A stretch of DNA of 64,000 nt. Source: Selaginella moellendorffii. Lineage: Eukaryota > Plantae > Lycopodiophyta. The notes beneath the pieces are model-generated. The model saw only the letters and a program-made list of their open reading frames with translations, had not been told where the DNA came from and did no database searches. Positions 1-64,000 of the stretch are shown piece by piece; position 1 is the stretch's first letter, and each line of letters starts with the position of its first letter. The translations under genes were made by a program, and so were the position numbers. Location: the NCBI RefSeq assembly GCF_000143415.4, contig NW_003314287.1, positions 1,200,203 through 1,264,202 of the forward strand, in the 5' to 3' direction.

Positions 1-65
1 TCACGAATTTGAGCTGACGATACCAGAAAAACTCCTGAAATAATCATAATAAAAAATCACCTCTC

Positions 66-3000
66 TCACTCGCTCACACCTTTGTTCTTGGCCGCCGCCG
101 CTGGCTTGCGATGATAGCTCGCCTCCTCGGATGCCGGGGCTTGAGCTAGCCTGGAGCTGGAAACGGTGGAGTCCGGTCGCCAGTACTGAGCAAATGGATA
201 ATTCGCTCCTCCTGCTGCTGCTGGTGCGGTTGATCCTGCTGCTGCTGCTGCCACCGCTGTGGATTTGGCACTGCTCGACGGCCTCGCGAGCTGGATACTC
301 GATGAGCTTGACGGCTTCGTTGCTACGTGATGAACTCTGGAAGCTCCAGTGGTTGTAAACACTGCCGTCGGTGGTGGTTTCTTCAGGTTGGCTGGCTTTA
401 TCTGGCTGGGAGACACGCTCGTCTTCATCTCCACTGGTCTTATCTCGATCATCCCGTTCGGCTTGGAGACTGGCTGCAGCCGGGGCTGCTTGCCCGGCCT
501 CTGGAGCTTGGCGACATCGGTCGGAGGTTGCTGGCGTTTCACTGGAGGGTTGTTTTGGCTCGGCGTTGCCTTGGGAACTACAGAGATCGCTGCTGCTGCC
601 CAAATTGAAGGTGTCATCTGCGATGCTAGCCTGTGCATGAGTAAAGTTAGAATTTTAGAGCTCACAATTCTTGTGTAGGTACCTGAAGCGGGTTTCACAG
701 ACGAGCGACCGGATACTCGAGCTGGACGGTGGTTCGGCGGTCTTTGGTTTCCCTGGTCTGAGCGTTACGTTCACAGGCCGGAAGTCCTCCATCTCTTCTG
801 GGCCGGAAAAACTGAGAGACAATTCCAGCGGAGGTTGGCTCTCGACGTCTTCATTGTCGTTGTCGCTGGCAGTATTGTTCTTCACGGCCTTGCAAGCATC
901 AGGCATCTTTCCATTGTCACTGGCAGTCGTCTGAGATAGAGCCTCCGCTACCAGCGCGTGCCCCTGCTTGTGAGAAGCCTGCCGCAACGGTGGCTTCAAG
1001 CAACCTTGACAGAGATTTGCCAGGGAGACGAACGGAAGGTTTCGGGGATGTCCAACGTTACTCACGAAACCGTTCCTCGACTTTGCGGACCCCTTGTAAG
1101 AGTCTTTCACACTCTGCACTGTAGCAAAGTGTCTCTGTAGCAACACCTCCTTGTCAGGAACTCGCTGCACTAGCTCTAACAAGCGCTTTGTGTCTTCCTG
1201 CATCAACCAAACCAAAAACAGACCAATTTTTCAGCTGCAGAATGAAACGAAAGCGTAACACATACCTCTGTCACCTTGATAACAGCCCCAGATAGTAATC
1301 TCTCGCTGCTCATCCCCCCGCAAATGGTACCAGCGTTCTCGACTACGAGCTGCCTAAATCTATCTTTACACTTAACAGGGTGCCTGTGCCGACCTCTATA
1401 CACTCCGCCGTCTGGCATTCCTTCTAAGGCATCGCTAGCCAGAAGCCAATTTCCACCATACTCGTGCACTACAGCGCACAGGACCTCGTCCTCCTCGGGC
1501 ATCCAGTCTGTGTGATGATCCTTGGCCTTGAGTGCTTCCTTTCTTCGGTCTCTTTCCAGCAAGATGACTGGGCTCTTCCTTGCGGTCGTGCAAATAGTTA
1601 GCTTGCCACCAAACCTAGGCCTGAAGTACTCTGTCCTGCTATCCTCCTTCCTAAACCTTTTGTTCTCGCCGCCCTCCTCTTCCAAAAACCTCGAAAACTT
1701 GCGCTTTCGTTGAAAAGGCGTGCGTAGAGAGTTATCCCACTGCATGTCGTACTCTCCCTCGTCGGACGCAATGGAGAGTACCTCATCAGCTTCGTCGGCA
1801 TCAATGTGATCATCTGCTCCCGCGTCTTCCTCGGAACAAAAATTGTACTCCTCTACACTGCTTCTTTCTAGAGATTTCAGTTTCTTCTTCTTTGGTCTCT
1901 TCAGCTGCTTCTCGCCCTCAATCAGCCTGAAAGAAAAGTAAAGACTAGATTCAGATATCAAAGGATGTAGAATTACCTGTCAGCCTCTTGGAGCTCCTCG
2001 TCGTGCATCGCGTCCCATTGTGCTTGTAAGAGTTCCTGTATACCTTGTTAAACAAACATACAGAAATGAAAAAATAAAAACGAAACCTGTTGCTGGGTCA
2101 AGACTTCTACTTGCTGCCTATAAGCTGCATCGGCATTAGAAGTATCCCAACCTGCCAGAACAAAGTTAACACGGCTTATAACTTTGGACGATGCAAATAC
2201 GTACTCTCGTAAAGAAGTGGTTCATCATCCTCGTCAATATCCGCCTCCTGTTCTTCCTTGAGTTTCTCTATTTGTTCCAATTCCCACTCCTTTTCCTCGT
2301 AGGTTACTTGTGTTTCCAAAGCGCTGGTATCGATGATTGGATTCCAGAGATCCAAAAACTGAATCGCGTATCTCTCGATTGGCTTGAGTTGGTCTTCAAA
2401 GTTATTGCCGTGACCTGATGCTGCTGCTGCGGCCGCAAGCTGCTTCACATCAGCAAGCATGTCCACCTCCTCCTCGGCATCCAGAAGGAGCGGTTGAGGT
2501 TCCTTAAGCTCTGGTAACGACGGTGTTCCAGCAGTTTCAATTTCCGGTGACGGAACTTTGGTCTCGGAAACCTTTCCATCCTCCAAGTCGTCGGCACATT
2601 CGTCCTCCTCCACGCTTACATCTTCAGCGAACTCCTGATTCTCCGCGGCCTCTTCCAGCTCCACCTTTTTCATAGCCATGTAGTCGGCCTCGTCTTCGGC
2701 ACTTTTGAGTGCCGCATCTACGTCGGCATTAGAAAGCGGCTGGTCGGCACGCTTTGTAGTGTTCACACCGGACAGGAGTTCCATGGGATCAAGCTTCTTG
2801 AAAAACTCAGTGTTGTAGCCACCGCTCTGGATGACCAAATTGTCGAGGAAACGCTTCTGGTTGGCCTTTTTCAAAATGTTCTCCTCGATGGTACTCTCGC
2901 TAACCAGCCTGTATATGTGAACTTCACGCGTCTGGCCGATGCGATGACACCTATCCTGAGCCTGTTGATCCATCGCAGGATTCCAATCACTGTCATAAAA

Positions 3001-6000
3001 TATGACTGTATCGGCGCCAACCAGGTTGATTCCAACGCCTCCGCTTCTCGTCGACAGGATGAACAAGAAGATCTTCGGGTTCGTGTTGAATCGTTGCATG
3101 AGAATTTGCCGCTGTTCAGGTTTGGTAGAGCCGTCGAGCCTCATGTAGTTGTAGCCGTAGAGGTTGATAAAACTCTCCAAGATGTCGAGCATCTTTGTCA
3201 TCTGCGTGAAGATCAGCGCCCTGTGACCTTCCGATTTCAGCCGCCGCAGCAGAACTGAAAGCTGCTGGAGCTTCCCACAATCGAACTGGAGGAGCCTCCT
3301 ATCCGGGAAAAACAGTTGCTGCCGCACAACGACCGGACGCAGCGGTGCCACCAAGTCACTCATCTCCGCAAGTTGATTGCTCGGGAAGTCATGCCTCAAG
3401 ATTGAGGAGGCAGACTGTCTGCTGCACCAAATGAGCGGCGGGGGAGCCCGAGCTGCTGGTATGACGAATACAAAAGCCTGTAGCAGATCCAGGAGACTCT
3501 CGCACCATGAAGATGGAAGCCTCACCACCTCGGCTATCGCTGAAGGGAACGTCAAGTAACGAGAAGGATCTGACTGTATGGCATGAATACCATAAACAGG
3601 GTGCTCCACCTCGACGTGCTTCGCCAGCCCACGACCATATACCACATGCCTGCTGCATCGCAGTATATTGAGCCACCCAAATTGTCGAGCCTTTTCTCTT
3701 CTCCTCTTCAGTCTCTGCGCTGCCAAAGCCGCTTGAATCTCTTCGAAAATGTTCTGCGGTTCAGTCACCTGTTCCTGTTCGTTCCAGCTATCTTCACCAC
3801 TGGTGGCAATCTCTTCAATGAGAGGCGTTGGCGTAGCAAGTTCAGCGAGCTCCGATGGTTCCCAGGCCTCCATGTCTTCCGACAGGAGATAGTTCAACAC
3901 TTCGAGGTTCACTGTCGAAAAAGGCTTCTGCTGGACGGCCGTGCACAGCTCCGAGCACATCTGAAGCTCGAGGCCCGGCATGTCGAAGGAAGACACGATT
4001 GGTCTGCTCTCAAACAAGTCGGGATGATTGCAGACCTTGCGCAACTGCATCAGGACGTTGATGAGTCCTAAGAAGTTGCCGCCCGACAGAGTTGCTTGTG
4101 TGTCAGAACTGGCCATGAAGTCCTCGTAGAGATTGCGTTGCCGCTTCGAGAGCCTACATGGCACTACATGCTCGTGCTTCCCCGGGAGCTGCTTCTCAAC
4201 GTCGCGCTTCAAGCGCCTCAGGATGAAAGGTCTCAGCACATTATGCAGCCGATCCACCACGTCCTGGTTTACTTTGTCCTGGCCTTCCACCATCCCGCTG
4301 ATAGGATTGCTGAACCAGTCTCGAAACTCTTGATGCGACTGGAAAACGTGTGGCATCAGGAAGTGCATCAAGGACCACAGCTCCATCAAATCGTTCTGGA
4401 GAGGAGTTCCCGTCAGAAGGATCCTTCTCTTGGAGTTGAAGTTCAACAGCATCTGCCAGCGTTGAGATTTCCAGTTCTTTATAAGGTGCGCTTCGTCGAG
4501 AATGAGATACTTCCACTTCTTCCGTTTGAAGGCCTTCGCGTCCTGGATAACCAGCCTGTATGTCGTGATGCAGACATGGAAGGAGTTCGCCTTCGACCAC
4601 CCTTGCCGCTTTATCTTGCGCTCTTTTGCGTTGCCGAAGTACGTTAGGACCTTGAAAGCGGGACACCACTTCATGAACTCTGTTTCCCAGTTGAGCATCA
4701 CGCTTGTCGGCACCACTATCAAATGAGGTCCCCAAATGCCTTTCTCACAAGCCAAGTGAGCTAACAAGGCAATTGTCATGATCGTCTTGCCAAGGCCCAT
4801 CTCGTCTGCCAGAATTCCGTTCAGCCGCTTCTCGTACATGGTGACCAGCCAGTCCAGTCCTATGTGCTGATACTCCCGCAAAGAATGCTTCAGCAAGAAG
4901 GGAATCTTGGTCCTCACTCTTGTCGTAGAAAATGTGTATCCTGTTGGCTGTGCAGACAGGGCAGCAGCAGCAGCGTCGTCAAGCTCCTTCCTACCGGTCT
5001 TCCCAGATCCCTCCACTCTACTACTATCATCTAAACCAGCTCTTTTTCTCATGCGTTCCCCTCTTTGTTGAGCAGCTCGGGCTACATTAGCCAGCACTTC
5101 CGCCTCCTGCTCCGTGCCGTAAAAAATCTTGCTGTCTCCTGTAGCTTTTGATCTACCCGTACTCTTGATGATCAATAACGAACTTCGACCGCTAGTACTA
5201 GGTTCGCCCATTCTCTCTTTAGCCTCATCGGAGCTATCAGAAGGCGCGTCACTAGCACCGCCCTTCTCGTCTCCTGAGCTCTCGGCACGCTCCTGCATCA
5301 AGGTATGTAAGCTACTGTGTGCACTGTAAAGTAGAACTTACCGCACGGTATCGAGACAAAAGCTCTGAAACGGGCAACTCATTTTCCATCTTCAGTTGCT
5401 CAAGCTTCAATACCATGCAACATTCCATTAGTCAGAGCGAAAAAACACTTGAAAAAGTACCGTACCTCAAGGTTAACGTCTTTGTTCTCTGCCATCGCTA
5501 GCTTTTCCTCTTCGTCGAAAGTCCTTTCGTCGTCCTACAATCAGAAAGTGATTTAAGGAAGAATAATCTTCCAAAATTTACCTCCTCTGACGCATATGCG
5601 GTATGAGGATCGTATTCCTCGTCATCCTGCATAAGAAATCCCAACTTCAATAAGAATGCGTTCCCTCAAGCCTCTACAGGCTGCCTAAATGATGGGTATC
5701 TTACCAATTCTTTATCTTGGTCGGCGTCGGAGGTACTTCTCTCTTCCTCACTATTATCACCTTTGAAAGACAACCGTTGGTGAAAAACAAGAAAACAGTA
5801 ACATAGCTGATGACGAAACCTTTTGCATATAGACCAACAAGCTCCTCTATTGGCAGCTCGCTCTCCCTCTGAAGCGCATTCAGTTCTTCCTTGCGCTCGT
5901 CTTCGGTGATCAGCGCTTCGTCGGCTTCGAGAGTGGCCTCGTCATCCTGCTACACCGTTTGTGTTAGAAAAATTATAATTATCAGAACGAACTGCGTTAA

Positions 6001-7242
6001 CCTCTTCTTCCATTTGGTCACATGTGAAATCTTTGTCAGTAGAAGGCTCATTTGCAGCGTCCAGCAAATCTCCAGTGTCCTGAGTTTTCTGGTCTTCATT
6101 GTTCTCAGGAAGGCCTGACAGGTTAACTGCTAACATAGAAGAGTATCTGAATAAAATGTGCAATCAGCGAACTTAGAAGCACAAGGGCACGATTGAGCGT
6201 ACCTTTCTGTTTGCCCAAGTAAGAAATTTAAATGCTTGTCCAGGGCTTTCTTCTTCTTCTGTTCAACAGCAAGTTGATGCTTGTAGACGACCTGGACGAC
6301 AATACGTCATAAGAGAACATTTAGAAAATTATCTTACCAGCTTTTCGATCTTCACCCAGAACTTCTTAACTTCTTTCGCTATGTTGCTCGCGATTCTTCG
6401 GATGCGCTGCTCTTCACCCTACAGTTTCCAGCCTTAAGACAACGGCAGCATTACAGAGCGCAAAGCAAACCTTGAGCCGACGCATGCCTTTGCTTTCCTC
6501 TTCCGATTTAGCCTTTGCAACTTTCATGGCAACTCTCTTTGCTTGAGCCACCTTCCATTTCCTCTCCTTATCAAAGTCCTACACTCAAAACATTCGTCTT
6601 AATAGCTCTATGGAGAACACGATGACATACCTTGGAAAGCCAGACCATCTCCTCAAGAACGTAGTCCCAGTGACTCTTCGCATGCGTGGGCTCTTTCCAC
6701 TTCGATGGTGCTCTTCGCTTCACTTGCTCGAGAGCCTAAGAATGGAAGAAGAAGAAATCGAGCAAGTAAGCAATGCACTGGACACTCCATGCAAATACCG
6801 ATGCATGTACCTCTTGCCTTGTCCAAATCTCCTCAGCTCGGCTTAAAACCGAGTCCTCGTACGCGAGCTCCTCTTCCTCATTTAAAAACCTCACGGAATC
6901 CTTTTGAGGCGTTTCATCCAAGACCTTTGCCTCTGTTGCCACAACGCATAGCTCCTGCGTCTTCCCAGCGTCCGATTGGAGTGGCTCCAATTTCGACGGA
7001 GTGACAGCCCCCTTTCCTGCATTTAGCTTGGATTCCTCGCTCGCGAGATCGAGCTTAGAATCGCCTGGAGCCCTCTCCTGCCCTACACTATCCTCGACGA
7101 GCCTTTTATCACCTGGGAGCTTCCCATTTGACCTCGCATCGTCGGCCCCTGGGCTGGACACCTCTTCTTTGGCCGATTTGGAGCGATTCCGGCGGCCATA
7201 GCACCTTAGCTGTGGCTTGGCAGCCGCGCCTCCAGCTTCCAT
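66..7242 (-). CDS. PIE1: SWR1-family SNF2 chromatin-remodelling ATPase (PIE1-like), multi-exon
   Basis: HSA-type segment SHWDYVLEEMVWLSK/DFDKERKWK (about 6550-6690). Large exon 2176-5301 has NGILADEMGLGKT, LILDEAH, LLTGTPLQN, a split helicase insert and QAQDRCHRIGQTR. A SANT/Myb-like segment (WMPEEDEVLCAVVHEYGGNW) lies at about 1380-1510. ATG at 7242, TGA at 66-68. Confidence 0.95.
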
Positions 7243-7648
7243 CTAAGAATGTAAATCCCTACTCTTGTCAGCTTCATCCAGCCGCCGCCCCTAGCCCTGC
7301 CGCCTCCAGAAAGAACATCCACAAACCCCCTCCCGCTATCCCCCGGCTTAGGGCTTCCCCCAGCGAAGGCACAACAAAGGATGTTTATCAGTTTTAGTTT
7401 TTCCCAGCGTTCATGGTTGGGGAAGAAGAAAGACCTTTTCGGACGACAAATCTGGCCATGGCCCAATCTACCGAGTACGAAACTGGAACAATCGCGTCCG
7501 TTGGCATGCCGACGGCCCAGATCATCTCATTTCTTGCAAGGTTTTAGGTCTAATAATGCGAGTATTGATCGATTCGTACTAACACAAATTCGAAAATGCC
7601 ACCGGGTATTATGACCATAGCTTAGGGCAGGCAGATTATCAGAGAGCT

Positions 7649-10600
7649 ATGGCTCTTGGCATCCTCGCGGCGCTGCTGTGCTTGCTCGCCGGCGCTAGGG
7701 CATCGCCGATCGACGAGGACGCATGGCGCGAGCTGAGATCGACGATGCCTCCGGCTCGCGATCAGCTCCGAGCAGCGGCGAGCGTCTTGCGGAGATTAAT
7801 CCCTGGCCATGCCTCGGCATTCCAGCTCCAGATCATAACACTGGTAAGCAAACAAGGGTCTTCTGTCAATGCTGGTAAATCGAATTGATTGATTGATTCC
7901 AGGAAGATTGCGGTGGCAAATCCTGCTTCCAATTGAGCTCTTTAATGGATGAAGGTTCGAGAAAAATAAGGTACGCTTCTGAATCAATCGAATTTTTCCC
8001 CTAGCTGAGTCCCATTTACATAGTATCCATGGAACGTCAGGGGTTGAGCTTTGTGCTGGCTTGTATTGGTATTTAAAAAACTGGTGTGGAGCTCATATTT
8101 CCTGGGACTTAACTGGGGGCTCTCAGTTAGATACCATTCCAGAGCCTCAAGCACTGCCTGCCTTGCCTCCTGGTGGTGTCAAAATCCAGCGTTCAGTACC
8201 TTGGAGTTACTACCAAAATGTGGTGACCTCTAGCTGTATGTGCTTGTAAAGCTATGGTTTTACTTGAACTTAACCGATTCTTCATGGTTTTTTGTGTAGA
8301 TTCGTATGCATGGTGGAACTGGAAAAGGTGGAGGAAAGAGATAGACTGGATGGCCTTGCAGGGAATCAACTTACCTCTTGCATTCACCGGCCAGGAAACT
8401 ATATGGCAAAAAGTTTTCGAGGTTTGGCAGTGTATGGGAGTTCTGTGTGTGCTTATATTTTCGTTGCTGACAGAGTAAATTTAACATGACAAAACACGAG
8501 CTTGACGACTACTTTGGAGGACCATCCTTCCTTGCGTGGGCACGTATGGGAAATTTGCACGGGTAAGGAGAACGACGTTTAGCTAACCATCTGTCAACTC
8601 TAAATTCTTGTGTAGTTGGGGAGGGCCTCTGCCAGAGAAGTGGCTGGAACTGCAACTAATCTTGCAAAAGAAAATTCTACATCATATGCGCAGCCTTGGC
8701 ATGATTGCTGGTAATCTTGTATAAAATTGATCGTTTCTTCACAGACAATGAATTTGTGCAGTGCTACCGGCGTTTTCTGGCAATGTTCCTCGAGCATTGA
8801 AAATTCTATATCCGTCTGCCAATATCACACGTTTGCCAGATTGGTAAGGCCTTCGGTTTTCTTTACTTCATTTCTGTGTTTTAGGAACACTGTAGATGGA
8901 AATCCGCAATGGTGTTGTACATACCTTCTTCAACCCATGGACCCGTTGTTTATTCAGATTGGGAAAGCATTTATCGAACAGCAAGTAAAAGGTTTTTGTT
9001 ATCAGTGCTGTTTCTGGATTCAAGTGACCGTGATACTTGTTGCTGCAGAATACGGATCTACACAACACGTTTACAACTGGTTAGAATGATGTCTCTGACT
9101 CTATTCACATTCTTGTTTCCTTTAACAGCGACACATTCAATGAGAATCTTCCTCCAACCGATGATCCAAGCTACATATCTGCACTTGCAGCGTCTGTTTA
9201 TGGAGCCATGATTGTGGCTGACAAGCAAGCTATCTGGCTTATGCAGGTAACGTACTATGTTGTTGAGGCTCTCGGGTACTATCATATCCTGTTACAGGGC
9301 TGGCTTTTCTCATCGGATGCTCAGTTTTGGAAGCCTCCTCAAATGAAGGTATCCTATCGTGCATACTGGGCCGCATTCTTATCAATCTGATTTGGTCGCT
9401 AGGCTCTTTTGCACGCGGTACCATTTGGAAAAATGATAGTTCTCGATCTCTTTGCAGAAGTGAGGCCTATATGGTCGAAGTCATCTCATTTTTATGGTGT
9501 TCCCTACATCTGGTAAGTTTCTGAATTTCTCTCTCTGTTTGGTGCGGTATAAGCGACTTCTCTGCTCCAGGTGTATGTTGCATAATTTTGGTGGAAATCA
9601 CGAAATGTATGGGAGGCTTGATGTAGTCTCTTCAGGTCCAGTTGATGCTAAAACTAGTGCAAACTCTACTATGGTATCGATACGTTTTTCTATTTCCGAA
9701 AGCAATTAGCAAGGGGGTTGTTTCTAGATTGGCGTTGGGATGTGCATGGAAGGCATCGAACAAAACCCAGTCGTCTACGAACTTATGGCTGAAATGGCAT
9801 TCCGCTCAACTAGAAACGCTCTGAAGGTAATTTTAACAGTTTGATGCCGTTGCATGACTAACCAACTTTGGAGTGCTGGTAGGATTGGGTGAACGATTAT
9901 TCTACAAGGCGCTATGGTAAAGCCGTCCCAGAAGCATTGGAAGCGTGGCAAATTTTATCACATACGTTATACAATTGCTCCGACGGCTTACAGGACCACA
10001 ACACAGATGTAATTGTGAAATTCCCAGATTTAAACGCTTCTTCACTGACCACATTATCGAGATACTTGGCAGAAGAAGCTGGCACCCAGACTCGACGACT
10101 TTTAACCGAAGGGCTGACCTCGTTTGGTCACTTATGGTATCGTCCTACTGAAGCAAAGGTGGCTCTATCTTACATGCTGAATGCATCTTCTAGTCTCAGC
10201 AACGTCGCGACTTACAGGTCTCTCGAGTTTTTCTTTGTTTTACTTTTCTGTTTTTGTTTGTTGAAAATTCGCTTATCAAAACTTTTCAGGTACGATCTGG
10301 TGGATCTTACTCGACAGGTTCTGATGAAGCTTGCCAACCAGATCCACCTGCAAGCACTGGTTTCATTTGTCAAAGGCGATCTGGAAGAACTTACAAAGAA
10401 TTGCGACATCCTGATCGGAATTATCAAGGACTCGGAGCTACTGTTACGCTCGAACAACGGGTTTCTCTTGGGCCCATGGCTGGAGAGTGCCAAAAAACTG
10501 GGAACAAACTCCGACGAGAAACATTTGGTAAGCTTGTCGCCGTTTTAAATCATTCCTAAACTTCCTTTTTCCAGTATGAATGGAATGCCAGGACGCAAGT

Positions 10601-10968
10601 AACTATGTGGTTCGACAATACGAGAAGCTTGCCGAGTGCTCTCCATGATTATGGTATGTTTTCAGTGCTCGTCTTTACATTTGTTTTCGCCTGATAGTCT
10701 CTTCCTCTGCGCTGTGGCAGCGAATAAAATGTGGAGTGGCCTCTTCGAGGACTACTATCTTCCACGCGCGTCGCTGTACACGAAGCTCCTAGTAAAGGCC
10801 CTCCACGACAAGGAGCCATTCCCATACGGCTCTTGGCGATCTTCATGGATTCTGCTGACCAACACTTTCCAGAACGGCACGAAAAATTATCCACTGGAGG
10901 CGGCCGGTGACTCCATCGAAATCGCGAAGTCACTGTTCAGCAAATACGACTCTCTCGTCCACGACTAG
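7649..10968 (+). CDS. NAGLU: Alpha-N-acetylglucosaminidase (GH89, NAGLU/CYL1-like), multi-exon, with signal peptide
   Basis: Signal peptide [20 protein letters not shown]89 motifs [77 protein letters not shown] and [13 protein letters not shown] are spread over short-intron exons. Confidence 0.93.
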
Positions 10969-11937
10969 CCGGGAAGACGTACGCAAAAAAAAAAATAATA
11001 ATAATTAAAAAATGGAGGCTAGACTTTTTTAACTGGACATTTTTTCTTCGCAGCATCTTCTCGGACAGAGATTGATCCATCTGGGGAAGGATTGATTAAG
11101 TTCATCCATACTATTCTAAGCTCGCAAGAGAAAGAAATCTTAGCCGCGAAACTCTGGCGATCTATCAAACTCTCCACGCCATTAAGATATTTTCTAATTC
11201 ATGTAAGATAAAGATAAGATAAATCACGCGGGGGTGGGAGAAAAATTCCACCCATCTCTACCCGTCAAACCCGTCAACAACTCTAGGCATTCCCAAGTAT
11301 TCCAATGGCCCCCCTACCGCAGTAAAAGCCCGCTATACAGCGGGCGGGCGGCAAATGTAGGCGGTAAAACCACGCCGCACTATCTCGCACGTCGGATCCC
11401 CGACACCAACGGTGAGTGGATATAACCATGCTCTTTTTACCGGGTGGCCAACTGGACTTTCAGTTGGCCTTGTGTGTGTATAGTGTGGCCCGTGTCTTCT
11501 TTTTTGCCTCTTTTTTTTCTCCGCCCCACCATTCCTTCTCTGTCTGGTTGCTGTTTGTTGTGTCTGGAGAGTATACTCTCTTCTCTATTGGTACGCTTAA
11601 CGGAGTTCTTTCGTTAATAGCCCATTCTCCCTCTCTCTCCTCTCTTTCTTTTTTCTCTCTCGATCGATACCGTCGCCCTATCGCCCTAGGTACCGCATTG
11701 GAGGCGCCGCTCGCTCGATCTCTCTTCCTCTTCCTCCTCGACCGCAGGGCGCCGTGCCGCTATGATCTGGGCGTGATCCCACGCCGTGCCGTGCCGCTGC
11801 ATGCAAATCGCAATGCGATCTTGATCCCTATTTCGCGGTCGCATCGGTAGATCCAGTCTCACTCCAGGAGGAGTAGCGGCAGGGCGCGCAGGGATTGGTC
11901 TTGATCCCGGGCGGGGGAGGGGCAGGGATCATCACTT

Positions 11938-14325
<2,388 letters not shown>

Positions 14326-14755
14326 GAAGTTCCAAAGCTATATGATAAAAGGTGGGACACCAGGAATAAGCTATGGTGATTTTTACAATAATAAGAGAGA
14401 TCCGAAGGATATGGCGGCACTTCCATGGTTTTCTGGGATGTTTGTCAAGAAGAAAATTGGAGAAATAAATACCATGGTGGTATGATCATAGGAATGGTTT
14501 TTTTTTATTATTATTATCTCACCGAACGTTTAAGATGTTACTCCCAAGTTGGAATTACTGGTAAACTCTTTCCTTGGAATTCCTCCAACGTTTTGGGAAG
14601 AACACACTAACTTCCAAAGTTCTCGGAAGAACTTCGAGAGCTTAATATCACCAAATTCTTCCGCTGAACAAGCATTTCTGGATTCTACTTACTGGAGGCA
14701 TGGGCACCAACAAAATCTTTGAAAGCTTGAGCTTGTTCTTCGATCACGTTGCTCG

Positions 14756-15799
14756 TCAAGAAAAACTAGAACAGTCATTTTCCACTTTCTCCAAGGTTGA
14801 TTGAGTTACCTTCTTGGCCAGGAGAATGAGATGCGGAGCCAGCGGTCTGTGGAGCTGCTCTAAATGTGTGCAAATCCATTCGGAGGGTGGCAGCAGAGAG
14901 GCGAATTCTTTCACAGCTTCATACTCTTCCCTGTGTGCCTATTGTCAGAACTTTGCAACCAAAGAAAAACTTGACTCACTGGCCTCCGGGATGCCCAACG
15001 TAGCATATCACGCTCACGAGCCCTCCTGGCTGGAGCAAATCGAGCGAGCAGTGGAGCGATTGGATCGTGGTTGGAGCACGAGTGATGAGCTCCTTGTCCC
15101 CGTGTGGAAGGTATCCAAGGTTGTAGACTACAAGCCTGAGGTGGTGGACGAGGCCCTGGAGCCAAGAGCTTGAGTTTTAGTGTTCCAGAGAGAAAGAGAA
15201 AAGAGCACGCTACCTCGCTCGAACATCCTTTAGAACTTCGCCCATCTTGCTGTGGCAGTCCTGGAAGAGCTCAACTCGGTTTCTCTGAGAGTAAGATCCA
15301 ATGAGAAGGAAAGAAAAGATGAAGAGATCATGGTTGGCTTACTTGCTCGGGAGTTAGATGCTGCTCGAGTAGAAGAGAAGTTCTCTCCAACGCCTCCTTT
15401 TGGATGTCGAATCCATAGACTCGCCCGAGAAGAGAGCCCGGGGACACCAGTCGAGCCAAGAGCAACGTATCGATTCCATTCCCACACGTCGTATCCACCA
15501 CAGTGTCGCCAGGCCTCACGATTCTCTTCCAAACGCTGCGAGCAAGCACGAATCCAGACGAAATTCTCAAGGAAATCAACTCACGCGCTGGCAATGCTTG
15601 TCGCCTTAGCACCGCCGAGAAGAAGCTGAGCTGTGGAAGTCTCATCGCTGGAAATCCGGCTCGTTGAATCGGCTGTAAGGAAATCCCCAGCCTTAGCACC
15701 TCGCTCGAATCGATTCAGCGAGAGAATACCTGAGATCTGTGCGCGCAGGAGCGTCGCTGGCCGGATCGAGCACCGGATTGCCGGGAATGGCCGGGTCAT
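14756..15799 (-). CDS. SAM-dependent methyltransferase, YtqB/MnmM (rRNA_methylase-like) family, probably organelle-targeted
   Basis: Spliced reading gives [69 protein letters not shown] and EEYEAV, which are the hallmark motifs of this family. The exact 3' end is uncertain because a possible donor sits at AAG|GTAACT. Confidence 0.85.
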
Positions 15800-15805
15800 G
15801 CCTTA

Positions 15806-15821
15806 AACCCTAATTAGGGTT
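15806..15821. promoter_or_regulatory. Palindromic double telo-box-like element (AACCCTAATTAGGGTT) between divergent genes
   Basis: A perfect 16-bp palindrome containing AACCCTAA on both strands lies in the 29-bp gap between ATG 15799(-) and ATG 15829(+). Confidence 0.6.
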
Positions 15822-15828
15822 CTTGGCA

Positions 15829-16967
15829 ATGGAAGAGGAGGGCGCCAAGCGCGAGAGGGACGGCGCTGCGCAGGACGGTAACGATGCGAAGAAGGCCAAG
15901 GTGGATGACGTATCTATCTCGGCGGCGACTCCAGCAAATGCAGAGAAGGGGCAGAGCGGCGGAGATGTGGAGATGAAGGAGGCGGAGGCGGCGCCGCCGA
16001 TTGCCGTTGAGGAAAAGGAAGGGAAGGAGGAGAAGAAAGAGGAGGAAGAGAAGGAGGAGGAGAAGGAAGCGAATGAAGGGGAGAAGAAAGAGGAGGAGGA
16101 GAAGAAGGAAGTGAAGCTTGGTCCCATGACCTTCTCGTCCGGGAAGGAGATGTTCATGTACTTCTACGAGCTCCTCCACGGCTGGGCTGCCGACTATGAC
16201 ATGAATGAGGTAAGTCCTCTTTCCATTTCTCTTGTCTTTCGATTTGAGCTTGCGAATGGAAGATTGTGTGTTGCTTTTCGAGATGGATGCTTTCGCTTAG
16301 TTTTCTCTTCGTTAAGTTTTCGAGCTCTTGCTCTTGTTCTCTTGTTTCTTCCTTTTCGTCTGCTTGCTTGCGTCTTTGATGATAGCGCACGAGATGAGCC
16401 GTGCAGGAAACTGCGCACTGAGGTACTCTCGTGTACCCAGCCTGCATTGGCGAGGTTTAATGTGCCAACATGCTAATCTGAGACGTCATGGATTCATACT
16501 CTTCTTCGATCGAATGCTTCATCTTTGCGATGATTGTTTCCATCCTCCCAAGTAGCGATCCTCGGAACTAACCTTCTTGATCTCTTCTTTCCTTCCAGTA
16601 CGAGCATATGGTTTTGCTCGACTTGCTCAACAAAGGCCACAACGATCCCGAGGCGAAGATGGGCCCGGGAGGAGCCAAGGCCTTCCAGATCCGCGTCCAC
16701 CCCGTGTGGCGATCGCGCTGCTACTACCTCGTCCGGGCCGACGGCACTGCCGTGGACTTCAGCTATCGCAAGTGCGTCGACAAGCTCATGCCCCTCCCTC
16801 AAGAGATTTTCAACTCCTCCGGTGGCCTCAATCTGAATTCACTCCATGGAGATGGCCGAGGTGGCGGCGGCGGCAGAGGAAGAGGCAGGCACGGCGGCGG
16901 TGGTGGCGGCCGCGGTCGTGGATTTCGCGGAAGAGGTCGGGGGCGAGGGAGATCTCGCGGGTACTGA
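15829..16967 (+). CDS. DCL/DUF3223-domain protein (DOMINO1/EMB514-like) with acidic N-terminus and C-terminal RGG tail; 2 exons
   Basis: Exon 1 ends VKLGPMTFSSGKEMFMYFYELLHGWAADYDMNE. Intron is 16210-16598 (GT...AG). Exon 2 reads YEHMVLLDLLNKGHNDPEAKMG...HPVWRSRCYYLVRADGTAVDFSYRKCV, then GGRGRG repeats. Confidence 0.88.
16371..16485 (+). ncRNA. Candidate intronic box C/D snoRNA, possible U6 snRNA 2'-O-methylation guide
   Basis: Terminal stem CGTCT/AGACG, box C TGATGA 16377-16382, box D CTGA 16478-16481 and internal CTGA 16418-16421. It contains a GAAA-tetraloop hairpin. CATGCTAAT just 5' of box D is complementary to U6 AUUAGCAUG. Confidence 0.65.
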
Positions 16968-18302
16968 GCCAAGTTTTGTCAATTTAAAAGTTTTGGTATT
17001 TCGGTTATTCCACTTTCTTAAAAAGCATATTCGTATTTTAAAAGAATATTCTGTCAACTAGTGTAAACGCAATTAAAACACTAAACCCTGATTAGAGAAA
17101 GTTTAAAAGTGACCGTTAGATTTTCAAAATGGAATTAGTAAAAATTAATCAATTGTTTTTAAAACCTTTGGGCAATAAAATATTAATACTGTGAGGTGCC
17201 ATGCACTCAATAAGGTAAAATATAATAAATTATTGCTTCTACAAATAAAAATAAAAATAATTTAAGTTATAAACTTTTATACCTTTACTTAAAAAGGTTA
17301 AGATAAAATTCTTGACATACTTTTTCTGTTTCCATTTTCTTACATCTACATGTAAAGCAAGGAGATCCCTATTATTCTAGGGATTCTTCAGATTAATATG
17401 GAAAAACCAATTTAGATTTAAATTTGGAATAAGCATAAACTTGTGTACCTACTTTATGTTAGGATAAGATGTAACTTGCTTCCCCTTTAGCCCCTTCCTA
17501 AATAAATCCATTTCTTTGGGAGCCTCAGTTAATAGTAGTATTTAGAAGTGCTTCACCTCTTTTACATGAATATTTTTTTTTATAGTATTTATTGTCCAAA
17601 AGACTCCTAAAATCATCAACCTAGAAAATCTTATTCAAAAAATTTCAGAAGGTTGAACTCTTAGAAATAACATAAACTTGCATACTTACTATGTCTTAAG
17701 ACTAAATATAATTTACTCTCTATTTCACCCTTTCTTACGTATAACCATAAACAATCATAGCCTTTTAGAAATTACCTAACTGTATTACTTTCCATAGTAA
17801 TGCTATTACAACTCATTTTTTGATAGTCAATAATTAAAATGATGATTTTGTATTAGAATTAGATAATTAAATTAAGAGTTTCATTCAAAAATGACTTTAC
17901 AATGCTTGGTTTTTACACAAAAATGCATTCAATACATTAGATTTCAAACAACAAAATATAAAAATAGAAGGAAAGAACACAATTATAGAACATTGTGTAT
18001 TTTTTTTAGGGGGAGATACCTTGTATAATAAATCTTTTGAATGCAATATTAAACACTGAAGCTAAAACAAATAGTTTTGGAGGGCTTCAAGTGAAAAGAT
18101 AAAAATTCATGACTACGCAAAAAAAATTTATAAGGAAATATATAAGTTATCAACAAACTTCATTAGGATCTTAGTACACTCTTAAGGTTTTTTAATCATA
18201 TGGGAAAAGAGGGAAAAACTTTTAAGAATGTCAATATGGTATTAAATATTACAGCTATATATAGTTAAAAGTTTCATTCAAAAATTACTCCATAATGCTC
18301 AG

Positions 18303-21300
18303 TGTAAGGAATCAACTCCTCGAGGTGTCGTAGGCTAAAGGATCATTGAAAGCACGACCGAAATGATAAAAACTTTATCGGATGGGACCGAGTCTGAGAT
18401 ATGACTTTGAGACCGAGTTCGAGATAGAGTTCAGGATCGAGTCCGAGGCCGACTTCAAGACCGAGTTCGAGACCGAGTTTGAGACTGAGTTTGAGACAAG
18501 TCTAAGACAGAGTCCGAGATCCGAGATCGGGTCCGAGACTGATTCCGAGGTCGAGTCCAAAGTCGAGTCTAAGATCGGGTTTGAGGTCGAGTCCGAGATC
18601 GAGTCCAAGACCGAGTCCGAAGTCAGGTTCGAGATCGAGTTCGAGATCAAGTCCGAGACCGAGTTCGAATACTAATACAGGTCGAGGGGTGAAAGCCCAA
18701 AGCGTGTGTCTCCCCGGGGGGGCTGTAGGGGGTTCCAAAAGTATAGTAGGGATAGAAAGGTCTAGGAACCAATCTTGAAAGAACTCTCTAATGGTGCTTC
18801 CAAATTGACTTAAGGTTGAGACTGGGGCCAAGAGGCTTTGGGTGGGAGTGAGCATGGACTCAAGTGGTGCCAGAGGGGCCACCCAAAAAAGTGCTCAAGA
18901 GCAGCTCCCACTCCTGGAAGGGAAATTGATTGCGGTGTTCCCGACTCATGTGGAGTTGTGCCCCATTTGNNNNNNNNNNNNNNNNNNNNNNNNNNNNNNN
19001 NNNNNNNNNNNNNNNNNNNNNNNNNNNNNNNNNNNNNNNNNNNNNNNNNNNNNNNNNNNNNNNNNNNNNGGGGTTTAGGTACTCATACCAGGCCATTAGG
19101 CCACAGTGTTTTGCCCTAGCATCCCGAAGCAAATGTTGCACCTAAGGCTTGAGATTTAGAGGGTCCCATGATCAAGTTTTGCTGTACTAAGGGATGTTAA
19201 GAACCTGGAGGCTTGGTGTGCTTGGCTGCTTGTGTCTGTGGGGAGTGTAGCCGAACCTTAAGTCTAGTCTAACCTGGAGAGGGGGATTGAGAGAGATTTG
19301 GGACTCCATTGATGGATGGCTAACGCTCCATTGTTCGTGTAGTGAGTAGCTGAAACCAAGTATGACCAAATAAGAGCTAGTACAATAGATGAGAACCTTG
19401 GCGAGGGAACTGTGCTTGGCTGCTTGTGCCTGTGGGGAGTGTAGCTGAACCTTAAGTCCAGTCTAACCCAGGGAAGGGGATTGGGAGAGATTTGGGAATC
19501 TGTGGATGGATGGCTAACACTCCATTGCTTGTGCAGTGAGTAGTTGAAACTAAGTAGGACTGAGTAGGAGCTGATACAATAAATGGGAATCTTGGTGAGG
19601 GAACTTAGCTAAAGCCAAGGCAGTGTTGGTTGGATAAACGAGGTAAGTTGGCAAATTGGAAAGGAAAAATTTGTGGCTTACAATTTGGTATCAGAGCCTT
19701 TTCCTCAATTCTAATGAAGGATATAGGCAAATTGCTGGGAGATGGCAAAGGCAGGGTGTAAACGAACTAAGGTGGAGACGAAACCTCCTCTAGAGCTGGA
19801 GCCTCTGGTCGAACAAGAGGTGATGGATGAGGAATCCTTGCATGAGGAGAACTCCAATGAGGAAACTTCTAAACAAAAGTCTGGTGGTGAGGTTTGGCCG
19901 TCCAAGGCTTGATTGGACGTTCTAGAAGGACAATTGGCACAAACCAATACCCTGCTAGAGACTCTCGTATGCAAGCTAAAGTGTGACAAAAAGTAAAAGA
20001 AAAGGCGAGAGACTGCAAATGCTGGCAGCATAGAAGGTGTGGACCCTTCGGCAGGGATTGAGGCAGAACCAAACAAGGTCGAACAGACCGAAGTGGAATC
20101 AGTCCCTCAGGTAGTTCCCAAGTACAATATGAATGACTACTTCCAAGCGTTGCGGTTACCGAGCTCGGAGAAGGTCCCATGTGCAAAACTATACTTGGCA
20201 GATAATGCCAAGTCTTGGTGGAGAAAGATAAAGGCCAACGAAGGACTAGTGGCCACTTGGGAAATGATGAAGGCAAAGATCCGCGCGACTTACGTTCCTC
20301 CGAATGCTACTATGCACCTAAGGGATGAGTTGAGTAGGCTGAAGCAGACCGGAACCATGGCATATTTCATACCCACCATAATGGAAGTGGATGCGGAAGG
20401 TGTGGCGAAGGTGTTCTTTGAATAAGTAGTTTGAGTGTGGGGAGGCAAGAGGAGATCATCTCAGATCAAGATAAAATCTTCACCAGTTGGTTCTGGAGAA
20501 CTCTCCTAGAACAGTATCGCATCAAGTTGAAATTCAACACAGCCTATCACCCACAGACCGGTATTGGGTATTAAGTCAAGTTGGATGGCACTAACACTTC
20601 TTGACAGCTGGACAAACGGAAAGGGTGAATAGGCAGTTGGAGGATTATTTGCGATGCTATGTCTCTGAAGACAAGATTGATTGGGTAAGTCATTTGGGAC
20701 GCGCGGAAATGTGCTATAACAACTCACCACACTCGAGTATCAGGGTGAGTCCATAAGAAGTCATCAATGGGCAGGCTATTAAAGGTCCTGTGGAACTCGG
20801 CATGGCCGAGTATCATGGAGAGTTACCTATAATGGAGGCATTCACGGTGGAAAGACTCAACATTTGGAATCTAATGAGGGATTCCTTGGAACAAGCTCAA
20901 CAAAGGCAAATCAAGTATATGAACCAAAAGCATCAGGATGTAGAGTTCTAAGCTGCGGAAAAGGTGTGGCTGAACACCAAAAACCTCAGGCTACCAAGTG
21001 GGATCAACCGGAAGTTGACCCAAAGGTAAAAATGCATGTATTCCTGGAAATGAATTAATCTTGAGTTCTTTAAACAAGTTCGTGGGGCCTTACGAGATTA
21101 AGGCATGAATTGGTAAAGTGGCTTACCATCTCCGACTTCCTCAAGAGATGGGGAAGATGCACCCAGTGTTCCATGTGAACTTACTCAAGCTATACTTTGA
21201 GGATCTGCTTCGCAAAGACCAACTAAAACCTTTACATGAGGTTATCCAAGGGAAAGAGGAATATGAAGTCTAGGCCATCTTCAATGCGCGCAAAAGCAAG

Positions 21301-23043
21301 CAACAAGGACACAAAATGAGAAAGTTCCATGTGAAGTGGAAAGGATTTCCACACTGCGAAGCAAGATAAGAACCGAAGGAGAATCTAGCAAACGCGTGAG
21401 ATCTAATGGAGGAATTTCTGCAAAGCAGAACTCTATGTACTTATGCAAAATTCAATTAAGTATCAATTGTTGAAGTTGAGCAATGGCATATGTTGGGACC
21501 CGAAGGCGTGCCGAAGGTAAGCTAATTAACATAGGTTAGCTAGGTTGACCAGGTGTAGGGAATTACACCTGACTCCTCGCGGGGATGTCAAATCCGTAAA
21601 CGTATTCTACAAAGGTTGGGTTTGAGTCCCAACCCCCTAGTAAAGCAAGGTTGGGTTGAAGTCCCAACCCCATACTAGGGCGTGGTGAGGTGAGGGGTAT
21701 AAGGACACTTATATTCCATTATCATGGGCTCTTGGTCGGAGAGGCTAACTTAGGCACACCGCTAAGTGGGGGATGCCGTCGGAGACATGGTCAACAAGTT
21801 ATAGGATTAAAAAGAGACGTTCAATGTGGGCATCTAACTTCTTCTATGGGTGGTGGAGTTGTAAGGAACCAACGCCCCGAGGTGTCGTAGGCTAAAAGAT
21901 CCCTGAAAGCACAAACGAACTGATCAAAAGTTATCAGATGGGATCGAGTCTTAGATCAAGTCCAAGNNNNNNNNNNNNNNNNNNNNNNNNNNNNNNNNNN
22001 NNNNNNNNNNNNNNNNNNNNNNNNNNNNNNNNNNNNNNNNNNNNNNNNNNNNNNNNNNNNNNNNNNNNNNNNNNNNNNNNNNNNNNNNNNNNNNNNNNNN
22101 NNNNNNNNNNNNNNNNNNNNNNNNNNNNNNNNNNNNNNNNNNNNNNNNNNNNNNNNNNNNNNNNNNNNNNNNNNNNNNNNNNNNNNNNNNNNNNNNNNNN
22201 NNNNNNNNNNNNNNNNNNNNNNNNNNNNNNNNNNNNNNNNNNNNNNNNNNNNNNNNNNNNNNNNNNNNNNNNNNNNNNNNNNNNNNNNNNNGGGGGGGGC
22301 AGGGGGGGGCTGTAAGGGATTCCAAAAGTATAGTAGGGATAGAAAGATCTAAGAGCCAATCTTGAAGGAGCTCTCTAATGGTGCTTTTAAACTGACTTGA
22401 GGTTGAAACTGGGGCCGAGGGGCATTGGGTGGGAGTGAGCATGTACTCGGGTGGTGCCAGAGGGGCCACCCAAGGAAGTGCTCAATAGCAACTCCCACTC
22501 TCGAAAGGGAAACTGATTGCAGTGCTTCTAGCTCATGTGGAGTGGTGCCCCACTTGAGTACCTTGCGGCTCATTGGTCCTCGCCCTTCCTAGGGGTTTGG
22601 GCCTTCCCTTTGGGATAGAAGTGGCGGGGGGGGGGGGGGGGTAAAGGTAACTATACCAGGCCGTTAAACCACAGCGTCCCAAAGCAAGTGTTGCATCCAA
22701 GGCTTGGGATTTAAAGGGTCCCATGATCAAATTTTGTCGTACTAAAGGATGTTAGAAACTTGGAGGTTTGTTGTGCTTGGTTGCTTATTCTTGCGGGGAG
22801 TGTAGCTGAACCTTAAGTCCAGTCTAACCTGAGGAGGGGGATTGGGAGAGATTTGGGAATCCGTGGATGGATGGCTAACGCTCCGTTGCTCATGTAGTGA
22901 GTAGCTAAAGCTAAGTAGGACCAAGTAGGAGCTGGTGCAATAAGCGGGAACCTTGGCGAAGGAACTTAGCTAAATCTAAGGAAGTGTTGGTCGGATAAAT
23001 GAGGTAAATTGGTAAATTGGAAAGGAAAAATTTGTGGCTTACA
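18303..23043 (+). mobile_element. Ty3/gypsy chromovirus LTR retrotransposon, internally deleted (copy 1)
   Basis: 5' LTR 18303-19682 and 3' LTR 21860-23043 (TG...CA). PBS TGGTATCAGAGC (tRNA-iMet) follows 19682. Purine-rich tract GGGTGGTGGAG precedes 21860. TSD CTCAG is on both sides. The interior has a gag fragment (LYLADNAKSWW) fused to a degenerate integrase C-half and chromodomain (EEYEV..FHVKWKGF). No RT or RNase H. Confidence 0.93.
18385..18670 (+). repeat. Hexamer-period array (GAGTCC/GAGACC/GAGATC/GAGTTC) in the LTR U3 region
   Basis: Directly visible 6-bp periodic array. Equivalent arrays lie at about 55245-55455 and 58630-58900 in the other LTRs. Confidence 0.85.
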
Positions 23044-26000
23044 CTCAGGTTTTATAAAAGAATACATTGTTTATACTAAATCTCAAACAATAAAATATAA
23101 AAATGTAAAGAAATATCACAATTATAAAACCCTTTATATTTTTTTCATAAAGGAGATACCTTTATATAATAAATGTTTTGAATGCGATTGAAATCTAAAA
23201 TAAATGGTGGCTGATACATTTTTTAGAGGGCTTTAATTCAAAATGTAAAAATTTATTATTAAAAAAAAACTTTACAAGGAAATACATAAATTATCAAAAA
23301 ACTAGTTAGGATCTTATTAATTTTTTAAACTTTTTTATTCACATAGAAAAAAGAGAAGGAAACTGTAAGAAGGTTAATATACTATTAAATATTGCAACCA
23401 TTGAGTTTTAAAAGAAAATAATATCCTATAAAAATTTGTTAATAAGCTATATACTTCACTATAGTTTTTTCTTTTATAATCATAAACTTTCATACTTTAA
23501 TTTAGAGTCTCCTACAAACTGTATAAGCCATCACTAAAATACAAAAGGAAGTTGAAATTTATTAGATTTAATATTTAATAGTATATTACATTCCCAAATT
23601 TTTCTCTCTTTCTTTTCACATTAAAAAATATTAAAAAATGAATAACATCCTATAAAAGTTTATTACTAAGCTATATCCTTCATTGTAGTTTTATTTTATA
23701 ATCATGAATTTTTATACTTTAATTTAGAGTCTCTCACAAATTGCATTAACCATCACTAAAATACAAAAAATGTAAAGAAATATCACAATTATAGAACCCC
23801 TTGTATATTTTTCCAAAAAGAGATACTTTTATATAATAAATATTTTGAATGCGATTGAAATCTAAAATAAATGGTGGTTAATATACTTTTTAGAAGTCTT
23901 TAAGTCAAAAGATAAAAGTTCATTATTAAAATCAAAAATTTATAAGAAAATACATAAATCATCAACAAACTTATTAGGATGTTATTAATTTCATAAGGTT
24001 TTTTAATCAGATGGAAACAAATGTAGAAAACTATAAAATGTTAATATACTATTAAATATTGCAACTATTAAGTTTGAAAAAAAAATTCTAAATTATCAAC
24101 TAAGATCTCCAACAATATATCTTTAAAATTAAATCTTTTTGTATCGAAAGTGCTCATGCAATGACTATGTACAAGTATTATTGGAAATGTAAAGCTAAAA
24201 ATTTTATTTAAAACTAAATCTAGGCAGTATGATAATAATTTAGGTTAATCATTATATAAATTTATATAGCCATTCTCCAAAATGATTTTTTTTTCAATTC
24301 ATTTTCACTGTTAAATTTCTTTTAAAAAACTTTCGTTGCTTCATTTCTTTATTCAACTAAATATCTGAAAAAAAATTGAATTTCATTGTACAAAAAAAAT
24401 AAAAAATGTTCAAAACTTAAATATTTTACTTTTTTGAGTTATTATTCAATTTATTTTTCTACCATTTTAGAACATGCCTCAAAAACACTAAAATATTAAA
24501 AAATGGTAATTTTTCATTACTTGTGGCTTGCATTAAGTTTTATTGTTACACTATAGTTCAAATCATTTTATAATAGATATCACATAAATATTTATATTAA
24601 ATTTTGAAATTTTCTGCTAGAATTATTAAAAAAATTATATTTATTTATTTGAAAAAATATCTAAAAAAATTTAATTTCATCATGCTAATAAAGTAAAGCA
24701 ACTTATAAATTTAATTATTTTACTCTTCTAAGTTTTCCTGAAATTTTGTTTTGTACCATTTGAGGACAAGCCATAAAAACACTAATACTTTATAAATTGT
24801 AATTTTTATTACGAGTGGCCTACATAAAATTTCATTGTTGCATTATAATTAGAATCATACTTATAAATAAGCATGATATAAATATTTAAATCAAATTTTA
24901 ATTTTTACTACTATTAATAACAATTTTAACCATTTATTTTAATGGTTGTATAGGTTTATAAAACTTTTATCCACAATGACTTTTAGTTTCTGTAATCCAC
25001 TTTAATTGTTAGAATTTAATTTAAAATGTTTTCTTTCTTCAATTTTTTGTTTGACCAAACATTTAAAAAAAATGGAATGAAAAAACCTAAACTCCTCATT
25101 TTGTTTTATACTATTTTTGGATTTATCACAAAAACACTTTTTTTTTATAAATGACAATCTGAAATTCATTTGTGAATCTTTTGGGATCATCTTTCAAGAA
25201 AAATTTAACATTTTGTGTTAATTACAATTTTATAAAGTAGTTTGTTATTGAAGATTAATCATTGCTAATGGCTTGAGAGCATAAAAGTTTACTGTTACAA
25301 TATAGTTTGAATTATATTTATAAATGGCTATTAAATGAACATTTTTAATAGAGAGTTTTGATTTTAGAAGTATATTATTAAATATAATGTTTACTATATT
25401 GTATCATTGTTTCCATTTTAAATTTATTAGCTTTAATATTTAATAGTATATTTACATTCCCAAAGTTTTCTCTCTTTCTTTTCACATGATTAGAAAACAT
25501 CAAAAAAGGAATATTATCCTATAAAAGTTTGTTAATAAGGTATGTACTTCATTGTAGTTTTTTTTTTATAATCATGAACTTTCATACTTTAATTTATAAT
25601 CTTCCACAAATTGCATTAGCCATCACTTCTTTTTACATAGTCTTCAATGTTACTATACAAAAGCATTTATTCATTCATTTTTAAATAAATATAATTGTTT
25701 TCATAGTTGTTGCCTTTTTTCTTACATTTTGCTATATGAGATTTAAATTTTTTTATGCAAATATTGATTTCTCATATAAAAATAAAGCATCATCAATGAC
25801 TTTCAAATGAAACTCTTAGCTTTAGTATTGTTTTAGTAACATTTACAAAAGAATTAAGCGTTCTTTCTTCACTCAATTGCTTGTAATATCTGCGCAAGCG
25901 ATCTTTTGGCCACCGCCTAGTCTACAGGCTCAGGAGCAACGGATCCAGCGAAGCCATCCAGTCCCAGCGCGAGGCTACACGAGCTGAGTGATCATTAGGG

Positions 26001-26049
26001 CTTAGCAATGTCTCCATCGTGGGTGGCAATACGGGCTCTGCCCAATCTA

Positions 26050-26660
26050 GGTGATTTGCAGAGGACAAGCTGTCGCCATAGCAGAGTACATAGAGACGCG
26101 TCTGAAGATCCTCGACGTTTTGCATCGACTCTGTGGATCGGGCTTCACACCAGGTGGGAGCTAGGAGAACGTAAAAAAGGCGAGAAAACGTAGCCGGCCT
26201 GAAGTTGAAGAAGCATAGAGACGTCCAGATATTGTTGTCAAACCAAGCTCCAAGGTATGGAAGTGTACTTTCTTTCTTGTGTGTGGAGAGCTAACCTGAT
26301 GCGTTGTTTTTCCAGGCTATTGATGAGGCACAGGCCGAACTGGAGGCTTTGGTGTCAGTGCCATCAGATGTTCATTTTGACAACGTAAAAGCGAGAAAAC
26401 ATGCCGGCATGAAGCTCAAGGCCGAGGAGGCTGGGAAGAGGCCGTGATGCCCATTGCTGGAGCAAGGTTGGAGGGGAAAGAGCAAGCTGCCTCTCGTAGC
26501 AGACAGCCTGAAGAGTTTAAACTGAAAACTGTGACAGGGAGGTGCAAGATGGATTGCACAGATCGCACAGCTCGCACAGCAGAGTGTACCGTTCGCTCAG
26601 CAGAATGCACAGTTCGCATAGCAGAATGCACAATTCTCACAACAGAATGGGCTCTAGTAT
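26050..26660 (+). pseudogene. Unidentified spliced gene or repeat fragment with 21-bp tandem units; inverted paralogous copy at 30481-30750
   Basis: GT-AG intron-like segment at about 26255-26315. CCATCAGATGTTCATT...GCCGGCATGAAGCTCAAGG matches the reverse complement of 30661-30750. TGCACAGTTCGCA.AGCAGAA-type 21-mers at 26554-26650. Confidence 0.45.
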
Positions 26661-26921
26661 TTGCCTGTGTGTAATTATATTATTGCCTGTGTGTAGTAGA
26701 TGGTCTGTATGTGGCTATGAAGATCATGAACTATTGTAACCTTCCTGTCTGAAAAACTCATAGTCAATGAAGTTCGTGATGAGTTGCAAAAGGCATATAG
26801 GTGATGAGGACCTCATTTCATTTTCAAGATTCTTTAATCACGTTCCGAGGCAAGGTAAGTATTCTCTTGGGTGCAGCAACTGTTGCCTTTGAGATTGAGA
26901 GAGTGATGAAAGTGATGAATT

Positions 26922-27100
26922 TGTGGCGATCGCGTTGCTACTACCTCCGGGCCAACGCAGTGGAATTCAGCTATCACAAGTGCGCCAGCAAGCTCATGTC
27001 GCTTTCACCAGAGATTTTCAATCCCTCCGGTGGCCTCAATCTGATTCGCTCTATGGAGCAACGCGGGAGATTTTCTTAATTTAAAATTTCTGGCTCTCGA
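26922..27100 (+). pseudogene. Degenerate partial copy of DCL-gene exon 2 and its 3' flank
   Basis: GTGGCGATCGCGTTGCTACTACCTC...CTCCGGTGGCCTCAATCTGA aligns to about 16706-16850 with small deletions. AATTTAAAATTTCTGG resembles 16981. Confidence 0.8.
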
Positions 27101-27203
27101 ACTTAGGGTTCTTAGTGATCCTATAAACCCTAAGTGGTCGATTCGTGAGCGAGGAGGGAGGAAGGTGTGGCGCCAATCCAGGTACTCGGCTTCTAGCACT
27201 TTC

Positions 27204-30056
27204 ATGTCCAGTGTCCCCACGCCTGCATCCGGATCGACACTTTCCCACCGACAATTCAGCGAAGACGCTCAATCTCATGGCACAGCCAAATTGCCAGCAG
27301 GAGCGGCGGCGGGAGCTTCGTGCCCGGAGCACGAAACTTCCAAAATCCGCGCGCTCAATCCACTGGCCAGAGAGTTTGTCCCTGGTATGTCACTCCTTTC
27401 ATTTCGAACGAGTAGAAATTTTCTAATTTCCTTGTGATTGTGATTTTACACATTGTAGTTGAGGAGGGATCTCCTTCTTCGCGGTCTCCGACCAAGAGAA
27501 CATCGGTAAGCATGATGATGCTCGTTTCCCAAACACCGAGTTTTTTTCCCTTTTCTAGAGTCGTGAAGGATTTCCTTCAGCACCAAGGAACTTCTCAGTA
27601 AGTGTTCAAGTTTTTTTTTCCCATAAAGCGAGGATTTGATCTGATTGCGTTTGACATGAGCAGGATCACGACGCCGCAGCTACAAGCTCCGAGGCAAATA
27701 GTGGGGTGAAGGAAAATTGGGTGGAAAGTGGCATGCCCCACAAACAGTCACAAAAGCTGCAAGAAGTAACAGGAGGACTCTCAGCCGCTCTTAAAGTCCC
27801 TCAAGCAGGAAAAAGTTCTCTCAAGATGGGACACGAATTTACTTCTTCTCAGCACTCAACCCAGCCATCATCTTCACGACGCGGACAGACATGGAACGCG
27901 AATCATCTACTTAACTTTCACTACGATCCCATCGTTCGACCGTCCCCAAGGCCTCCTCAGCGCAGGCAGCATCAGAAAGTTCAGGCTTACGACAAAGAGC
28001 TCTTCTTGCAAGCAAACTTTCGGTTCTTGGTCTCGGATTTTGGGGACTATTTGGAGAACAGCACTGACCCAGACAAGATGCTCGAGTGGGAAGACATAGC
28101 CATTGTGGAACTCTCGTCCTCGGTGGCTATCCAGTGTCCGATATGCTTGGAAAGTCCACCTCTGTGCCCACAGATCACGTCGTGCGGTCACGTCTTTTGC
28201 TTCCCATGCATTCTACGATACTTCTCCGACGCGGACCACAAGACTCACGTAAAGAAATGCCCGCTCTGCTTCGGCATGACTTCTCCTAAGGAGCTGCGCA
28301 CCGTCTACATTCACAACGTGAAGGAACACAGGCCAGGTGACAATGTTGGCTTTACGCTCTTGACGCGGGATAAAGGGTCTGTTATACCGTTCAAAAGAAA
28401 CGAGTCGAGGGGATCACCGGCTTACACCAAGGATGGACGTTGCCATCTGTACTCCAAGTTTACACTGACATGCGACGTCGAGATGACAACAAACAATGCC
28501 GTTTCGGAGCTCACAGCATGGGCTGAGAGAGCTCAGTCGGGCGATGACGAAGACATCGAACAGCTGCCTTTTGTGTTTGCGGCAATCGATGAGCTTAAGT
28601 CGAGAAAGGCTGCTTGGGACGAGCACCGGACGTTGGAGTTTATCTCGAGCAGCCCATCTGTAAGGCAGAGAATTATGGCTCAGGTGAAGGCTGGAATCAC
28701 AAAGCTGCCTGGAGAAGACTTCGAAAGTTCTAGCTCAGCTGGAAAACACCATGAAAAGCAGGAAGTGTTGGAACCGTCGCCGCCGAAGCAAGAAGGCGTT
28801 TATCACATCAATCCGTTCACTGATGAACGAGAGTTGGTTGATGTAGACAAGAAGCCAAAATCGAAAGATTTGCATCAAGAGGACGCACCAGAGGACTGGG
28901 AATCCATCACTTCACCTGTGAAGACCGCGACTTATAAGGACGCCAAAGACGCTAAACACGAAGAGACTGATTCTTACAGCTTTTATCAGGTTCGTTGTAT
29001 CATTGCGGGGTTTTACTGACGTGTTCTCTTGCAGGCCGCAGATGGTCAACTCGTCATTTTACATCCTTTGACAATGAAATGCTTGGTTCACCACTATGGA
29101 TCGTACACGTCTTTGCCTTCGAGGTAATTTCTCTTGCATGTTTTTCTATTCTGATTGCTTACGATGTTCCAGAGTTGAAGGGAAAATACTTGAGATGGAA
29201 GCAATGATTCAAACCGAGCTGTCGAGAAAACGATACCGCTATTTGAGTCATCTACCACTTACTAGCACCTTTCAGGTAATTTGGATATTTACAAAGTTAC
29301 AACAACAGATTATTCTGATTCTTAAACCAGCTGTGCGAGGTGGACCTCTCAAAAATCTTACCAAGCTCGTCACTGTCTCCCTTCAAGGATGAGCTACATG
29401 CTCGAGAGGTTCGCAGACAGAGACGCCTGAAACAGGTACAAGATTTGTTTCTCCTAGGCAGAATTGTCGAGCGAAATTTGCATTCAGGACAAGATGCTTA
29501 AATCTGCTGGGCAAAGACTTGAAGAGAAAGTGGTGCCACCATCTCCAGCAGACTACATCGCGATCATGAACGCCCTTCACGAAGACGAAGTTCCAAACGA
29601 CAGTGAGTTTGTCGGTAAGTCTCAAGTACAAATGCTCACACTCGAAACTCACCCGCCGGATTCTTCAGCCGCTTCTACAGCACCAGTCCCGGCCTCGTCT
29701 CCACCTGTCGACGAGAGGAGACTCTTCTCGAGGGTGGCCAAGCTCGGCTTTGCTTCTGGACACGATGCTCCGGATCTCACGAACGACGGTCTCTCCTCTA
29801 ACAGGCCACCGATCCAACAACAGTCGCCATGGAACCAAAAACAAGCTCCGGCTGGAAGCAGCAGCGGTGAGTGTGTTCCAATTCCTGCTCTGTTCGCTAA
29901 TCTTCCAGCTCGAACACTCTTGCAGGAGGAGCTTCCCTTTCTTTCGCGGACGCCATACAGAGAAAAGTGGAGAAGAAAACTCCAGAGGCTCCCTCGCGTG
30001 GAGCAGCCCGCAAAGGCAAAGTTTTACTTTCTACTGGCAGTGGAAGAAAGTACTGA
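27204..30056 (+). CDS. RNF10/Mag2-like C3HC4 RING E3 ligase with N-terminal PAM2-like motif
   Basis: NANHLLNFHY, YDKELFLQANFRFLV, CPICLESPPLCPQITSCGHVFCFPCILRY...CPLC, FYQAADGQLVILHPL, RKRYRYLSHLPL and a C-terminal VLLSTGSGRKY*. N-terminal LNPLAREFVP. Confidence 0.88.
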
Positions 30057-30195
30057 ATAGTCAATGTGTTAATATAAATACAAAGTGTTCAAAGGGTCAA
30101 TGGTGTTTATGGTTTTATTCTCGAATATGCCTTTGGAGATATTTGTGCTGAAAGATCAGCTTTCTTGGTTGCTCCAGGACAGACAGTGCACTCCT

Positions 30196-30365
30196 CAAGA
30201 GCTTGCATCCCGACTTCAACTACAGGTATAACAAAAACAAACTGTTTTCTAAACTGAAATCTGTGACACTCTCTAAACTGCCAACAATGTAGGCGTTTCA
30301 TTAAAAGTTTCAGACCTCTGAGAACGATGGCGACGAGGAGATCTATCCTCAAGCAGCCCCAGATG
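30196..30365 (+). pseudogene. Degenerate fragment of the neighbouring subtilase gene (exon-intron-exon)
   Basis: GCTTGCATCC..ACTACAGGTA..CTCTCTAAAC..CAACAATGTAGGCGTTTC..TCAGACCTCTGAGAACGATG..GGAGATCTATCCTCAAGCAGC is collinear with about 35179-35390, including the intron. Confidence 0.75.
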
Positions 30366-30958
30366 GTTTATTACAACAGTTCATAGTCTTCATGGCCACA
30401 TACAAAACATCTACTAAGCATATAATACTTTTGAAGCAAATACTAGGGCCTCCATAGTTGATATTCTATCCTCCACACTAGCATTCTGTTGTGTGAGCTG
30501 TGCATTCTGCTGAGCAAACTGTGCAATCTGCTGTGTGATCTGTGCAATCCTTGCATCTTGAACCTCCAATCCTTGCATCCTGACCCACTGTCACAGGTTT
30601 CACCATCTCCAACCTTGCTCTAGCAATGGGTATCATGGGAAGGCTTGGCTTGAGAACACGTTTCCACGCCTCTTCCAAGCCTCCTTGCCCTTGAGCTTCA
30701 TGCCGGCTATGTTCTCTCGCCTTTACGTTGTCCCAATGAACATCAGATGGTTGATCTAATAGAGCCCTAATGGCATTGACTCACCTTCCAAGAACCTGAT
30801 TTCACAATCAACAACACTCACAGTGCAAAACCCTAAAGTGATTGCCAAAATATCTGTTAACTGTTCTTCCCGAATATGCCTTTGAATATATTTGTGTGGC
30901 TAAAATATCTAAAGAACCCTAGAGCGCCGATGATAATGTGAAAGACCGGCAAGGGCAA

Positions 30959-32692
30959 ATGCTGATGGCGCAGGTAGTGAGCTTGCAGGCGCCAGTGCCG
31001 GGGATTCGCGCGGCGGGGGCGCTGGACAAGGATGCGCTATCCAAGCAGCAGCAGCAATGCGCGACCAATTTCTCGTCGCCAGGTTTGCGCTGTTCTTCCA
31101 CTCAGCTCGGGCAGGGCCGGGATTCGGCCGTGTGTAGGGCTAGGATAGGCAGGACATGGCCGAATCCCAACTACAAGCCACCAGAGGGCGATGGATGGAA
31201 CACCGGATCGACTGGAAGCTCGCTACCGTGGAATGAGGGCGGGGGAGGCGCTGCCCAGGCGGATTCTCAGTGGAACAACCAAAATGCCGCCGGAGGCAAT
31301 GGGCAGCAGCAGAGTGGCGGCTGGAACAGCAATCCGCAAGGCTCTTGGAACAATCAAAATTCTGCGTGGAACAACCCGGCTCATGGAAATCAGAGTTTCT
31401 GGAGCAATCCACCGGGCGAGCAGCAGGGTTCTAGTTGGAACAGCGGTCCTGGCTCGCAGCAAACTTGGAACGCTGGGAATCAAGGTCAGAACACTGGTTG
31501 GAACAACAACGATTGGAATAAAAACTCGTCGGGTGGTGGTTCTTCGTCTTCGTGGAACAGCGCTGCCAATGCAGTGATTGATGTCACAAACACCACTACT
31601 CCTGCTGCTCCCGCTCCTCCGGCTCCTCCCGCCGCCAACACTACCACTGGAACGGGATGGAACAACCAGTTTGGAGGCAGTCCTTCCCCGAGCTTCAACT
31701 CTTCCGTAGCAACGAGCACTGCTTCTACGACTGCTCAAAGTCCGATTCCAACCGGAAGTACGGCTCCAAGTTCACTCTGGGATACTACGCCGGCATCCGA
31801 TGCTCCAAAGCTAGGTGGTGCTACGACCGTCACTGGCGATGCCACCACCACTTCCACTCCGACCGAGTCTCCAGCAATCGGGGGCCTCGCTCCTCAGAAG
31901 CTTTACCGCGACGAAGACGGCTGGCCCAGTCCGTTGCTGGATCCCGAGTACAAGCCCTCGGACGAGAGCTTTTCGTCCGGGTCTTTTCGAAGCTCATCTT
32001 TCGGGAAAGGTGTCGGGAAGACATGGCCGAACCCAAACTACAAGCCACAGCCCGGTGACAACTACGTCTACTCGTCTGGCGGCTCTTCGTTTAGCAAATA
32101 CGGCAGCGGGAAGACGTGGCCAAATCCAAACTACAAGCCAGAGATGAGTGATGGTCGTGACAACTTCGTGTCCTTCAGCAAAGGAAGTGGCAAGACATGG
32201 CCGAATCCGAACTACAAGCCGCAACCTGGCGATCCTCCGTTCGTTAGTGGCTCCGGCAAAGGTGGCACTGGAAAGACTTGGCCGAATCCAAACTACAAGG
32301 GTGATGATCCGACTTATGTCTGGGGTGGTGGTGGCAAAGGCAGCGGGAAGACATGGCCCAATCCAAACTACAAGGGTCCTCCCCCGATTTACGTGACCGG
32401 AGGAGGCAAAGGTGGAGGAAAAGTTTGGCCGAATCCAGATTACAAGGGTCCTCCTGTCGGCCCCGAGTTCGCAGGATCCACGAAGAAAGGAGGGAAGACA
32501 TGGCCGAATCCGAATTACAAGGGAGACGATCCAACGTACGTAAGGGGTGGCAAAGGCAGTGGCAAGACATACCCGAACCCAAACGTGAAGCCACTTCCAG
32601 GAGAAAACCCATGGAATGCGTAAGTTCATCTGTTTCCTTTTCTCTTTCTTTCCTCTTGTGACCTGACGTGTTTGTTTTGCAGGCGGTGGTGA
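30959..32692 (+). CDS. Orphan low-complexity repeat protein: transit-peptide-like N-terminus, W-N-rich domain, T/P linker, about 9 GKTWPNPNYK repeats
   Basis: 561-codon open frame with repeats conserved at the protein level despite synonymous variation. A probable terminal intron 32620-32682 (GTAAG...TTGCAG) gives the C-terminus PWNARW*. The start is uncertain (ATG 30959 or 30965). Confidence 0.75.
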
Positions 32693-33004
32693 ATGTTAAG
32701 TGACTCAACGAGTAATTCTCATCTTTCTTTTTGTATCAGCATCGCACCACGTAGGTACGCATCTGAAGTTAGTCTTGGAACTGTATGGCCTTTAGTTCTA
32801 TCTGAATATCATTTGCTGTTTCTTATCCCGAGTTCTATTGTTGGTGTTTCTTATCCACTTTAAACTAAGGCGCTCGTACCTTGGTCTAAACTGACTAGTG
32901 GTGCCGAGTAAATCGTGGAAAAAATGTCGAGCGAGATTCCTGTAAGCCTTTTGTTTCTCAGGTTGGCTTGAAATTCTTCCGCGTGACCCGTTGCTTCTTT
33001 GTCC

Positions 33005-35838
33005 ATGGCCAGCTTTCGAACAGTAGCATTTTTCTTTGTTTTGCACTTCACAGCATTCATCGATGCAACATCAAAGGTGTAACTGTTTGCTGAATTTGTT
33101 TTTTGGTTCGTGTGTGCTTTATATACTTGTTTTCCACAGTCATATATTGTTTATCTGGGAGGGCCTTTAGAAGAGGGATACAATGTCGCTTATCTTCACC
33201 ACCAAAAGCTATCTACAGTTCTTGGGTACAAGTTACACTTCTTTCTTTACAAAATGAGCTTACTTTCAGAACCAGACACGAGCTTGCCAAGGAGGCAATG
33301 CTATATAGCTACAAGCACCTCTTCAATGGATTCTCAGCAGTTATCCCACCTGACAAGGTTGAGAACATTTCAAGTATGTCTCGAAGACTTTATTATTGCA
33401 AGTAATAACGTAGTTTGAATTGTTTTGCAGAGTTGCCTGGCGTTAAGATGGTCCTGGAGGACAAAGTGTATAGACTCCAGACGACGAATTCGTGGCAGTT
33501 TCTCGGTCTCCAAAATATGAATGGAACCGTTGCAAATGGAAAGATCCAGCAAACTAGAAATAACGGCGGCCAAGATGTTGTGATTGGTATGCTTGACACA
33601 GGTACGAATACCGTGTGATTGCTGTCCTTAAGACGACTTTTCTTGTGAATTCTTCAGGCATTTGGCCAGAATCGGCAAGCTTCGATGATAGCTCTTACGG
33701 TCCGGTCCCAGAAAACTGGAATGGTTCTTGTGTAAACACCACGGATTTTAGTTCCACAAGCGACTGCAACCGGTGAGCTTTTTCAACACTCCATTTGTGA
33801 ATGCCAACAGCATGTTATATCACACAGGAAAATAATCGGTGCCCGATTTTATTTTCAAGCCGCAAATGCGACGCAACAAGACGAGTCAATCCTGCTATCG
33901 CCAAGAGACACCGAAGGCCACGGCACGCACACGGCATCCACCGCAGCCGGAAGTTTTGTCAGGGATGCAAACTACCGCGGTTTTGCTCGCGGAACTGCTC
34001 GAGGTGGCGCGTATGGAGCTCGGCTCTCGATTTACAAGACGTGCTGGAACAATTTGTGCTCGAATGCTGACATTCTGGCAGCGCTTGACGACGGTATCGG
34101 GGATGGTGTGCAAGTTTTCAGCATCTCACTGAGCGGTGAAGGAGCTATCCCTGAGACAAAGGATCCACTGGCCTTTGGAACGCTCTATGCGGCCATGCAT
34201 GGGATTTCCATCGTTGCAGCGGCGGGAAACTATGGTCCTAAGTATGCCACCGTAAGCAATATAGCACCCTGGATGATTACCGTTGCTGCTACCACAACTG
34301 ATCGGGCCTTCGCCAGCAACGTCATCCTCGGCGACCTCTCGAGCTTCATGGTAAGGAAAACGTATTTTTTACAGGAGCTTAATTGCTTACTTCCAGGGTG
34401 AAAGTTTATCAGAAGCTGCACTGCAATCTGGATTCTATCCCCTCGTCGCGGCTTCCGATGTTTCCCTTGCGAACATCTCAAGGTAACTATCCGCTTGTTA
34501 CCCTTTGCAGAAGTTACTGTAACTTTGCTGTGATTGAAACAGTGACTTGAGCATGATGTGTATTCCTGGAGCACTCGACCCTCAAAAATCGCAGGGTAAG
34601 ATCGTCTTGTGTTCAGACAGTGGTGTTTCTTTAGTTGTGAAAGGAGTGGCTGGTGCACTTGCAAAGGCTGCGGGTTTGATCATTTACAACAGCGAAATGC
34701 AAGGCGAGACTTTAGAGGCTGTGAATTATGGCCTGCCTGCAGCAAACGTTGGATACAAAGCTGGACAGGCTATTGTTGCTTACATGCAATCGACTGGGTA
34801 ATTTCTCTCTATGCAATTTTTTGTGGTTTTAAGTTTGTCATATGATCATATTATCCTGTTGTTTTTTACAGGAATCCAACGGCATATATAACTCGTTCTG
34901 TGACATCAACTAGTGGTAGACCCGCTCCGGAAGTTGCTGCATTCTCTGGTCGAGGTCCAAACTTGGTTTCTCCAGAGATTGTCAAGGTACTTGGAAGCAG
35001 TTTACTCTGGAACTTTCAGCTAAAACTTCTTTCTTGGTGATGTAGCCTGATATTGCTGCTCCAGGAGTAAGCATACTAGCCGCGTACAGCGAATTTCACA
35101 AAACAGACAGTTATGTGGTCATTTCCGGAACTTCCATGTCCTGTCCACACGTCACGGGAATTGTAGCGCTTCTCAAAAGCTTGCATCCGAACTGGAGCCC
35201 AGCAGCAATTCAATCAGCTATCATCACTACAGGTAGAACACAAAGAATCTGTTTTGTATGCTCAAATCACTGACGCTCTCTAAACAGGCAAGACCACCAA
35301 CAACGTAGGCGTTTCGATAAAGGATCAGACCTCCGAGAACGATGCGACGCCTTTTGACATCGGTGGCGGGGAGATCGATCCTCAAGCAGCAGCAGACCCG
35401 GGACTTGTTTACGATGCCACTCCTGGAGACTACTTTCTATTCTACTGCCAAAAACTCAAGCTCCAGAAAGCGCCGGTCTTGGACGCGGATTGCAGAGACA
35501 CCGAAACCGAGTCGTTTCAGCTCAACTATCCCTCCATCTCGGTGTCTCTCAAGCCTGGCACGGCTGCAAAGATCACCCGCAGGCTAAAGTCCGTGATGGA
35601 AGGAACTTCTACGTTTCACGCCAGTGTCCGTCTTCCTACAGTGGCCTCGCTGACCGTCTCGGTGAGGCCCTCGGCTCTAAACTTCACCCAGCAAGGCGAC
35701 GAAGCATCGTATAAGATGGAGTTCTCATTGGTGGAAGGATTTTCCACAAAGCAAGCTTATGTCTATGGCTCCTTGACGTGGAGCGATGATCGAGGCTACC
35801 GAGTACGCAGTCCCATGGTCATCAAGCTGGAAGCATAA
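33005..35838 (+). CDS. Subtilisin-like serine protease (S8, I9 propeptide, PA domain), multi-exon
   Basis: Signal peptide [16 protein letters not shown]9 motif [13 protein letters not shown]. Catalytic motifs [25 protein letters not shown] and [12 protein letters not shown]-terminal QLNYPSI and YGSLTW. Confidence 0.93.
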
Positions 35839-36458
35839 GAAACTTATCAAGGCTCTTCTTTGTTCTTCTTTTCTTCGATTAAAAAACGATCGTGTGACAA
35901 CTTAGGACGCGTGAAGAACATTCCAACATTCCATTGTCTTGTTTGGAGCGTACGCTGTTTGATCCATTCGCGACGAAGGAAAGAAGCTCTCTTCTAGCTC
36001 TAGTGCGGTGTCTTTCGCCGGTTAACATCAAGCTAAAACTATGGGCTCCATGCATTATTTTACTAGGGTATTTAATGTAAGCGACCATTTGACGCCACAC
36101 GTACTAGCACAGACAAACGGTAAGATCGGCGTCTTTGAAACAGGAGTTCTCTCTCTCTTCCCCTCTCCATTCGATCGATCGAATAAGAGGCGCCGTCCCG
36201 CCACGTCCGGGCCTGCCACTGCCGCTGGGTAGCTGCCGAGCTTCCGCCGTGCGCCATCGCGATCGATCTGTTCCTTAGGTAATCCCTCGCAGTGTAGCTA
36301 CAGTGGCGAGAATGCGAGGGATTTAGCTTGCGTCCAGCTGCTGCCCACACGGCATTTCGCGATCCGGGCGGGAGCGTGGAGATTTCGGCAGGAAATGTAG
36401 GTAGGGATTGCGATCCGGCCTGAATCGGTGGGTCTGGGGTTGGGGATAGAGGGGGATT

Positions 36459-39400
36459 ATGGCGAATGGCGCGCCCATGGCGTCGCCGGGCTCGTCCGGG
36501 AGGAGGCTTAGCAGGACGTATACGAATGGGATGTTCTCCGGCGAGGTTCTCGACAGTGAGGTGGTTCCTTCGTCGCTTGCCCCCATTGCTACCATTCTCC
36601 GGGTCGCCAACGAGATAGAGCCAGAGCGGCCGCGCGTTGCTTATCTGTGTATGTCCATGATCTCGAGTTTTTTTTTTCGTTTCTTATGGGTGTTTTTTTT
36701 TAATCTTCCAGGTCGATTCTATGCGTTTGAGAAGGCGCATCGTCTTGATCCTACGTCTAGTGGGCGAGGCGTTCGGCAGTTCAAGACAGCTCTTTTGCAA
36801 CGCCTTGAGAAGGTCTGAAAAAATCATAAAAATGCCAAAGACAACTCTGTAACTTTTGTTTGACAGGATAACGAGAGGTCGATCAGAAGCAGAGTGAAGC
36901 GCAGTGATGCACGAGAGATTCAGAGCTTTTACCAGCAGTACTATGAGCAGTATGTCAAGGCTCTGGATGGCGCTGAACACGCAGACAGGTATTCTTCGAA
37001 TTTTTCTCTTGTCGTTTCCTTCTAACAACATGACGCACTGTTTGTGTTATGTCAGAGCCCAACTTGCAAAGGCTTATCAGACCGCAGGAGTCCTCTTCGA
37101 GGTTCTTTGTGCTGTCAACAAGACTGAAGAAGTTGCCCCTGAGGTATTGCTTAAGACAGCACTCTCGTGCAAGTTACGCTAACAGGAAACATATAGATTA
37201 TTGCAATGGGTCGAGACATCAAGGAGAAGAAGGAAATATACGTTCCGTATAATATTCTCCCGCTTGACGTTGCAGGCTCGTCACAAGCAATAATGCAGCT
37301 TCCAGAGGTGCACTTTCGCTTTTGTTTGGCACTGTCTTGGAAGTTTTGTTTATTCATTTTGTTTTCAGATCAAAGCCGCAGTCGATGCGTTGAGAAATAT
37401 TCGCGGGCTACCATGGTCAGCTGCAACCAAACAGTCAAATAAAGATGTTATTGATTGGTTGAAGGAGAAGTTCGGCTTTCAGGTTCTATCATCTCCTTGC
37501 AGATCATAATGTAGGTGTTGACGCTCATCTTCCACAGAAAGATAACGTCTCCAACCAGAGGGAGCACCTGATTTTACTCCTTGCTAACGTTCATACGCGC
37601 ATACAATCAAAGACTGAAACTATGAATAAGGTCCGATATCTTAAGCACCTTTTGAATTGCACATTTAACAGCGATTTTGCAGCTAGAAGACCAGGCCATC
37701 AATGAGGTCATGCGCAAACTTTTTAAAAACTACAAGAGCTGGTGCAAGTTTCTGGGACGCAAAAGCAGTCTTACGTGGGTTTACTTTCTCCTTTTTTTTT
37801 CTTGACAACTATAATAATGTGCAGTCTTCCGGATATTCAACAAGACATCCAGCAACGCAAACTCCTATACATGGGGTTGTATCTTCTAATCTGGGGAGAA
37901 GCAGCTAATCTTCGTTTCATGCCTGAATGCCTCTGCTACATATTTCATAATGTAAGTGAACTGAAACAATTTGGATGCGATGATGATAAATGATGGTCTG
38001 TAGATGGCTCTAGAGCTTCACGGGATGCTGGCTGGTAACGTGAGTTTCGTGACTGGTGAGAACATTAAACCTGCATATGGTGGTGAGGACGAATCCTTTC
38101 TTCGCAAGGTTGTGACGCCGATATATGAGATCATTCAAAAGGTCTGCTAGTACTTTTATATGTAATTGAAATTACCTCTGTACTTATCTCTAGGAAGCTG
38201 CGAGCAATGAATGTGGTACAGCGACCCATTCATCCTGGCGAAACTATGACGACCTGAACGAATATTTCTGGTCAGATGATTTTTCTTTTTTTTTCCAAAG
38301 GTTGACAGTCTTGTAAGGCAGGTCCGACCACTGTTTTCGCTTGGGATGGCCCATGCGCGCCGATTCGGACTTTTTCGTTCCGCCTTTGACAACAACACCA
38401 TTTCAGGTGTGCTGTGATACTTATTCTGCGATGCTTCATAGAGATTTATGCAGACAATCTCCAAGAAGCCGGTTACGAGGAAGCTAAACAAAATCGGATT
38501 CGTAGAAATACGTTCCTTTTGGCATATATTCAGGAGCTTTGACAGAATGTGGACGTTTTATATCTTATGCCTTCAGGTATTGTGCTTTACTTTCAGCTTT
38601 GGCAGCTAGAAGGCGAGTCTCTACAGGCAATGATCATTTTGGCTTGGAGCAAAACAAATTCGCCATCTGACATATTTGAAGACAAGATGCTTAAAAAGCT
38701 TTCGAGTATTTTCATAACGGCCTCAATTCTTCGTCTTCTGCAGAGTAAGACTTGGCCTAACGCATGAAACGTAAAATAATTCATCTGTGCAGGCGTTCTC
38801 GATATTGCTTTTACCTTTAAGGCCTCTCGAAACATGCGATTTACGGGAATGCTGAGGCTCGTCCTTAAGTTCGCTATATCTTTAGCCTGGGTGATTACTC
38901 TTTCCACATTATATGCTCATTCGTGGGAGCCAAACGGATTGATGAAATCTGTAAAGAACTGGCTTGGACAAAACTGGAGGAATCCATCGCTATATACTGC
39001 TGCTTTGGTTTTGTATCTTCTGCCAAATTTTCTGGGAGCAGCCTTTTTTGTCTTTCCATTGTTGCGAAGATGGATCGAAAATTCTAACTGGCGGATAGTT
39101 CGCTTAATGCTGTGGTGGTCACAGGTAAGCTGCTGCTTTCTCGTTTTTGTAGCTGATTGACACCTGATCTAGGTCCCACTGTATGTTGGTCGAGGAATGC
39201 ATGAAGACCAGTTTACATTGTTCAAGTAAGTACGAATCATCGCCGACATAAAACTTAAGCTCTTTTGTTGCCAGGTATACAATGTTTTGGATACTGCTCG
39301 TTATTAGCAAACTTCTGTTTAGTTACTACGTTCAGGTAATTTAGATAGACTACATCTTGTTTACTGGGAAGATGTCCATGCAGATCAAGCCTCTGGTGGA

Positions 39401-42400
39401 GCCCACGAAGCGGATCATGGGAGTGAGACAAATAGTATACACTTGGCATGAACTGTTTCCGAACGGTACGCAGCTTTGTGCTCCATTTTGGCTCTAACAA
39501 TGTACACCGCAGCGAAAAAAAATATTGCCGCTGTTCTTTCATTGTGGTCTCCTGTTATTCTGGTGAGCCGGCGACTTTTGTTATCAGAGTAACTTAATGC
39601 CCGCAACAGATATACTTCATGGACACACAAATTTGGTATGCTATATACTCGACGTTGTTTGGTGGGATTTTGGGCGCTTTCAGGCGACTTGGGGAGGTGT
39701 GAACATTACAGCTTTTAATTTTGTACGGCGATGAAGGCTCCTTGATTTTTCAGATTCGAACGCTGGGCATGTTGAGATCGAGGTTCCGTTCGTTACCTGG
39801 AACTTTCAACGAGAATCTAATTCCCGTTGATAAAGCGCCTCGAAAGGGATTTTCTTTCTCTCGAAAATTTGAACAGGTTCCAAATCATTTTGTTGTATGA
39901 CTTGGCATTACAACATTTACGTTGCAGAATACAGGGAAGGACAGGAAACAAGCTGCAAGATTTTCTCAGCTTTGGAATGAAGTCATCACTAGTTTTCGTG
40001 AAGAGGACCTTATCAACAACAGGCAAGTGCGCTGTGTTCCTGAAAGTTCTCTAACTTGAGACTGTTTACAGGGAAATGAACTTGATGCTTGTTCCATATT
40101 CATCGGATCCTAATCTTTCGATTGTGCAATGGCCACCATTCTTATTGGCTAGTAAGGTATAATCAACTGCACAATTTGGCTAGGACTAATACTCGTTTCC
40201 AGATTCCTGTTGCATTGCAAATGGCTGCAGAATATCGCGGAAAAGACAATATAGATCTCTGGCGCAAAATCAAGGCCGATGACTACAGGCATTGCGCTGT
40301 TGAGGAATGTTATGAAGCCTTCAAAGCCGTCATTAAAACAATTATTAGAAATGAACCGGACAAGCGGTACTATCTCCAGTTAATTCTATTTTCAGTTGCT
40401 AATACATCATTTCAGAATTATTGAAGATATAATACACACTGTCGAGCGGGACATCCAAGCCAATACATTTCTGCATCATTTCAAATTAAGCGCTCTGCCT
40501 TCACTTGCTTCAAAATTTGTGAGGCTGGTGGAGCTTCTGGTAACATGCTGTTTTTTCTTCACGGTTTTTTGTTCAAAATCACTTTCTGTGTCAGGCTCGT
40601 CCGGATCCAAACGCCCGGGATACGGTCATCTTACTCCTGCAAGATATGTATGAAGTTGTCACAAAAGACATGATGGTCGAAGAAGTGGAACTTAAAAATA
40701 CCAAGCACTCAAATTCCACAAATCAGCTATTCGACTCTGTTCTTTATCCACCCCCCGCTACAGACGCGTGGTTTGAGCAAGTAATTTTGTTTTTCCTTAC
40801 TCTTGTGCTGTCTAACCGTATAAGTTGTATCTACAGGTCAATAGACTTCATTTGCTTTTGACTGTAAAAGAGTCTGCTATGGATGTCCCCGTGAACCTAG
40901 AAGCCCGCCGACGTATTGCGTTCTTCACAAATTCGTTATTCATGGATATGCCACGTGCTCCTCGAGTCAGGAAAATGCTACCGTTCAGGTTTGCTAGTTT
41001 GTCCAAATGAAGTTTCTCGTGGTTTATACTTGTTTCTGGTTTACAGCGTGCTCACTCCGTACTACAGTGAAGACATTGTTTTTACCAAGGAGCAGCTTCA
41101 TCTAGAGAACGAAGACGGTGTTTCTATACTTTTCTACCTTCAAAAGATATATCCAGGCAAGCGAGTTGTATTCACTTTTGGCTGGTATACTGATCAAGGA
41201 AAATAATTTGCAGACGAATGGGATAACTTTTTGGAGAGAATCGCATGTAAGTCGGATGCTGATGCGTGGGGGAACGAGGAGTTCGAAATGCAGCTTCGTC
41301 ATTGGGCATCATTTAGGGGGCAAACTCTTCTAAGAACTGGTATGCTGCTTGTTTTTTATTATGGCTTTTAATGCACGACAAATATTTGCAGTAAGGGGAA
41401 TGATGTACTACCGAAGAGCACTCGAACTACAAGCGTTTCTTGACATGGCATCTGACGACGGTAAGAACTTCCTCTTCCAAATTGTAGTTAATATTTCTTG
41501 ATTGCTTGCAGAGATATTGGAAGGCTACAAAGTGATTGGTTGCTCTTCAAAGGAAACGAAAAAGAGTCAAAGATCTGTATGGGCGCAGTTGCAAGCTGTC
41601 GCCGACATGAAGTTCACATACGTTGCTACTTGTCAGATTTATGGACTTCAAAAGCGCTCAGGTGATCAGCGAGCAACAGATATATTGAACCTTATGCTGA
41701 AGTAAGAAGTTTTTAATTTATGATCTCACATGTAAGATAACCTTGCTTGCTCGAAATGTAGGCATCCATCACTTCGCGTTGCATATATTGATGAAGTTGA
41801 GGAGACGCAGAAAGACAATAAAAGCAAGAAAGTATACTACTCTGTCTTGGTAAAGGCTGTCGACGGGCTTGATCAGGTATGCGGACTTGGACTCCTCTTG
41901 TTTGTCATCTGCTCATGTATTGTGGCTCTCAGGAAATATACAGGATAAAGTTACCAGGTCCAGCTAAACTAGGGGAGGGAAAACCGGAAAATCAAAATCA
42001 TGCAATTATTTTTACGCGAGGCGAGGCTCTTCAGACGATTGATATGAACCAGGTAAGGTCAAATTATTAAAACCAGATGTTTAATCTTTTTGGTTTAGGA
42101 TAACTACTTGGAGGAAGCATTCAAGATGCGAAATCTTTTGGAAGAATTTCATGAAGATCACGGGGTGAGGCCTCCTAGTATTCTTGGTGTGAGGGAACAT
42201 ATTTTTACGGGAAGGTAACTGATCTGATTCAAAATTGTCTGGTTCTGAGTCATTGCTATCAGTGTTTCTTCCCTGGCGTGGTTTATGTCGAACCAAGAAA
42301 CAAGTTTTGTCACTATCGGGCAGCGGGTGCTTGCGAATCCATTAAAGTAAGTCCATTAACAGCAGAATCTTCTGTATTAATATGTTTTTTTTGTCTTTCA

Positions 42401-44342
42401 GGGTGCGGTTCCATTACGGACATCCAGATGTATTCGACAGACTCTTTCACATAACAAGAGGTGGCATCAGCAAAGCTTCAAAAGTTATCAATCTGAGCGA
42501 AGATATTTTTGCTGGTAAACTTAATGTTCTAAGGTTACATCACTAGATAAGTGAGTACTGCAGGGTTCAATTCAACTTTGCGACGAGGAAATGTAACACA
42601 TCACGAATACATACAGGTCGGGAAGGGCCGTGATGTTGGACTGAACCAAATAACACTTTTTGAGGCAAAAGTAGCAAACGGGAATGGTGAACAGACTTTG
42701 AGTAGAGATATCTATCGACTCGGCCATCGTTTTGATTTTTTCCGCATGATGTCCTGCTATTTTACAACAGTTGGTTTCTACGTCAACGCCCTGGTATGAA
42801 ACTGGTTTGTTCTGCTTCCATCATTCTAAAGATACTTTGTGCAGATCGTGGTGCTCACAGTCTATGTTTTTCTCTACGGACGGCTGTATCTATCATTAAG
42901 TGGCATGGAGAAGTCGCTGTTAAAAGTTGCAAACATGAAGAAAGACGTGAGCCTGCAAGCTGCCTTGGCCTCCCAATCGTTGGTTCAGCTTGGATTATTG
43001 ATGGCACTTCCAATGATCATGGAGATCGGTCTTGAGAGGGGCTTTCGTACAGCAATCAGCGACTTCATCATAATGCAGCTTCAACTGGCTTCCGTTTTCT
43101 TTACCTTTTCTCTCGGCACCAAGGTTCACTATTTCGGTAGAACGATACTGCACGGAGGGGCAAAGTACAGAGCTACCGGCCGAGGCTTCGTCGTTCGTCA
43201 TGAAAGATTTGCTGAGAATTATCGGTTATATTCGAGAAGCCACTTCACCAAAGCGTTGGAACTCATGATCCTGCTGATTGTCTACGTAGCTTATGGTTCG
43301 TCCGGGAATGGTGCGGTCGCTTATATGTTCATCACGGCTTCTATGTGGTTCCTGGTGGTCACCTGGCTATTCGCTCCCTTTCTGTTCAATCCGTCAGGTT
43401 TCGAGTGGCAAAAGATCGTGGAAGACTGGGACGACTGGAACAGGTGGATTGCTAACTCGGGAGGAATAGGAATTGCCGCGGTGAAGAGCTGGCAGTCCTG
43501 GTGGGACGAGGAGCATTCCTATCTCAACCACACAGGCTTGCGTGGTAGAATCATGGAATCTCTCTTGGCGATACGCTTCTTTCTGTATCAGTATGGCCTC
43601 GTCTACCACCTCAACATCACCAGCGGTCACAAGAACATTCTGGTAAGTCCATTCTGTTGATGCTTATTTTATAGCGTTGCGTGTCTGCTTGCAGATATAC
43701 GCTCTGTCGTGGCTTGTGATAATCGGCATTTTGATCGTTTTAAAGGTAACCAGCGAGTATTCTTTCGATACAAGAAACTTATGCCATTTTGTAATTTTTT
43801 GTAGATCGTGTCGATGGGACGAAGACGCTTCAGTGGTGACTTCCAACTCATGTTCCGGCTCTTAAAGGGGATGCTCTTCATGGGATTTGTTTCGATAATC
43901 ATCATACTCTTCGTGGTGGTTGGCCTGACGGTCGGAGATCTCTTTGTCACGCTACTCGCGTTCCTCCCAACTGGTTGGGCCCTCTTGCAGGTAAAGCTAT
44001 CGACACCAGACTCTTCCTCTTTTCCTTACCAAACTTCCACCAGCAAACTGGCAGCCTTTTTCTTACTGACGCTTTGATTAACTCTCTCTTTTGCTTTTGT
44101 TCTCCGCAGATAGGAATGGCGTGCCGGCCACTGGTGGAATCGATGGGCTTCTGGGGCTCCGTCAGGGCCCTGGCACGGAGCTATGAGTTCTTCATGGGGC
44201 TGCTCATCTTCACGCCCGTTGCGATCCTGGCGTGGTTCCCATTCGTGTCCGAGTTCCAGACGCGGCTACTCTTCAACCAGGCCTTTAGCCGGGCCTCCAG
44301 ATCTCTCGGATCCTTGCGGGCCGGAAGAAACTCGGTGAATGA
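36459..44342 (+). CDS. CALS: Callose synthase (GT48, GSL/CalS), many exons; apparent 1-nt frameshift near the C-terminus
   Basis: [111 protein letters not shown] and [13 protein letters not shown]. It includes GC-AG-type donors at about 40023 and 41157. Confidence 0.95.
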
Positions 44343-44520
44343 AACATCGACCATATCACCATGACACTCCTGCAGAGGAAAGATGTCACAGTTCCTCTCG
44401 TTTTGCAGTTTTGTACAAAACGGAACTTTACAACGAATATGATCACTAACAGACACATTTTGTACGAGTCTAGAAACAAAGTCAATGTGATCAACTTCTG
44501 AAACAAAGTTTCATCACCTT

Positions 44521-44860
44521 TTATCGAGGAGATAGCATGTCAGGATGGCGTCCAGGGTTGAGACCTCTGCCATGGCACCGTCCTCTCCGAGCACCACGAC
44601 CAGCCCGATGCTTTGCAGGACCCTCACGTCAGTCCATACGCGATCTATCATGGTAGCATTGTGTTAGTAACAAACAGTGAAGATGGTGTCTATGTTTCAC
44701 CTTGGCCATGGAATGTGGCGCGATGAGCATGGCATCGGCCCACTGCCGGAGATCTTCACCTCGGCCCAGCAACACAGGCTATGCGCCAGCGTCGCAACCT
44801 TGACCGCCCCAACGCTGCCGGTAACCCCCAGGAGAACTCTGGGAGCTCCACCCAAGCGTC
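44521..44860 (-). pseudogene. HAL3/phosphopantothenoylcysteine decarboxylase pseudogene with internal deletions
   Basis: PRVLLGVTGSVGAVKVATLAHSLCCWAEVK, then after a frame change DLRQWADAMLIAP, a GT-AG intron remnant, and GAMAE. The central segments (including the catalytic His region and PAMN) are missing. Confidence 0.75.
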
Positions 44861-45130
44861 TCAGATAGAAATAAAACTGGGCGAGGAGATGAAGCGTTAT
44901 GGTTGGAGGGAGCTTCACAACATGTGATCATATTATCAAAGCATGTACACTTTGAGACAAAAGAATTTCTGGTATAATGAATGTAACTGGCCAAAATATA
45001 CACACACACACAGCGAGTAAACAAGACGACACGAGCTTGCCTCGTTTTCCTTGTTTCTCTTCCATCCCTGCTTGTAAGTAAGAAAAAAAAAAAAAAAAAA
45101 AGAATCCGATTCCTTCCAAACTTTGTCCAC

Positions 45131-46660
45131 TCACGCCACTTTTATCCGGGACCCCGCCTCCGCCACCTTGTTCTTCCTCTTGGACAGGAGATCTAGAACT
45201 TGCCACGTCGCGTCGCCACGAACGAGCGGCTGGTTGTATACCAACGCCTGGCGCACCTCGTCTCTCCAGAGATTGGCCTGGATCATGGACACATTGGTGG
45301 CCGCCACCCTGCTCAGGATCCTGTCCAGCTTGTGCACGTCCCTCTCCGCCACCGTGACCGAGATCTTCCTCCAGTCGATGACGTGCGAGTAGGGGAGCTG
45401 GATGTTGTCCGCGATGATCACCGGGATGCAGCCCTGGATCACCGACTCCACGATGCGCGGGCTCCACGGCGCCCACCCCAGCGGGCACAGGCAGAACACC
45501 GAGCGCAGCATCTCCGCCTTGTAGTTGTCGGACCTCTTGCGCTTTATGAAGAAGCGCCGGTCGTGCGAGAAGCGTCGCCAGATTGTGGTTCTCACGCCCC
45601 TGCATTAAAATCACCCACGACAAAGTTGGTTTTCAATCCGGACAGTGAAAGACAAGAGGAAAAAAGTACCTGCTGTACATGTGGCCGCTAACGTTCTTGG
45701 GGTGGATCTCCATCTTGCCCCTGAAAAACGCCAGGATCTTGCGGCGCTGGCTCCTGGGATCGGGCAACTTCTTGGCTGGAACCACGTAGGGAGGTATCTG
45801 GATATGGTCCACATTCTGGCAGGGGTGCTTGTTCTTTTCCCCGAAAGTTTGCAGGATGATGGAGTTTCTCAAAAACTGTGGGATGCCCATTGTGACCGCT
45901 AAATCCTCCTGAGAAAACCACATTGGAAAGAGTCATGCATGCATGCGAAGGAGCCAAAACTTATCAAGCCGTGATCCAGAAACGTACCATTGCATGGAAG
46001 CATGCCCCGAAGTCGTGGGTGGCAACAAAGACGTGGTCTCGGCCTTGATGGCGATCCCAGAAAGGCATGTTACGTGAAACCAAGCCCACTGCTGCCTGGA
46101 GAATGTCCGACGCGTGAAACAGCGTCGGGAACCCGGATCTGCTGGTGAAATTGCACGAGACGTACACGGGCATGAAGAAAAAGTCCGCCTCGTCCGGATC
46201 CAAGGTTCGCACGGGACTGCGCAGCAAATTCTGGTGAATGGCAACCTCGGCAGCGAAAAGATGGCTGCTACACCGGCTATCCACAAGCCAGTCGGTGTTG
46301 TAGCTGGAGGGAAGATCGTAGATATACACCTTGATGTTGGAAGATAGACCTAGAGGACCACCTGGAGGAGAAATCCATAAGCAAGAGAACGCAAAAGAAG
46401 AAAATGCCCAAGTACCTTGATCGAGAATTGGGGATTTAGATCTTTGCAAAAACANNNNNNNNNNNNNNNNNNNNNNNNNNNNNNNNNNNNNNNNNNNNNN
46501 NNNNNNNNNNNNNNNNNNNNNNNNNNNNNNNNNNNNNNNNNNNNNNNNNNNNNNATAGATCGAGCTCCGTAGCAGCGATCGAGAGGGCAAGAAATGGCGG
46601 GCGCCGGGCGGGCGGACTCGCTATGGAGCCGCCGCCGATAGAAAGAAAGAGTAAAACCAC
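45131..46660 (-). CDS. IRX7: GT47 exostosin-family glycosyltransferase, IRX7/FRA8-like (xylan synthesis); 5' end obscured by N gap
   Basis: IKVYIYDLPSSYNTDWLVDSRCSSHLFAAEVAIH, EADFFFMPVYVSCNF, GRDHVFVATHDFGACFHAM, FFRGKME and SVFCLCPLGWAPWSPRIVES. The start is not determinable because of the N run at about 46456-46554. Confidence 0.85.
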
Positions 46661-48206
46661 AAACGCGAAAGCGTGCGTGGGGGATTTTTCCTCCTCCCCG
46701 GTTAAAATATTCCACCCTCCCCGGGTAAGAACCGTTTTACCACACCCATTACGTACAAAATAATGTGGTCCACATTTGTTGGTTTGTACTTGGGCCAGTG
46801 GCTCCCTGGCTATGAAAACTGTGCGTGTCATTATAGTAAGCAGGGCGCCAGCGAGGATATTGCTGGACCCCTCCATGGGATTATCCGCCAAAAATCTTCA
46901 TACCATACCAAACCATTAGCGGTTAATTATTCCTCGCGAACGAGAACGCGGGGATTGGAATATGCCCCTGGAGAAGCATTGAACCACACCAAACAAACGC
47001 AATTACACCTTTCTCGCATTCTTACAATTTCGCGACAACGACATAAGATTAAACTATGGGTGGCGTGTTTATTTAGAATTAGGATAGATATGGGCTTTGT
47101 ATTCTTCCCTCAAACAAACACCTCTATCTTCCAAAACGATCGATCGTGGATTTAGCATTGGATGCTCGCTGGGCTTTTCTCCGTTCTTTAGCTCAGAAAT
47201 GGACGTCAATTTTCGCGGTAAACATCTCAACTACCACGTAGGACGCCTGGCACTGCCATCCTGGCAGGGATCGTCCGATGTGTCGGCCTGTCACTCGTCA
47301 CGGGTAGCTCTGGTCCATCCCTCTACTCTCGTGACCCCTGCCACGCAGACGACACCATCATTCTCTAGCCTGCATTTTGACATCAGGATTTACCTTCCAC
47401 TCTTTTTTACCTTGTACGGGAGTGGGTAAAAGTCGCTCTAGCTTTTCTCCAGGGAACCTGTAAGGAATCTTTGAAGCATAGAAAAGCTTTGGGTGGAATC
47501 ATCACGCATTCCCCAAATTCTAAAGTAGTATAAGTTGACATAAAGGTTTTGATTGCACAGGCAGCAAGCCCAAGCACCCACAAAATTAAATCATAAAAAA
47601 TCATAGATTTCTCAAAGACAACACAAAAATCAAACCCAAAGCACAACATATCAGATTGACCGGAATAAAACCATCTAAGTATTGTTTAGTGCAAAAGAGC
47701 GGGTCTCTTTCCAATAATTAATATCCATAAAACCAAATCATGTTGGTCATACTCAACCTCATCCACTGCCATATTTTTTTATTGATGTTTTTGCTCAAGG
47801 TACCTGGATTAAAAAGCCTGAAGCTCTTGCTGCCAGATTCGAACCCCGGCATGAACCTTATCATTGTCTGGACTCGATTCTAAAAAGATTCCACACCCGT
47901 GCAAGCATATTACCTGAGTTATGCATCGAAAGGATCAATCGAAAAGAAAAAGATGGTAGGAAACACAATAATATGAAAATAGTTGATGATACGATTGGAG
48001 TTTCCAAACTCCTGTGATCATTTGCTCATACACGCGACCATCGCGCTCAATGCATTCTTATCTTTGGCCAAAGAGATCAATGAGTTCTCTCTTTCTTTTC
48101 TCTTCTTGTTCTCGCTGGCTGGAAGTTGTGCTTTAGAAAGTTTTGATTAGAAGAGAACTCAAGGTTATAGAAGCAATGGACGGATTTGCCAGAACTTACG
48201 GCCTTG

Positions 48207-50038
48207 TCAATTGTTCTTTGAGTTTGTGGTCGCACAGAACTGGAGGGAAGTTTGAGTGTCCGAGCTTCCCAGGCAGTTGTATGGATCCTCAGCCCCATAC
48301 CACTCTCCCATGGCGTTCCAGCAGAAGGACGACGTAGTGGACAAGTCATTAGAACCGGAAAGCGTAAGACTTACATCCTGCAGGAAAATATTCTGGCAAG
48401 GGACGGTGTCGCTGCACGCAAGGTACACTGAGAAATCTGTCCGAGACGTGCCGCGGATGTTCTTGAAATAAACGTCGTGAACTTGCACCGCATCTGTCTG
48501 GAGCATCGTCAATTTCGGATCAAAACGCTCAGAGTTTCTTTAACCGAGAAACAGAAACCTGGTTCTCGCAAGGAAGCACACTGTCGCAGTAGAACTGGTT
48601 TATAATGACTGGAAATGCAACGTCATTCATTGTCACACTCTCGAAATGAACGTCATGAACCACCCCTGTACCGCCCTGGAAGCAAAAAAGAAGATCAGTC
48701 TAGCCAGCCTAGAAAAGATTGAAAGAGAAATATGTCACGCCTGCCATGTCTTAATCCTCAAGCCGTTTTGGGCTCCATTTATGACAAGGTCCTTGACATA
48801 AACACCAGCAACGCAAGCCCAGGAATCATATTTTCCAAGGCCACCTATACTGCGCAAGAAAAATATGAGAAAACTTCCGTGGAGATCACGGGATCAGGAA
48901 AAACCCCACCTCACACCGTGGCCCGGACCACAAGTCACTCTCTCGATATAAATGTTATACGAGCCTGTTTGTATGGAGATGCAATCGTCCCCTGGAAAAC
49001 CCACCACTTTGTCAACACCGAGAAAACTTCGAGCGATTACCTGTGCCGATGAGAGTGTCCTGGAGATAAACGTTTTCCGAGCGGACAATATGTATACCAT
49101 CTGTGTTGGGACTGTCGCTGGGAGCAACAACTTGTAGTCCAGTCATGTAGACCTCGTTGCAGCTTTCCACTGAGAGATGGAATTCCTGGCTGTCTTTCAA
49201 GGTCAAGTAGGAGATCTCCACGGCACTGATGCGTCTCAGCAATACGGACTGCGAGCTGAGGGACATACATTAGCGTTGAATGAGAGAAAAAAAAGCACCG
49301 ACTCAAGGATATAGAAGTTTCAAAGCGATCCCATGCTTCTTCTTTTTGTTTAGTTCTGAAAGTTCGAGAGGCGGACGAGAGGTAACCTACGGTTGGTGAT
49401 TTCGTTCGGCAATCCTGGCATTAAACATTTCCATCAGCGAAAAAGAGGAAAAGAAGATAAAGCTCACCGCAAAAGGATAGATCTTGCATGAATAAGCCCA
49501 CCAAAAGTCACCTCTTCCGTCTATCACACCATAGCCGGTTAGCCTGAAAAGCTGGAGACCACTGAAAACCAGCCAGCCATCAAGGTCTACGTTCCAGTTA
49601 CTAAGATCATCCCTTGCCATGATTGTTCCATCCACCTAGAAGGAGAAAACAATGTGAGTTCTTGGAAGAAACTATTGTTCTTTCTAGCTATGGAGGGCAA
49701 AATACCCGCAAAGTGATATAATCCGCGCAAGGACCCGAGAGCTCCACTGGCCCGATCACAAACGAGTATGTTGCTGGGAACAGCACTGTGGAGGACGGGA
49801 CGAAGCAAGCAGCTTCCCAGGCGCTCAAAAATGCCTGGACGATCGAAACAAGGAATTGGAATCGCACAGATATTTTTCGCTCAAGAACAAGTACCTGGGA
49901 GTCGTCCGTCTCGCCATCGCCAAGCGCGCCAAAGGATGTGACATCGAAGACCGGAGGGACGAAAAGGAAGTCGCTATCTTCCAGCGCCGATCCGACGCTC
50001 GCGAAGGCGATCGCGATCGCCATTGCTATCGCGCGCAT
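48207..50038 (-). CDS. Polygalacturonase (GH28), multi-exon, with signal peptide
   Basis: Signal [18 protein letters not shown] and [20 protein letters not shown]. All four GH28 motifs are present: SPNTDG, GDDC, CGPGHG and GLRIKTW. Confidence 0.92.
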
Positions 50039-50083
50039 TCCTTGCCCAAAGTATGGAATTATTTTTAGGGCTCTTGGGAGGCA

Positions 50084-51157
50084 ATGCTCCGGACGATCTG
50101 GAATGCGCTGTGCCGGGCGATTGCCTGGATCGGCGTCCGGATCCTCCTCTGCGGCCCAGTGCCGCAGCACATCGCGATCATCATGGACGGCAACAGGCGC
50201 TTCGCGGACAGGGCCGGGATCGACAGGAAGAGCGGCCATGGATTTGGCTACGATAGCCTCATCCAGACGCTGGAGCTGTGCTTGGATCTGGGGGTGAGGT
50301 ACGTAACAGTGTACGCATTCAGCATCGACAACTTCGCGCGATCGCAAGAGGAGGTGAGCGCGCTCATGGAGCTCATGCGTGAGAAGCTGGACCTTCTCGT
50401 CTCCAACGAAGGGCTGGCCACCGCGAAAGGGATTCGCGTGTGTGTTCTTGGAGACTTGACCTTGCTCCCGGAAGATGTAAGAGCTTCCGCGAATCGAGCG
50501 ATGGCCGCGACCAAGCACAACTCCATAACCGTGCTTAACATATGTGTGGCCTATACATCCACGCAAGAGATTGTCAACGCTACCAGAGAGGCTGTCAAGG
50601 AAGCTCTTGGATTGAGCTCATCGAAGGTACTGGACTCATATTTCCTTAGCTCTTTCTTGTTTGTTCTTGACGGATTTGTTTTTCAGTCCGGTGGTTCTCA
50701 ACTTACGAATGAAAACGATGGAAGGAACTCACTAAAGGTGATCTCTCCTTCTCCCTCTCCCTCTTCTCTTTTGACATCCTTTTCCTTGTGCTTGTTTTGG
50801 CAGACTTTGGACTCGCAAATCACAAAGGAAAGCATCGAACGGCATCTCTACACGGCAGGATCTCCATGGCCGGACGTGCTGATACGAACCTCGGGCGAGA
50901 CGAGGCTAAGCAACTTTATGCTGTGGCAAGCTTGCCACTCGCACTTGGCCTTTTGCAACGTCCTGTGGCCCAACTTCTCCTTCCGGCACCTATTTTGGAT
51001 CATCTTCCAGTACCAGAAAAGCTACCGATCTCTACAACACCACTGGATCAAGGCCCAGAGCTTTTGGATCATCCTCCAGTACCAGAGAAGCAACCGATCT
51101 CTACAACACCACTGGCACAAGGCCCAGAGCTTTCAAACTCGCCAAAAGTTTGGATAA
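50084..51157 (+). CDS. cis-prenyltransferase (dehydrodolichyl diphosphate synthase-like)
   Basis: PQHIAIIMDGNRRFA, VTVYAFSIDNFAR, LNICVAYTS, PDVLIRTSGETRLSNFMLWQ and LWPNFS. Two probable short in-frame introns at about 50627-50686 and 50739-50803. Confidence 0.92.
   Translation: MLRTIWNALCRAIAWIGVRILLCGPVPQHIAIIMDGNRRFADRAGIDRKSGHGFGYDSLIQTLELCLDLGVRYVTVYAFSIDNFARSQEEVSALMELMREKLDLLVSNEGLATAKGIRVCVLGDLTLLPEDVRASANRAMAATKHNSITVLNICVAYTSTQEIVNATREAVKEALGLSSSKVLDSYFLSSFLFVLDGFVFQSGGSQLTNENDGRNSLKVISPSPSPSSLLTSFSLCLFWQTLDSQITKESIERHLYTAGSPWPDVLIRTSGETRLSNFMLWQACHSHLAFCNVLWPNFSFRHLFWIIFQYQKSYRSLQHHWIKAQSFWIILQYQRSNRSLQHHWHKAQSFQTRQKFG
50993..51130 (+). repeat. 69-bp tandem duplication in the cis-prenyltransferase C-terminus
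   Basis: Units start at 50993 and 51062 and encode FWIIFQYQKSYRSLQHHWIKAQS / FWIILQYQRSNRSLQHHWHKAQS. Confidence 0.9.
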
Positions 51158-51206
51158 CATTGATGAGAAAAGAACTTTACAAAGAACTCTATGAAAACCA
51201 AATCGC

Positions 51207-51866
51207 CTAACATCCTCTACCAGCGCGAAGCTGCTCGGTGAACGAAGTGGTGGCCACTGGCTTGCCAAGATTATACTGGAGCATCATGCTATCAACATCC
51301 TTGACAAATCGATCAGCGAGAGGGGTGTTGATCACCTGCTGCTGTGGAACGAGCAGGAACTCGTAATTGTGAAGCAAGTAGTCGTGCGGGGCTGGCTGCA
51401 TGTATCCTTCCAAAACTCTCCCGAGAGTTCCATCGCCATTGTTGATCGATGATCCGCGGATGTTTGCGACCCAGTAGTGGATGTACGTGTACTGATCCGC
51501 GATCGAGAAGATCGACCTCGACGCCCTCCGATCCAGCATAATAAGCGAGTAGAGCTGGTTGGGGTCGGCGTGGCCGGTTACTCGAATTTGAGGAGTGCTC
51601 ACGGTGTCCCGGCACGAGAAAATGCTTCCAATCCTTACTGGCACTCCTCCGTACGAGATTTCCAACGAGAGAGACACTGGAGGTGGAGTTGAGTGAAAAG
51701 CTGGCGGTGGTGGTGGCGAAGATGGTGTTGGAGGTGAGTGAAAAGGTGGCGGAGCAACAGTGGCTGATGGAGATGAGCAAGGGCAGAAGCACCTATCGGA
51801 AGAACCATAGCTTGCACCAAGGAAACCGAGGAGGAGCACAGCAGCCATGCACACATAAGACTTCAT
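51207..51866 (-). CDS. Divergent PEBP-fold protein with signal peptide and Pro-rich linker; intronless
   Basis: Hydrophobic leader VCMAAVLLLGFLGASYG and SPPPPP linker. PEBP-like core TPQIRV..LYSLIMLD..YIHYWVANI..GRVLEGYMQPAP..HNYEFLLVPQ..YNLGKPVA. Confidence 0.72.
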   Translation of the reverse strand: MKSYVCMAAVLLLGFLGASYGSSDRCFCPCSSPSATVAPPPFHSPPTPSSPPPPPAFHSTPPPVSLSLEISYGGVPVRIGSIFSCRDTVSTPQIRVTGHADPNQLYSLIMLDRRASRSIFSIADQYTYIHYWVANIRGSSINNGDGTLGRVLEGYMQPAPHDYLLHNYEFLLVPQQQVINTPLADRFVKDVDSMMLQYNLGKPVATTSFTEQLRAGRGC

Positions 51867-53459
51867 CCTTCCTGTTTTACGTATATCACGTAGTTCCTTA
51901 CAGTTTATATAAGATGATGGAGACCCATTTTGGTCAGGTGCCCAATTAAGCTAGTCAATTGGCAAGGGATTAAAGGTTTAAATTACTCTTATCTAGTTTA
52001 ACCATGACATCATAAAAATACTCAAGTAATGATCTTGCATTGACCATGAACAATGCAATAGATGTATTTGTGGCCTAAAGGATACAATCTAGAAACTAGT
52101 TTGCATCATGAATTTATTTCTGAATTTAAGAATTTAGTTTTTAAAATATTAAATTAATAGTTTTTTTCTTTAATTTCTTATGAAAATCCTTAGCTATAGT
52201 ATATTTAAATTTTTGTAAATTTTAGTGTATACTCCTTTATAAAATATATGTATATTGATAGTTAGTTAGTTAATATTAAATTTAAAAACAATTGTTAAAA
52301 ATATAAATTTACACATTTTGCACATAAAAATAATGTATATATTATTCTTTATTTGTGATGTGCTTTTTTTCTGCCTTTATTAAATTTTTTAACACATTTT
52401 AAACTTTATGCCAGTTTATTAATTTTTTATTTGTTCGTCTGCAACCTACATTAGGATTTTAAAATTTTCAAAATTAGTAAATTATTTTACTTCAACTAGT
52501 TTAATAGAAGATTGTTGTCTTATTTTACTCCTGTATTTAGCTCCAAACTATAAATTTGCCAATGGATTTAATTTCAAACCATGTTTTATTTCAAAATAAC
52601 AGTAAAATTTCAATTAACATTGCAAATAAAATATAGTTTTTAGAAAAGTACTTTCTAACAAAAAAGTAAAATTTTCATATATACCTTTCATATGAAATAC
52701 AAAAGTAAAATCCATAATTTCGTATATAATTTTATATAATACATGAATATATCTTTTTATATATATAAAAGAATATTCCTAAATATTCTAAATGTTTAAG
52801 GCAAACCAAACCCATGCGTGATAATGATGGAAGGAGATGGGGAAGGGGAAGAAAGGTAAATTATTTTTATCTATTATATTATTAATAAAATAATATTTTA
52901 ATGAAAGGATTATTATTGTTGCTGCTAAAAGGAAAAGAGGAAAGTTTACAAATCATTAATTTCAAATATATTTTAGTGTTGTTTGGTCAATATAACCAAA
53001 ACCATTATTATCCCACTTGTACATAGCCCAGGTGTTCAACCTAGATATCTGAGTTGTCAATACCTCTTTCAAATCCATAAATGCCCGCTCAAAGTTCACA
53101 GACTACATGAAAGATGACATTGACGACTTCAACAATATTCACAATAGTTCAGTGTGATCAGAAAGATGATCAACAAAATGACTGAGATACTACACCTTGC
53201 CCAAAAGCACTATACACCATTCATACACATCGAAGTAGAAAGCCTTAAAAGAGCCATAAGTTTAATTTGTTAAGATCAATTTGTAAACCCTCATAAGAAA
53301 TATGGTACTCAAGATAAGTTATGTTCAATAGATATGTCGACTGTTTCAACTTTAAACAAACTTCTTGTAACTAATCAAAAACCTTATGAACATTACAAAT
53401 ATGTTCCTCCCATGTTTCCTCTAAATGAATCAAGACATCATTGATGAAATTAGTAGTCA

Positions 53460-55161
53460 CTTTTGGTATCTCATAAAGAACCTCCTTTACCATCCACTAG
53501 AAAGTTGTTGGAGTATTATTCAAACCAAACGGCATCACCAAAAACTTGTATAAAAAGCAGTCTTGAGAATATTTTTCTCGGCCATCAACACTTGCCAGTA
53601 CTCAGAAGCAAGATCTAACTTAGTGAACCAATGACTTCTCCCCAGAAAATCCAAGAGTTTAGTAGTATAAGGAAAAGGATACATATTAAAGATCATCAAT
53701 TTGTTTAATATATGATAGTTGATGCAAAAATAAATACTCCCATAAAGCTTTGTTACAAAATGATATTTACACGCTCAAGGACTCTATGACTTTCAAATAA
53801 CACCCTTTCTAACATCTCCTTAACGTTTGCACATAAACTCTTGAGCTCTTTTAGTGACCAAAACATAATAGGAACCTTGATTGGATGAGTATCCCCAATT
53901 GAAATAGGATGACGTATTGCAATCTTAGCCCAAAACGACAAGTCAAATTCAAAGAGATCAATATACTCCTTCATGAGCTAGTCAACTGCCATAATATAAA
54001 GACCATTAGAGGGATCTAAAGAGGGAATAGTGGAATAAGATAGAAACATAAGAGAAAGTAATGGAAACACAAAAGTGATAGAAGTAGAGGCACAAAGAGA
54101 AACAAAAATGAGATAGGAATGGAAGAAATATAAAAAAGTATAAAATAAAGAGAAAAAGCTTCATGGTCACACTTGGCATGATTGCATTACAACCAATTTA
54201 TACCAAGGATGAGGTTAAAAGTTTGACTCTTGACCAAAGATAAAGTCAAAATCTTGAGCTCTTTTAGTGACCAAAACCTAATAGAAACTTTGATTGGCCC
54301 AATTAGAATAAGATGATGTGTTGCAATCTTAGCCCTAAATGACAAGTCAAATTCAAATAGATTAATATACTCTTTCATGAGCCAGTCAACTGCTGCAACA
54401 CAAAGACCGTTAGAGAGATCTAAAGAAGGAATAGTGGAACAAAATAAAAATATAAGAGGAAGTAATAAAGAAACAAAAGTGATGAAAGCAAAAGTAAAAG
54501 TAGAAATATAAAGAGAAACAAAAATAAGAGAGAAATGGAAAAAATATAAAGAAGTATAAAATAAGGGGAAGAAGATTCATGGTCACACTTGGCATAATTG
54601 CACCGCAATCAATTTATATCAAGGATGAAGTCAAAAGCTTGACTTGGCATCACCTGTAATAACTGCAGTTTAAGCTCAAGATCACCCACATGCACAATTA
54701 GATCCACCTCATCCCTTGCACATGCATATACATAGCTGTTGCCATAAAGAATGAAAACTAGCTCTGCCATACGATACAAATGTAGACAAAAACATATGGC
54801 AATAAGTTGAACTGTATCAACCAATACGAAGAGAATAATAAGAAATCTCTTATTATAAAAATGAGATCCTACTCACATGATTCCTTGTTTCCCAGAAGCA
54901 TCTTAGTGTCTAGACCTTCTATTGCACCAGCACCAATCAGATGTTGTTGATGCCAATGTCTCCACCCAAGAAATGAAGCTCACTAATTTAGAAAATACTA
55001 ATAATGCCAATAAATGTGACTAACTTCATCATATGCCTAGCAACAAATATCACAACCATGTCCTTGCCCTTATCTTTGGACTTGGGCAGCAGCAACATTA
55101 ACCTTCATTGAAACATGACCATCTCCCACATAAAGTAGAGTTGAAAGATGTGTAACGAGAA
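53460..55161 (-). mobile_element. Old degenerate Ty3/gypsy pol remnant (protease to RT), host of the younger LTR insertion
   Basis: Minus-strand WFTKLDLASEYWQV (about 53590-53630) and VMPFGLNNTPTTF* (about 53500-53540) are RT motifs. Retropepsin-like FNLILGINW/FDFILDIN lies at about 54190-54225 and 54610-54640. Many stops. Confidence 0.7.
53838..54640. repeat. Diverged tandem duplication of about 413 bp
   Basis: TCTTGAGCTCTTTTAGTGACCAAAAC at 53839 and 54252. TTCATGGTCACACTTGGCAT at about 54160 and 54576. Confidence 0.8.
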
Positions 55162-58100
55162 TGTAAGGAACCAACTCCCCAAGGTGTCGTAGGCTAAAGG
55201 ATCCCCGAAAGTATGACCGAAATGACAAAGAGTTCATCGGATGGGACTGAGTCGGAGATCGAGTCCAAGACCGACTCTGAGACCGAGTTCGAGATAGAGT
55301 CTAGGATAGAGTTTGAGGCTGAATCGGAGACCGAGTTCAAGACCGAGTTTGAGACTGAGTTTGAGACTGAGTCTGAGATCCGAATCAGGTCTAAGACCGA
55401 GTCCGAGGTCGAGTCCAAGATCGGGTCCGAGATCCAGTCCAAGACCGAGTCCAAGTACTAATACAGGTCAAGGGGTGAAAGCCCAAAGCGTGCATCTCCC
55501 GGGGGTGGGGGGGGGGGGGGGGCGGGGGGCTGCAGGGGGTTCCAAAAGTATAGTAGGGATAGTGAGGTCCAGGAACCAGTCTTAAAAGAACTTTCCAGTG
55601 GTGCTTCCAAACTGATTTGAGGTTGAGGCTGGGGTCGAGGGGCCTTGGGTGGGAGTGAGCATGGACTCGAGTGGGGCTGGAGGGGCCACCCAAGGAAGTG
55701 CTCAAGAGCAACTCCCACTCCCGAAAGTGAAACTGCCTGTGGTGCTCCCGGCTCATGTGGAGTGGTGCCCCACTTGAGTATCTTGTGGCTCATTGGTCCT
55801 CGCCCTTCCTAGGGGCTTGGGCCTTCCCCTTGGGATAAAAGTGGGGGGGTAGAGGTACCCATACTGGGCCGTTACGCCACGGTGTTTCGCCCTAATGTCC
55901 CGAAGCAAGTGTTGCACCCAAGGCTTAGGATTTAGAGGGTCCCATGATCAAGTCTTGTTATACTAAGGGATGTTAGGAACTTGGAGGCTTGGTGTGCTTG
56001 GCTGCTTGTGCCTGCGGGGAGTGTAGCTAAACCTTAAGTCTAGTCTAACCCGGGGAGGGGGATTAGGAGAGATTTGGGAATCCGTGGATGGATGGATAAC
56101 GCTCCATTGCTCGTGTAGTGAATAGCTAAAACCAAGTAGGACCAAGTAGGAGCTGGTACAATAAGCGGGAACTTTGGCAAGGGATTTTAGCAAAAGCCAA
56201 GGCAGTGTTGGTCAGATAGACAAGGTAAGCTGGCAAATTGGAAAGGAAAAATTTTTGACTTACAATTTGGTATCGGAGCATTTTCCTCAATTCTAGAGAA
56301 GAATAGAGGCGGATTGCTGGGAGATGGCAAAGGCATGGCAGAAACAAACCAAGACAGAGATAGAACCTCCGCCAGAGCTAGAGCCTCCAATCGAACAAAA
56401 GGCTATGGATGAGGAATCCTTGCATGAGGAGGACTCCAGTGAGGAAACTTCCAAACAGGAGTCCGGTGGCGAGGTTTGGTCATCCAAGGCTCGATTGGAC
56501 ATTCTAGAAGGACAATTGGCACAGACCAATGCCCTGCTGGAGACTCTCGTACGCAAGCTGAAGCGTGACGAGAAGTGGAAGAAAAAGCGTAAGACTGCAG
56601 ATGCTAGTAGTGCAGAAGGTGTGGACCCTTCGATAAGGACTGAGGCTGAACTAAACAAGGTCGAACAGACCAAAGTGGAATCATATATTATAAGCAAACG
56701 AGGGTGTATGTTCCAGAAGGGGAATTAAGGAAGGTAGCCTTAGAAGAGTGTCATGACGGACCTTTTGTGGGACATGGCGGAATGCCTAAGACAATGGGCT
56801 TACTCAAGAGAAAGTATCACTGGCCAAATATGACTAAGGACGTCCAAGACTATGTAAAGACATGTCCAACATGTCAGCAGGTCAAAGCCGTGACTAAGGT
56901 GAGTGGGGGCTTGTTACAAAGCATCCCAATTCCAGATCGTCCGTGGAAATGTCTTACGATGGACTTCATCACGGGACTCCCCCCAAGTGAGGGGTTCGAT
57001 GTGATATTTGTGGTGGTGGACCAGTTTTTGAAGATGGCACATTTCATACCCACCACAACGGAAGTGGATGCGGAAGGTGTGGCGAAGTTGTTCTTCGAAC
57101 AAGTGGCTCGAGTGTGGGGAAAGCCAGAAGAGATTATCTCAGATCGAGATAAGATCTTCACCAGTAGGTTCTGGAGAACTCTCCTGGAACAGTATCACAC
57201 CAAGTTGAAATTCAGCACAACCTATCACCCACAGACAGGTATTGGGTATTAAATCAAGTTTGATGGCACTAACACTTCTTGACAAACAGACAAACGAAAA
57301 GGATGAATAGGCAGTTGGAGGATTATTTGTGATGCTATGTCTCGGGAGACCAAACCGATTGGGTAAGTCATTTGGGACTTGCGGAAATGTGTTATAATAA
57401 CTCACCACATTCGAGTATCGGGGTGAGTCCATGGGAAGTCATCAATGGGCGAGCTATTGAAGGTCCTATGGAACTCGGTGTGGCCGAGTATCATGGAGAG
57501 TTACCCACAGTGGAGGTATTCACGGTGGAAAGATTCAACATTTGGAATCTAGTGAGGGATTCCTTGGAACAGGCTCAACAAAGGCAAACCAAGTATGCGA
57601 ACCAGAAGCGCCGGGATGTAGAGTTCCAAGCTGGGGAGAAGGTGTGGCTGAACACCAAGAACCTCAGGCTACCAAGTGGGATCAGCCAAAAGTTGACCCA
57701 AAGGTAAAAATGCATATATTCCTGTAAATGAATTGATTTTGAGTTCCTTAAGCAGGTTTGCGGGGCTTTACAAGATTGAGGCACGAATTGGTAAAGTGGA
57801 TTACTGTCTCCGACTTCCTCGAGAGATGGGGAAAATGCACCAAGTGTTCCACGTGAACTTACTCAAGCCGTACTTTGAGGATCCGCTTCGCAAAGGACCA
57901 AGTAAGACCTTTACCTAAGGTTATCCAAGGGGAAGAGGAATACGAAGTCGAGGCTATCCTCAATACGCACAAGAGCAAGCGACAAGGACGCGCGGTGAGA
58001 GAGTTCCATGTGAAGTGGAAAGGATTTCCACACTGCAAAGCAATATGGGAACCGGAGGAGAACTTAATGAACGCGCGAGATGTAGTGGAGGAATTTCTAC

Positions 58101-60119
58101 AAGGCAGAACTCTATGTACTTATGCAAAGTTCAATTAAAGTATCAATTTGTGAAGTTGAGCAATGGCATATGTTGGGAGCCAAAGGCGCGCCAAAGGTAA
58201 GCTAAGCTAATTAGCATGGGTTAGCTAGGTTGACCAAGCGTAAAGAATTACGCCCAACTCCCCATGGGGATGTTAAATCCGTAAACGTATTCTACGGAGG
58301 TTGGGTTTGAGTCCCAACCCCCTAGTAAAGCAAGGTTGGGTTCAATTCCCAACCCCATACTAGGGCGTGGTGGGGTGAGGGGTATAGGGACACTTATATT
58401 CCGTTGTCATGGGCTCTTGGCTAGGGAGGCTAACTTAGGCACACTGCTAAGTGGGGGGGATACCCCCAGAAACATGGTCAACAAGTCATAGGATAAAAAG
58501 AGACTTTCGATGTGGGCATCAAACTTCTTCTATGGGTGGTGGAGTTGTAAGGAACCAACTCCCCGAGGTGTCGTAGGCTAAAGGATCCCCGAAAGTATGA
58601 CCAAAATGACAAAGAGTTCATCGGATGGGACCGAGTTGGAGATTGAGTCCAAGACCGACTCTGAGACCGAGTTCGAGATAGAGTCCGGGATCGAGTCCCA
58701 GGCCGAATTGGAGACCGAATTCGAGACCGAGTTCAAGAAAGAGTCCGAGATCCGAATCGGGTCCGAGACTGAGTCCGAGGTCGAGTCCGAAGTCAAGTCG
58801 AAGATCGGGTCCAAGATCGGGTCCGAGATCGAGTCCGAGATCGAGTCTGGGACCGGGTCCGAAGTCGGGTCCGAGATCGAGTTCGAGACCAACTTCGAGT
58901 ATTAATACGGGTCAAGGGGTGAAAGCCCAAAGCGTCTCCCATGGGGGGGGGGGGGGGGGGGCTGCAGGGGTTCCAAAAGTATAGTAGGGATAGTGAGGTC
59001 CAGAAACTAGTCTTGAAGGAACTCTCCAGTGGTGCTTCCAAACTGACTTGAGGTTAAGGCTGGGGTCGAGGGGCCTTGGGTGGGAGTGAGCATGGACTCG
59101 GGTGGGGCTAGAGGGGCCACCCAAGGAAGTGCTCAAGAGCAACTCCCACTCCTGAAAGGGAAACTAACTGTGGTGCTCCCGGCTCATGTGGAGTGGTGCC
59201 CCACTTGAGTATCTTGTGGCTCATTGGTCCTCGCCCTTCCTAGGGGCTTGGGCCTTCCCTTTGGGATAGAAGTGGGAGGTACCCATACTGGGCCGTTAGG
59301 CTACAGTGTTTCGCCCCGATGTCTCGAAGTAAGTGTTGCACCCAAGGCTTAGAATTTAGAGGGTCCCATGATCAAGTCTTGTTGTACCAAGGGATGTTAG
59401 AAACTTGGAGGCTTGGTGTGCTTGGCTGCTTGTGCCTATGGGGAGTGTAGCCAAACCTTAAGTCTAGTCTAACCCGGGGAGGGGGATTGGGAGAGATTTG
59501 GGAATCCGTGGATGGATGGATAACACTCCGTTGCTTGTGTAGTGAGTAGCTGAAATCAAGTAGGACCAAGTAGGAGCTGATACAATAGGCGGGAACCTTG
59601 GCGAGGGAATTTAGCAAAAGCCAAGGCAGTGTTGGTCAGATAGACAAGGTAAGCTGGCAAATTGGAAAGGAAAAATTTTTGGCTTACAATTTGGTATCAG
59701 AGCCTTTTCCTCAATTCTAGCGAAGGATAGAGGTGGATTGCTGGGAGATGGCAAAGGCAGGGCGGAAACGAACCAAGGCAGAGATAGAACCTTCGCCAGA
59801 GTTGGAGCCTCCAGTCGAACAAAAGGCTATGAATGAGGAATCTTTGCATGAGGAGGACTCTAGTGAGGAAACTTCCAAATAGGAGTCTGGTGGCGAGATT
59901 TGATCGTCCAAGGCTTGATTGGACGTTCTAGAAGGACAATTGGCACAGACCAATGCTCTGCTGGAGACTCTCGTACGCAAGCTGAAGCGTGACAAAAAGC
60001 GAAAGAAAAAGCGAAAGACTGCAGATGCTAGTAGCGCAAAAGGTGCGGACCCTTTGATAGGGATTGAGGCTGAACCAAAGTAAGTTGGCAAATTGGAAAG
60101 GAAAAATTTATGGCTTACA
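55162..60119 (+). mobile_element. Ty3/gypsy chromovirus, same family as copy 1; tandem LTR-int-LTR-int(deleted)-LTR-remnant structure (copy 2)
   Basis: LTRs at 55162-56264 and 58546-59688, each followed by a PBS TGGTATC(G/A)GAGC. A 40-bp LTR end lies at 60080-60119. Flanks are GAGAA/AAGAA (TSD with one mismatch). Integrase zinc finger H..GH..C..C, MDFI and ISDRD core, GPY/F-type region and chromodomain are at 56704-58138. Confidence 0.92.
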
Positions 60120-60838
60120 AAGAAGTGGAAAAGGCAATGTCTTATAATGTTGTGCTAAGTGAAGAGTATTGTCAAGAGTGGCATACACAAATATTACAAA
60201 ATCTTGACGAAGTGCTAATTACAACATTCCCAATTTAGTCCGCTCTAACATGTTTTACTCTACACAAAGTAATAAACTTCAAAAATGAAGCCAAATTGCA
60301 TCATGGACTCAAATGGCATTTGATGAAAATGATATAATTGTTAGAAGGCATCATCACAATCGTTAACATGGCTAAATGCATATTTGAAGATGCTTCAATC
60401 CCCACGAGTGTTTGTACTCAAACCATTGTACCATTGCAATGCTGTCTTTTGAAGACACATGGGAAATTTACACAAACGCTAAACATCATCTTAAGAATGA
60501 TATATAACAATCATTATAAAGTGATCAAACCAAAGGTATATATTATCCTTAGGACTCTGTAGCACATGTGATCATGGGATGAGATTTGGATATACTGTCA
60601 CTATGGATCCTTGGAACCTTGAGGGATAAATGGGGATAAAATAGCCACTAAGGGCTCTCTCATCAAACAATTGCCCCTTTTCCAATTGGCTTAATGGGAG
60701 AGAGATAAGGTGCGCTAGAGTTGGTATCGGAGCAAATGGCACGGGTTTGATTCCCATTGATTAATGGCTACTTAAAATATAATATACCCTTGAGCAAGGT
60801 ATATTCTTACCCCTAAATTTGAAATTGTATGTATTGGG

Positions 60839-61005
60839 CATCCATGCGTACGTCCTTCCTTTTATGTGGAGTATCCACAGACGAAGGTATCCGACATCCA
60901 TGTGTACGTCCTTCCTCTTGTGTGGAGTATCCACAGACGAAGGTATCCGACATCCATGCGTACGTCCTTCCTTTTGTGTAGAGTATCCACAGACGAAAGT
61001 ATCCA
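60839..61005. repeat. 56-bp minisatellite, three copies
   Basis: CATCCATGCGTACGTCCTTCC....GTGGAGTATCCACAGACGAAGGTATCCGA units start at 60839, 60895 and 60951. Confidence 0.9.
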
Positions 61006-61949
61006 CTGTGGGATTGCAATATAGGTGAATGACTAATTGCCTCACATGGAATAATTAATCTACACAATGGAAAGATTGGTAGATTCAGTACGGAAATGGA
61101 GGTGAGATTTGGATATACTATCACTGTGAATCTTTGAAACCTTGGGGGATAAATGGGGATAAAATAGCCATTAAGGGCTCTCTCATCAAGCAATTGCCCT
61201 TTTTCCAGTTGGCTACAGAATCCCACGGAAAAATTATGAGGATTGGCAACAAAATCAAAAAGAGTTGTATTAGAAAAAAGAAAAAAAAATGGAAAGAGAT
61301 ATAAGGAAAGGGAGATTTAAATGATGCAAAAACTAAATCTAAACCAAAACCCCAAATCCAAACACTCCTCAAAGACAATCAAAACTACCTTTCTCCTCCA
61401 CCAATGTGAATGTATGAAATATAGAAATGAAATATAGAAATGTGTATATTAATTAGCCCAGAAAACTTTAGTTTATATACAGGAGCAAGTGGTCCAAATT
61501 TAAACCAATTTAATATCTATTAAAATCCCATTATGATAATATTCATTATAGCCATACACTTAGACCTCACATTGTTATTTTTTATTAATGACCAGTCTTT
61601 TTATATTATTTTGATTTACTATTATATTTTCTTTAGCTCTTATTTTTACAAATTTTGAAATTCTAACTATATTATTTGTTCTGGATTACATCTTTTAATA
61701 CTCTATCCGCTCCATTTACTACTCCATCTTCTATTGTTATATTTTGGATTATTTCAATTATTATTTTCTTTAAATGTAATTTTTATGTAATCCTTGTGTT
61801 TTTCTTGTGTCAGTCTGACATGTATAGGACAAATGCTTCAAATGTAGGGTTTAAGATAAAAATCACTTATACAATCCATCCCACCAAAGTCTATTTCATA
61901 TGTTGTTTTGAAGCTTTTACATCTTTTATGTATATTCTGTACTACTGAA

Positions 61950-63066
61950 ATGGCGTGTGATCACACGCCATCGGAACCACCCCATGCCACTGTTGAGCCA
62001 GTTGTACCAGAGTCTACAGCTGAAATGGCATGTGCCCACACGCCATCGGATGCGATTGACCCCACATTGCAGAGGAGAGTATTTCCGCCCTTCACGTTTC
62101 CTTGACCAAAACCCTTTCAACGACCATCGGGAGCACCATTCGCTAATATTGTAGATGGTAAAATTGACTTGTACCATTTTTTATGCTGACGCATTTCATT
62201 TCAGAGTCACGGCGAAGGTACTGTATCGTTTTTAATCTGAATGGTGTCCTTTTCTCCCATGAGCGTGGCTCGTCCTCGAATGTCACTGCACCCTCCAAAG
62301 CCTACGGTCGCAAGTTGGTCAAAAGAAACAGATTCACATTAATCACACGAGAGAAACTGCAGGATCTAATAATGACCATGCGATACTTAAAACAGAGGGC
62401 CAGGTTCAATTTGCAATTGGGAGTTTGGACATCCATGATGCGCCACAATGCATTAACGTTGCTACAGATGATGCACGATCAGACGCGAGTAATATTACCA
62501 TTTGACTTTCTCCTAACGCAGGAGGATTGCTTGACTATGGTCCATGTGAGGGGTAGCAAGCCCATCTTCGTCAAGCCAGAGGCTGTAGTGATGAATCGGA
62601 CTGCTAGGTCAAGTGAAATTCTCATCATCGATAACTCGCCAATTAAAATGCAGTGAACACGCACACATATGCAATGCACCCCATCTCTTGCAGTATGGAA
62701 ACTAGGGAGAAGAAACTATATGTTCTGGGGGACCTTGCAAAACGGCTTGGAGCGATGGTGATAGAGAACCGGCCAGTGCAAGAGGTGGCTGCAAAAATCA
62801 ACCAAATGGCAGATGGAACAGTATATCAGAAGCCATTTGATCAGACAGACACCAGTCATCATTTATGGCATGTATATTGTCTAGCCAAGCACTATCCACA
62901 TCTCCATAATCTGCTCAACCGGATGGGTTCTTCGACCACTAAACATGAGCGTGGACGTATTAGAGAAAAGATGGCATTACTATTGGGTTTAAATCCTGAT
63001 AGTGTGGAGAGTGATGAAATTCCAAGATTATTGTATAGGCGTTGGAGGCAAAAAATAACAGTCTGA
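61950..63066 (+). pseudogene. FCP1/NIF-type HAD phosphatase-like gene, degenerate and frameshifted
   Basis: IVFNLNGVL (DLNG-type motif I with Asp to Asn), LGVWTSMMRHN, FLLTQEDC, KPIFVK and LIIDNSPIK. The frame changes at about 62653 and continues NTHTYAMHP. Confidence 0.6.
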
Positions 63067-64000
63067 GATGGCATGTATTTATTTAAAAATGTAACTTATT
63101 ATGGCATGGGGTCCATGCCATTGTATTAATATTAAAAGACAATTTTTTGAGAGGATTTGCATTATACTAGAAGTGTTACAACATGTTATTGGAAGTCTAC
63201 GAAGTTGTTTTATTAATAAGGGGAAAGTAAAGATTGAATGGGGACTTGGGCTCCACCTAGACTCGGAGCAATTGAGTCAATATCAAAAGGATGGAAAGAA
63301 ATTAGACGACGATGACAAGGAGAAAAGAGAGGTGAAGTAGTGGCAGGGGGAGGAGAAGTGATTGAGTAGACATTTCCTTGTTTAAAATAAAATGGCATGT
63401 GCCTCAATGCAGTTGAATTTTGTTATATTTATATACTATATAAAGGTTTGGAAACCTTATTTTACAAGTGGGATAATGACAATTCCCACTTTAACGAAAT
63501 AGAGCTTGTAGCATTTATATTCTTACCAATGATAATTTATCTATAGCTAAGCATTTTATTGTTGATAACTTTCTTTTATATTTAACTAATGTATCATTAG
63601 CTAATACTGTTTGACAATGTTTTCATGCTTCTGGTTGAAATGCAAAAGTTGAATATATTGTTGAACCATTTATATTACAAGTTGCTTTTCTTATAAATGC
63701 TAATATTGTTTGTTCTTGTTCAATATTTATATCTTGGTTTCTTTATAGTTTATAAATGTATCCAAAAGTATGTAATTTCTAGTTCCTGCCACTCTTCTTT
63801 ACTGTTTATTAGGTTATTTCATTTTTTATAATATGAAGTCATCATATATTATTCTTTTCTTTTGATTTAAGATTCTTAATAATTGCCTTGTATTGTAAGT
63901 GTTTTTATATATTAATATTTATTATTTAAATTTTATATTTAATTTACATTTAATTGAATATACATGTTTCAATATCAAATTCATCTGTTTAGTTTATATT

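What the first reader, a model, noticed from the sequence alone, without database searches (positions are those of the whole stretch)
30959..32692. Orphan, probably plastid-targeted sticker-and-spacer protein with about 9 GKTWPNPNYK repeats and a W-N prion-like domain
Seen: the N-terminus resembles a transit peptide ending in VCRA. One WPNPNYK follows it, then about 15 xWN/xWS units in a G/N/Q/S-rich tract, a T/P/A linker, and eight more near-identical G(K)TWPNPNYK(P/G) units with synonymous codon variation, which implies selection on the peptide. No globular domain is recognisable. Several units also fit GxxxxGKT (GKGGTGKT, GGKGSGKT). Inference: a multivalent linker or condensate scaffold analogous in architecture (not homology) to algal Rubisco linkers such as EPYC1, or a starch-, membrane- or nucleic-acid-binding scaffold.
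Basis: partly seen in the sequence, partly recalled or inferred. Interest (0 to 1): 0.7.

Follow-up and report, generated by a model that had tools for sequence, protein, structure and literature searches.

The report
Expressed orphan tryptophan-repeat protein, Selaginella
A spikemoss gene missing from public protein sets is transcribed, spliced and polyadenylated, and encodes a probably disordered protein with nine selected copies of the peptide GKTWPNPNYK plus a tryptophan-asparagine tract; it has no detectable relatives and its role is untested.

Summary
Window 30959-32692 (+) is a real two-exon gene: contigs from transcriptome-sized runs in three studies cover about 30917-32825. They lack a 63-nt GT..AG intron (32620-32682) that a DNA-run contig keeps, and two of them end in poly(A) at 32825.

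The 556-aa product has four parts:
- a 63-aa basic N-terminus that looks like a presequence
- a G/N/S/Q tract with 13 tryptophans
- a T/S/P/A linker
- eight 23-31-aa units built on GKTWPNPNYK, plus one copy at residue 64 and one degenerate copy

The motif is under peptide-level selection. Among the copies pS is 0.57 and pN 0.08. The listed allelic SNPs in the repeat array are 6 synonymous and 0 non-synonymous, against 1 and 8 in the W-N tract.

No relatives were found. Pfam, PDB sequences, the ESM Atlas and an exhaustive HMMER scan of 1.84 billion representatives gave only a mis-modelled, frameshifted partial copy in Selaginella moellendorffii. AlphaFold finds no fold.

Best reading: a lineage-restricted, disordered, multivalent scaffold. 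Plastid targeting and condensate formation are plausible but untested. An Argonaute-hook (GW-type) role for the W-N tract is a serious rival. The GxxxxGKT matches are a by-product of the repeat junctions.

The parts
30887..30893 (+). Candidate TATA box (TATATTT), about 25-30 nt upstream of the most 5' RNA contig end
   Evidence: Read in the sequence. RNA contig 5' ends lie at 30917, 30928 and 30934. This is an inference only.
30917..30958 (+). 5' UTR, containing a 3-codon uORF (ATG ATA ATG TGA, 30930-30941)
   Evidence: Contig starts in runs X3, X4 and X1; sequence.
30959..32619 (+). Exon 1 coding sequence (553 codons plus 2 nt)
   Evidence: ORF; covered by RNA contigs from three studies.
30959..31147 (+). 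N-terminal 63 aa, presequence-like: pI 9.6, A/Q/S/L-rich, no W, ends ...AVCRARI
   Evidence: Composition and hydropathy. The maximum 15-residue Kyte-Doolittle mean is 1.25, so there is no signal-peptide core. Targeting itself was not tested.
31148..31177 (+). First motif copy, GRTWPNPNYK
31184..31678 (+). W-N tract (residues 76-240): 13 Trp flanked by N/S/G, spaced 5-17 aa (the last is 35 aa away). The composition N17 G15 S14 A10 % was computed over residues 64-260.
   Evidence: Among the listed allelic SNPs here, 8 are non-synonymous and 1 synonymous, and none removes a W.
31679..31993 (+). T/S/P/A-rich acidic linker (composition and pI 4.1 computed over residues 261-345), containing the degenerate motif WPSPLLDPEYKP at 31922-31957
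32015..32619 (+). Array of eight 23-31-aa units starting with GKTWPNPNYK. It is basic (pI 9.8) and rich in G, P and K.
   Evidence: All 6 listed allelic SNPs here are synonymous.
32620..32682 (+). 63-nt GT..AG intron
   Evidence: The joint 32619->32683 is present in contigs of X1, X3 and X4. It is absent from DNA run X12, whose contig spans 32234-33730 unspliced.
32683..32692 (+). Exon 2 coding part: completes Ala554, then Arg, Trp, stop
32693..32825 (+). 3' UTR, with the poly(A) site at 32825
   Evidence: Loose ends of A9 plus adapter (X1) and A8 (X3) at 32825.

Best explanation
This is a lineage-restricted (Selaginella) nuclear gene that is expressed and absent from the public protein sets searched. 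It encodes a probably disordered, bipartite multivalent protein. Module 1 (residues about 76-240) is a near-neutral to acidic G/N/S/Q tract. Only its 13 tryptophans look constrained, so it reads as aromatic 'stickers' in freely evolving spacers. Module 2 (residues 353-556) is basic and carries eight units of GKTWPNPNYK plus a (Y/F)V/GGKGS spacer. A ninth motif sits directly after the N-terminal 63-aa presequence-like segment. The motif has two aromatic residues and two lysines around two Asn-Pro turns, and it is kept by purifying selection. Inferred mechanism: the nine motifs act as repeated short linear docking or self-association sites. They would use cation-pi and aromatic contacts, possibly against the oppositely charged W-N module, so that one chain can cross-link several partners or copies of itself as a scaffold or condensate former. 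Shown: transcription, splicing, polyadenylation, repeat anatomy, peptide-level constraint, and the lack of relatives or a predicted fold. Inferred: disorder in vivo, multivalent binding, and the compartment (a plastid is plausible, perhaps 35-40%).
For: Expression and gene model: (contigs from three studies, intron removed, poly(A) tail; a DNA run keeps the intron). Anatomy. Selection: motif copies have pS 0.57 and pN 0.08. Listed allelic SNPs are 6 synonymous and 0 non-synonymous in the repeat array against 1 and 8 in the W-N tract, Fisher p=0.0014; overall pN/pS is 0.28. A 3-nt in-frame indel lies in the poly-Q run. No fold: AF2 mean pLDDT 36.5 for exon 1 and 42.5 for the repeat array alone. 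No family: Pfam, PDB, ESM Atlas, word search, exhaustive HMMER, literature. Opposite charge of the modules, pI 4.4 against 9.8. A functional precedent for W- and Y-containing repeat stickers is PYCO1 (PMC10288592).
Against: No binding partner, localisation or phase behaviour was tested. The AF2 runs used a single sequence, where low confidence is weak evidence for disorder, and short beta bridges recur at GKTW and xYVx, so a repeat fold is not excluded. The SNP table was truncated ('10 more are not shown'), so the synonymous and non-synonymous counts are partial. Orthologues in other lycophytes could not be searched at the DNA level, so 'orphan' means 'no annotated or predicted protein relative'. 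Depth figures cannot rank expression.
Confidence: 0.5

Rival explanations
1. It is an Argonaute-hook (GW-type) protein. The W-N tract would bind the tryptophan pockets of AGO PIWI domains in the cytoplasm or nucleus, and the basic C-terminal repeats would act as an effector or RNA-binding module. This would make it a lycophyte-specific silencing cofactor.
For: The tract has 13 W in about 155 aa, flanked almost only by N, S, G and T, with a typical spacing of 7-17 aa. Its composition (N17 G15 S14 A10 W7 %; L, I, M, Y and C nearly absent) matches the scoring of AGO-binding domains by Karlowski et al. 2010: W and G highest, then N, S, A and D; L, I, M, Y and C least expected (PMC2910046). The spacers evolve freely while W is kept, as that paper describes for NRPE1 platforms.
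Against: Only 4 of the 13 are GW and none is WG; 12 of 13 are W-N. The N-terminus looks like an organellar presequence. There is no other silencing-related domain. The strongest selection is on the C-terminal motif, not the W tract. No Wsearch-type scoring was run.
Confidence: 0.13
2. It is a plastid condensate linker. After import, the repeats would bind Rubisco, starch or another stromal client multivalently, as EPYC1 and PYCO1 do.
For: The architecture parallels PYCO1: a transit peptide, a prion-like region, pI about 10, and repeated KWSP and GTGYNP aromatic stickers (PMC10288592). Here the K-T-W-P and N-P-N-Y elements sit in one motif. The N-terminus is presequence-like.
Against: Hornworts are stated to be the only land plants known to form pyrenoids (PMC13655443). 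Linker families share no homology, so the resemblance cannot be tested by sequence. The unit spacing of 23-31 aa is shorter than the roughly 50-aa spacers of EPYC1 and CsLinker. Targeting was not predicted by any tool. S+T is only 14% of the first 63 aa.
Confidence: 0.08
3. It is a non-specific protective hydrophilin or LEA-like protein: an abundant disordered solute or shield under water stress with no dedicated partner.
For: Gly is 15% and GRAVY is -1.03. From my own knowledge, this meets the hydrophilin criteria of Gly above 6% and high hydrophilicity. Contig word depth is high in every RNA run laid, which is only a weak indicator.
Against: There is no Pfam LEA or dehydrin match. Exact conservation of a 7-10-aa aromatic motif with saturated synonymous sites points to a specific contact rather than bulk physicochemistry. 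S. moellendorffii is, to my knowledge, not desiccation-tolerant.
Confidence: 0.1
4. It is a transcribed but functionless young ORF, that is, noise or a recent de novo gene.
For: There are no relatives outside the genome. The composition is low-complexity. A decayed second copy exists.
Against: pN/pS is 0.14 among motif copies and 0.28 between alleles, and the frame is preserved by a 3-nt indel. A spliced, polyadenylated mRNA is present in three studies. The paralogous copy shows what decay looks like, with frameshifts and deletions, and the window copy shows none.
Confidence: 0.05
5. It is a secreted structural, cell-wall or biosilica-associated repeat protein, like PPVYK proline-rich proteins or Lys/Pro-rich silica-precipitating proteins.
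For: The repeats are Pro/Lys/Tyr-rich and end in YK. Selaginella deposits silica (my own knowledge).
Against: There is no hydrophobic signal-peptide core; the maximum 15-residue hydropathy is 1.25 at the N-terminus. RNA 5' ends leave no room for an upstream coding exon.
Confidence: 0.03

Closest known systems
PYCO1, the diatom pyrenoid Rubisco linker (Oh et al. 2023, PMC10288592)
   Same: A tandem-repeat, mostly disordered, basic (pI about 10) protein with an N-terminal targeting peptide and prion-like regions. Its function rests on short repeated aromatic motifs with a critical Trp next to Lys and Pro (KWSP) and a Tyr next to Asn-Pro (GTGYNP).
   Different: There is no sequence homology. PYCO1 repeats are about 80 aa, against 23-31 aa here. 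The W and Y elements here are fused into one 10-aa motif. The host plant has no known pyrenoid. Binding and localisation are untested here.
EPYC1 / CsLinker (green algal Rubisco linkers)
   Same: Sticker-and-spacer architecture, high pI, plastid presequence, lineage-restricted with no homologues.
   Different: Their stickers are short helices spaced about 50 aa apart (PMC13655443). Here the motif is proline-rich and cannot be helical, and no helix is predicted.
WG/GW Argonaute-binding platforms (NRPE1, SPT5L, GW182; Karlowski et al. 2010, PMC2910046)
   Same: The W-N tract shares the defining compositional signature: W, G, N, S and A enriched; L, I, M, Y and C depleted. It has many Trp in a non-conserved, repeat-like disordered context.
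   Different: The predominant dipeptide is W-N rather than WG or GW. The tract is attached to an unrelated basic repeat array and a presequence-like N-terminus. AGO binding is untested.
Decapeptide adhesive and structural repeats ending in Y-K (mussel Mfp-1 AKPSYPPTYK; plant PRP PPVYK). This comparison rests on my own knowledge.
   Same: A short Pro-rich repeat combining an aromatic residue with Lys, a chemistry that favours cation-pi cohesion.
   Different: Those proteins are secreted and hydroxylated. This one has no signal peptide, and its motif is embedded in a longer 23-31-aa unit.

Membership tests
Rubisco/pyrenoid linker class (EPYC1, CsLinker, PYCO1) | Repeated sticker motifs separated by disordered spacers, high pI | tested here: met
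   There are nine motif copies, the C-terminal module has pI 9.8, and AF2 finds no fold.
Rubisco/pyrenoid linker class (EPYC1, CsLinker, PYCO1) | Plastid stromal localisation | not testable with these tools
   Only compositional features of residues 1-63 are available; no TargetP or ChloroP was on hand.
Rubisco/pyrenoid linker class (EPYC1, CsLinker, PYCO1) | Host organism forms a pyrenoid or Rubisco condensate | tested here: not met
   Literature only: hornworts are described as the only land plants with pyrenoids (PMC13655443).
Rubisco/pyrenoid linker class (EPYC1, CsLinker, PYCO1) | Binds Rubisco and demixes with it | not testable with these tools
   This needs biochemistry.
WG/GW Argonaute-hook proteins | Multiple Trp in a domain enriched for G, N, S, A, D and depleted of L, I, M, Y, C | tested here: met
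   13 W. Residues 64-260 are N17 G15 S14 A10 %, with 1 L, 1 I, 0 M, 1 Y and 0 C, compared with PMC2910046.
WG/GW Argonaute-hook proteins | WG or GW dipeptides as the conserved core | tested here: inconclusive
   There are 4 GW, 0 WG and 12 W-N among the 13.
WG/GW Argonaute-hook proteins | Physical binding to AGO PIWI tryptophan pockets | not testable with these tools
   This needs co-IP or a pull-down.
P-loop NTPases (Walker A GxxxxGK[ST]) | Walker A motif within a beta-strand/loop/helix of a Rossmann-like fold | tested here: not met
   The pattern is present 3 times, but each GKT is followed by WPNP. There is no Pfam P-loop hit and no helix or fold in AF2. The pattern arises from the GGKGS|GKT repeat junction.
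LEA / dehydrin / hydrophilins | Match to LEA or dehydrin family profiles (K-, Y- and S-segments) | tested here: not met
   Pfam gives 0 families at E<=1.
LEA / dehydrin / hydrophilins | Gly above 6% and high hydrophilicity | tested here: met
   Gly is 15.3% and GRAVY is -1.03.
Secreted proline-rich / HRGP wall proteins | N-terminal signal peptide | tested here: not met
   The maximum 15-residue Kyte-Doolittle mean is 1.25, so there is no hydrophobic core.

The most novel reading that the evidence does not exclude
A vascular plant without a pyrenoid encodes a plastid-imported, PYCO1-like sticker-and-spacer scaffold. Its nine K-T-W-P-N-P-N-Y-K motifs would cross-link a stromal client (Rubisco, nucleoid, starch or thylakoid surface) into a condensate. 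That would be convergent evolution of an algal-type linker in lycophytes, which have unusual monoplastidic cells.
Probability: 0.07. Interest if true: 0.8.

Novelty: new variant of a known kind. Interest (0 to 1): 0.42.

Why it matters
The locus adds a well-supported gene to a model lycophyte genome: its protein is missing from the public protein sets searched, and only a decayed copy was ever modelled. It also offers a compact, natural sticker-and-spacer protein in which selection separates the constrained parts (the WPNPNYK motif and the tryptophans) from the free ones (the spacers). If the W-N tract binds Argonaute, it would be a lineage-specific silencing cofactor in a plant group whose small-RNA machinery is poorly known. 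If the protein enters plastids and forms condensates, it would be a land-plant analogue of algal linkers, which is relevant to pyrenoid engineering. With no localisation or partner known, it remains an interesting orphan rather than a mechanism.

Tried and rejected
1. P-loop NTPase reading of GxxxxGKT: rejected. The pattern is a repeat-junction by-product, with no fold and no Pfam hit.

2. Homology to any family: Pfam, PDB sequences at E<=10, ESM Atlas for both modules, two word searches and the exhaustive HMMER scan. All were blank except P0001.

3. P0001 (SELMODRAFT_424337) as a true homologue: rejected as a functional relative. Its locus L001 is a frameshifted, truncated, non-syntenic partial copy with one intact motif, and the 483-aa model is stitched across frames.

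4. Recovering the other haplotype or allele through neighbouring genes. The RNF10-like ORF gave no near-identical protein (best 58%). An exact look-up of the cis-prenyltransferase ORF found nothing. A full allele-versus-allele dN/dS was therefore not possible, so the SNP table was used instead.

5. Literature search for the motif strings: no paper.

6. Antisense ORF 31994-32629 (211 aa): dismissed. The GT..AG intron and the poly(A) tail fix the + strand.

7. Secreted protein: no signal-peptide core.

8. A DNA-level tandem array or recent gene conversion as the cause of motif identity: rejected by TRF and by pS 0.57 between copies.

Full report
**What is there**

The + strand of window 30938-32623 carries a 561-codon ORF. 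Its first ATG is at 30959.
- a 63-aa N-terminus (MLMAQVVSLQAPVPG...AVCRARI)
- one RTWPNPNYK copy
- a G/N/S/Q-rich tract with 13 tryptophans (residues 80-234; 12 followed by N, one by S)
- a T/S/P/A linker containing a degenerate WPSPLLDPEYKP
- eight units that begin GK(T/V)(W/Y)PNP(N/D)(Y/V)K

The motif occurs nowhere else in the six frames of the 64-kb window. Tandem Repeats Finder finds no DNA-level array.

**Is it a gene?**

Yes. Twenty public runs from seven studies hold at least 59% of the sampled words of window 30700-32900. I laid contigs from three transcriptome-sized runs (X1, X3, X4, from three studies) and one genome-sized run (X12) on window 29800-34200.
- The three small runs cover about 30917/30928/30934 to 32825 and nothing between 32887 and 33327.
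- All three carry a joint 32619->32683 that removes 63 nt with GT..AG ends.
- X1 and X3 end at 32825 in untemplated A runs (in X1 followed by the adapter).
- The DNA run's contig crosses 32234-33730 without the joint.

The mRNA is therefore transcribed from the + strand, spliced and polyadenylated.

Two allelic versions of 31353-31478 are both present in the RNA runs. An in-frame AGC insertion lengthens the poly-Q run in two runs.

The upstream gene is an RNF10-like RING protein (27706 to about 29983). The downstream gene is subtilase-like (from about 33100). They are separate transcripts on the same strand.

All searches and folds used exon 1 by reference. The joined 556-aa product was assembled only inside local scripts, for counting residues, and was not sent to any search. 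Exon 2 adds three residues and is too short to search.

**Selection**

Among the nine motif copies, synonymous sites are close to saturated (pS 0.57), while pN is 0.08, a ratio of 0.14. The identity of the peptide is therefore not due to recent duplication or gene conversion.

I classified the 23 CDS differences listed:
- 12 are synonymous and 11 non-synonymous, giving pN/pS 0.28 (binomial p=0.0025 for an excess of synonymous changes).
- They are very unevenly spread. The repeat array has 6 synonymous and 0 non-synonymous changes. The W-N tract has 1 synonymous and 8 non-synonymous, none removing a Trp (Fisher p=0.0014).
- Caveat: states that 10 further differences were not shown, so these counts are partial.

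The pattern is what a sticker-and-spacer protein predicts: constrained stickers, free spacers.

**Relatives**

| Search | Result |
|---|---|
| Pfam, E<=1 | none |
| PDB sequences, E<=10 | none |
| ESM Atlas, either module | no usable hit |
| Word search, whole protein and residues 335-554 | P0001 only |
| Exhaustive phmmer, 1.84 billion cluster representatives | P0001 only (E 7e-13) |

P0001 is SELMODRAFT_424337 of Selaginella moellendorffii. Its locus (L001, GL377631.1) shows the following:
- It matches the window only over about 0.8 kb, at 66-94% identity in pieces.
- It is frameshifted and deleted and keeps a single intact motif.
- It lies between unrelated genes, with no synteny.

So P0001 is a decayed dispersed copy whose 483-aa model is an artefact. 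The window's own protein is not in the searched collections, so the functional gene appears to be unannotated.

Earlier notes of this scan call this genome Selaginella moellendorffii. My evidence fits that: the only relative is from that species, the DNA runs hold about 205-210 Mb of contigs, and allelic divergence is high. I could not prove it, because run organisms are coded, the RNF10 neighbour found no near-identical protein, and an exact look-up of another neighbour failed. Plant genomes could not be searched at the DNA level, so 'orphan' means no predicted protein relative.

**Structure**

Single-sequence AlphaFold2 gives mean pLDDT 36.5 for exon 1 and 42.5 for the repeat array alone. 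There are no helices, only 2-4-residue beta bridges recurring at GKTW and xYVx. This fits disorder but is weak evidence, and a repeat fold is not excluded.

The protein is strongly hydrophilic (GRAVY -1.03, Gly 15%). Its two modules carry opposite charge: pI 4.4 for residues 64-260 and 9.8 for residues 346-556.

**The N-terminus**

Residues 1-63 differ in composition from the rest: A, Q, S and L are the commonest residues, net charge is +4, there is no Trp, and there are no acidic residues before position 23. There is no signal-peptide core. This is compatible with an organellar presequence, but S+T is only 14%, the V-x-A cleavage motif is approximate, and no predictor was available. I rate plastid import as plausible, roughly 35-40%, and not shown.

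**GxxxxGKT**

The pattern occurs three times. This is more than in shuffles, but only because the GGKGS|GKT junction repeats. Each GKT runs into WPNP, no fold or P-loop family matches, so it has no NTPase meaning.

**Mechanism**

The best-supported reading is a lineage-restricted, disordered, multivalent scaffold. Nine selected W-P-N-P-N-Y-K sites, each with two aromatics and two lysines around two Asn-Pro turns, would serve as repeated docking or self-association elements. A Trp-studded low-complexity module would provide a second set of stickers. The opposite charges of the two modules could favour inter-chain association.

The closest functional precedent is diatom PYCO1. Its repeated KWSP (critical Trp) and GTGYNP (Tyr) motifs drive homotypic condensation and Rubisco binding in a basic protein with prion-like domains and a transit peptide (PMC10288592). 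The resemblance is one of architecture and chemistry, not homology. A Rubisco-linker role is unlikely a priori, since hornworts are described as the only land plants with pyrenoids (PMC13655443).

A serious rival is an Argonaute hook. The W-N tract matches the compositional definition of AGO-binding WG/GW domains: W and G highest, then N, S, A and D; L, I, M, Y and C depleted (PMC2910046). However, only 4 of its 13 Trp are GW. Hydrophilin-like protection, a functionless young ORF, and a secreted structural protein are less likely, for the reasons given under the rivals.

**Verdict**

Gene, repeats, selection, orphan status and lack of a domain are supported; plastid targeting and condensate function are untested.
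- Novelty: a new sequence family of a known kind, the sticker-and-spacer disordered repeat protein.
- Interest is moderate. The constraint pattern is clean and the gene is missing from the protein sets searched, but no function is established.

Noticed in passing
L001:7333-8114 (S. moellendorffii GL377631.1; annotated SELMODRAFT_424337, P0001): The only database 'relative' is a frameshifted, truncated, non-syntenic partial copy of this gene with one intact WPNPNYK. The 483-aa public gene model is stitched across frames and is probably an annotation artefact on a pseudogene.
   Followed up: yes
window 27706-29983 (+): RNF10-like RING-finger gene directly upstream. A 59-nt GT..AG intron (29866-29924) is spliced in three RNA runs. 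The best database hits are only 58% identical, so this species' own RNF10 protein is absent from the searched length range.
   Followed up: partly
window 33100-34400 (+): Subtilase-like gene downstream (ORF pieces with VVIGMLDTG and AAAGNYGP motifs). It has small introns, 33599-33654 and 33772-33826, that are spliced out in RNA contigs. Contig depth is much lower than for the orphan gene.
   Followed up: no
window 30930-30941 (+): A three-codon upstream ORF (ATG ATA ATG TGA) lies in the 5' UTR, 18 nt before the main ATG. It is present in the longer RNA contigs.
   Followed up: no
window 30180-30337: DNA run X12 carries a structural variant in the intergenic region: 156 nt are replaced by CCG. 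It is probably an allelic or strain indel.
   Followed up: no
window 30460-30813: Low-depth contigs (depth 6-8, against about 290 for the gene) in RNA run X1 lie upstream of the main 5' end. They may reflect a minor upstream start, an unrelated weak transcript, or DNA carry-over.
   Followed up: no
window 2176-5301 (-), 42839-43660 (+), 50084-51157 (+): Other coding pieces in the window: an SNF2-family helicase ORF (1041 aa), a callose (1,3-beta-glucan) synthase exon, and an apparently intronless cis-prenyltransferase ORF (357 aa). An exact look-up found no record of the last one's product in the public collection.
   Followed up: partly
window 31994-32629 (-): A 211-aa antisense ORF runs through the repeat array. 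It is a by-product of the repeat's codon structure, since the splice-site orientation and the poly(A) tail place the transcript on the + strand.
   Followed up: yes
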